Positions 1 to 64,000 of a stretch of 64,000 bases of DNA are shown here, piece after piece. A program made the position numbers and the translations under genes. Position 1 is the first letter of the stretch; the number at the start of each line of letters is the position of its first letter. Under the pieces are notes generated by a model, which was not told the DNA's origin, did no database searches, and was given only the letters and a program-made list of their open reading frames with translations. Source of the DNA: Chlorokybus atmophyticus (lineage: Eukaryota > Plantae > Mesostigma and Chlorokybus algae); assembly GCA_009103225.1 (NCBI GenBank), contig RHPI01003124.1, positions 122,428 to 186,427 of the forward strand. The letters run 5' to 3'.

Positions 1-3000
1 TGCACCTCCATATGCATGTGGGCGAGAGCCATGTACACGTACCACGGCATCGCCAAGGCGGTGGCGCCCAAGAGAGCGCAGCTGGCGCAAGCGCAGGCGC
101 AACTGGATGTGACCTTGGCGACGTTGGCGGAAGCGCAGGGGAGGTTGAGAGAAGTGGAGGAGAAACTGGCGGGACTGGAAGCCAAGTTCCAGGAAGCGCT
201 GAGGAAAAAAGCCGACCTCGCGAAACAGGTGAGAAGGGGCTTGACAACGACGGACGGTTTACCGTAGGTGGACACGCATGCTCACATGCATACACACGTG
301 GGCACGCACGCATGCATACACACGTGCTCACGTCTGCACACGCATGCACGCGCGTGTGCATGCGTGTGCAGATGCGAGCAGGTGTTTACATACAAGGGTT
401 GAGTAGCGTAGTGCAGAGACACCCACCTAAGACATAGCCACGAGTAGTATCAACACACGCCCGTGTCTTCTCCATGTAGGTCTCCGACTGCGAGGTCAAG
501 TTGGAGCGCGCCGGCAAGCTGATCGGCGGTCTTGGCGGCGAGCGTCTCCGCTGGACGGATTCCGTGGCGTCCCTCTCGAACGACCTGGTCAACGTCGTCG
601 GGGACGTCACGATCGCGGCCGCCGCCGTCGCGTACGCGGGACCGTTCACGCCGGGGTTCAGGACGAGGTTGGAGAAGGAGTGGCAGCAACTGCTGGTGGA
701 TCTCGGGGTGAGGGAGACATGGACATTGATAGACGCATACATGTGCACACGCGCATACGTGCTTATGTGCACATGTTGGCGTTGGCGTGCCCGCGTGTGT
801 GTGTGCATGCGTGCACGCGTTTGCGCGGAGACGTGTGCTTGAGTGTGTGTGTGCGCACGTGCGTGCTTGCGTGCGTATGTGCGACACTTTGGCATAGATG
901 GTAAGCACCAGCATTGTGTCATACGTTGGTGGTGTCTTGCAGATACCCCACACAAAGGACACCAACCTCAGGATGACGCTACAAAACCCCGTCAAGATAC
1001 GCGCGTGGACCATCGCTGGTAGGCTGCTGTACATTTGTGTCATGTGGACTTGTTCGCTTCTGCACCCTAACTTACTGTCATCATCTTCTCAGGCTTGCCC
1101 TCGGACGCCGTCTCGATCGAGAACGGCATCATCGTCTCCAAGGCTCGCCGCTGGCCGTTGATGATCGACCCTCAGGGCCAGGCCAACAAGTGGGTGAAGA
1201 ACATGGAGCGTGGCGGTAGCTCCAGCGGCGGCGACAATGCGAACACGTCGGGGGGACTCGACGTCATCAAGCTGTCGGATAAGGACTTCCTGAGGACGCT
1301 GGAGAACGGAGTGAGACTGGGGAGAGCGGTGCTACTGGAGAATATATTGGAGACGCTGGATCCGGCACTGGAACCGCTGCTGCTGAAACAAACGTTCAAG
1401 CAGGTACGGAGTGAAGGTGGTTGTTGCCTTTGTGTTGGGAAGGATACTGTGGCAACAAGTTTGTTTGCATGGATCGTTTGCGAGTGGGTTGGCACACAAC
1501 CAACACGCATGCGCACACCTACGTATGTGTGCATGCACGTGTGTGTGCGCGCTTACACACACACGTACACACATGCGTGCCAATACTCACGCTCGTGCCA
1601 ATACTGGCACACGCACGTGCGCACACATACACTCATGCATGAGCATGCATGCGCACGTACAAACCACCACCGCAAATCCCTATTGAAACCGACCTGTGTC
1701 ATTGTCTCTGTCTCTCTCTGTCTGTCAGGGCGGCGGCGAGGTGATCAAGATCGGCGACAACATCATCCCCTACCACTCCGACTTCCGTTTCTACATGACT
1801 ACAAAACTCCGCAACCCCCACTACCCCCCCGAGGTCTCCGTCAAGGTCTCTCTCCTCAACTTCTTCGTGACGCCCGAGGGCCTGGAGGACCAGTTGCTGG
1901 GGCAGGTGGTGGAGCAGGAGAGACCGGACCTCGCGGAGCAGAAGAGCCAGCTGGTGGTGAGTAACGCCAAGATGAAGAAGGAGCTGAAGGAGATTGAAGA
2001 CAGGATACTGGAGCTGCTGAGCAATAGTAAGGGGGATATATTGGAAGATGAGACGCTGATCAATACGCTGGCGCAGAGTAAACTCACGTCCAACGAGATC
2101 GCGGTCAAGGTATGGGAACAGATGTAGAGCTTTGCTTGCTGTGCAATGTGTGTGTGTGTGTGCGTGTATGCGCATGTGTGTGCGCGTGCCTGTGTGCCAG
2201 TCTCAACATTCATATGCCAGGTTGCGGAGGCAGAGAGGACTGAGGTTGCCATCGACACTACTCGCGAGTCGTACCGTCCTGTGGCCGCCCGCGCATCACT
2301 ACTCTTCTTCTGCATCGCCGACCTCACCCTCGTCGACCCGATGTACCAGTACTCCCTTACATGGTTCATCGCCCTTTTCGTTAGAGGTAGGTAAACTCTT
2401 TTCTGCTCTTTGTTGTACAGACACACGCGCGCACACATCATCATCCTCTGTGTGCGGTGTGCGCAGGTATCAACGAGGCGGAGAAATCATCCAACCTGGA
2501 GGAATGCGTGGTGAAGATCAACGACCACATAACGTACCTACTGTACGTCAACGTTTGCCGGAGCCTGTTCGAACAGCACAAGCTCATGTTTTCCTTCCTG
2601 CTATGCATCAAGATACTACAGGTACGAGTGTATGATTGTCTCTCACTCATAGCAATTGCGCTGTGTATGTTGAGAAACGTGCTCACGCGTGTGATGCGAC
2701 ACACACACAGCACAAGGGCCAGATTGACCCCTTCGAATGGCGCTTCCTGCTTGCGGGCGCGACATCGACAGAAGTGATGCTGCCCAACCCGGCACCCGAA
2801 TGGCTCATAGACAAGGTACATATTGAACATATTAACCTTTATATGTGAGCAGCATACACACAGAAACACACATCCCATGTCAGGCTTGGATAGAGATCCT
2901 CAACCTGTCGCGGTTGCCCGCCTTCGCCGGTTTCGACACGCACGTGGCCGAGAACGCGTCGCACTATCGTCGCGTGTTCGACTCCGCGGACGCGCACAGG

Positions 3001-6000
3001 GAGCCCCTCGCGAGCCCGTGGGAGGAGAGACTCAACCAGTTCCAGAAGATGCTCGTGCTGCGGTGCCTGCGCGTCGACAAGGTATCCAAGAATGTGTCAC
3101 CGCCTTTCAGTGCACGCGCAGGCACACATGTGCACAACCACATGCGTACACATGCACAAACGTGTGCACACGTCTACGTACACAGGCACGCACGCATACA
3201 GTTGTGTCGGTGTGTGGGTTTATGTAGGTGTGCACGTGTGTGCATGCGCAAGCGCACGTGTTCCTACATACACCCACAGCACACTCACATACACACACAT
3301 GGACACGCGCACACGTACACACACGCACACACGCACATACGCGTGTGACTGCAGTAGAAGCATGCGCACCTGCGCTTGCATGCGTGCATAGGCTCATCGT
3401 TCACTGACAGAACCGACACTCCGCAAGTACGCGTCAAACATGCATCCCAACGCAACCACATGCCATAGCCCACACAACAACTCACACCCACCCATCTCCA
3501 GGTCCAGCTGGCCCTCTCCGACTTCGTCTCCTCCCACCTCCTCCCCCGTTTCGTCGACCCTCCTCCCTTCGACCTCCCCTCTTGTTTCCGCGACTCCTCC
3601 CCTTCCTCCCCGCTCATCTTCGTGCTCTCCGCCGGGGCCGACCCCATGGCCGATCTCCTGAAACTCGCGGACGAGATGAGGTTCGGGAAGAAGTTCGAGA
3701 AGGTGTCGCTGGGACAGGGGCAAGGACCCAAGGCGGAGAGGCTGCTGACCCTGGGGATGGATAGGGGGATGTGGGTGTGCTTGCAGAACTGTCACCTGGC
3801 GGCGAGCTGGATGGCGACGCTGGAGAGAATCGTGGAGAACATACAACCGGATAAGGTAGGGTCACAACAATGTAGCTGTGAGTGTGGCGTGCGCACACGC
3901 ACAGCTGTGTGCTTGTGTGTGCGCGCGCGCGCACCCATGCAAGCACACAGCTATCATATCGAATCAACGTGCGTGTACACGCACAGCTGTCGGTGTATAG
4001 CGCGCACATGCATGATTGTGTGTGTCCGCGCGCTCACAAGCATGGATACATAGCTCTGATGTCCGCACACACTGTGCGTGCGTGCGTGCGCCGCGCGCGC
4101 ACACACACACACGCACACAGCTTTGGCATCAGTCACTTCACACACGACACCTCGCGTTCCACACAATGCTCCTGACTTTTCCTTCTCCCTCCCCTTCCCC
4201 CTCCGCCAGGTCCACAAGGACTTCCGTCTCTGGCTGACCTCGATGCCCTCCTCCCAGTTCCCCGTCTCCATCCTCCAGAACGGCGTGAAGATGACGCTGG
4301 AGCCCCCCCGCGGACTCAAGAGCAACCTCGCGAGGTCGTACGGACGCGTCACCGACAAGTACCTCGCGGCGTGCGAGAAGCCGGAAGAGTGGAGGAAGCT
4401 GCTGTTCGGGATATGCCTCTTCCATGCCGTCATACAGGTAGACAGGGTGGGGGTGGGGATAGAAGTTGTTGTTGATGATGTTGTTGAGGTTGTTGTCGTC
4501 GTTGTTATTATTGTTGTTGTTGTTGTTGTCGTTGTCGTGGTCGTTGGCGTTCGTCATTACTGAACACCACCACCACCAACAACAACAACAACAACGACCA
4601 CGACCACAGAAGTAGTGGTTGTGGTGGTGATGATGATGATGAAGATGATGATGATGATGATGATGATGGACTTGTCGTTGTTGTTGTTGTTGTTGTTGAT
4701 GATGATGATGACACGACTGTTGCTCTCAGGAGAGGCGTAAGTTCGGTCCTCTTGGTTGGAACATCCGTTACGACTTCACCGAGGGCGACTTGGGCGTTTG
4801 CCAGACCCAGATGCGCATGCTCCTGAACGAGTACGAGTCCATCCCCTTCAAGGTGATCCGTTTTCTGTGCGCCGAGATCAACTACGGCGGCCGCGTCACG
4901 GACGACAAGGACAGGCGACTCATCAACAACCTGCTCGTGACATTTGTCAACGACGATGTCGTGGCGAATAGCGATAATAGTACGGAGTACTCGTTTAGTG
5001 CGTCGGGAGCGTTTAAACTGCCTGTGGCGGGGCTTGCGGGTGATGTGAAGGGCGTATTCGAGCATATACGAGCCCTACCAGCTGCGCCGAAGCCGGATAT
5101 ATTTGGGTTGCATGATAATGCGGATATCACGTCGGATCAGAATGAGACTTATGCGCTGCTTGCTACCGTGCTGTCGCTACAACCACGTGTCTCAGCTGCA
5201 GCAGGTGCGCGTGTTGGTACAAGTCAATCACCACGCATACTTTTGCTGTATGTGCGTGTGCGCGCATGCGTGCGCGTGCCTGTGCATGTGTACACGTGTC
5301 TTGACATGTGTGCTGCAGGCGGTATCAGCAGGGAGGCTGCCATAGAGAAGGCTTGCACGGACATCCTCGGCAAGGTCCCCGCTCTGTTTGACAATGCGGC
5401 GGTAGCGAGCAAGTACCCCGCGACGTACCGCGAGAGCATGAACACGGTCCTCGCGCAGGAGTGCATCCGCTACAACGGCCTCCTGCAGGTCATGAAACGG
5501 TCCCTACAGGACGCGCTCAAAGCGCTAAAGGGACTCGTCGTCATGTCGAATGATCTAGAGATGGTCTGCAACAGCATCTACGACAACCAGGTGCGTGGGT
5601 GTCAGTGCGCGCTCGTGTGTTGGTTTGTCAAGCGGAAAAGCATGCACATATTTGTGGGGACATACAGCAGGCACATAGACACTCTGTGTGACTGATGTTG
5701 TATACGACTTGTTTATTCAGCGTTGACTCTCTGATCCAACAATCACGATGAAGTCATGCATGTATGTTCTCCACTTTAGGTGCCAGACATGTGGGCACAA
5801 AAGGCCTACCCTTCACTGAAGCCGCTGTCTTCGTGGGTCAACGACTTGCTGGAGCGTTGCGAGTTCGTTTCCACATGGATCAAAAACGGGCCGCCGCCAG
5901 TCTACTGGATTTCGGGCTTCTTCTTCCCTCAGGCAAGTTGGGGGTACAACACACAAGTTTCCGCATCATGAACGCACGCACGTATAATGATATACTTATT

Positions 6001-6897
6001 GTGGGCTCCTCCTGTGCAGGCGTTCTTGACGGGTACGCTGCAGAATTACGCGCGCAAGTATGTGTATGCCATCGATACCGTGCAGTTTGGATATGTTGTG
6101 CTTGACGACAAGTCCGACAAAGAGATCACTGCCGGTAGGTTCTTATGAACTCAGCTAGCGTGTTGTTGCCTTGTGAGAGCAACACGCTGTGTGCAACAGT
6201 CTTCTCATGTCAACCTGCAGTTACCGTTCACCTTAAGTCGCCAATTGCAATGATACCTGTGTGTGAAAGGTCTAAGGTTTATATGAGCGCAGGTCCCGAG
6301 GACGGTTGCTACGTCCGGGGTCTTTTCCTCGAAGGCGCTCGTTGGGACGCGACAACGCACATGCTGGGCGAGTCGCACCCCAAGGAGCTGTACACGGACA
6401 TGCCGGTGGTGTGGCTGCGGCCCGAGCAGAACGCCAACAGCGCCCAACGCGCGGGAGCCAACAAGGTCAAGAGCGGAGTGTACGACTGCCCAGTGTACAA
6501 AACCCTCACGAGAGCGGGTGAGTTTCAGATGTGAATTGTTGCTTGCAACACTGGAGCATGCATTGCTGTGAGGGTGGTCAATGAAGAAGCGTAAGCGCGT
6601 GCAAGCTCCTGCTTTCTTTTGTCACCTCGCGAGAGTGTTGATTGAGAGCAACAGCGCATGCATATAGGAGCACTCATGCAACATTTGCATGCATGCAACA
6701 GATGTGTCAAGACAGGGACTGATTATGCTTGAAATCCTACCTGACTTGAACACTTGTTCGCTTGTTCTGTTGCAGGGACACTTTCGACAACGGGCCATTC
6801 CACCAATTTCGTCATGTACATCGAGCTGCCAACGGACAAGCCGCAGAAGCACTGGATCAACCGCGGAGTGGCACTTTTCTCATCTCTGATGTTCTAA
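1..6897 (+). CDS. Axonemal inner-arm dynein heavy chain (DNAH1/DNAH7 type), 3' portion; starts upstream of window
   Basis: Exons join in frame: <1-228, 480-707, 943-1018, 1093-1403, 1729-2109, 2221-2386, 2467-2621, 2711-2815, 2884-3081, 3502-3855, 4210-4437, 4730-5204, 5319-5590, 5780-5932, 6020-6134, 6293-6517, 6776-6897. Dynein motifs: [82 protein letters not shown] then TAA. Confidence 0.96.
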
Positions 6898-7100
6898 GTT
6901 TTGGTGCATAATGTCATCAATCAACACCCATTCATGCGAATGAACATAAGATTTCATATGACAATCAGTCAATAAGTCAGAGTAGAGTACAAAGTAGTGT
7001 ATTATACTGCAGGGCAGTCTATGTATAATCAACATCGCTATCAGGAACTTGTAAGTGTACCACTGTAATAATGATGGTTGCATGTAAAGGAGACTCGACT

Positions 7101-8665
7101 TCAAGGCATGGGTGATGGGAAGACTGGGTCAGGTGCGAAACCGTAGTCATACAAAGGTGCATTCTCCAGCAGCGCGTCATGCTCGTGAATGAACGCCGGC
7201 AGCTTGACTTGCCCGTCGGCGATGTGCTCCAGCAGAAACTCAGTGCGCGATATGTACACCTGCACAGTTGAGGTGTGCACATGCGTATACGCGCACACAA
7301 ACGCGCGCGCGTGCGTATGACCGCGTGCGTGTTTGTGTCCATGTGTGTGTGTGTGTGTGTGTAAACATGTGCGCGTTACTTCTGGCAGGAAGTATTGTTC
7401 GTGTTGTTTGACATTACCGTGATGTAGAATTTGTTGACCACTTACCACATTTGACCACAACTCGCTCAAGAAGGGGCTGAGTGCCAGCAGGCTTGCACGG
7501 AGACCGATGCCGGGGTGCATCACATAAAGCGTTTTCAAGTGCTGCTTGTACCTGCCATGCATGTCCTTTAATCAGAACTTCCAAGACATAGACCGCTACC
7601 TGCCTGTGTAAGCATTCAAGCCATTGCGTCATGTGGCTAAACCAGCTGCCATCAACAGGGAGCACTTGCACACATGAAAAAAAAAATTATTGGTGGGTTT
7701 TCAAAACACACGTTTGCAAGCACACACGCATGCGCGCACACTTATACCAGCATACCAGCTGGGCAGCCATCTGTATGTGCGGATGAGCCATGACAGGCCG
7801 GGAGAATTCTCCTGAACGAGGTGCAGCTTAGTTGATTGTGTCAATGCGCATTAGACACAGAAACACGAACAGGAAAATGCGTACAAAAGCGCACCTTGCC
7901 TTCCACGTCTGTATGAACATACAGTATAGCGTAGTCACTCGCAGAGGCTACACCGCCAACTGTCTTGATTAGGTACCTGTGTTGCTGTTGAGGTACTCAT
8001 GCATGCCTGTTTACAATTGAGATTCGGCTTGCAACACATGTTTTACCTGCGGAGACGGTCGCCGTCAAGAGCTTGCATGGGAACATGACGGCCCACAACA
8101 AGGACCAAAGCCCTGCCAGCTAAGTCCCTTCCTGCGCTGGGCGAACGACCCCAACTGTCAATTTGTGTGCTATGCTATGCTTTGATTCAGAATCACAGTT
8201 GCCAAACACAGCAGTGGCTGCCTTGTTCACCTGCCAATTGCAGGAATCCAAGGCGGTCCAAGTCGTCAAAGCTTTCGTTGGCCGCAGCTGCGACCTCCGC
8301 CTCATACTCGCTGCTACCGCCACTCGTTGCAGCCTGCAATTGGAGATCAGCACCACACAAAGCAGACTGTGTTGCAGAGCAGCCAAAACATCAAGCTGTG
8401 CATAAACAGCATGTGGTGGTGCCTGTCAGCTGCTTGTTGCCCAGAAACACGTTCGCATCATCATCAACCACATCAACATCGAGTCACAACTTCATCATTT
8501 CCAACCATATCAGGCATGGCTGCAACGCATGTGTACAGCAGCAGCTGTGTTGCATGTGCATGTTGTAAGGGTTAACATCATCATTCACTGTCATCCACGC
8601 GCCTGCGCAGCGGAGTCGCTTGCTGCGGTGTCCACAGCCGCCCTCTCATCCTTGGCGTCATCCAT
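7101..8665 (-). CDS. CRAL-TRIO/Sec14-like (BNIP2/GDAP2-type, CRAL_TRIO_2) lipid-binding protein
   Basis: Spliced peptides FDDLDRLGFLQLAGRDLAGRALVLVVGR, YLIKTV..DYAILYVHT, NSPGLSWL, YKQHLKTLYVMHPG..LSPFL, FIHEHDALLENAPLYDYG; stop at 7101. The first exon (ATG 8665) is less certain. Confidence 0.82.
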
Positions 8666-9138
8666 TCGGCAACGTTACGCCCGCTGCATAACTTCGGTCG
8701 TGAATGTGCCGACATCGAGATCCTACGGTGGGTCGCAAAGTTGAGGGTGAGTCACCCATCATGGGTCTCGGGGTGACACTGTCAGGTTCATGCATTAGCA
8801 CTCCCAGCCCGATTACGCCACGTGTGCAACCAGAAGTGATGGTCACTGCAAGGGCAGTGTGTTTTGTTCGCGCGGCGTCGGTTCAGCGCGCGGTCGGTTG
8901 GTTCTGACGTTGGCGCAATCATAGCGTGACGTGTGTCGCATCACGTCCCCGCGGTTGTGCATCCAACTCTGGTTGCCGCCCATTAGCGGCCGGTTGTTGA
9001 ATGACTAAATCAACTACTTTGCATTGGTTCACTTATCGGTATAGGTTGACCATTCAATGTCACGTTATCAGTGACATCAGTGACGCGCTACGCACGTCAT
9101 TCTGATTGGGTTGATGTGCTTTATCAATGGATTCAACA

Positions 9139-9450
9139 TTTAATCAGCGTTCGTAAGGGGCAACGTGGCCAACTGTGGCGCCGGTAGATTACTGGGCGAC
9201 GGGTTCGGGTTAAGCGCGTCTGAGGTTTCCAATTAGGCGTGTTAGTATGGCCGCCAACAGGGGCCGCCGAACATCGAAAGTTACGCCTATAAAGACGCGT
9301 CACGCACGTTGTATAAATAAAGTCAATGTGCTCAAATAAAGCCAACGGGTGATCAGCGTTCATAACGGGCAATGTGGCCGATGGTGGCTCCGATAGATTA
9401 CCCGGCGACGTCCGAGTTAAGCGCGTCTCGAGGTTTCCAGTTAGGCGTCA
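9139..9450. repeat. Two diverged direct copies of a ~110 bp unit (about 9139-9240 and 9350-9450)
   Basis: ATCAGCGTTCRTAA.GGGCAAYGTGGCC...TAGATTAC..GGCGACG...GTTAAGCGCGTCT..GAGGTTTCCARTTAGGCGT occurs twice about 205 bp apart. Confidence 0.85.
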
Positions 9451-9499
9451 CCCCGTAAATTACGCCGTGATGCAAGCGCGCCTGTCTACAGCACAACAG

Positions 9500-12070
9500 T
9501 CGAATCGCCAAAAGCGTTTTTGCTTATGCCTGTAGTCTAGGATTGCAGCAGACGGACGGTCGCGATGAAGTGTGGCGACGTAGATAGGACGTGAGCAAGG
9601 TGTGAACTGGTCTGATCATGGGCTGATCGGTGTGTTCGGTGCGTTCAGCGCTGTCGTAGACGCTGCGGATGTGTTCGACGTTTTTTGACGGTCGTTTGTC
9701 AGCGCTTATACCAGTTTTGTGTGTGGCTGGCGATGTTGTGGAGTCGTTGTCGTCAGCCGTTGTGGTTGGTGTTGTATATCTGTTATCGGCTGATATGTCG
9801 TAGCGCATCGCCGTTGGCGACATGATGTCGCCACTGTGCAACGTAGTGTGGTGTTCAAATTTTGGGTTATTGTTGCGGGGTTTGAATTCAGAGCAGTGTT
9901 TGCTGTGTTGGTGGTGATGGCGGCGACGGGTGAGGCGGCGATTAAAGCGTTGGATGAGCGGCAGCGACAGAGGCTGCTGGCGTTTGAAAAGCAGAGAAAG
10001 GAGCGCTGTGATTGCCAGAGAGACTATGCCAAGCGTCGTCGCAAAAAAGACAAGGTATATGCCGGTGGACTTAAGGCTGACCTGGGTTTGCAGAAGTTTA
10101 GGATGAACTACTAGTATATTCTTGGCTGCGTTGGTTTCCGGTAGGCCATGGCGTTGGGACGGAGACGACCTTGTCATACAACCCTAGTATCTAGTGAGTG
10201 TTTGTATTGTTGCATTAGTTTGCAGTCATTGTCTTGCTCATCATTTGTTTTGAATGCTTGTGAAATGCTAACACTGTGTGGGCTGTCATCAGACATGTGG
10301 ATATCACATAGCGTGTCTGTTGCCACTCTAGTGGGCTAAATTACTGCGGTGAGTGGTGATGCTATGACACGTTGGGTAGCATTGGTGTCATAGTCGCTCC
10401 AATGTTGAACAGTGTTTACATTGTTTGTGCTGCAGGATGATGACGTGGACCTGGAGTATTCGGCGTCAGTAAAAGAGGACCAGGAGAGTATCGCACCTTC
10501 TACGAAGAACCCTTGTCAACGGGAGCATCTTTTGAACGCAAACATACTAACAATTAAACAATGCGCAAATGAGACTTGCCCCCCTCCCCCCCCCCCTCCG
10601 CCAGGTCCACAAGGACTTCCGTCTCTGGCTGACCTCGATGCCCTCCTCCCAGTTCCCCGTCTCCATCCTCCAGAACGGCGTGAAGATGACGCTGGAGCCC
10701 CCCCGCGGACTCAAGAGCAACCTCGCGAGGTCGTACGGACGCGTCACCGACAAGTACCTCGCGGCGTGCGANCAACCCAGTCGACGCTGGCGGCAGGCAC
10801 GGCCCCATCCACCAGCATTCACGTCATGAGCACCTGCAGAACATATGCACATGACATCACATCATACGCATACACATACACAGCACCGTCACGCTCCACC
10901 ACTGCCTGCAAATGCATCACACACGCATGCAAGCAGGCCAGTAAACAACTGTGCCAACCAAACATCACCCAGTGGAGGGTGAAGCCTGTTGCCTATAAGC
11001 GATTTCACATGCACAAAACTACCACCGGATTACGACCCCAAACATAGTACACACCTGGTCCTGCCGGCACGATGGGATGCCAGCCATCGTCCTCAATATG
11101 TGGAGGAGGATGAGGTAGGCCAAGGTTGTCAACATAACCATCGTCACCTCCCAGCAGTGGATGAAGACTCCACTGACCGACCTCAAACGGCAACCACTCC
11201 GTGTCATGCCACTGCTCAACCCAGTGACGCCGGCGACCGGGATCCACATCACAATAAGTACCAATCACCCAGCGCGCAAGTGGCACGCTGCCTACCACAT
11301 GCTCCACTACCAAGAGTTCACTTCCCAAACGCTGTGGGAAGCCAGCAAGCCCTTGCCGAACACGATGCAAGCTAAATCTGAAACCAAACCCCCCGGGCAA
11401 CTCAATATGAAACTCCCTCACACCCGGCGCAGACCCCACTTGCGATGCAGCTATATGCACCGGCCATTCAATTGATACCTAACAAGTGTTAACAACCACA
11501 CATTCAGCTGCGACAACACACAATCACCATCACAACAGACCAACAATGGCATTCACTTGCTCGTAGGCAGTCTCATAGACAGACTGCCTGCGCCTGATGT
11601 ATGACAGTGAGGCGCTCAGCGAGAAAATAATGCCGTCGAGGCTGGCGCCATTAGCACCTACATGCCCGCCATGCCACGTGATCGACTCACCGCCCACGTC
11701 GCCCGCAATCCCGCCGCCGTCCACATCAAACCCCGCACCAACCACACCAACAGCAACCACCAGCACACGAGCAAATGGCGCCAATTCAACGTGGCACAGA
11801 TGCTGAAAAGCGGCAGAATGGACATAAACGACTGTACCGCCCAACAACCCACTAAATACGTCAACCGTCTACTCGCAAATAACAAACGGCGGTCGCACTG
11901 ATAACAGCGCTGTCAAACCCTGACACAACAGCGTAGCACACCCCAATGCCGACATCAAAACACGCTCACTCGACGCTGAGCCAGCAGCGCTAAACGTGCC
12001 GTCGCCGTCGCAAAGCGCATTTTGTACACCCACATCAACGTCGCTAGTCGCAGTTCAGCGCAGCATTATC
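9500..12070. mobile_element. Putative decayed DNA transposon with two convergent spliced ORFs
   Basis: Plus ORF MAATGEAAIKALDERQRQ..KRRRKKDK splices (donor 10054, acceptor 10435) to DDDVDLEYSAS. A minus-strand ORF at 11005-11847 points toward it. Short inverted matches link 9642-9706 to 11906-11996. No transposase motif recognised. Confidence 0.3.
10592..10771 (+). repeat. ~180 bp copy of dynein intron end plus exon (source 4197-4376)
   Basis: Appears identical by eye to 4197-4376, including the acceptor CCCCCTCCGCCAG; ends at the single N at 10772. Confidence 0.95.
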
Positions 12071-12580
12071 TAAGTCACCACACCCGCTATGGCTTCCTCC
12101 AACAGCAACAACCTGCTTGCTACCGCTGAAGAGGTGCTTCTGTGCATGATGGTCAGAAAACCTTCACTATTATCAAGCCTTCTTAAGTTTATAGCTTGTG
12201 CTGGCTTGTAAGATGCTTGCTGCCAGCCTTGCGTAATGCTTGCCATGCCGCGATGCTACCAGAGCTACAAGTAAGCATATGTTGTGCGCCCCAGCCAATA
12301 ATAAATCGCTTTTCATTTGTTGCTCTCGCAGCCTTCAATTGAGCCTTCACATCACGTTTACTTTTTAACCTCGCCCTATTTCCCTGGGACGTTATGTGCT
12401 GCTCGTCGCTGACGATGAACGCAAGCAGCTTATGTTCATACCACGCCTGTTAAGCGCTCTTGCTTTTCACACTGAGTACACCGTGTACATCAAGTTGCAT
12501 TGCAGCCGCATATTGCTACACCAAGCAACGATAACGTTTGTTCCCTGCAATGTGAAAGTATGGCGGTGTTCTTTGAACAT

Positions 12581-13282
12581 TGGGTTGCTGTGAGCTTTTT
12601 ACCTCTTATCATAGGCTGTTCAACCTATGGCTCAATCCCACCGTTAAACTTTACACTAGTCGACAGGTGTCGATTTTAGCGTTACACGCTATTAACATTT
12701 ATGTCATATAACATAACATTGTGAGACACTTGCTGTCATTATAGCAAATTCACATGTTTATGCAGTACCACCCGCAGCCCTATTAGGCCACGTGTGCAAT
12801 GAACGACAACCATTCGTGACAGCATGAGAAAGCATGCGTACAATTTCTTGTGCGCTAGTGCCCCTCAATGCAATACACAGCCGGCATAAGTGTGAACTTA
12901 AAGTTCACATTCATCGCCGTCATTATGCTTGTTGGCGGCAAGCTTTGCCGCCATTGTTGCCGCCTGTTTGCGCGACGCGTTGCGTGACCCGCCCACCCAC
13001 AACCATCTGCATTGTAGCAGTGTCACGTGAAGTCGCGCAATTATTAACAATCGTCCATTAATTGATCAATTGTTAGCAATGCATTTGTCCCTTGAACTCA
13101 GCCGTTTGATCTGCTTCGGTAACCCCGTAAGGGTTGATGTGAGCTCTACACCTCTTGTCAAAGGATGTTCAGCCTACGGCTAAGTCCCACCGCGAAACTT
13201 TATACTAGTTGACAGGTGTCGATCTCAGCGTTAAACGCTATTGACTTTTATGTCGTATAACATTATGAGACACTTGCTGTCA
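12581..13282. repeat. Diverged ~150-175 bp direct repeat (about 12581-12756 and 13131-13282)
   Basis: Shared GGGTTG.TGTGAGCT..ACCTCTT.TCA.AGG.TGTTCA.CCTAYGGCT..TCCCACCG..AAACTTTA.ACTAGT.GACAGGTGTCGAT..TAGCGTTA.ACGCTATT..GAGACACTTGCTGTCATT. Confidence 0.85.
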
Positions 13283-13299
13283 TTGTACAAAAAGTTCAC

Positions 13300-14400
13300 A
13301 TGGTGTGTGAGATCACAGACATACGCATTTTCAGATGGAGTTGTGGTCAACCATATAATTCTCGAATAGTTGCGCTCCGGTAGTTGAGATACTGAATGTG
13401 CACATATTAACATATTGTGATGATGCATTAAGTATTGTTAACATGAGTAAGATGTTGATAATGACATCATTCAACGACAACAACAAAAAAAATGTGTGAA
13501 GATATTGAATTATGAGGATACTTTATCTCAACGGTCGAGAAGCTGAAATTCTATAAATCACCCCTCGATTTGTTATGAATAAGTATATTCATACAGAGTG
13601 ACACGAATGTGCGTGTTTGTGTCTTGCATCAAATTCACCAATCAAATCTATGTAAATCATATAATTTGGTTTTAACACTAGAGATATAGCTTAAAAAGCA
13701 AGTAATTATATCAGATGCACTGTCACGCCGACAATGTGACCATCAAACAATTGTAATAATTGCATATGTAGTATATGCTTGTACGCGCACAATGTGAGCA
13801 ACAACGATGCAATGCAGCGCACATGATATTAACAAACGACATTACAGTCATGTCATTTAATTATGCTTGCCAGGCGTAACATTACCATATGTACAGATAG
13901 ATATTATTACGCAAAAATTGATATGCAATGTGCTGCTATTATATGAACAATTGTATATTCTCAATATTGGTTACAAGTTTGCATTGACTCAACACATAAC
14001 GTTACACACTCGGAGTGTGTAACATTACATTTTGGTTGCATATACGTGTCTTTGCACAAAACATGCGTTGCGGAATAATCTTTATGCCTTATAGAGCACA
14101 TACATAATGTGTGATGGTGTCACATGCTCATCTGAAACACAAGTATTACAGCTTTTTGCAGCATTCAAGCTTAAGTATTCCGAATAATTTACAGCAATCT
14201 TATGGTTTACAATCCAGTTCGCAAAGATTGTAAATTGGTGTACCGTAATAGTAACACATTGTATTATTAAGGCGCTAAACCTTAGCTTGCAATTAATACT
14301 TAATTTTTAGTTATTCGTGTATAATGTTATGTTTTCATTGTTATATGTACTGCTTGTATCAAATGACTAGAAATGTGTTTGTTGACATTGCATGATACTT
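13300..14400. other. AT-rich, CpG-poor, TG/CA-rich decayed intergenic DNA (probable old transposon debris)
   Basis: No credible ORF and visibly lower GC than genes; similar tracts at about 46500-47580 and 55150-56000. Confidence 0.5.
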
Positions 14401-16061
14401 CGTCATTTCAATCTGTATGTACATCGACACCGTGTCAGGGGTGACCCCCTCTTGCCCCCTCTTTTTGATCACATGGAGACCATACTGGCTGCTGGTAGGC
14501 ACATAATTTTTCCTGCAGCATGCATTTTTCTTGGGCAGATTTTTGTAGTTGTAGGGTAGGGAAATGAGGGAGAAAACACGCGGGGCGGCCAAATAATCAT
14601 CGTAGTAATATTTTTTCAACTCGGAATTGTAATTTGCATACCATTGCTAAACTTTTCACCACGCTGTTTTTCATGCCCCAACCTTCACTTTTTCCCTCTA
14701 CCTAAAATCTTATAAAACCCAAAAAGGCTTTTTGTCTTCGTGTGATTGCATCTCAATGCTCATTAGCATAGCTGTTATATACATATGCAATGCAAAAGTT
14801 AACCACAGATGTTGATTGTATGGCGTTGACATTTGAGTCCATTGTCACGTGAACACATGCAACATGGGTTGATTGTAAGCATACAGTTTACTGCTGGCGT
14901 TCCAACCTCAATCTTTGGTGGTAAGGTGGTAGGAATGCGGCTAGGTGTGGTATACAGGCGATGTTAATGCTGGTGATGTTGCAGATAAAGGCAATGGAGG
15001 GTGTTGTTAGTGATAAGGTCGCTTGTGCAAGCAGCTCACACGATCAGGCCTAACAGCGGAATCGCACTGAGCCCGTGCGATTCTCGCAGATCTGATCTCG
15101 CAGCAGAGGCTCCGCGGATCGCTCTGCGCCGCAGTGTACGCGGTGCAACCCCAACGGTTCTGGCAACTGGTGCACTGCTCCTGGTACATGTGGCAAAAGC
15201 TGGCGAAACCTTGGCGCTACTCTCTACTGTGTTCACACTCAAAAAGGTCGCAGCCAGCAGCTTGCACGTCATTTGCGTTGCATAACAGTCACATTACCGC
15301 CATCATGAGCTCGCATTGTACAATTTACATGCACTGCGACTCGCAGTCTGCGAGTCACACCATGAGTAAACAACACATGTTATACTCGTAAACACGATTG
15401 ATACATATAAACTTTCCTACTATTTCAAGTGTTCCTGTGACTAACATGACGTGTATCATGTTACACTACGCACATATATGCATTTATGAAGGGGCTACGT
15501 CATCAGATATGCCTGATATGCCAGATAGGTGCAAACCGCTGGAAAACTGCACTCTATATTGCGGTTTTGGCGGGAAGGGCAGTGTTTCGCCAATCACCAG
15601 ATCCGGGGGTCTTTGGTGCAATCTGGCGCAACCCCTGGCGACACCGTCATTGGCGAAGCCGCAATGCTGCACCGCGTGCCACTCTCCCGCTCCGACGTGG
15701 CAGCTGCCACCCTCTCGTTGCTGCCACTTGGCACTCACGGCCCCAGCTCCGGCGGGACACAGGTGAATCAAGGTGTTGATCACTTCAAGATTATCTGTTC
15801 AACTCCATGCATGATGCTTTGGGTATATGATATCCGAGTCTGCTGCAGCGGTGTAAGCGACCCTGTGCGACAGCGTTGGATTTGGCCTGCGCAATCTGCT
15901 GTGTGGCCTGGCTTGATAACCAGTCCCAGCCTTCTAGAGTAGGAGTTTGAGTTGGGTGTTGCTGAGGCCAGGAGCGGAGGTGTGCGTTTCTTGGCTGTCA
16001 AGGCGGGTGTTGGTGTGAACGGAGAGGCTGAGAGAGCTATCTTCTTGTCAGTGCTGCAGTG

Positions 16062-16165
16062 ATGGGTCTTGGGAACAGCATCCGCAGAGCTCTGGGCGGC
16101 AGGCCCAAGCGGTCCCACCAGCCGGCTATGGTTGCCGTCCATCACCCTGCTGTCTACGCGGTAAG

Positions 16166-16219
<54 letters not shown>

Positions 16220-16451
16220 TATGCATACAGAATAGTATGGATTGCTCCGTTATGCATATTGTATATGTCCGTGTCTGCGTGTGCGATAGCAGTACTTGCT
16301 CGAGCGCATTGCGAGGGTGGGTGGGTTTGGTTATCTCACACTTTGCCTGTTTGCTATGTATTAACATGGTGTTTTTTGCTGGCAGCAAACTGTGCGGCGG
16401 CGGAATGTGCACTGCTACTTCTGTTGCCTCCCAATCCCCCTGTGCTGCTAA
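16062..16451 (+). CDS. Candidate 54-aa microprotein with N-terminal MG and Cys-rich C-terminus
   Basis: Exon 16062-16160 (MGLGNSIRRALGGRPKRSHQPAMVAVHHPAVYA), donor GTAAGC, acceptor TTTTTTGCTGGCAG, exon 16386-16451 (QTVRRRNVHCYFCCLPIPLCC*); phase 0 join. Confidence 0.55.
16169..16216. repeat. (CT)n microsatellite in intron
   Basis: Uninterrupted CT run directly visible. Confidence 0.97.
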
Positions 16452-17452
16452 GGCGGAGTAAACGTGCAACCACGCGCATGGTTGCACCACAGAATGCCTG
16501 CACTGCAAGCAGTGCTCTGTAACAACAGACTTCCAATCGCCCCATAGTAAACAAGCGGGTTTTGTACACTAGAAGTTGATGGACATCATGCCTGTATAGG
16601 CATTGTAGGTTGTGTGCAGTTGCACCAACCAGCTAGCATAGCGTTTCGTCCTTCTAGTATTCAGAAAGTTGCAGTGGACTTTAGTCTTTTCTTTTTGCAC
16701 TGCCAATTGGTGTTTAACCAACTGTGTGGGTAATGGATTGCATGCTGCTGTATGCAGTTCACTTGATGTTGCAGTATTGCCAGTTATGCTGCATGCATGC
16801 CTCCTCACGTGACCAGGTACAACAGGTTGGCAAGTTCTCAACAAGTTGATCACACCAGCCTTGAAGTGCAACCTTCTGTTATTGATCATGTCTACACGCA
16901 GAAAATGACAAGCATGCATGCATTGACTTCTACATCACCTAGCTAGCGGCTGCCAGTAAGGTAGTGCTCAATTAGCGTATTACGTGTAGCTCTCTGGCAA
17001 GCGTTAATTTGTCTTGATGGGTTTACAGACCATACACAGTGCGCATGCGTTGACCAGCATGCCTGTCTCACGCGCTGTCCAGTCTGCACTTCATCAGCCA
17101 ATGTGTACCGAGCGCAAGCTAATACTCGCTGCAGCCCGCGAGTCAGTTGCTGCAACGCTCAGAGCACGCAATGTGAGCGGTGGTGTTATGCGTTGCAGTT
17201 GCGTAGCACTCAGTGTAGCACTTCACACCTTGCGCAGACTGATTTGTCTACTTATACCAGCTCACAGCTGAGTGACGCACGCCTGCACCTCAGCACCAAC
17301 GCTTGTGCCACTCAATTTGCTGGTCACCTTGCATACTGGTGAGGTGTTGTGTCTTCGTGTGCAGTGAGTTCGGCTACCGTTTGCACCCATTGTGGCCTGA
17401 TTTCTGTGTGTTTGTGTTTCTGTCTATCGCATGCACGCTTTCCGAAGTTGTC

Positions 17453-20400
17453 ATGCTTAGCGGCGTCGTGAGCGTGGTGGGCGGGGTAGGTGGCCGCAGC
17501 GTTAGCGTCGCTGTCGCTGCAGTCGCCGTCCGCAGGCGTTGTGCCACGTGGCGCAGATCGGGGGTGGTGCAGCTGTCGTCGTCGTCATCTGCCTGCGCGT
17601 GGCCTGGGGTGGTGTCCGCCTCCAGGAGTCTGGCCTGCAGGGCGATGAGCCAGGCTGCTCAGGTGGGAGGCATGGAGGCCCAACCTGTCGCCTCTGGCGA
17701 CGACAACGGGGGCATGGGCGTGAGCTACCTCACCGCTGCGGCAGCGGCTGCCATTGACGAGCGCCTCATGGGCTCCTTGGGCTTCAGCCTGGATCAGCTG
17801 ATGGTGAGCACCTGGGCTGGAGTGCATCCTGACCAGCGTTGAGTGGCGTAATTGACTGTGGTGGTTTGATGGCTGTTGCCAACCACTCCACTACTGGGAG
17901 TCTAAGCCAAGGTTTGCGACAATGCCTGCACTTCTATTCCTGGTGCTATCCTGGGCTTTCGCATGCATCCATGTGCGTGATAGCCCAACAACTCCGACGT
18001 CAACAGTTCAGCATGTCTACTTGCATGCATGATGCTCATGCTTGCATGTCACAGAGTTACGTTGTTCAACCTGATGATGCTAACACCTGTGTGACAGTTT
18101 TTACTGCGAACAATCTGTTGTAACACAATAGATAATTCGCAATGCAACCTCGCAAAAAGCAGTGCTGTTGGTGATCTAAACATATTACTGCTATGCGGCT
18201 TGTGCGTGTTGTTTCTTGTGATGTCCACGTATGCTTACAACATGCTTTGCCACTCTCAGTGCCAAGCCGTAACTCGCCGCAATTTATGTCGCAGGAGCTT
18301 GCAGGCCTCAGTGTAGCAAGCGCCGTTTCAGAGGTGCCACTTTACCATTGCTGCAATTTGCTCGCACATTACCCTGCACGAGCTGTGCCTTGCAACTTGA
18401 GCCCACATCACCGCTTCCATCGAACAAGCAGGCGATGCATGTTCATGCATACAGACTTGTGTTTCTGTACCACCTTGCCAGGTTTACTCCTCAGCAACAC
18501 ACCGTTCGATTCTGATCATTTGCGGCCCGGGCAACAATGGTGGTGATGGTCTGGTGGCCGCGCGGCACCTCTACCACTTTGGCTACACAGTTGAAGTCTG
18601 CTACCCGAAGCGAACAGACAAGCCAACATATAATGGACTGGTAGTGCAGGTCAGCATATGCAATGCTGCTGTGTGTGTAGACACGCATTGTAGTGCTCTT
18701 GGCGTATGGGCTGTGTGTGCCTTACCCATCCTTATTGCAGTGTGAAAGCTTGGGTGTTCCCTTCATTTCTCCGGACACTCTATCCAACAAGTTGACCGAG
18801 TACGATATTGTAGTTGACGCCATCTTTGGCTTCTCGTTTTCAGGCACGTGTTGCAGGTCTTCTTACTTGAGCTTGCACAATGCTGTTCTTACTAGCCTAT
18901 CTCCCCTTTGCAGGTTCACCTCGACCGCCTTTTGACCATATACTCAACTTGCTCAAGCCAAGCAAAGGCACCAAGCTGCCGGCACTGGTTTCTGTGGACA
19001 TACCGTCCGGTTGGCACGTAGAGGAGGGTGATGTGGATGGCATGGGTTTACGACCCAACATGCTAGTGAGCAATGTCGACTTGACGAATACTTGACACGG
19101 TTCAACAGTTGGTGGCTGACTACTACTCGTGTGTTGCTTACAGGTATCGCTCACAGCTCCAAAGTTGTGTGCTCGCAAGTTCACCGGCGAACTTCATTAC
19201 ATTGGCGGGCGGTTTGTTCCACCTGGTATCGTGCGTGAGTTTGACTTGAGACTGCCTAGCTACTCGGGATCATCTGCGTGCGTGCGTGTGGATGCGGCAG
19301 TCAACGGCAAGGACAATGCTGCTAGCGACGGCGTGGCGGACTTGCGAAGAGACTACCGGTCTCGGCAGCTGCTTGAAAGCGACACAACTGAAGACCCTTA
19401 TGAACAGGTGTCTCTGTGGTTTATACCCACACTGCATGCAGTAATGTGAATGTCATTGCCCGTTGTCATTCTCTCACATGCACAAGCCTCGGTTGACTGC
19501 TTGTATGTTGCAGTTTCAAAGATGGTTTGGAGAGGCTGTGGGCACCAGCGGCGTTGATGAGCCCAACGCGATGACATTGTGCACTGCAGACGGCAACGGC
19601 ACACCGTAAGCAATGACTGAGTCTCTGCAACACACCTGCATGTTGCTTATGCAGTTCAGCAGTTATGGCATCCAACGATATTTGTGCCACTGTTGCAGGT
19701 CTGCGCGCATGGTGCTGCTCAAAGGCTTCGATCACAGAGGCTTCGTCTGGTAAGCGGTAGTTTTCAACCATTACATAATAGCTATACCTGGCAAGCTGAC
19801 GACCACCTTATACGTGACAGGTACACCAATTATGAAAGCCGAAAAAGTAAGGATTTGCAAGAGAACCCACGCGCGGCACTTGTATTTTGGTGGTCTCCAC
19901 TAGAGCGACAGGTGACATAACATCGTCAGCTGAATGAGCACCTTTGCTGTGTGCAACTGTACAGTACGCTGGCACATTCTTGCATCCTCGTGAGAAGCCG
20001 TATTAGCTGTGTTTTCAACAAGACTGAAACCGCATGCCAACAACAGGTTAGAATTGAAGGCGATGTGGAGCGGGCCGATGATGCGGAGTCAGACGAGTAC
20101 TACCAGTCCAGGCCCAAGTCTTCTCGACTCAGTGCCTGGGCCAGTGCACAAGTGCGCTATGTGTTGAGTGTCCACCTGCACGCTTTGCATCATGCTGAGC
20201 AGACCATGCGTGCTCAGTCAAGGTCTCACAACCACACTGACTTGCGTTGCCATGACTCGACAGAGCTCTGTGCTGCCAAATAGAGAGGTCTTGGAGCAGA
20301 AAGCCGAAGAGTTAGAGGCAGAATACGCAGACATGGAGTAAGTGTCAGTGCAGTTGCTTGCACTGCAGCGCAAATATAGCCAAACATGTCTTTGCGTGGT

Positions 20401-20783
20401 TTCCATACACCCATGGTGGTAGGGCACACAGCGTTCGAAATGTCCCATATTATGTCCTCAACTTGACCCTCTGTGTGCAGGACTGTACCGAGGCCTTCCT
20501 TCTGGGGTGGGTTCAGATTGCGACCGCGCTTGTTTGAGTTCTGGCAAGGTCGGAGTTCGCGTCTACATGACAGGTAGGGCGTGCTGCAAGCTTGCAATGA
20601 GTATACCTGCAATTGCGAAGTGTGTACATTTCAGCGCGCACACATAATAGTGCGCATACATACACGCACTCGTAGGACGTGGTGCCAAAAAACTCAAATT
20701 GGCACCTTGTACGCCTTGTCCATTGCAGGATTCAGTACCGCTTGATAGATGGGGAATGGGTAACAGAAAGGCTGTCTCCGTGA
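17453..20783 (+). CDS. PDX3: Bifunctional NAD(P)HX epimerase (YjeF_N) / pyridoxine-pyridoxamine 5'-phosphate oxidase with transit peptide
   Basis: Motifs across exons: [130 protein letters not shown]. Confidence 0.95.
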
Positions 20784-20914
20784 GCGGACATTCACGCAGC
20801 GCTGCCAATGTGAACACAACAAGCTTCCATGTTTGCAAAGGAACGGCAGGTTGACAAACAAGCAGCCGGCGGCTTGAGCGGGCCACGGCTTTGCAGGACC
20901 TGCGCTAGTTGGTG

Positions 20915-21118
20915 GAGTTTGTCTTGATGGCTGTGAGGTTACACAGCCATCAAGACAAACTCTAGTCAAGTATGTTACTCATGCATAGTCAGCGGCATGT
21001 GCCACGCACACTCCAACTAACTTGATGGCTGTGAGGTTACACAGCCATCAAGGCAAACTCTAGTCAAGTATGTTACTCATGCATAGTCAGCGGCATGTGC
21101 CACGCACATTCCAACTAG
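20915..21118. repeat. Tandem 98-bp duplication containing hairpins; first hairpin has a perfect 21-bp stem
   Basis: Units 20923-21020 and 21021-21118. Arm GAGTTTGTCTTGATGGCTGTG (20915-20935), loop AGGTTA, exact reverse complement at 20942-20962. Confidence 0.95.
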
Positions 21119-21672
21119 GCCAGGCAAGCAGGCAGCAACTCTACACACGAGAGGCAGCATGTTGGTTTACATGCGTGGTTGAGATTGTGCATGCGTAAGC
21201 ATCATCCGTGCGCTGCACAGAGTAACATCCTGTGCATTGCACACCCAAAGCACCCGTCTGGTGGATGAACGCGTTCATCCAATGCCCATGCTACAGCAAC
21301 ATGACAAAGCTATGTGTACCCACGCCTTAGCGTCGTATGTGTACCCAATGCCAGTGCACCACCCACTCACGCACAGACAACCAGCTTGTGCAGCTTGAGC
21401 GGTGTGCCTGGAGTGCTGTGCGTCCTTACTAAGTGTCGTCTGTTGCTAGTGGACAGCCGTAGTAAGTTTTCTCCGACTCATATTGCATTGTTTGCACTGC
21501 TATACCCCAATGTTGAGGCTGTTTGAGTCTGCCGGCATCAGGGGACGACGACGAACCCACGCCGTTTTCAGAGCACATGGAAGGCCGCGCTGCAGCCCTG
21601 CTCCAAACTAGGAGCGCACCGCTGATACGCAGGATATCTGCCGGGCATTGACCCCCAGCCTGCCAATCAGCT

Positions 21673-21726
21673 CTGATCATTCAGCCCTGATCGACAAGCT
21701 CAGTCATCAGTTTACAAATCCTGATC
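21673..21726. promoter_or_regulatory. Cluster of three CTGATC motifs beside a CCAAT box upstream of SMG7
   Basis: CTGATC at 21673, 21687 and 21721; CCAATCAG at 21663. Function inferred from position only. Confidence 0.35.
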
Positions 21727-22028
21727 AACTGAACCCGATTAGCTTCTTATGTTTGCAGAAAGCAGCATACGTGGTCCTGTAAAAGGGTGGGTGCTGGCGG
21801 CGGCGGCGGCGGCGACGGCGGTTGGGGCGACTGCGCTGGCGACTTCTGCAAGGTGAGCGTTGTGGAAGCGTAGATGTGGCTGTTAGCTCGCTAGTTACGC
21901 CCTTGCAAAACCCCGATTTGACTGCTTGCTAATTGTGTGGTTGCTGTGTACGGTTTGTGACGTTGCTGTGAACTGTCTTTTTGTCTAGCAGCGGCGGTGT
22001 GGCCGTGCTTGCCCTACGATCATGGACA

Positions 22029-25000
22029 ATGGGCGAAAATGGGGAACACAGTGGCGCAGCTACGTCGTCAGCGGAAGCTGCGTTCAAGCAGGTTCGTGCG
22101 TTCGTGCGGCCCTCAGCAGTCACATATGTTTTACTGAGCGCTGACGACAATTACCCGATTAACGCAAGTTGTCTCCACATTTCTTATTGTGAACGAAATT
22201 TTTGTTCAAATTGTTCAGCTTTGTCAGTTGTCACTTGCATGCATGCTTGCATGGCCGTTAACATGCAGGTAGTCAAGTCTCCAATGCTGCGCAAGTGCAA
22301 CTGCAAAGCGAGCTTGCACGCTTTGCAGTTGCGCATTTGTGTCTGCGTGTGCTGTTTACGCAATTACTAAAATCATTGCCAGAAAATGGTGTTCACATGC
22401 ATACTAGTCTGCAAAGCCCAGCTTCACTTGCCATAGCAAGTCTTTGCGCCCATTTTAGGGCTTCCTTCAAGTGGATGCGTGTGTTTGCATACACGTGTTG
22501 GCACGAAGCATGCATTGCTAATGGCCTAGGTAAAGAAGCCAAATCTCTTTTGTGTGCAGACCGTGGACCTGGAATTGCAGTTAAGGTCTCTACTGACAAA
22601 GAAGAGCCCATTTGACCCAGCAGTTCGCAGCTTGCGAAATGCGATCTGCGACAAGTATGAAGCCCTTCTGTTCTTGGACTACGACTTTGCCCAAAGCAGA
22701 GATGTTGAGCAGCTGCTGTGGAAAAGCGTCTTCTACAGGCGCATTGAAGACTTTCGCGCACGCATCCGTAAGTGCGCAGCCGCAGTGGCAGATCCAGCAA
22801 CAAGCGCAGCTGCTACTGATCAACAGCAAAAAGTCACCACAGCTTTCCGGGGGTTTTTAGCCGAAGCAATTGGTTTCTATCACACTCTCATACGGAAGCT
22901 CCAAGCCAAGTTTGAACTTGACCAGGTGTGTTGAGGCATCACCAGTTGTGCCCTGTCGCCTGACACCCATACCAAGTTGTTCTGGGGGNNNNNNNNNNNN
23001 NNNNNNNNNNNNNNNNNNNNNNNNNNNNNNNNNNNNNNNNNNNNNNNNNNNNNNNNNNNNNNNNNNNNNNNNNNNNNNNNNNNNNNNNNNNNNNNNNNNN
23101 NNNNNNNNNNNNNNNNNNNNNNNNNNNNNNNNNNNNNNNNNNNNNNNNNNNNNNNNNNNNNNNNNNNNNNNNNNNNNNNNNNNNNNNNNNNNNNNNNNNN
23201 NNNNNNNNNNNNNNNNNNNNNNNNNNNNNNNNNNNNNNNNNNNNNNNNNNNNNNNNNNNNNNNNNNNNNNNNNNNNNNNNNNNNNNGGGGTGACAATGGT
23301 TCACAAGAAGAGATTAGCACAAGTGTACAGCAGATGGTTGTGACCACGTGAACAACATATGCTGTCATAAGGTGTTGCTGCATTGTCGGTCAGAGATGCA
23401 GTTCTGCTGTTAATGTGCGTTGTAACGGTGGTGCTGGACAGAATGCTCCGGGCTACAGCAAAGCAGCGGAGGAGCCCAGACAAGGCGTTCTTTCTGTTCA
23501 CCGTTCCCTCGTGTGCTTGGGAGATCTGGCTCGTTACCAAGAGCTGCTTGCCTCTGGTGACAACTGGACACGTGATTGGTCAGCGGCGGCCTCGTATTAC
23601 TTGCAAGCTCTGCGCATTTGGCCTGATGGCGGAAATCCACATAATCAGGTATGCCTCTCGTGCATGCAGTACTGCAGTAGCGGCAGCGAATCCTCAAGAG
23701 GTGTTTTCAGTTGCGGGGAGTTTGTGAAGTCCTTTGCAGTCAAGAAAAGTAGTCACAATGTCTGGCAACACAAGTGATGACACTTGCTTTGTATGCCATT
23801 GCATTGCTCTTCACGCATAGCAGTGCTACTTCTTGCGGCTATGGCATGCAGCTTTTAGCAGTACCCCATTGCTCACAATGTGACTAGCTCGCTGTGTCTT
23901 GTCAGTTATGGCATGCACTAGTTGTACATGTGGACTCATGATGTGCGATGCTCGCAGCTTGCTGTGCTGGCAACCTACGTTGATGATGAGTTGACAGCAG
24001 TCTACAGATATGTTCGTTCAGTTGCTGCAGCAACACCATTTCCTTTCAGCCGCAAAAACCTTCAAAGACAATATGAGCAGGTTGGTTAGGTGCATGTTGT
24101 GCATACAATATCTGCAGCATGTACTGACCTTATATGCAGAACGCCATCAAGTACGCCAAGTTAAAGACATTGCCAATGTCGGATGGCTCCAGCAAGGTTC
24201 AAAGCGCTGGTCAGGCTGTGCTCAAGCATCCCGCTAAACTCAATGACAATGACTTCGTTGCTGTTCGGCAACACTTTTCCACACGATATGTGCACTCGCA
24301 TGGAATCCTTTTTACAAGAACAAGGTGCTGCTATTTGGCCTGGAGCCTCATGTCCTTTTTCTTTGTCATAACTCTTGATCTCGCAGGCACACATGTTGAC
24401 TTGTCTCGTTGCTGTGCATGCTGCAGTCTGGGTTCCTTTGAGGAAGTTTACACAGAGACCATGCGGGATTTGGAGGCGCTCCTGAACTCAGCTGATGAAG
24501 CACTCTCAACAAACGTCGTTCCAAGCGCAAGAAATCACACCGGTGTTGGTGCTGCCGCTGGCGGTTCTGCTATTCCTTTCTTGCCCGAGTTCGTGATAGC
24601 TGTGTACACAGGCAAGTTTTGGCTTCAGCAGTTGGTCCGATGCGTGCACTTGATATGTATGCTGAACCAGTGTTGTTTTACAGTGAGCAACATTTCTCAG
24701 CTGCCAGAAAATCATCAGCCAACATACGCAGAAGTGCTGCAGCACTCAAAGCTTTACCAATACGCGTTCACCATGTTGTATGACCTTGTGGGACGGCTGC
24801 TGCGTCGATTACTTTCTTACACCGAACCAGTTGCTTGTCCTTTGCTGTCTGTGTGCGTTCTGGCGCTGGAGTACTTGAAGTCGTTTCCTGAGTTGAAGCA
24901 CAGCCACGAGCCCTCAGTCCGAGAAAAGCTTGCGAGGGAGTTCATGTGGAGCCAGATGGCAAAAGCACTGACTCTGCTTGCCGAAAGCTTGACAGAAGAT

Positions 25001-26591
25001 GTACATGAACTGAACACAGCTTTGCCAGAAGACTACGAGGTTCTGGGCTTCCCTCCCCTACCCACTCGTGCTGTGTTGGGAATGGCACCATCATCTGTGC
25101 ACAGCAGCAATGCCTTTGTCCTCAGCAACCAGCACCAGCGCGCGGCCAGGATGCTTGCAGCAGGTTAGTTTCTTGCTTACCAGGAAACAAATGCCTTTGA
25201 TTCTTGTGTAGCTGTTTCTGAAGATTCCTGCTGACCTCAGCGCTTCATTCGAGTACTGAACGACAGTTGCGCGCCACCACATTGTGTTGACTCATCCTTG
25301 TGTACTGACAGGGCTTGAGCTGGCAGATGGTGCTAGTGGTGCTCTGTATGTTGATGCCAGTCAGCGCCTCTTCAGCACCGCTCCAATCCCGAAGCAGCAG
25401 CAGCAGCAGCTGCCACCACAACAGTTGCAGGTTCAGCCCGCTGCTGTTGGTATGCTGCCTGAGGCGAATGGTGCACCAACTGGACAGCCAAAAGCAAATG
25501 GCGATGTTGATGAAGACGAAGTCATTGTCTTTCAACCTGTCAAGCCGTCCTCGCCTCTTAGCAATGCATCTCCAGCCAGTGCTGCCTCCCCTGCTAGCAT
25601 TCCGTTATCCACTAGTCAGGAAGAACGGGAGGTTCCGCAGTATGCTCTTCCCCACATGCAGGTGTGTATTTTTCATCAGCGGGTGCCATAGTCATGTAGT
25701 CCCATGCATCAAGAGTTTCTCATACATCTTGCTTTGTAGGGTTTGTTTGGTGCGATAGGGCCAACCCCCGGTACGAATGCTGTTGGCGTGATTGGTGACC
25801 GCTGGCAGCCGGCGGGCCAGACAGCCAATGGAGGTTCCAGCCTCTTCTCAAGTGGGTTTCACTTGAGTACAAAACAAGGCCTGGCATCCCCGCCGCCACA
25901 GACACCTCCTGCTCCCGGTCTGTACGATGGCTATACGTCCCCCAGGTTCAGCCCAACGCTGCCATCACAAGCAGCACCGCAGTTTGGTGACTTGCCCTCC
26001 TTGCAGCAACAGGCTAATCAAGCAGCTGGCCACATTGGAGCAGGGTTTCCTTCACAAGGGCCTCTTTTTGGTGATGTCCTTGCAGTGCAGCAGCAACTCA
26101 ATCCGCACCAGCAGCAGCAACTCATTGCTATGCAGCAGCATCTCTTGGCACGTGCATCCGGCAGTCTGCGAACGGGATCATCAACCCCAGTGCCCCAGAC
26201 TGGTCACCCCGCTGCCATGCAGGAATTCAACCAGGACTCGTCGAGCATGTTTAGAACAGGAGGTGCACGCTCTGGCTTGAAGGTTCCTCCAGGATTTGGC
26301 CCGCAGCCTGCTTTGCGCCCACAAAGAACGCAGGAAGCGCAACTGTGGCCGTCAGGACTTTCGAGCAACCAGCACAACTGGCTGGATGCGTTCTCGCATG
26401 TTCGTCCTGCGCTCGATCCCAATAGTGCCGGCAGCATGTACAATCCGTGGGCTTCGTTGAACCTAACAGCCCCAGGTCGCGAGTTTGGCTCAGCATTGCC
26501 ACCTCGTGGTGATGTTGGTTCGCTGCCGTTTGCGGGTGGCCAGGCATACCATGCCCAACCGAACAACTCATCAGGACCACCAACGGGGTGA
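22029..26591 (+). CDS. SMG7: SMG7/EST1-family nonsense-mediated decay factor
   Basis: YEALLFLDYDFAQSRDVEQLLWKSVFYRRIEDFR, HRSLVCLGDLARY, AASYYLQALRIWPDGGNPHNQLAVLATY, ALPEDYEVLGFPPL, DEDEVIVFQP, then a long Q/P/G-rich tail. One interval falls in the N gap. Confidence 0.93.
22989..23286. other. Assembly gap (N run) inside SMG7
   Basis: Run of N flanked by G homopolymers. Confidence 0.99.
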
Positions 26592-27089
26592 TGGCTTCAG
26601 GTATGCTTTTCTCCTCCCTTTTGCCGTAGGCAAGCAGTGTGCATTGATAATACTTGCCCTGTACTCAACCTATTCTTGCCCGTGCAGGATATGCAAGCTT
26701 GCACCACATGTGTGTCGCGCTGTGACATGGCACAGTCCGCCCTGCCCCGGTTGAATCGTATCGGGGACAGAAACGAGTGACATCAACAGTGCTGAACGGA
26801 TAACATTCTACGGTGAGCGCCACTCGTATCTGCCCTCATCAATTGGGCAGTTTTGAGCTTCCCCCAGCTTGTGAGACAAGACGATATATGGCGACAGCTG
26901 GCATACTGGAGTTCATCACACAAGACTGTCACGCACAGTCCTTTTGAAAGTTCAGGGGTTGAGACGGTCAGACACCACTGAGCTTTGGCAATTTGGTCTG
27001 GCGTCTGCGTGGTAGCTAGTTGGTACCCTTGCATTAATCAGCTCGAAGCCCGACAGGCTGGGCCAGTGTGGGGCCTTATCAGGCTGCCC

Positions 27090-27400
27090 CCCTGCCACGT
27101 ACAGCAAGCATTTGCATGCACGCGCTCGGCGTGTGCCTTAGTGTAGGTTTCTTCATCCGCAGTGTGTTCTTGTAGGGACGCATTGCTAATGGATTGTCTT
27201 TGCTTGTGAACATTCATGCTTTGCACGAGATGGCCTGTTTTTTATTGAGCTACCAAAAGCGGATGCGAGGTGCCTCTTATACTTATAGAGAGTTGTGCAG
27301 AAGATGGCTCGAGCAGTGCATGGTATGTTGCCTGGTGAAGGGCAAGGACATGTTTTGTACAAATTACCAGCCAGGACACCGACCGCTGCACGTCCAACAT
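27090..27400 (+). mobile_element. Penelope-like retroelement remnant (RT thumb / C-terminus)
   Basis: Broken frames YSKH...RFLHP, CEHSCFARD, MRGASYTYRELCRRWL parallel LYSKQ..., THFISAM and MQAGYA..HRWM in the copies at 45.7-45.9 kb and 53.6-53.9 kb. Confidence 0.45.
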
Positions 27401-27990
27401 ATGGAACTGCAACAGTTGACTAATGTAGCACGGCCTCAGAAGCATGGGTCGTTGGGAATGTGCAGTTTTGTAGTTGTTTGCACAGCCCTATTACTTATAT
27501 ATATGCAGTAGTTGTGAGTGTCACAAGGTACAACTTTATTGCGCCGCTATGTGTAAATGGTTACTTGCTAGCAAAGACAGGGGGGCAGGCAAGATACTGG
27601 GACGGGCAGAAACTTTCTTCAACACCTGCTCTACGGAATTACACTACGTGAACGCATGTGCATGCAGTGGTAGGCAAAGGCAGAGTGGTACGAGGGAATG
27701 AAACGGGACCTCCTGCAGGCGGAGGGGCGAGTGATTGTGGCAGCCAGAGTTCCCAGTGGCAGCTCGTGTGGCTTGAGTGGTGGCCTGATTGCTTTGCCTC
27801 ATTGCCTCCGAGTGTCTATCGTCTGTTGCTAGTCAGCAGCTTTTCTCTCCTCCAAGTCTTGTGCGAGTGCTGACAATTGATGCAACCTCTGATGACAATA
27901 CTGTTTAAGCTATTCCAATTACGCGTGGCGTACTTTTGATTGCCGTCAGGCCAGAACTGTGCGAAGGAGTGCTAAATGCACCTGTACTGT

Positions 27991-28718
27991 TCAGGAGTTT
28001 CCAACAACAATGCCAAGTTTTGCGAGCTCAGTTCGGGCCTCAACTATGTCCTGCGCAGCAACGCCCGGATCAAAACAACCAACAAGCCATGCCGTTTTTT
28101 CTATGCGGAACATTCATCAAGGTTACTATTGTTGCATTGTGTTACCTTTTGTAGAAGAGCCACTTCGCGGTCGCATGTCGGAAACACCGCCACTTCGTAG
28201 CCGATGTATGCGAGGGAGTAACAGCCAAAAGCGACCAGAGCCCACAGCGGCAACTGCAGCAAATCAAGCAGAGTGAGAACACACAGGATGCTCCGTGACT
28301 GTGCTGTTCCATTCCAAATCCAGTACACGTATGTACGGAGCGTTTTACCGAGGCAAGATGCCATACTGTTGTGTGCTGAGTGCTGCAAAGACGACGTTCT
28401 GGCTCAGTAGCTCAGTGAGATTCACGTGCAACAGTATGACACCCTTTATCTGACACATGCAGAGCAATCACCGCTGTATATGACACCACAAGTTGTGCTT
28501 ACAGTTGTGCGCAACATATTCAGCCAAGAGCACATGCAATGCAACCATGCTGCAAGTGCTAATCATGAGTCAAGTTATGTAAGTCATTGAGTGACTGTGT
28601 GTCTCACCACTTCTATGACGGCCCTGGTGCTTGGCTCCAGCTCAGATATCGAGAGCAGCTTGAGCCACAGACCCCCGAGCAAGATGGCGCCGCCCAGCCA
28701 CCACACCACCCTCCGCAT
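27991..28718 (-). CDS. DPM3: Dolichol-phosphate mannosyltransferase subunit 3
   Basis: Exons 28718-28608, 28253-28146, 28050-27991 give MRRVVWWLGG..LPLWALVAFGCYSLAYIGYEVAVFPTCDREVALLQKDIVEARTELAKLGIVVGNS*. Confidence 0.9.
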
Positions 28719-28759
28719 CGGTACGTAAAGTGTAAGAGCAGGCGTCACATTACATCACG

Positions 28760-29200
28760 CCTTTGACGGCCACACCCTCGCCGACACCGACACCAACACC
28801 GCTGCCGCCTGCTGATCACACTGAAAGCAATGATCAGTGAACAGGCCGTAGCGTTGCTGCTGCTCACATTGATGATCCGGTAGCGAGATCACTGCACAAG
28901 TCAATCAGCTTGTCAACTTGACTGATCCCATTCGGCTGCCCAGATTTTGGCGGTTAGGTTTGGCGGAGGTGACGGCGGGGGCTGTGGCGGCGGCGGTGGT
29001 GGCGGTGGTGGGCGACAAGGTGCAGGACATCATTGGGGTCGTGGTGTTATTTAGCGTCGACTCGGAGTGGGAGCAGCTGAAAGCTTAGTCTAGGTTTTGG
29101 CGCCATCAGGGGTTAGGGTTTGTGCGCAGCCTGGGAGCAGGAGCTGGGAGGTGGAGGCTCGCGTCGGTGTAGTTGTAGTTCGGTTGGCAAGTCACTCTCT
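28760..29200. promoter_or_regulatory. Bidirectional promoter between DPM3 and SAP gene, with TGATC cluster and telo-box
   Basis: Head-to-head ATGs at 28718 and 29218. TGATC cores in 28812-28817, 28831-28836, 28873-28877 and 28922-28927; TTAGGGTTT at 29113-29121. Confidence 0.55.
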
Positions 29201-29217
29201 TCTGCCGTTATTTTACA

Positions 29218-30595
29218 ATGACGGACTACAAGAAGCTCAAAGTGCCAGAGCTGAAGGAGCTGCTCAGCGCTCGGGGTTTGGAGACAACAGGTCTCAAGGC
29301 GCAGCTGGTGGAGCGTCTGGAGCAGGCAGACGCTGCTGCTCCTGCTGTTTCAGAGACGCAGGCTGCGCAGTCTCAGCCTGTCTCGGCTGACTCTGCGCCG
29401 GCTGCTGCTGCTGCTGCCGCTGCCACTCCGGCTGAGTCTGCGGAGCAACACCCGCCGCCGCAGCAGCAACCGTCCGCTGCGGCGCAATCAGCTGCAAAGG
29501 ATGATGAGCCAGCACCTGCTGCCGCTGTTGTAGATGGCATTGGTGCTGCCGACAAGGATCAGGAGGTAGCCGACCCAGCGCCAGAAGCGCCACCAAAGGC
29601 TGATGGGGTTAGCGATCAAGATAGGAAGCTGCAGCGGGCGCAGCGGTTTGGGTTGCCTGTGGTGAACACGGAGGTTGATAAGAAAGCTGCACGTGCACAA
29701 AGGTGAGGGTTGCGTCAAGCGTTCATTGTCACCAAGCCTTGCGTGGCCTGTTCGTTGGTCGTGATGCCAGTGCGGCTTATGCTGCCTAGGTTTAAACTGC
29801 TGTACAGTAATTTCACAGTCGAGATTTGGAGTACACAATCCCCGGCGCATGTGACGCGTACATGCTCTAGTGGTAACATGCATTTCAATGGTGCAGGTTT
29901 GCCTCCACAACCGCCTCAGTCGACAACGGTTCAGCAGCAAAGACCACCCCGCCATCTGATGAGGAAGCCAAGAAAGCTGCTCGTACAGCAAGGTTTGGCA
30001 CAGCTGCAGTCGAGGAATTATTGAAACGACCGGCCGACGCAGCTAACAATGGAGAGGCCAAGAAGCCAAAGCTAAACAATGGAACAGGGGCGAAAGCTGC
30101 CATGTCAGAAGCAGAGAAGGAGAAGCTGAAGGCCCGGGCTGAGAGGTACATATCCCTGATGCATGTGGTGTGCATTCTGCAGCATGGCGCTTGTTTCTGC
30201 CACTGATGGTCTTGGTTGCGTAAGTGCACATGCAACAGCTTTGCAACGCTGGCAGGTTTAATCTTCCTTTGAGTGAGAAGACTGGAGAAGCTCCACAAGC
30301 GGCGACTGCTGATGCGCAAGTTAAGCGAGAGGCCCGCACAGCACGGTTCAACACATCATCGACAACATCAACTGCAACTGCAACTGCAACGACTACATCC
30401 CAGAAGTTGAGTCCTGAAGATGAAGAGAAGCGCAAGAAGAGACTTGAAAGGTCTGCCAGATTGCCTTACCTGTGTTAAGCACAAAATGCTAACAACATTT
30501 TCCTCACATTGTTTTGCTTCAGATTTGCACAACCTGCCCAAGACAAGAGCAAACCTGAGGAGGAGGCGACGCAGCCAGCTGCTGTGGCCTCCTGA
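29218..30595 (+). CDS. SAP-domain mRNA export factor, Tho1/SARNP(CIP29)/MOS11 family
   Basis: N-terminal SAP domain YKKLKVPELKELLSARGLETTGLKAQLVERL; repeated RAQRFG / RAERF / RTARF motifs over four exons. Confidence 0.85.
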
Positions 30596-31329
30596 GAGCG
30601 ATCACCCCCCAAGCATGCAAGTGATTTTGTTTGTGCGGTCTATGTTGCCTTATGAGGGGTTGTCAATGGGGCGGTCAACGCGGAGAGGTTGCAGTTGTCG
30701 CCAAAGGGCTCAGGCACCATTCACTGGTTTTCTCTGTCTGTCTGTCTGTCTGTCATATCGTCTCATGCATCTGCACCAGTTGTGGCAAGTGCTGTACCAT
30801 GCTTCAGTTTTCTGGGTTCAAGTTGTTTTGGCGCCTGTGGCTCCCTCAGGTAAGGTGAGCGTCCTCAGTTTTGTTGCATTGCATTGTTTTGTCCACGTGT
30901 CCAGTATGTCCAGCAGTAAGGCTGTTCAATGTCCCTGTGCCTGGGCCCTTTGCGCGTACAAGCGTGACCTCTTTGCGATTGCCCCTGAGAGTTCTCCTCG
31001 AGATAGCCAGTAGTGTGGTCTAGTTCATTGTTAATGAGAGGGGTGTTGGCCAAGTTGGAGGCACAGCTTGTGACTGCTCCGCTGGTTGTTTCCATGTGCA
31101 TGAAGTGAAGACATGCCACTGCTATCAGCGTTCGCCTTGCATACATGGCACAGTACTGCAGTGCTTGCTTTATACACATGCGTTGCAAGCAATATGGTGG
31201 GGTCGTCACGCCAGCAGATTGCTGGTTTATGCTGATTGCAACACAGCTGGCCTATGTGCACATATTGCACATGCCATTCGCTTTGGATGCAAAATGTTTA
31301 GGTCTAGGTTGCATGCGCCATGGTGCTCT

Positions 31330-32400
31330 GCACACATGTAGTATGCAATGAGTGTTGCATGTGTACATCAAATCTGCAGGTTGGTGTTGCTGTTTATGAT
31401 AGGCCTAATAATGTGCTATGGCCTGGCATGAAAAAATGCAAATCCAATGCCTTGATATTGCGCAGGGCTTCACAACTGAGAATCGGAAAGGTAGCACAGT
31501 ACCAAGTATTAGTTGCGGAGATTACGGTTAGTGATAACGAAGACAGCATAGATTGTCACCTGCATCGTGCTCGATTGCCTTTCATGCTTGTCATGTCCTC
31601 CGCTGCAGGTGAAGCTCGCTGCTCCTTTGTCTGCCCTACCTACGCTCTTGCACTTGCATTCACGTAGATTAGCCTAGAGAAAGCCCCTGTAGCTTAAAGG
31701 TGGTGGTGTGGGAATAGAGCGTTGTGCTAGGTGCTGTGTGAGCTTGGCATAGGTGTTGCATGATGTTTTCCTATACCCTATGCATGCGAGGATGGCAATG
31801 GCACCATCGCATTGCATACTTTCAATGTTATAGACATTATTGCGATTTGAATATGCGATGCGATGCAGTAGGCAGGTTGTGCTAAACATGCGGTCTTAAG
31901 AAAGCAACGCAGGTGGATGTATGAGCGGCAGGGCATGGTGTACGATGGAACGTACAAATTCCACCTTGTTAGTAGCAGACTCAAACACAACCATGTCAAA
32001 CATGTGAGTGAGGTAAGTGAATGAGAGGTAAGCAGTTGGGGGAGCAGTCCAACCCGCATGCACAATCAGTGACATTTCACTTGCTTATATTGCTGTGTTT
32101 GCCTATGCCTGCTGCTGTAACATGTTGTTGTGTTGGCATATGCTGCCTGTAGCTACTGTGCTAGTGCGTGTGTTTGAGTGCATGCTATGCACCAGCGTAA
32201 TTATGCCTGTTGGGTGACGACACGTTGCCATTAGAACAGATGGCTCAGCATGATGGTTATTATTACCTGCAGTCATTACTTGACCAACGGTGAGATGAGA
32301 TCCTATACAGGCAGATGTAAAAACCAGCAGGCAATGGCGGCGCCATAACTTTGTAGACAATTGAGGGATGTGGATGGGGGCTAAGTCAGGGCGTCCAGCT
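31330..32400 (+). mobile_element. Penelope-like retroelement, decayed 3' part
   Basis: 31865-32070 aligns at DNA level with 45830-46030 (GCAGGTGGATG..GGCATGGTGTACGA); VYDRP..SN..RIGKVAQY thumb-like peptide; shared 3' motif at 32338-32395. Confidence 0.65.
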
Positions 32401-33235
32401 TGTCCGTCCTATCTGTCGAGTCGTGCTTGGTGCTGGTGGCTGCGCCAGGGCCTAACCTCTCCTTTCTTGCTTTCTCCACACGCTCCGCATGTTGATACCC
32501 GTGCTGCCTTACCTGCTGTCGAACCATGCTTCTACTGCATCGGTTTGAGGGACTTTATAATCTATAAACCCTATATAATCTTAGTTGTGGTGGTGTAGTG
32601 TAGTAGCAGGTGTAACTCTTTCTTGGCCCCCACTTAATCATGTGCTTTCTTGTGCACAATTACTATAAGATACTTGCCAATTTGCTACATGCAACTCTTG
32701 TGTGTTATATTAGGTATAACGGTTGCCAAGCTCTTTAGAATGGGGCGCGCAATTTCTTGCTGAAAATAGCATTAGACCATATGCGTGCCAGAAATGTCAA
32801 TCTACTCATGATGTTGAACCGTAGACCATGTACAGTCATTCATTAATTGATCCAATCGTAGTGAACGTAATATCATATAAAATGGTAAGCCTCACGCGCA
32901 AAAGATGATAATAGTGCATGTTATGTATGTATCGTCATGTACATTGGACAATAAATTGCATCCCTTGAACATTGATGATATGATGACGATGACATGACAA
33001 TGATATTGGTAGGCACCATCAAGTGTGTAGTCAACTACGGACGAGGGCATCAGCAGTCAAGTTGTACAGTTTTAGTGCTGTGATCAGGTCATCTCCGGCT
33101 TTCATACAACTTGGAGGGTTTTGCAAAGCTTTAGCTTTGTATCCACGTAAGCTGCCAGCAGCACACAAGCCAGCGTGCCGATTGGCGCCTACACTGTGGC
33201 ACGTTCACGTCAGCACCGTAGCGCGGGCGTCCCAC

Positions 33236-35624
33236 ATGGCGGCAACGGCGGTGGCGGCCGCCGTCCCTGGTTGCCGCGTTGCAGCATGCCTCTCACCCTT
33301 ACCGAAGTCGCCGCCTAGCAAACAGCTCCAACGCCCAGACGTACACAATGCTGAAGCAGTGAGGTGGCGGGCGCCTCCGCCATCGCTGCGTCCTTCCCCG
33401 CCGCATAAGGGTAAGAGGCGAAGCAGCACGCCTTGTCAGGCTTCTACGTCAGCCCCTTCTGCCCCTACTCCTTTGCCTTCTTCTTCTTCTCAAGTAACAG
33501 TAGATACCCAAGGCGACTCCAGCATTGCAGAAGCCAAGCGCCCGTTGCAAGACTTGTAAGCATGCAAGCAACAGCGGCGCATTGCATTTGGTGAAACTGT
33601 AATGGCTCGATAATAAATTTTACCTATGAGGCATGGCTGTTTCGTTGATGTTATTGTTGAGTGTGTGCATGTCTTGTTGTAAAGGTATTGGGAATGGAGG
33701 GGCCATCGCATAAGATACCAGCAGCTTGGCGAAGACGGAGATGGTCCTGCCATTGTGTGCATTCACGGCTTTGGAGGCAACTGGTGAGAACATGCATGCA
33801 TGCAGCCATGGTTTTCCTTACATGTCCTGCTGTACACAGTCACTAGCAAAGCCGCACTTTACTTAAGGTTTCATATAAAGGCCATTGTGCTTAATTGACT
33901 AATATCGTTCTTAGGTTGTGCAACACGCAAGTACGCACAGCATTCTTCTCTTGCCTCTCTTGTGCTGCAACCAGTGTTTGTGTCATCCAGTACCTTATGC
34001 ATATGTTATTGGATTGGTTGTCGTGTTTGTACAAGTCATCATCATTGGCTTCCGCAGCTCGCATTGGCGAAAGAATCTGCCAGAGTTTGCGACAATTGGG
34101 CGGGCATATGCAATTGACTTGCTGGGTTACGGCTACTCGGACAAGCCGAGCCCGAGGGGTGCTGCCGGTGAGCAGGTGGTCCCAAACGGACTATACAACT
34201 TCCACACATGGTCCGCGCAGGTCCTTGATTTCTGCCGCGAGGTGGCGGGCGGACCCGCCTTCCTCATCTGTAACTCCGTTGGAGGTAACACCGTGACTCA
34301 CACGCATGCACGCGCGCGCTTTGTGAGCCTGCACGCACACATAGAAGTTCTATTGTCCACTTACTAGTAACTGTCTGCCTCACACGCACGTACGTGCGCG
34401 CTCTGTGTGCAACCGCGTACACAGCGCAGAGTTGCTGCTGTTTGTTCACTTGTCAGGTCTGAAAATTACGCAGAGAGGTGCGGGTCAGTAGTCAGTGCTT
34501 TGTACATTCTCTCTAACATCCTTTTTGCGTTGTCAGGTATAGTGGGGCTGCTTGCAGCGGTGGACGAGCCGGAGATGGTGAAGGGGGTTTTCCTACTCAA
34601 CATCTCCTTAAGGATGCTTCACCTTCAGAAGCAGTCGTGGTATACGAAGCCGTTTGTCAAGGCACTGCAGCGCGTTTTGAGGTAACAAACGTGTACATGC
34701 TCGTGCTACATGGATGTGGATGTGTGTGCTATCCGTAAATGTAGGTGCTCCCGCTTGTGCACTCGAGTTGTTATGTGTGCCAACTGTTGTCCTTGTATTT
34801 TGCAGAGAGACCAGTGTTGGGGAGATGTTCTTCAAGCAGGTAGCGACACCACGAACAGTGGAGAAGATTCTCAAACAGGTATTAAAGCAGTCCTTATTAT
34901 GAACAGACCTGTTGCAACATCACAATGAGTAGTGTTACATTCTTGGTTTTCAAGAGCCTGCTAGCAATGCTTGCATGCAACGCCCAGCAAGTTCAATAAA
35001 GTGAATGTGCAACCACATGCACGCACATAATAACATCTTTACAGCGACAATTGCTTGTCTGATTAGTCTTGTATGCATCTGGTGACAGGCGTACGCAGAC
35101 CCGAGCACAGTCACACCAGAGCTGGTGTCCCTGATCCTGGAGCCCGGCCTACTGCCCGGTGCCGTTGATGTGTTCCTCGACTTTGTTTCCTACTCAGGAG
35201 GGCCCTTGCCGGAGGAGCTCCTTGCCGCGGTCAAAGTACGCTTGTGTGTTGAGGTTGTGTCGACAACGTTGACATATCACTTTCATCATGCGTGTAAACA
35301 TATTCATAGCCTGTCATTGCTGCAGAGGCCAGTGTTTATTGGATGGGGTGAAAAAGATCCATGGGAGCCGCTCGCTTTGGGCAAGAATTTCCAGCAGTAC
35401 AAATGTGTGGAGGAGTTTGTTGTCTTGCCCAAATTGGGACACTGCCCCATGGTGAGATACTTGTGTCCGTTGTTCCTGGCAGCTCCTGATGTGAGGTATC
35501 TGTCCCCTTGGGTTTGACTGTGGGTTGGCGCTTACCCTCACAGGACGAGGGACCGGAGGTGGTCAACCCATTGGTGAAGAGGTTTGTCCTCAAGCATTCT
35601 GGCCTGGACGTCGTGGAGTCATAG
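33236..35624 (+). CDS. Plastid-targeted alpha/beta hydrolase (pheophytinase-like family)
   Basis: YWEWRGHRIRYQ, IHGFGGN.SHWRKN, AIDLLGYGYSDKP, nucleophile elbow ICNSVGG, WGEKDPWEP, GHCPMDE; Ala/Ser/Pro-rich N-terminus. Confidence 0.92.
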
Positions 35625-36029
35625 CGTTGGTAGGACAGGCATATCTGCATAGCGAATTGCAGGCTGCAGTCGGCGCTCACAGGCATCACCTTACGTCTTA
35701 AGGAACTGCGTTGCATCTCCTTATGTTCACAACTTTCCAAGGTGTTTTCAAGTCAATGCAAACTCTAATCCATAAGTGATTGCTGGTGTTGCAATGTATA
35801 CAAAAGATGCGGGAGGCAATTAGTCCATATGCTGAGTGCAAGCATTGATTTAGTATGGTGCTATTCTTTGAGGTCCAATCAGGGCATCCTCATTCTCCAA
35901 GTGCATAACCATATATTGTGGCTCGCGAGATGTTGCCTTGCTGACGTTTTCATCAGCTTGCCTCTGCATGCTGCTGCTTGAGGTTCTAGTCTAGGGTTGG
36001 GTTGAATGTGCAAGGTGACAGGTCATAAG

Positions 36030-36400
36030 CTTTGCCTTGGGCCCCACTTGATTGGTTGTTGTGCCTTGTTATGCTTGCTTGCATGTGTTGTTTTGCACGT
36101 CGATTCTTAAGCATGCCTCGCGCGGCTTTAATGTACGTTATGTATGCTACATATACATCTGAACGGCCCTAAGGGCAGGTATTGTGACAATGAGATTGCT
36201 TGGGGGTCATGCATGTTATATTGGAGCTGAGGTAGTAGCACATAGCCTGGCGGTGATAAAGATGGTGTTGATGGTTGCATGCTATAATTGTGTACAATGA
36301 TGGTGAATTGCATGAATAGGGTATATAAGTCATGTTGTATGCATGCAATTTGTGCACATACAAGCTCGCACGTACAAGCTTACAAGCCAACCTGAGTGAA
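36030..36400 (-). mobile_element. Probable Penelope-like remnant
   Basis: Minus-strand YYLSSNI and SQY..F.CICS resemble the PLE thumb; CATAAC..GTGGGGCCCAAGG 3' motif near 36030-36075. Confidence 0.35.
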
Positions 36401-37257
36401 GTAAGCAAGCAAACAGGCTGTCACAATTGCATGTCATGTGCGAGCATGAGACAATGAACCGCACATGCATGCAATGCCATGCTAGCATGCTAAGCTGCCT
36501 ACTCGGTACACATGATTGTCAATTCACCGCATATGTGTTACTGTTACTATTGCTTTGTGATGTTCATCTGATACATCATCTCGTTTGTGCTCGCAATGCT
36601 GATTATGCACTCATGTTTTAATGATTTGGAATAACACCCACAACTATCATCCATGCGGTATGTCAAGCATTGGTTGCTTTGTGTTAATATCACATGTTGA
36701 AAACTAATTTCACACATGCAAAAATATGCAATACACTCGCTGAAGCTACTTGTATAGTGTCATGGCTGCTAATGCTGCTGCTGTAGATGTTAATAATGAT
36801 ATTAGCATAACAGAATAAATGGTATTATTACTGGATGCTATTGTGTACATCCAATTGCCACAAACACTTACGTTGCTCAAGCTCTACATTGGTAAAAACG
36901 TTATCCTTGATTGCCCACCTCAATCGCCAATCTAGAGTGCACCAGCTTTGACTTCATGGACGTCAATTTGAGGTACTTCGTCAGTTGAGATACTGGTTGC
37001 GTCGATCACGAACGGAAAAAAAGCGCGGGAAAATCTGCAGATTCAATTGCTTCGAAAGCAAGCATGAACCTGCGGCGGCCGCCGCTGCGTGTATGTGTCT
37101 GTGCGTGTGGGTGACCTCTCGGCTGCCTGTTGCTTGGAGAAGCGCTGCAGCTTCCCGGTCTACACAACTTTGTGGAGGGCTGGGCTGGGTACCTTCAGCT
37201 CTTGGGGTGAGGAGCAGGTGCTGGTTGCCAGCTGGCAAGCAGCACAAGCTTGCCGGC

Positions 37258-39840
37258 ATGGACGCCATGGACGACACTGAAGGTAGGTAGGCCTCTGCGG
37301 GTGATCGTTGCCGTCGGCGCCGTGGTTGTTGGCGTCGGCGTTGTCAGCTATGCTATGCTTGTTGGCCGGCAAATACGTTCGCACTTCACTGTGTGATGGA
37401 TTGGTCCTAGCAGTGGCATCCAGTAGAAGCTCTGGCTGAAGCTTGCTTGCTTGCGCAGATGACCGCCAGGTGGTATACGACAACCAGGCGGAGTTTCAGC
37501 GGCTGCTTGTGCATGCCGCCGCCGCCGCCTCTGGTGCAGCTGCTGCCTCCGGGGTAAGCCGCTGCAGTGTTGTGCAATGCGTGCATTGCGAGCATACCTG
37601 ACTCATATCAGTCACTGCTTGTCAGCCAGTTAGAGATTCGTCCAGCTGCAACTTAGCTAAGTGTTGCAAACCCTTCATCAGCTTCAGCCCTGTCGCTGAT
37701 TACAAGTTGGTTGCTCTGAGTGGCTGACCTAAAAAGCATGTCTGTGCAGCAGCGGTCGGATTCAGCTAGAGAGCCAACGTGCTTGCGCTCAGCTTCATCA
37801 TCGCACATGCGGGGTACCACTGCAGCCAAAGCGCTGGTGGACCTGCACATAAGTAAGCGATCTGCCAGCATGTCAACAGTATTCTGTGTCGCTATGATGG
37901 GTTTGCATGTCATGTGTGCATTGTGTTGCTGCGCAGACGCCCATCTGGCAGGATGCGCATCGCCATCATCACCGCACGTACAGCCTCAGTCCAACCACAG
38001 CTTAGACCCTGTGTGGAATACACTGCAGGTCAGCAACATGTACTCAAGAAGATGTTCATTCTCAAGACGCATGCGACCATGCATGAACATCTGCCCACCC
38101 CAACTGGTGGACAACGTGTTATGGTCAAGTGTGCAGCGATTGTCTGGTTCGCGAACAATCAACGATGCTCAGAGCCAAGCTGCTGCACTTCAGCAAGTGG
38201 AAGAGTCTGAGTTGCCGCGGCAAAGCGCGTGTGAAGAGACAGCACATGAGATCAGACCGCTGCAACCGGCCCCACCGGACCAGGTGTTTGTGTCATTGAC
38301 AGCACCATTTGTAGTGCACAAGCAGCTGTTTCTGAGCACAATACATCATCTGCCGAGCGTGATAGGTTCCAACCCATATGTCTATTTCAGGTGCATGATG
38401 AACAGATGAATGAAGAAGAACAGCAAAGGACATTCAGCCTCGCACCTGATATCACTCCTGTGCCGCGCCCGCGAGGCAAGGAGAACAGCAGGCGCCCAAG
38501 AACGTGGGGTCCTACAGGCGCGTGTACAAGAACCGAATGCTTTGTTGCTCTGTGCTGTCAACAAAGCCACGCATGCGTCCATGCTTCTAATGACCACCTT
38601 TGTCATGCCATGAGTGGAGTGATGACTAAACACCCTGTGCTGCAGCAAAGAAGCCCAAACTGAGGTTCTCGTTTCGTGCGTCGGCTGCTACGCCTGGCCC
38701 GTCTCCAATGGGACCGTCCTCATTGGCTGCGAGGTTGAGAGAGATGGATGAGATACGCAACGTCAACGATCCCGCAGTCGGCAGCCCGTGGGTATGATAA
38801 TGGTTGATGGCCTGCTGATGCTTGATGCATACAGCAACATCAGCATGCACGTACATGAACTCCCAGCGATGTGCAATTGTCAAAGCTGCATTGCCATGTC
38901 TGTTTGTGTGTCACAGGTGAACCGGGGTGCGCGTGACATGGATGTAGATGATATTGAGTACCAGCGCGTGCCGTCATCACAAGCGCAGGTCCGTTGGAAC
39001 AGTAACAGGCCTTCGATGTCAGTGCAATCCACCAACCTTCTGCTCTCCATCATGTGTTGCATGCAGTTTGAAACACCAGGGCCTTCTGCCCCAAGGACAT
39101 TTTTGGAGGTTCTTGCCTCAGCACCTGAGGACGATTTGCACACGCGACTTGCATCACATTGTGCAAGGTACAGAGTGGTACAGAGACAACATACTTATAG
39201 AAGGCAGGCACAACTTGGCGGTGTGCATTAAGCATGTCATGTGCAGCGGCAGCAATGGACTCGTCAAGCAGCTGGCAAAGCTCAGTGCGAAAGAGAAAGA
39301 GCTTCGCACGGCTTTCTACAGGACCGCTGCAAACAGGCATTCGGGAGTACCAGGTTTGCATTAGTTTGTGTGGTTGCTGGTGCTGCGAGGTGTGTTGCAG
39401 TGTGTGCCATGTTGATCAGGCTCGCACGCAGGTTGGCAACCTCTGAATCTGCACGTTTTGGAGACTGTGTTCATGGAAGGCAGCTTGGTGCAGTGCCTTT
39501 GTTCTATCCAGGAGGTAACCGCCAACCTTCACATGAGACGATGGTCATGAGTTTGCGTGGGTTTCATGCGGTTCTGTCACTCAACAACTTATGACAACAG
39601 ACTGATGAGCAAATATACGCGTTGTTTGCGCCCAAGCTGCTGCCTGATGTTGTACTAGAAGAAGGGAGACTGCTGCGCATACACCCTCCATGGTGAGCTG
39701 CGCATTTGCACCTCACGCTGTTGCAGTCGATATGCCTGTAGTTGACAATATCCGGTTCATGCAGGCGCGAACTTGTAGTAGGTGAAGCAAGACACCGTGT
39801 ACTGCTCTGTACATACTTTTGCGAAATGCTCGCACTGTAG
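37258..39840 (+). CDS. SPIDR-like (DUF4502-type) DNA-repair scaffold protein, ending after that domain
   Basis: Last exons splice to GSNGLVKQLAKLSAKEKELRTAFYR..LNLHVLETVFMEGSLVQCLC..IYALFAPK..GRLLRIHPPWRELVV..VLLCTYFCEMLAL*, resembling animal SPIDR GLAERL..RIFPPWQKL..VILNTYFCE as I recall it. The low-complexity N-terminal exons are less certain. Confidence 0.62.
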
Positions 39841-40837
39841 TAGAATGTTGCTTGCCAGATTTGTATCCGCCCATCCAGCTGCAATTGAGCTATCTCATTG
39901 TCATGCGGCTGTAAGTGTGCAGTAGCACTCAAAGCTACTTTTTCATTAAGCACAGACGTACAGTGGGTACCAGTCATGTCCATGGCTGGCTAAGCGCACA
40001 CATGACAGCAACAACGTCCTGCACAGAGCCACGCGACAGCGGCGCACACTAGCACGCTAGCACGCAACTACCCGCGCTCCGCAGCGCCTGCGAGGACCGC
40101 ATCCTCCTCTGCCGTCGGGGGCACCGTCTGTAGTGGCCCCCATCCCGGCACAGCCGCCACAGCCGCTGCACCCCGCTCGAGTAGCAGACCAGCACGCACA
40201 AAGTAGAATAGCAGCAGCAAGTGCATTCACAGCAACAGTCAAAGGTCTGCTCCGGTTCCTGAACTTTGTGACAGTTTAAAACCGACAACACAAGAGAGCA
40301 TGCAAGGTAGCCAAGGCAGGGGCATGCATCGGTGAGTTCAGCTTGCAAGCTGGCGCACCTGAAGTGCAAGTGCCACACCAGCAACTGCTAAGCGCGAGCA
40401 GTGTTGAATGCGCATATATGACGAAGCTGCCAGTGGCATTGCGTTCATCCCGTGATTGCACATCAGCATGTGAGCTTTAGTTGCATAGTAAATGGTCCAA
40501 ATGTGTGTGATCATAGTGTGCGACCAACCGTGCAAGCATATACGTCATTAGAAAGGTGCCGGTTCTGACCCATTTGCTTCTGATTGGTTCCTGGTCATTG
40601 ACAGTCATGCAAGCAGTGATAGAACTGCAAGGTGTCAAGCAGGTCAACCATCACCACATGTCATGTCAAAAGCAAACTACAATGCGACTGTCAGTTATGG
40701 CACTGGTAGCAAGGGCCATGCCTTGCAACTATTTTGTACAAGTCAGCTACTCAGATTTTACAACACTATTGCGGATATCACTAGCCAGTTTGCCAAAGTC
40801 CTACCTTTGTCAGACATGAGAATGTATCCGCTCATGC

Positions 40838-42838
40838 TCATGTGATTGACAAAAACTTCTCCAAGGCTTGCTCCAGCTTGGGTGTCCAGCGCAGCGATGA
40901 CCGCACCCACCTGCCAATCACCATGTCAGTGACTCGCTGTATTATGCAAGGTTGACAATCTGCATACAGCACTGCCTGCGATTGCACTTCGGCCCATGCC
41001 AAGGTTAATTGGTCTTTTCCCTCGTTGGCATGCGAAGCAAGCTGTTGGCTTTTGAAACCCAATACGACATTGCATGCCTATGCGCATCTACCTGATATCT
41101 TGGAACCGTCCCTCCAGATCTGCTGCGGCCAAAAACTGGGACTCTGCGGGGCCCTGCCGCCCAAGACTCCATAACGCGGCTGCTAGTGCTCCCCTGCATT
41201 CAGCATAGTTGGGATACTTGCGCACGAGTCCTTGCATCAATCGAACGGCTTCGCTTGCCCTGCCAAGCTGCATTGAATGCAAGCGTCAGCATCAGCATGC
41301 CATGTCACAGTAATTGTCATTGTCAATGTCAGTACATGTTGTTGCTTTGCTTGCATGGCAAGCAGTTAGCTGTAGGAGCTATCACCCACCTCAAAAAGCA
41401 CAATTGCCTCCTTGAAGCGGTATGCGGCTATGCCTGGTGCCAAGTCAGCTGCTTTGGTAAAGTCTTTCAAGGCTTCATTATAATCTTGCAGCTTAACATG
41501 CACATTCCCCCTGTTGTACCATGCAGCAAACTCCTGCAATGAAGCAAAGACAGCATGGGATATTCAAACCACAACTGTGTTTTTACGGATACAGATGTGT
41601 TGACTTGTTTTACCACCATTGTCCATGAGGCTTGGCAACATCTTTGCACTGCATAAAGTAGTCGCATCGGTACTTACATCAGGGTCATTCTTTACTGCAG
41701 CATTGCAGTCCTGAACCGCCTCATCAAAGCGACCAAGCGCCTCAAGCGCAATGGCTCGATTCAGAAGTGGCACGGCCGCATCAGGTGCCAACTTGATGGC
41801 CCTTGTGAAGTCCTCAAATGCCTCCTTCGGGCGACCCTGGTGAGTAGCAAGTAGTCAGCAGTTTGCTGTGGTCGTGCAGCTAGCATGCATCCATGACGCC
41901 TGAAGCTGTAGGTAGTACCTGCTGCAGCCTTGTATTGCCCCTGTTTGACCATGCAGAAGCAGCGTCGGGAGACTCTTCTATGATCTGCGTAAAGATGCGC
42001 TCTGCAGTGTACAAGTCGCCCTCCGCTGAAAAGATATAAGCAGTAGACGTCCATGTGTCAGCTCTTATTGTAGTCATGAGCACTCCATTGACTGACACCG
42101 GCCTTGTACACGATTCAAACTGCAAACCTGTGTCAAAGCATCATGACTCACAAGCGGCTCGGAGTCCCGCCTGCATCTGTGGGTTTTCCACATCTTTCAG
42201 ACGCACGTTGGTGCTCTTTGTTGCATATGCTGAAGGCGTGCTTGCTAGGACTGCCGTTAACGAGACTGATAGAAGTGCCGCCCTTCGCGAAAGAAGCACT
42301 GTCTGCAAAGTAGACCTGTATGTCAACTTAAAGGCCACTACGGTCACGACCTCAAAAAGCATGCTCGCCTCATTGATAGGTATTCACCAAAGTTGCGCTG
42401 GATTCTTGACGCCAATGTTGCATGCATGAGTGCATGTTCATTGGGTACTCGTGAGTATGCAGCATGCACCACGAAGTATGCAGAATGCAGTTCATGTTCA
42501 ACTTGTGCACTTCATGTATGCATTGGGTATGTGCTGGTGCGACAGCCGTATGCATGCCGTGGCGCTAGAATGGCCACTGCAATAGCGGTGGCTAACCACA
42601 AGCCACCGTGTCTAAGCGTATTACCATGTACCTGTACATCTGGACGGCATGTAGCGACAGCTGTTTCGTTTGCAGCAGCGCATGCAGTTTGCTGACGCGG
42701 GTGCCTGGGCGCCCTCAAGCCGTTGTGCTGGCCGCCTTGCCGACGACGCAAAGGCAGCGCCAGCGGCAGCCGCATGCACAGCTCCATGTTGCTCAATTGC
42801 TCAACTACACATCCACGTACAGCTACCACCGCTGCCAT
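40838..42838 (-). CDS. Plastid-targeted tetratricopeptide repeat protein
   Basis: AWSNRGNTRLQQGRPKEAFEDFTRAIKLAP, LLNRAIALEALGRFDEAVQD, AWYNRGNVHVKLQDYNEALKDFTKA, VRKYPNYAE..ALAAALW, RWTPKLEQALEKFL*. Start codon uncertain. Confidence 0.88.
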
Positions 42839-43014
42839 CAACACCGCCGCGGACGACGACAGCCACGACAACGCCAACGCTGCTCACAGCGTTAAGCATG
42901 AGATCGCTAGCACAGGCATGCACACTGCGGGCGCTAAGTGAGATTTCGCGGAGGGGCATCGGGATGAGAGCCTTTAACCCTGCCTTGTGCACCGACTTGT
43001 TGATGGCATTGACG

Positions 43015-43745
43015 ATGAACAGGCCGCCCACTGGCGCCGGGGCGGCGGTCGGTTCCGGGGGAGGTGCCGCGGGGCCTGCCGCCGCCCTCCAGCAGCGGCA
43101 GGCCGCCTTGCTGCAGCGCCTGGACGCTAACGTCGCGCAGCTGAACGACAACTTCTCCAACCTCGTCGCTGCGAGCAAGGTAGTATGAACACAGCGCTGG
43201 CGAAAAGGTCAGGCATACCGATGGCCTGCTGTTGATGCTTGTTCAAAATGTTGCAATTGCTCGCTGCGCAGGTGAACGATGTCGTCCGCAATGCACAGGA
43301 GCGCTTCCAGATGGACGTTCACGCCGCAAAGATTGTACGCATTTGGTATTGGCCGCCTCATCGGTCGCAAACTGGTGGATGTTGTTGGTCTCTGCATGCG
43401 TGGCAATGCAGGTGCTTCGCCGCATGCCCTAATGCGCTGGTCACACTTGTGGGTGTGTAATGAACCGCAGTCAAATGGCAGGTTCAGGCAGCACGTGATC
43501 TGATGAACCTCATAGCAGAGCTCAAAGTCAGTGCGATCGTCGGGGACTTTGAGCGAATGAACAGCAAAGTTGAAGTGCGCAAGGCGCAGTTTCAGCAGCA
43601 AATGGCAGATGCCGAGAAGACGCTGGCAAATCTGTCAACCGACTTGCAGCATCAGCTTCGCAGCTTGGAAACACATTTCTACTGGTCACCATACAGGACT
43701 GGTCGGAAAGACAGCATTTCTGTCACAGTGAAACAAGAGATCTAA
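43015..43745 (+). CDS. MED22: Mediator subunit 22
   Basis: ALQQRQAALLQRLDANVAQLNDNFSNLV, QMDVHAAKIVQAARDLMNLIAELK, LRSLETHFY; matches the plant MED22 pattern; three exons. Confidence 0.9.
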
Positions 43746-43849
43746 CCTGTAGAAGGCTCCCTCAGTCTACATGAAGCTGCATCTGTGAAGTAACAGTGCA
43801 AGCTGCTTTAGGTACGCATCCTTGTACTTAAGGGACTGGTCAATTCAGG

Positions 43850-46330
43850 TGGCTTGTGCTGGTGCGGCATGCAACTATTTCACTTGTGCAGGTCTGCAGA
43901 GCAGCAGTGTCTGCGGTATGAGGCAAGTACAGTGCTTGTCTGTATTTTCAAAACCATGGCTCTGCACGCTGCAGACCTGAAACATCAGGCCCCAAGCAAG
44001 GCAGTTGGTGTGCTGTTGCCGTCAACACGGGCGCCTGGTTGCGAGTGGTCACGTGCAAGGTAACTGAAAAAACTACAGCAGGCATGAAGTGCATTGCCAA
44101 CCAGGTCTCGAGATCAGAACTAACAGGCAGGCATCCATGCGGAAAGAGTCCCAATCCTATGTTGGACAACTCTTCGTGCATCACCTCGCTGTATGTTATT
44201 GGAGTGTTGATGATGTGGGAACTCATGGTTATCCTTGCAAATGGCTGTGTTTCTCGGCAAAGGAGGCATATGGAGTGCATGTAGTACTTTGGGAGGCTTG
44301 TTCTACAAAATGTTGCAACATAACCTGCACACAATACTTGCTCATGAAAAAAATGATTGCGGGTTGCATGAAGTAATCATCATGGTGTACGACAACATTG
44401 CATGCCAAGGTAGGTGACTGATAATTCATGAAATCTATGACATATATAAGGTTTAAGTTGCCCATCATCAAGTTTGAAGTGAGATCATGAAAACGTGTGT
44501 AAAGTCTATGATTCACAGATATGTAAGTCGCGTTGTATTATAATTTTAATTCAAAATAAATGCACGTGTGTCAATAAATGTACTACAACTATGCATATGA
44601 GTTATCAATACATACATGTACGCGTAACATGCATTTGAAGATGTGGATGAGCATGCAGCGCAGGTGCTGGCAAGACATATCACCTTCTGCGACACCAAGG
44701 GCTACAGACCAACCCAGCATGCGGCTAGGCGACTACCTAACCTATACATTACGCTCAAGCTGCACATAAATCCCCCTAAGGCTAGATTTATTGCCTTCGC
44801 CTACAATACGTCTTTGACGGATGTAAGCACTTGGCTAACTCGTGCTTATAAGTTTCTCCTGCCTGTGTTTATCCAAATGTGGGCGAGTCATGTGGCAGTA
44901 CCTGGAGTCATAGGTAGTTAGGTGCTGCAACATCCACTTGGCGTTCAGGAACTGCTACAATTATGGAACACAACACGCTGTACTGCAGGTAAGTTGGTGC
45001 AAGTGCAAATGCAGTCATACGACTTCACCAATTTGCACACAAACATACACCATGCACATTTGCTATTGTGCATGTGTAACTTTGTGCAAGTTGTCTTTTA
45101 CTTTGGAGCACAACATAGGGGTGCAACAGTGCTGAAAGTATCGTACGTAAGGGATGCTGGATCACCAGTGGGTGCGACACAGAGCTGGACAACAGAACAG
45201 CAATCACACCAAGTTTCTCACAATTGCATGGCTGGGTTGTTGCAATATCTGTTGCAAAGTCTGTATATAAACACAGGTGCACAGGACAGGCTACACAAGC
45301 CAGCCATTGGCATCCCCATGGGCAACCCTGCTGAAGTTTATCTAGCCAATATCTACAGGGGATCCAAGGAGCTCAGGTTTGCACGTGCGTTGAAGGCACA
45401 TGGCTCAATGGAACTGCTGTGTAAGTGGTGCACTTCTGTGTTGCGTTTTGTAGATGATTTGCTGATCTTGGACATTCGAACCCTTGTAAGATCATGTACA
45501 CGGGTGATGCTGTGTTGGGTGTTGGGTTGTACCCCTAGCAGACACTGACACTAACACAGTCTGCTGCTGGTACTACAATTCATTTTTTGACATATGATCT
45601 TATTTTAAACTCCTGACATTGGCCTTTGTTCCCGAATCTATTATAATCTGGACGATAACCAGTTCCGAAGCATACTTAGAAGGCATGCCCCATACTCAGC
45701 AATGGACATTGCTAAATTGATTAAGCTGGGTGTTGTGATTTCACAATGCATTAGGTTCTTAATATTGCCTACCAACCGCTCGCATTTTGTGAATGACATG
45801 GTGGCACTGTTGCATGCAATGCAAGCAGGCTATGCTAAACTTGCCGTTTTAAATTAATTGCACAGGTGGATGCGTAGACAACAAGGCATGGTGTACGACG
45901 AGCCATACAAGTACTGGTTCCACTTGGTGTGCAACAAGTTGAATGTGGCTGCGACAAACAGGTAAGTGACATAAGTATGGGAGGTAAGAAGTGCGGGGAG
46001 CAATTTGACTGCCCGCATATAAATCATGAGACTGGCCGCTGCATTGTGATTCTTGTATAGCATGGTGTTGTGTTGCTGTCATGTCATGACATGTCTGCAC
46101 TGCCTGATTGTACTGCCAACTCATGACCCTGCTGATTCATGAGTGACTGATGCGTCGTTTATGACACTAAACTTGTTGGACGGCACTGCATGATGGCCTG
46201 CAGCCGTTGTGTGTGAACGTTGGAGACTCGCACAGTCAGTAAGAACGGACCTGTTGTCGGCGCCATAACCGTGGGAGTTGAGGAGAACCAGCTGGGGGCC
46301 AAGGTGTCTAGGCGTCTTGTGGTTACAATA
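43850..46330 (+). mobile_element. Penelope-like retroelement (Chlamys/Naiad-like), near full-length RT pseudogene
   Basis: LYITLKLH..PPKARFIA, YDFTNLHTNI (about 45017), GIPMG (45309-45323), RFVDD (45444-45458), thumb KLGVVISQCIRF; stops and frameshifts; no endonuclease after the thumb. Confidence 0.85.
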
Positions 46331-47039
46331 TGCTATCATTCATGCCTGCCACAACCTGCTGCTGTTGCTACCTTGAGGGTCTGTTGGTTTTGGTTGTTGG
46401 TCCTGTTGTTGGCTAGATTTTTAACTCTGTCTTGACCCCCACGGAATTATGTGCTTTGGTGTGCTGGCTTGCATTTTAGCACCTTTGCGTGCTTGTTGTC
46501 TATACAACGGAGTTTGCTTGTAAAAACTCTTGTGTATTATCCATGTTACATGCGATATACATACTCTTACATTTAGGGCTTCGTGTGAAAATGAGTATTG
46601 AATTTAATAAATGTTGATCGAGACGTCCTCATCAACATATTGTACAAGACATTGCATAATTTTTCAATGTCATTTTAATTTCAATTTTTCAATGCTTTTA
46701 TAACAAGAGCATTGAACGTGTAGTGCACATGTCATTGCACATGATTAAGGGTTAACGATCGAAGTTGTGTGCCGCATAAAGCTTTGCTTATTACATTATA
46801 ACACGACAATGATGTTATGACCATGCGTTTTAATCATTGTTGATGCATTGTGCTATCTTAACAGCTGTTATGTGACATTCGTAACGGTATTCTAATCAGC
46901 ACCTCTTTGTTTGCAGCGAGTCATAGTTCTTTATATGCATTAACTTGCTACGTAATATGAGTAATAATGCATTATTGCTATAACACAAGCGTTTTTACTA
47001 GTAATGCTTAGTTCATATAGCACCAACACGGCGCCTTAT

Positions 47040-47082
47040 TTATTACGCTATGGCAACAACAGTTGTTGCCATAGCGTAATAA
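47040..47082. repeat. 43-bp palindrome (21-bp perfect arms, 1-nt centre)
   Basis: TTATTACGCTATGGCAACAAC A GTTGTTGCCATAGCGTAATAA. Confidence 0.97.
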
Positions 47083-48395
47083 GTGCCATTATAGGAGCCA
47101 CACGTCTTATATATGTCTCTTCATTGCACATGACGACAGTTGTTATGCTTAATGTATCAACAAGTACAATAAATACATTAAAGCCTAATTATTGTACATG
47201 GTATATACATGGCATAAATATTATACAATCATTTCGTCATAAAATGTAGTAATGCGCATTGTTAACTCATGGTGTAAATCTTGTATGGTCAGCTTGCTTC
47301 ATTATCAACACAATCGAGCTGTATACACATGATAAAGTCGTGATAATGCATTTTGTATGTTATACACTTTTAAACAAAATATATACGCATAATTTACAAT
47401 GACTGAAATTGATGTTGATATTATAATTGTGTGATTAATTCATTACATCACATGTGGCATTCTATTGTGGAAGACACTGCACAACATACACTGTTTAACA
47501 TTTTATATATATAAGAATACTCGTATTCAATGCATACTATGCAATGCAATGCACTCTATGCACACACGTGTATATTGAAAGGGAATGGCAGACATCAAAC
47601 AAACCATGGCGACGAACTATGACGCAGAAACTCACCCCACCTCACTGCATGCACTACAACAACCACGACACTACGAGTTCATCGTAAAGCCAAATAGGCT
47701 AGATTCAATGTGCAACACATTGGCAAGCATGATAGTGTCATGTATACTTGGGCATCACCTATTATACTTAGACTTACATGCAATATTTAGTCAATCAGTC
47801 AATCAATGAAGTTGCCAACAGCTACATCATATAACATTGAACAGCGTCATTATTAAACATGTTGTGTAACAACTTTTTTTGCAATTAAGCACATCGTATA
47901 GAGTTATACGCCTACCAGTTCAACCGGATGCCTCAGACTTACATCCCTACAGGCATGCATTGGGTCCCACCAAGCCAAGAAGACACACTCCTCGCGGAAG
48001 AAGCGTCGATAGGGACTCCTGCCTGTCAAGTCAAGTGAACTCACTGGATTGGCGTGACCACAGCTGACCGAAAATCTCGACGATAAGCTTGGCCGCCAAA
48101 GAAGCGAGGATTCGTTGCTCATGTGTTTGCTTGCTGTCGCGCAACCCAGACAGCGGAAGCCCCCTCTATCGTGGCCCTCTCACCGACGGTCCGCTGCACA
48201 TGCCATGCCAAAATCGCGTTACCTTTTCATAACGGTGTGCAGCCGGACCATGTGTTGTTTCCTTCCGCACGCCGATGGCGCCGTCAACACAAAAGCTTAC
48301 GAAAACCATTCCAGTGGCACATACCACAGAAGCGGCAAGTTGCATTCCAGAGAGCGGCGGGAGCTATATTCGGATTTGCTTCCGTCGTGAAGCGT

Positions 48396-48440
48396 TAACC
48401 TTCCCTGCTGTCCGGTCACGCAACCGGAAGGGAAGTTAAT
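48396..48440. repeat. Imperfect hairpin
   Basis: TTAACCTTCCC...TCCGGT CACGCA ACCGGA..GGGAAGTTAA. Confidence 0.7.
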
Positions 48441-48921
48441 GGCTTTGGGGTTTCAAAGATCAACGCCGTTAAGGTCATGCTTGGCGAGGAAAAAGGCGTG
48501 CATTAAGGTTGTTCCTCAAACAGTGTGCGTTAAGGCACGGAGCTGTCAATACTATAGTCAGCGGCAGCGGCAATGGGCCGGGCAAAGACGTCGGCGGCGT
48601 CGGTGGCGGCGTCGGCGGCGGGGGCATTAGGGTTTTGAGGGCGATGCGGGCGGCGGCGTGGCTGGCGCCGTGATGGTTGAGCTTGACAATTGCAGGCTAA
48701 GCTATTGAGGTAGTCCTGCTGAAAGGGACAGGGCACTGACGATCTCGTTGGGCTTGTGGAGTAAGCACCGCCCTAGTCGTTGGTCGCGAGGGCGGCGACG
48801 GCGTTTTCGGCGTCGTCTACGGGCGGGTCGGGTAGAAGGTTAGGGTAGCTGCAATAAATGCGTCCACAGGGGCGGCGGGCCTCCCGCGCTCCCGTAGCTG
48901 AGCCTTGCGGGCGTGGCCTCC

Positions 48922-51876
<2,955 letters not shown>

Positions 51877-52249
51877 TTGGAGGGGTTTTTTTGAAGTTGT
51901 AGACAGAGATTGGCATCCGCGCCCGATAAGCAGTGAGGGCTCCTGTTTTGGCCCGGATTCGCCAATGCCTCGCCTTGTCGGCATGGCAAGTGGACACTGG
52001 CGTGGTGGGTGTGAGGTGGCTGTATGGCAGCATAGTACATGTGGCTCAACTCCCACCACATGCCACTTCACCCCGTGCGCGCAGTTGGCAGACCTTGCAG
52101 TAGCCGCTCAAGGGGCGTGCTTTTCTGCTGGGTGTACTATATACAACACACGCCTGCACCAGTTTGCAGCACATACTGTGCGCGCGCATGCCTGTGGCGT
52201 TGCCGCAGTGCGTAACACATTCTTTGGTTGTGCCTGCGTTAATGAAGCT

Positions 52250-52800
52250 GTTTTTGGAAGTGTAGCGAATGCCAGCAATCTCACTGGCAGTTGCTGGTCT
52301 TGCGGTGTGCATTTGCTGGGCCATGGCATCTTTCTGCAGGTGATGTCGTCTGACATGAGCAGACGTCCCTTGACCAGGGTTTTAAATTCAGCATTCATGT
52401 TGGATACCAGGTGCAAGGGCTAGCTTGTGCCGCGCCGCAGCAGTATATTACTGTGTGCCTGAGGTCTTGTTAGTATAAGTTACGCAAGATGTGCATTGTC
52501 ATGCCGCGCATGTTACACTTGTCATGCAGGTCTCATGTTTCCCATTAGGAGTTGTACTATGGCTGTTTGCAACCCTCCATGTCATTGAGATTAAGAATGC
52601 AATTTAATCCTCAACGGAAGAATCTATAGAGAAATAGGCTGCTATGTATTAGAAGTAACAGCTTAGATGAGGTTCGCAATGCGATATGGTGCGCTTCAGG
52701 AACAAGCAATGCACAACCTGTTGTCGCAGCACTCTTATACAATGTCAATTCATTGGCTTCTTGTCTGCAAAGTAACACTTCAAATTGTTTGTGGATAGTT
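52250..52800 (+). mobile_element. Possible Penelope-like N-terminal remnant
   Basis: Broken frame CSEC..WHLSAGDVV*..SLDQGFKF resembles the PLE pre-RT H..GD..L.KG.KF segment; weak. Confidence 0.25.
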
Positions 52801-53084
52801 ATTCATGCATGCGTGCGTGCCGTGCACAGGATATGCGCGAGACAATTGGCGACATGCATGACATCACAACAGCATCTCATACCAACCAGCATGCAAACAC
52901 AGTCACATATACCACCACCGGGCAATATTGACTGCCTGTTTACCTACCACACTACCCTACTCTAGACCTCCCCGTTAGGCATGCTTACATGCGTGTTGTT
53001 GGTGAATTATCTGTGCAACACAGGAGCAGCACCGTCAACCATGGTAGTCCAGGTGCAGCGTAACAGCAGCAGGCAGCATGCAGC

Positions 53085-53230
53085 ACACTCCCTCTCCCTC
53101 CCTCTCTCCCCCTCTCCCACAGTCCCCCTCCCTCTCTCCCTCTCCGTCTGTCCCTCCCCCTGCTTCCCTACTTCTTCGTCCCCCGCTCCGCCTGTTCTCT
53201 CTCCTCCGCCTCCCCCTCCTCCTCCTGCTG
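53085..53230. repeat. Polypyrimidine (C/T) tract
   Basis: CCCTCTCCCTCCCTCTCTCCCCC... directly visible, just beyond the 3' end of the minus-strand PLE. Confidence 0.9.
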
Positions 53231-53463
53231 TCACTGTGCCGTCACCTCGACTGCAAACCCTTGTCGCCGCTGATCTGGCAAGGCCCCTCTGCCCCGCCCC
53301 TCTGCCCTGCCTCTCGTTCTGCAGGCTGGCATGCAGGCTGGCATGCAGTGCTGCACTGTGGCACTAGGGCACTGCACTGTGTAGCGCTGGCAGTTAGGTG
53401 GTGCTGGTGGGGTTGGGTGGTGGGGTTGGACGGCTGTGTTCTTTGCACGGGCAGGAGGAGGCG

Positions 53464-54564
53464 TTACCAAGCAGCCTGCTCCCCGCGCACATTGTCTGGT
53501 CCCGCTGACGTGGTGTTTGCGATGGTCGCCTTTGCGCGCCGGTGTTTCTGCAAAGCGAGGTACACCATCTTGTACAACAATGCTTGGGGGGTGCAGTACG
53601 CATACGTGTTGCGCATCATGCGCTGCCGCAGCGTCGCCATCCGTTTCAAAGAGTGGCCCTCCGACTGCATCGCTGTGAGCAGGTCCGTCATAGCGCTGAT
53701 GAAATGAGTGCGATACGTGCACACGCGGATGAACCGCATGTACTGCGTTTCCACCACTCCCAACTTGACGCTCCGAGGCACATTGGACTCGGTAGCGGCG
53801 CCCTATGTCGTCTGATGTCTTTGTATTCCGGCAAATCTTGCTTGCTGTACAAGTTGGTGCAGATTCCGTCCGCTGTTTGGAAAACCATCAAGTCCAGAAA
53901 TGGCACTGATGTGCCCGCAGCTGTACATGTCACTGTGCATGCCTTGGGTACAGGCCTCCCCCTAGTACGTCACTTCCCATGTACAGCACCGCTGTAAAAT
54001 CTGGCATGTCCGCCACAAACAGGTCGTCTATGTAGCGCAGCACTCCTCTTGCACAGGCCGTCAGCAGGGACATGTCTCCTGTGTCACGCAAATCGCGTGC
54101 GAATCGTCTCTCATGCGACAGCGAGTAGCCATTGGCTAGATGTGCGCCGGCATTGTTGCCCATAGGTACTCCCACCGTTGTCTGTATAGTTCGTCACTGG
54201 CAGTGCGCACACACGTGCTCGGGCATGTGGGGGCAACGCTTGCAGCACTGCTGGATGGGACAGCAGCTGCTGCAGTCTCAGCTCATGTGCTGACGCATTT
54301 GCGAAGGGGGGGACAGGCGATCAGTAAACGTGCATTTCTTGTTTGTGGCAGTGCTGTTGGGTAATTGTTGAGTAGGCGCTGCAACACATAGTTGTTAGGG
54401 CTTGCGCGTGGGCTGGCAGAATGTGCATGTCGGCTGGGGCTGTATGCTGCAGCACATTCAGCATCTTGTACAAATTCAGCAGCTTGCAATGTAGCAGATC
54501 CATGATGGTAAAGTGTATCGCGCATAGAGCATTGTTGATTGCTGGTTGTGGCGATTAAGCTCAA
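53464..54564 (-). mobile_element. Penelope-like retroelement RT pseudogene
   Basis: GVPMGNNAGAHLAN, VLRYIDDL, VPFLDL, LYSKQD, RSVKLGVVETQYMRFIRVCT; frameshifted. Confidence 0.88.
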
Positions 54565-56049
54565 GCCTAGTGTGCAAGTGGTTGTTGACTTATAACTGCA
54601 GCTTGCCTCATGGCTGTAGTGCCGCCAATGTTATCTTCGCAGCCACGCGCAGCACATACCAACTGCCCTGCGATCCAAAACCATGCAAGGCATCATCCGA
54701 AATGATGTTCCTATTGCTGCAAGCGTGAAACCCTGCTTAGATGTGTCACGGTGTTTGCAACAAACTCCATTATCATCCACATGCAATCGTTGCTGTCAGA
54801 GCTGCCACCATGCCTAACTGCCTCTCACCCAGCCAGTCACGACACAAAATACCATCTACGTCTCCTACCTCTTCCAGGAAAGCTACACGCTTTCGACTTC
54901 AGAATTGACCAAGCCAGGCAAGAGTGGACCGCTGCCTTATAACAAGCACCACACACGAAAAGGCATTAGTCAATTGCAACCTCCTCTATTGCTGCAAGCA
55001 TCAAGTATTGCCAATGTGTTGCAACCTTTTCTTCCTTAAAAGACTTTCCACTGCCGATTAAATCTTGTCCGGGGCAGTCAAGAGTAAAGCGCTGCTTGTT
55101 GCAGCTTATTGCTAATGTGCTGATGATGTTGATTGTATTGTGATGTTAGCGCTATGAGTTTAAACTCTGTCAGACTCTGAACCATAATGGCAATACGGTT
55201 CATTCCTAATGAAGCTTTCATCGTTGTCATTGTGGTTGCAATGCATCACTTCATGTCCGTGAAACGCCATGACTTATGGCGTGTACATGAAATAAATGTT
55301 GCAACTTGCAACATTTATTCCTTGGCGAGCGTACGGTGCTCGTTGCACATTTATTCCGCTTTTATGGTGGACAACAAAAGTGCTTAAGCGTTCTGCATCC
55401 AAGTTGTTCAATATCGTGCCAGCAACGACGTGCGCCCTAAAGTTTTTCCAATAACCGTCTACTATATTACAACTTTTCAAAGTTACAATGTACAATTTGA
55501 TCACATTTATGAATGTTGTGCACTTAGCATGGGGAAATCCCCTTGTGTAAGAGCTTTGTAAATAATACCTTTATGTGTATTACAAAGGTATCAATGATGC
55601 CATCACTCATTCAACTCGCTAGAACCACATCATTCACTGCTAGTTTAATTGCTATGTGTGCTTGTTGCTAGCTTGTTTTGTACTGCTGTGCTTGCTGGGT
55701 GCCGCTCTTACTCGGTTCACTTACGTACACGACTCATACCTTATGCACGCAGGCACACGGCGCACACATGATTGCGCTAGACTATATTTAATGCCAATGA
55801 TGCGGCATTGGGAAGCATGTTACAAATTGAGATACCTACTTTTTAGTACATTATATGTTCACCATTACTTCCGCAATCAACTCGCTCAAGCATCAACATA
55901 CACCATGCGAATTTATGACACGCGGAATGCCGGTGACATAATTAAGTGGTTGTACATTTGGTAATCATGCAACAAAGTTTCAACGGCTTACAAATTACTA
56001 CCACCTTTACAGAAATCTTTAATTTGTCCAGCTGTTGCTGCATTGCACT

Positions 56050-56092
56050 GCATGCATGCATGCATGCATGCATGCATGCATGCATGCATGCA
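56050..56092. repeat. (TGCA)n / (ATGC)n tetranucleotide repeat
   Basis: About 10 tandem self-complementary units, directly visible. Confidence 0.95.
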
Positions 56093-56517
56093 GCCTGATT
56101 AGAATACTTTCGGTTTCTGGAGAGAAAAAAAAGCACCACCTCCTAGTTGCAACGGTCCCTTGACTATCACTTTTGCCATTGTGACTGCTGTTTGCATCCG
56201 GTGTTTTCTTGCGGCATCCACATGAATACGTGTTTGCCAATAAGAGACAACCCCATTGAACCAATGTTTCTATTTACCCATGCATTGCACATACAGCATG
56301 AGAGAGTCTAACACACTTCAAGTTTTACTATTCCGTGTAACAGTGACAACATCTCTGGCAGCAAGAGACTGCATTCACACAAGCATATGATGGCAGTGAT
56401 GACAAATAACAATAATGACATGACCGAAGTTTATTGCAACCAAACACTACAAGGCAACTCAACAACAATACAACATCAACCTCTTAAACTAACCCTAGCT
56501 AGATGGTAGCTGTAGCA

Positions 56518-59500
56518 TCAATGCACCTCGTCTATATGTACACCCAACTGCCGCTCACTCGCCAATGAGTCACCACATATTGGGCATGTTAGCCTAATAG
56601 CACTTGCGGTCGGTGTAGGAAGGTTGATGGCAGGGGGCTGTGCAGCATTGAAGTGCTCATCAAGGTGCGCATTCAGATTGACATGAGCATCCATGCCATG
56701 AAACTCCATGTTGCACACTGGACAACACGAAGCTGAGGTTGACGGCACATCCGCATCCATGGGTTGCGGAGCGGATGCCAAAGGTTCTGATGTTGGCAGT
56801 GGCGATGCGCGGGGACCATGCACTGCAGCCATGTGCATGACCATATCTTTCAATCTCACACTCTTTTTGCACTTCGCGCAGGGCAACGTGCGCGACCCGC
56901 ACTCGCTTTCATGCACTGTCAGGCCCTGCAAGCACGCATGCACTTTTCAAACAACATTGTTCAAGAAACATTTGCACTGCCATCACCACTGTACAGTGCA
57001 GTGCTTCTACCTGCAGTGCATCACGTGGATCTGTTGCTTGCCCGCTGCCTGCGGGAACCATTGCTTCGCAAAACCGACATGACGTGAGCCTTAGCGGGCA
57101 TTCTGTACCTCTGTGATGGGCCTGCAAAAGGGTTGTAACATTTGGGGTGACCGCAACACGGCATGAATACCCTGGAAACAATATGGCATGCAACGTTGCG
57201 TGTGTATGGGTGGGAACCCTCACCATGGCGGACATCTCCAACTGGGCCCCGCAAGCACACGCCAATCGAGCGTGCTCGATGCGCATGTGCTTCTCCAGTG
57301 CATCACAAGTCATGCCACGCCCGCACGACTTGCAGTGCACATGCTGCGCCGCATCCGCCCTGCAAGAGCGACCGTTAGCCCCACAGAAACAAGATATACA
57401 ACACTGTGCTAATGGTGTTGAAATTTTGCACTCATGCAAGTTACACATGGCAAGAGATAAGCTAAGTGTGCCACCAGTGCAAGTGTGATGACTGCAAGTC
57501 GCTGAACACTACTGCAACATCATACATCAGTCCGCTACAACCACAGAAACAATGTGGTACTCCTGCTGGTACCTGCGCAGGACAGCACTGCAGCCAGGGT
57601 GCATGCATCGCACATTGTGACGGGCGCAAAATGCTTCGTGCAAAGCCATGCTGCGAGCCGGCACGGCTTGGCCACAGTTGCTGCATGTGGCATAGTCGTC
57701 TGCTGCACCCTGCGTAACCTGATGGGAACACAAAAACCATGAGCTTCATGCCTCACGATAGTCCTGTCGAGCACAAGCCTGTTAACACTAACGCAACGCA
57801 CCGAGGCCTCTTGCGAAAGTACTCGTCCTGGACTTGTCTTGGTCAGCTGGTTGACAACAAGCGTGTATTTGGCGTTGCCGCGATATCCATACACTCCAAC
57901 AGCATACAGTCCGGGTGTGGGAGTTGGGGATGATAGCGAAGACAAGCAAATTGTCTTGTTGCCTACATCATGCGAGGCCCACTCGTGCTGATGCTGCGAC
58001 GGCCGCGATATCGGCTTCCTTGCCAAGTACAAGTCTGCGTCTGCTTCAGCCGGGTTGGACAACTCAAGCTGGACACGGTATTCGCAGCTGCCTGCTGCGA
58101 TGTCGTCGGCGGCGGGTTGTCCCAACTCAAACTCGTAATACTGAAACATGTTCTCCTCGACTGTGTCGCTCTCAGGCTTGTCAACTTCCAAACGTGTCCG
58201 TTTTCCTTTCTCGTCCTTCAGAGCCACAATATCAACCTCAAGCTCCGTATCAATCAATGAAACCTGCGCACCACAGTCCGTTTTGAGTCTACAAACGCAA
58301 CAGATACTGTGCAGTCAGAGGTCTGAACACCAAACGCACCTGAGGCTCAGGCTGAAGCTTCATCACACGTAGAGCATGCTGGCTGCCAGCATGCACGACA
58401 TGCAAGACGTCTCCTTCCGTGAGCGTGGCATGGGTACGCAGCACACCCTCCAGGAAACCTCGCTGGCTTGGGACATCCGCAAACTCGGCTGAATCAGCCT
58501 GCATGGATTGCATGATATGAGTACGGCATGTGTCAATGAACACTTCAGTGTCAAAGACCCACGCAACCACAACGGGTGACAAGCTGTTTAATGTAACACC
58601 AACAACGACTTCTTAATGCATAACCGACAACTGCGTGATTGAAGCTGCGCAGAAACGTGCGTTTCCACTGGCATGCAAGCCCCACCTATGGCAGATATCA
58701 TCCACATCACCAAATATGATGCGCAAGCATGCGTGCACGCGCGTATGCGCGCATGCGTAATGTCTACATACACAACCTTGGCCCAACCTTCAGCGCTTAC
58801 CTGCAACTGTGCATACTTTCCTTTTGAAAGCCTAACATACTGGACACGCAACTCTCTTGCATCCAGCTCCTGCTCGTTTGTCAGCGCAAGGCTTCTCAGT
58901 ACTTTATGCGGGACCGCAACTTGGCCCTCCTCTGCAGTGAAGTCGAGGACGCCCGCGTGCGTGCTGGCGCCTGTGCCTGCATCCGTCACACGCAGGTACA
59001 TCGGTCCCTTATCCAGTGCATCCTGCTGAGAGAGGCTGTCCAGCGCAGATGGAGGCAAAGACACCTTGTCTCCTGCTTGTGCATAACACGTCAGTGGCCT
59101 GTACGATAATGGTTACAGCAGTTTGTGCAGCACTTGTCATTTACCATAGCAGCCTAAGAGCGTGTACAGCTGTGTATGCGTGTTGATTCCAATTGCGTGC
59201 ATGCATGCATGTGTGGAAACATGCCTGCTGTGGAAGAAGGTACTAGCCTCAGGGTGGCTGCATATAAGATGCCTTCTGTTAGACGCAGCAAATCCGCCTG
59301 GCGTTGCTCTTCCTACGCGCAGATGACACCAGAATGAAATCAGCATCCCGTCATGCAGATTGTTGACAAACCAAACAGACGCACAAATCATGATAAACCT
59401 CTTGTTGTCTTGTGAAAGCAGCGACGCGTTCCTCCTGCCTCGCGACGTCCTCTGCCTCTCGCCTGCGTGCAGCAGCCTCGCGCTCGCGCTTCTCCTGGCA

Positions 59501-60076
59501 AGAAAGAGTTGACATGAGCTTGAGATCAACAGCATAATTGTTCAAAATGCGGTGGAACAATACAATCGAGGTTGCAGCGAAAAGCTGACGTTGTGGGATA
59601 GGGCCATGAAGATCACCTATGTACTAAACCACTTACGCAATACCCAACTGCTTGTAGTGACAATAAGCAACGGCACGTTGCTAATTGCACAGCTGAGCTT
59701 GACAGCAGACGTGATTCGTTGCACCAGTAAACGCGACAAGCTGTAACAACAACGCAATTGGAAAACAGCAACTCTCGACATACTTCAAGTACTTTTTCAA
59801 TTGTCAAAACACGCAGCCAGCCAGAGAAGCTGATGTGTGCGTTTAAGTTGCACACATAGCTATGTGTGCAACTTGGACGCACACAACAGCTTGCTGACAG
59901 CCTCAGCGCACAATCAGGCTAGGCCGAAGCTCAGCTCAACCAATTGACATCAGCTCAGCTAAGCCCGGGATGAGAGTTGCGAAATCAACCTGCTCAACTT
60001 TGCGACGAATAGCGTCCTGCCGGCGTCGCTGCTCCCTGGCGAGTTTCTCCGCCCGCGCCTTGAGCTCCAACTCCAT
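56518..60076 (-). CDS. UFD1-domain protein with TRAF/C2H2-type zinc fingers (plant PRLI-interacting factor K type)
   Basis: MELELKARAEKLAREQ, GDKVSLPPS, THAGVLDFTAEEG, YVRLSKGKYAQLQ, LRTHATLTEGD, EVFIDTDLEVDI; many CxxC/H fingers (CSNC, HEAFCARHNVRC, ECGSRTLPCAKC, CPVC, CPIC). Confidence 0.9.
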
Positions 60077-60228
60077 CGCTGCGGCGGTGGTGGCAGCGGC
60101 GGCAGCGGTGATGTCCTGAGCTTTCCACGTGGCGTTACATAACTTCCGCTGGCCGGCACCGTACAAACACGAAAGTTCCAGACCTCCTGGGCGCAAAACA
60201 CTGGGAAAATATTGCTGAGAAGGAGGGC

Positions 60229-61008
60229 ATGCCGGCGCTAGGTGGCGGCGTCGGGGGTGGCGTGCTGGGCGGCGGCGGTCGGGTGGTGCCGCCCCCCATC
60301 AGTACCATGACAGCGATAGGGGTTGGCAACGCACTGCCAACCATGAGCAGCCAGGTGCAGCGGCGGCAGCAAACAGCAGTTGCATGAGCGGCCACGTGCA
60401 AACGGCTAGGACCCTTGAAAGGTTGAAGAGGAAGAGGAAGAGGAACAATGTGCACCTCGAGAGTAGTGTGAGGGGTTGTGGATTGTAGGGCTAGGGTGCG
60501 CTGTTGGGCTCGCAGCCTTAGGTGCAGCTTTAGGAGCTGGGTTTGCCATTGGCATGCGCGGTATTGGCATCAATACTATGCGGGTAAGTTGTCATGTTAG
60601 TGCTGATTGTGGTTGATATTTGCATTTGACGTAGGGTGTTCTTCTTTCTACATTCACATTGTTTTTACTATAATCAGAAGAGTGTATCTTTCTTATTTCT
60701 GCGTTTGTGTCATTGATGATTGTTGCATGCACGGCAAGTTCACCAGAAGCCAAGTAAGCAATGATTGCATGCCTCATTACATGATGTGCGCTGATCACTG
60801 CTGTCCTCAATCCACTTGTGGGGTTCCGCAATAGGCCGATAAAGCGAGCTTGCTAAACGAGAACATTACCATCTTGACTTTGATGGTCAAGTCGGGATGG
60901 TTAGGCCTGGATGCAGAGGATGACCTCGGCTTTAACATTGCTAATCTGCACATCGGGTTCATCAAATTACCACTTGCGGACATCTTTGTGCCAAACGTTT
61001 GCCCATGA
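60229..61008 (+). CDS. Speculative small spliced membrane protein, head-to-head with UFD1 gene
   Basis: Gly-rich ORF from ATG 60229 to donor 60355; TM-like exon 60467-60583 with GTAAGT donor; open exon 60835-61008. First acceptor is weak. Confidence 0.25.
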
Positions 61009-61154
61009 GAAAAGTGTGTATGTCACATGATGCGCGCAACAACATTTCATCATTTTGGCGCTGTAAAGTGGATGTTGGTCTATTATTAGTTGTTGTGTGA
61101 CAGGGTGGTGGGTTGTTTAATGTTTCCTTGTGTTTGGTGAGTGAAGTAGCTTCC

Positions 61155-61170
61155 ACATTCAGTCTAATTG

Positions 61171-61220
<50 letters not shown>
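61155..61220. repeat. (GA)n microsatellite
   Basis: Directly visible. Confidence 0.97.
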
Positions 61221-61225
<5 letters not shown>

Positions 61226-61499
61226 CATGACACATATTTTTTTGTACTCGATAAGAAGTGAAGGCAACATGGTCATTGTTGTTGCACATTTCTATTATTT
61301 TGCTTATTAAGGTTGAGATGAGAATGTGTTACTTTTGTTGGCAAAGCGACGGTATATCAAAGGCTTCGATATGCATGCCTCATGTGCCCTTTGTTTGTAC
61401 ACGTAATTTGTGTGTGCTATGTACTTTGTTAGTAAGTAAGTAAGTTGTTCATGAGTAGTGCAAACATCCGCTACTCACACGATAAATGACGCTGTAAGT

Positions 61500-61735
61500 G
61501 CTGATTGTGTTAAGGTTGTGTTTATTTGGCGAACCGTCCAGCAGACAACCACAACCTTCATGTTGAGTAAAAGTTTCAAACACGGTGAAACAAGTACAAG
61601 CGCTAAGTAGGTAATGAACTATTGCGCACAAACAACGCCGTTATCAGCACATACATGCTGATAGTGTTAAGGTTGTGGTTGTTTGTTAAACTTGTAAACA
61701 CGACGAAACAAGTACACGCGCTGAGTAGGTAATGG
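61500..61735. repeat. Diverged direct repeat (about 61500-61617 and 61657-61735)
   Basis: GCTGAT.GTGTTAAGGTTGTG.TT ... AAACACG..GAAACAAGTACA.GCGCT.AGTAGGTAATG occurs twice. Confidence 0.85.
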
Positions 61736-62351
61736 GTTTTTACGCCGAACATGCATGCATAGTGCACAAGTGGGGCCGTAGTAATAGCTAGCTGCGTGCA
61801 TTACCTAGTTGTATGTAAGTAGTGAGCCCGGTCGTTTAGGTATGTGTAATTGCTTGTGCCGATGCCAATGTGTGCGACATACATGTTGCCGGCGCAATGC
61901 TGTATTGCACGTCATGTGCATACCATCGCTTGCCCTTGCGATCTTGATGTACATAATTGTAAGTCATTGGTTATGGACGCAGAGAATTGGGAGGCAATTG
62001 GGAAAATTAAAAAAAAACGTGCTGCGATGATTACTTACAACACTACATGGTGTAGCAAGTAGTGGATATTGTCCACGTGGACAATGTCAAGTTATCAACG
62101 CACAAGAACTAGCTAGTATCGTGCAAACACCAAGACCGGCGCAATGCACAGAATAAGTCAAAACTTCCAACTTAAAAGACAAGCGTACGACACCAACACT
62201 ACTTTTCACATTTCTTCAAGCTATTTACAACGGAGGCGCAACAGCAGTGCATCACCCAATATTCAAGTACAAGTACTGGCATACCTTACAATTGAATGTT
62301 TTTGAATGAAATTCCAGTCTTTGCGCATGAAACCGGCTTAAGCTGTATGTG

Positions 62352-62660
62352 CTACTTTAAGTTAATTCTGCTGTTGTAACGCAACTTGATAATCATGCGG
62401 CGTAAATAGCGCGAGACCTCGAGCAGTAGTTGACGCGTGATGTTGAATTTAAACTCGTTAAGCCAATCAAAACGTAATAGTACTCTGTTGAGGTTGCTAT
62501 AGAAATAAATGTAACACGTAAATTTATCATCTTTATGATATTGATGTGATTTACCAACAACTGCAAAATCAACATGATCAAAGTACCCGAAGAAGCACAC
62601 AATCCAACCACAAGCACGCAACATGTTGATATCTTCTTGCTTTAAACCACGACACCAACT
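62352..62660 (-). mobile_element. Possible decayed DDE transposase fragment
   Basis: NMLRACGWIVCFFGYFDHVDFAVVGKSH..DDKF loosely resembles the N.ml..W.v..g.F..i.F..GH...D.F transposase motif. Confidence 0.25.
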
Positions 62661-62854
62661 TGCACAGCTTTACCATTAAGCCTGACACTTCAACAGCTGC
62701 CACGCGGCAACAATGTCCCGCAGACGATCGCATGGGGAGCTTTTGTTGTAGATTGGTGATGTTGCGGGGGTCATACTCTGTATTCAAGGCCTCATCATGC
62801 ATTGTCTACGAAGCCCGAGTGAATTGATTACATCCGCACTGAACAGCTTCTCAC

Positions 62855-64000
62855 CGTCAGCTTAACATAGGTGAGGCGAGGACACTGTGAGTGTTGCGAA
62901 TTACAACAACCTCACTTACCTCGCGCAGGGTCTTGACGGTAATCTTGTTGCTGCGTACTACCTAGTAGTGCGCGGCAACCGGTGTTCTCGATCTTGCCGT
63001 TGACGCCCTTTGGGAACAACCTGCTGCGACAGTTCTTTGAACCCAAGGCCAGAGTGCGCAGAACCTGGTGCACGTGTCTTTGCGTATGCGTGTGCATCTG
63101 TTCGTGCATGCCAAAGAGGGGTTGGAAGGGTGCATGTGCTTGAGTACGCGCGCACGTGCGCGCATGTATGGGTGCACTCCACGGGGTAGGAGGATGCTCG
63201 TCATCAATACTTGCTTGGGCGTGCGGCTGAAGCAGAGGCCCTGGATGTTGGCACGTTGATTTTGAGGGTGCCACCTTAGTGAGGAGTGTCACGGTGATGT
63301 AGTTCCTGTCGGAGTTGTACAGGCCCTGGTCACCCTCAGTCTGCCTGTCCAGGCGGTTACGAAGGTTCGACGCCTGCACCACCTACCACACACGCAGGCC
63401 GTACTCTTGAGTATTTGGTTGCAGCGATCCCATAGCAACTGCCTGTCCATCACTGAGAGCTTAGCACCAGCCTTGACACCGCATCCATCAGCTCCAAGTT
63501 GCTCATTTGCAAGATGCCTTCAACCACACATAATCACCTACACTGCGGGTGCGCTCCGAGAAAGTCTGAGGTGACACAATGTGCCACACTGCATCGGACG
63601 CATGCAAGCACAGATGCATGCACACAATCCACGCAAATAACCCAACCTGATTGACTGGCCTTACCTTGTTGCCAGTGGCGCCGATCTGGACATGCACAGC
63701 AAGCAGGTAAGTTTGAGTGTACAAGCGTCTATACCGGACTTGAAGCAAGCTCAGAGCACATCTACACGCTCACACAAAGCCAAGAGAGTACCTCTAATGA
63801 GCAAGGTGCACTGGAAGCGGATGTCTCTATTGCAGTTGAAACGGGGTTGCTGTGCTTGCCGACGGCATTGTAAAGAACCAGGTGGAAATTCTTGTACCTG
63901 TCAAGCGGTCGCGAATCATGCTGACGGCACATGTGCAAAGGTTACTGACTGGCATGTCACACACACGCGCATGCGCACGCACACGCACATGCACACATCC
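62855..64000 (-). CDS. 3' exons of an unidentified protein-coding gene (continues beyond window)
   Basis: In-frame exons VVQASNLRNRLDRQTEGDQGLYNSDRNYITVTLLTK (about 63382-63275) and VLRTLALGSKNCRSRLFPKGVNGKIENTGCRALLG..DPAR with GTAAGT donor near 62920; CA/TG-rich introns. Confidence 0.55.

Follow-up and report, generated by a model that had tools for sequence, protein, structure and literature searches.

Does the SMG7 gene of Chlorokybus atmophyticus carry, behind its stop codon, the near and far 3′UTR introns through which flowering plants are able to hold this NMD factor under its own control? Chlorokybus is a unicellular or sarcinoid alga and one of the earliest-diverging streptophytes, its lineage having split off at the base of Streptophyta. 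An earlier note on a 64-kb stretch of its genome (64,000 nt, hereafter the window) had read a stop-proximal and a stop-distal intron into the SMG7 3′UTR and had suggested that NMD autoregulation of this gene may reach back to algae. The angiosperm precedent on which that reading drew is accurate (PMC3711448, main text and Suppl. Table S7B). In Arabidopsis, SMG7 (At5g19400, introns S7I.6 and S7I.7) has two efficiently spliced 3′UTR introns (Nyiko et al. 2013, PMC3711448), the distal of which triggers EJC-type NMD and needs the proximal one in order to be spliced correctly (PMC3711448). Proximal and distal 3′UTR introns occur together in 30 of the 35 annotated angiosperm SMG7 mRNAs, and introns lying within 50 nt of the stop are NMD-neutral (PMC3711448). 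Our literature search on SMG7 or NMD in Chlorokybus and other streptophyte algae found nothing relevant, and the literature searched contained no demonstration of EJC-dependent NMD in any alga.

The gene in question occupies positions 22029–26591 on the + strand of the window. Our model, obtained by homologue-guided tblastn and frame checks, with the N-terminal exons fixed by tblastn, comprises nine exons (22029–22091, 22560–22925, 23442–23648, 23958–24080, 24140–24324, 24427–24611, 24684–25163, 25312–25661 and 25740–26591) that encode a protein of 936 aa. The exons that it places at 22.5–25.2 kb on the + strand matched the Pfam families EST1 (PF10374, E = 9.6e-12) and EST1_DNA_bind (PF10373, E = 2.4e-10), and the N-terminal 14-3-3-like domain was aligned by phmmer with the solved human proteins SMG6 (4UM2, 1.6e-32) and SMG7 (1YA0, 3.3e-18). 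Conserved in these N-terminal alignments were the motifs LWK and GDLARY, whose residues we take to be those that bind phosphoserine. The two final exons, of 135 and 282 aa, showed no Pfam match at E <= 0.01 and no PIN domain; the C-terminal region of the protein is of low complexity, rich in Q, P and S, and has in common with land-plant SMG7 the motifs PPGFGP, WLD and PF(P/A)G.

A HMMER search through 1.84 billion representative proteins retrieved a public protein of 960 aa that is 100% identical to the SMG7 of the window. By cluster look-up, this protein turned out to be the Chlorokybus atmophyticus entry of EukProt (EP00898, jgi/Chlat1/5453/Chrsp36S00418), which bears out the algal origin that had been proposed for the DNA. 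The public and the 936-aa models share start, junctions and last residue, the only difference being that the public one reads through a 72-nt in-frame GC-AG intron. After this self-match, the best of the 1,900 hits came from Riccia, Cymbomonas (‘Protein SMG7’), Diphasiastrum, Taxus, Psilotum, Welwitschia and Tarenaya (‘protein SMG7’). Judged by its Pfam domains, the fully identical public protein, the plant SMG7 sequences among its top hits, the lack of a PIN domain and the shared C-terminal motifs, the gene at 22029–26591 is a plant-type SMG7 orthologue, and the name given to it in the earlier note holds. The last coding exon found no homologue in a word-indexed database that apparently returns only proteins of <= 400 aa, a null result attributable to the greater length of full-length SMG7, and when metagenome contigs were scanned for exact matches to the end of the SMG7 coding sequence there were 0 hits. 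Contig look-ups by exact protein, with the public model and with the terminal ORF as queries, likewise yielded no entry, and no Chlorokybus transcript emerged from these protein, contig and metagenome searches. Three loci (L001–L003) with SMG7-like N-terminal domains aligned within that domain only and are therefore uninformative about SMG7 3′ ends.

The coding sequence closes with a TGA at 26589–26591 (+ strand), the end of a 282-codon ORF (25743–26591), behind which the first 9 nt of the 3′UTR (26592–26600) read TGGCTTCAG. This TGA is the real SMG7 stop, since the 100%-matching public model ends at the same codon (last residues ...NNSSGPPTG). A coding sequence bypassing it had been named beforehand as an outcome that would overturn the two-intron reading. 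The sole GT upstream of the TGA, at 26588 (GGG/GTGATG; a slash marks the splice point), could be joined to 26688, which would carry the coding sequence into the next exon and add 22 codons. Such a bypass is very unlikely, because this donor reaches only 2.7 bits on the scale described below, translation in the public model terminates at the TGA and the segment 26688–26812 has stops in all three frames; moreover, the peptide that would be gained (ICKLAPHVCRAVTWHSPPCPG, Cys-rich) resembles no SMG7 tail. Even with the bypass, the coding sequence would end before 26813, so that, as the frames stand, it could in no case reach the second of the two donors considered here. An extension of the coding sequence past the TGA was rejected on these grounds, the stops in every frame and the 2.7-bit upstream donor. 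The positions reported in advance for the TGA (26589–26591), the first donor (CAG/GTATGC, 26601), its acceptor (26687) and the second donor (ACG/GTGAGC, 26813) all proved exact.

To score these sites, we derived splice-site position weight matrices from 33 introns curated within the 64-kb window, 7 of them in SMG7, 16 in an axonemal dynein heavy chain (DHC) gene, 8 in a MAP kinase gene and 2 in a SAP/Tho1-MOS11 gene, with leave-one-out scoring. Curation relied on homology and conserved motifs and replaced an unsupervised ORF-joining intron finder, which was too noisy. The curated introns measure 59–468 nt, half of them <= 111 nt, with a main class of 59–116 nt. Their donors are GT[AG]NG-like after G and their acceptors YAG; two of the 33 are GC-AG introns with the donor CAG/GCAAGT. 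We used three nulls: i) a 1-Mb first-order Markov simulation, ii) the antisense strand of the curated genes, and iii) every stop triplet in the window.

The predicted proximal 3′UTR intron is 87 nt long (26601–26687, + strand). Its donor, CAG/GTATGC, starts 9 nt after the stop, a TTGAT lies at position -40, and the 3′ end reads CTTGCCCGTGCAG/GA, the acceptor TTGCCCGTGCAG ending at 26687. With 10.8 bits, the donor equals or exceeds 30 of the 31 leave-one-out true donors; the acceptor, with 7.2 bits, is above 22 of 33, and the total of 17.9 bits falls in the top decile of the curated introns. Chance produced an equally good pair 0.07 times per kb in the 1-Mb Markov simulation and none at all in the 13.6 kb of antisense sequence from the curated genes, and the expectation for a pair of this quality just after the stop is ~0.003–0.01 (Markov-based, ~0.003 in the first 40 nt). 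Such a pair follows within 45 nt in 1.0% of the 4,479 stop triplets of the window, a control that is inflated by real introns. As far as scores go, it is statistically convincing that an intron starting less than 50 nt behind the stop is marked by splice signals above chance.

Taken by themselves, donor and acceptor matrices nonetheless predict introns with limited reliability: among the GT sites on the sense strand of the curated genes, those scoring >= 18 bits comprised 4 non-intron sites and 16 true ones, and those scoring >= 14 bits comprised 44 and 28, respectively. The two candidates might thus both be chance consensus matches in an ordinary 3′UTR from which nothing is spliced. We consider this unlikely, given that only ~0.3–1% of stops should have a pair of at least 17.9 bits within 45 nt and that the proximal donor shares its whole 9-mer with a confirmed donor of the same gene, that of the homology-supported SMG7 intron 3 (23649). 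Length and composition are also intron-like, as 87 nt lies within the 59–116 nt class and the segment has the T-rich make-up (0.34) shared by the short introns of Chlorokybus; as additional discriminators, base composition and branch-point motifs agree, for this candidate, with an intron. The proximal candidate is, by these sequence criteria, probably a real intron.

It would be followed by a predicted internal 3′UTR exon of 125 nt (26688–26812, + strand), non-coding in view of the stops that all three of its frames contain. The next donor, ACG/GTGAGC at 26813, would accordingly lie 9 + 125 = 134 spliced nt after the stop. From it, a possible distal 3′UTR intron of 143 nt (26813–26955, + strand) would extend to the best acceptor, TTTTGAAAGTTCAG/GG (7.6 bits). 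The acceptor implied by the extent given earlier, CACGCACAG/ at 26938 (+ strand), would give an intron of 126 nt, but it is weak (3.3 bits) and the acceptor at 26955 is the better one. Nor did the donor prove ‘strong’, as it had been called: its 6.4 bits rank it 11th of 31, an average quality, and donors like it arise 1.8–1.9 times per kb by chance, three equally good ones being found further down the same UTR (27270, 27323 and 27528). The total for 26813–26955 is 14.0 bits, the median of true introns, and pairs of at least this quality occur by chance 0.5–1 times per kb and at 21% of control positions. The ACG exon end is no obstacle, since the homology-supported MAPK intron at 50367 uses the donor ACG/GTGAGT. 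Base composition and branch-point motifs are uninformative for this candidate.

Of the two-intron layout, then, the proximal site is statistically convincing (17.9 bits), whereas the distal one occurs at chance frequency. The distal signals are plausibly those of a real intron, with which their scores are compatible, and they are not distinguishable from chance; if the proximal intron is real, we would put the chances of the distal one being real at about even. The NMD-relevant distal junction is the weakest part of the case. The probability given to this intron depends mainly on the prior taken from land plants.

So large a difference in statistical support between the candidates would be expected if only the proximal intron were real and the GTGAGC at 26813 a chance match. 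Feedback, if any, would then operate via long-3′UTR NMD, or else the proximal intron would be a neutral leftover, for example a stranded former coding intron. The end of the protein fits this picture: Chlorokybus SMG7 terminates 17 aa after the PFPG motif, compared with 45–75 aa in land-plant SMG7, as though a shortened C-terminus had come to lie beside an old intron. Introns less than 50 nt from a stop are, besides, NMD-neutral, so that there would be no selection against them (PMC3711448). However, the 125 nt from the proximal acceptor to the next donor fall in the angiosperm range, a spacing that chance gives in ~11% of cases, and this segment, with its stops in all frames, bears no similarity to land-plant C-terminal tails. 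We regard a lone proximal intron as a serious possibility, although one with distinctly less than an even chance of being correct.

A further way in which the distal site could be absent from the mature mRNA is polyadenylation between the stop and 26813. On the + strand, however, positions 26592–27551 contain no TGTAA and no AATAAA/ATTAAA/AATGAA-type hexamer. The first + strand TGTAA after the stop, at a distance of 960 nt, is found at 27552–27556, and it is the candidate SMG7 poly(A) signal. TGTAA looks like a poly(A) signal of Chlorokybus because of its strand-biased avoidance in gene bodies (4 sense versus 14 antisense occurrences across six genes, p = 0.03, of modest significance) and of its pattern in the DHC gene, where no sense TGTAA occurs in 6.9 kb and three follow 155–190 nt past the stop. 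The signal is itself inferred, from few genes, and this leaves some room for an early end. On the opposite strand, a DPM3 gene (PF08285, about 27994–28800) is convergent with SMG7, and we attribute to it the minus-strand TGTAA at 27643–27639; with the signals so placed, the two transcripts would come together at their 3′ ends near 27.6 kb. Early polyadenylation is, on this evidence, quite improbable. The presumed terminal 3′UTR exon would span 26956–27570 (+ strand) and reach as far as a presumed cleavage site, an end suggested by the TGTAA at 27552 and the convergent DPM3.

The 3′UTR delimited in this way would measure ~0.98 kb in the genome and ~735 nt after removal of both introns, or 878 nt after removal of the proximal one only. 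If the TGTAA at 27552 is indeed the signal, either length would exceed the ~300–350 nt beyond which a 3′UTR counts as long. The convergent DPM3 gene leaves room for an SMG7 UTR of exactly this length. The upstream PPOX gene, with its stop at about 20783 and the next TGTAA at 21778, likewise has ~1 kb between the two, so the SMG7 UTR cannot be claimed to be unusually long for Chlorokybus. Between 26400 and 27800 we found no Rfam family (snoRNA check), no repeat or mobile element and no coding potential; an intron-hosted snoRNA or a mobile element in this interval was rejected as the Rfam and repeat searches came back empty.

How closely does the predicted layout resemble the one known from angiosperms? 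The proximal donor of Chlorokybus, 9 nt from the stop, sits just below the 10–40 nt (mostly 18–30) recorded for angiosperm SMG7, and the distal candidate, at 134 nt, falls within the angiosperm range of 64–209 nt (mostly 139–170; both from Suppl. Table S7B of PMC3711448). The internal UTR exon, predicted at 125 nt, compares with about 100–180 nt in most angiosperms, and the spliced 3′UTR, inferred at ~0.75 kb, with mostly 0.5–1.2 kb. If introns were placed uniformly along the UTR, the chance of an angiosperm-like position would be ~4% for the proximal and ~9% for the distal one; should both introns be real, it is thus unlikely that their angiosperm-like placement is an accident. There are also differences. 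The SMG7 introns of Arabidopsis are spliced efficiently, whereas both Chlorokybus introns are predicted, the distal one at chance level. The poly(A) signal is apparently TGTAA in Chlorokybus and an A-rich element in angiosperms. The Chlorokybus UTR has no sequence similarity with those of angiosperm SMG7 genes, and none is expected.

Feedback upon NMD factors is known well beyond this gene and this group. In animals, the feature responsible is mostly a long 3′UTR or a uORF, not a conserved 3′UTR intron pair, and we know of no positional homology between the cis-elements of animal or fungal NMD-factor feedback and those of plant SMG7. The logic is the same, an NMD-inducing 3′UTR on the mRNAs of NMD factors (SMG5, SMG7, UPF1 and others) buffering the activity of the pathway (PMC3284524), and wherever SMG5/7 genes have been studied they have proved to be NMD targets (Rayson et al. 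2012, PMC3284524). Within plants, Barentsz likewise has an intron > 50 nt after the stop as an EJC-type NMD sensor but, unlike SMG7, it is a different gene and has no conserved NMD-neutral proximal intron (PMC3711448). Closer to our case is SMG7-2 of the moss Physcomitrium (Physcomitrella) patens, an NMD target whose mRNA level goes up in smg1 mutants (Lloyd et al. 2018, PMC6009662). It belongs to the same gene family in a non-angiosperm and shows that the feedback predates flowering plants; NMD control was measured in the moss, whereas Chlorokybus branches much deeper and NMD control is assigned to it by analogy.

If the two introns are both real, the Chlorokybus mRNA would be expected to behave as follows. 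Translation would stop at the TGA (26589–91), 9 nt ahead of the junction left by removal of the 87-nt intron (26601–26687); the 125-nt non-coding exon would come next, the second intron (26813 to 26955 or 26938) would probably be removed too, and the mRNA would run on to the TGTAA signal at 27552, with a spliced 3′UTR of ~0.75 kb. The terminating ribosome would displace the complex at the +9 junction, leaving that junction NMD-neutral, and the exon-junction complex deposited ~20–25 nt upstream of the +134 junction would persist and recruit UPF3/UPF2 to UPF1. SMG7 protein would in this manner promote the breakdown of the very mRNA that encodes it and so restrain NMD capacity by negative feedback, to which the long 3′UTR may add a second, intron-independent NMD input. 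The proximal intron may sit where it does for the sake of correct distal splicing, as in Arabidopsis. By analogy with land plants, NMD sensitivity of the Chlorokybus SMG7 mRNA is plausible; the complete two-intron feedback reading we would hold to be a possibility that falls somewhat short of even. More tentatively still, the two-intron SMG7 3′UTR, with an NMD-neutral intron beside the stop and an NMD-triggering one some 130–170 nt beyond it, may not be an angiosperm invention but go back to the ancestor that Chlorokybus shares with land plants; EJC-type NMD autoregulation by precisely this arrangement would then have persisted from the base of Streptophyta onwards.

Few NMD feedback elements have a defined cis-architecture, and the SMG7 3′UTR module is among them. 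Should only the proximal intron be real, Chlorokybus would have an ordinary 3′UTR intron in an interesting gene. If both introns were confirmed, the known range of this element would extend from flowering plants down to the deepest streptophyte branch. This would support the view that intron- and EJC-dependent NMD is ancestral in the green lineage, not a late or vertebrate-specific addition, and that the odd conservation of the ‘NMD-irrelevant’ proximal intron reflects a very old functional coupling; Chlorokybus would offer a simple system in which to test how proximal and distal introns are coupled. A known regulatory architecture would thereby gain a new and very deep-branching member.

The SMG7 gene contains an in-frame GC-AG intron of 72 nt (24612-24683, CAG|GCAAGT...TTTTACAG) that the public JGI model (Chlat1/5453) keeps as coding, which adds 24 residues to the protein. 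These residues (GKFWLQQLVRCVHLICMLNQCCFT) look intronic. The axonemal dynein heavy chain gene also has a GC-AG intron (5933-6019); it shares the donor CAG|GCAAGT and is supported by the conserved protein junction (GFFFPQ|...) across it. Intron 2 of SMG7 includes an assembly gap (N run, 22989-23286). Since positions 72-106 of the EST1 profile had no match on either side of this gap in a Pfam profile search, the N run could conceal a short exon. However, the tblastn alignments of some homologues run directly over the gap, which speaks against a hidden exon.

A 190-nt stretch at 10582-10771 is a 99%-identical copy of a dynein heavy chain exon (4187-4376). It lies 6.4 kb downstream of the copy within the gene and borders on an assembly N, so that either an artefact of the assembly or the recent duplication of a fragment may account for it. 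One intron of the dynein gene (4438-4729) is full of a (GTT/GAT)n trinucleotide microsatellite. Many other introns carry CA/TG-rich simple repeats, and these give rise to long but spurious ORFs with a high content of H, T, C and V.

Downstream of SMG7, and convergent with it, the minus strand encodes the small multi-exon gene DPM3 (dolichol-phosphate mannosyltransferase subunit 3, PF08285; 27994-28800), the inferred 3' ends of both genes being ~50-90 nt apart. The pentanucleotide TGTAA occurs at 7050-7087, 21778 and 27552 and, on the minus strand, at 27643-27639. Throughout its 6.9 kb, the dynein gene has no TGTAA in sense orientation, and a cluster of them follows soon after its stop codon. 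Gene bodies carry the motif less often in sense than in antisense orientation (4 versus 14 occurrences, p = 0.03). In its distribution along the sequence, TGTAA thus behaves like a poly(A) signal in Chlorokybus. UGUAA is reportedly restricted to later-branching chlorophytes and, therefore, its use in Chlorokybus would be of note.

Upstream of SMG7, a gene identified by eye and motif search only (17600-20783) appears to encode a fusion protein of the plant type, in which a YjeF_N (NAD(P)HX epimerase) domain is joined to a pyridoxamine-phosphate oxidase. It contains the motifs WGGFRL, EFWQG and SRLHDR, and its C-terminus (...WVTERLSP*) lies at ~20783. Shortly 5' of the SMG7 start codon there are a very strong donor at 21853 (10.7 bits with matrices built on the 33 introns curated in the window) and an acceptor, TTTTGTCTAG, near 21987, which together may delimit a 5'UTR intron of SMG7. 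In addition, an out-of-frame ATG at 22022 precedes the annotated SMG7 ATG (22029) by 7 nt and may open an upstream or overlapping ORF; if so, this ORF would represent a further potential NMD or translation-control feature of SMG7.
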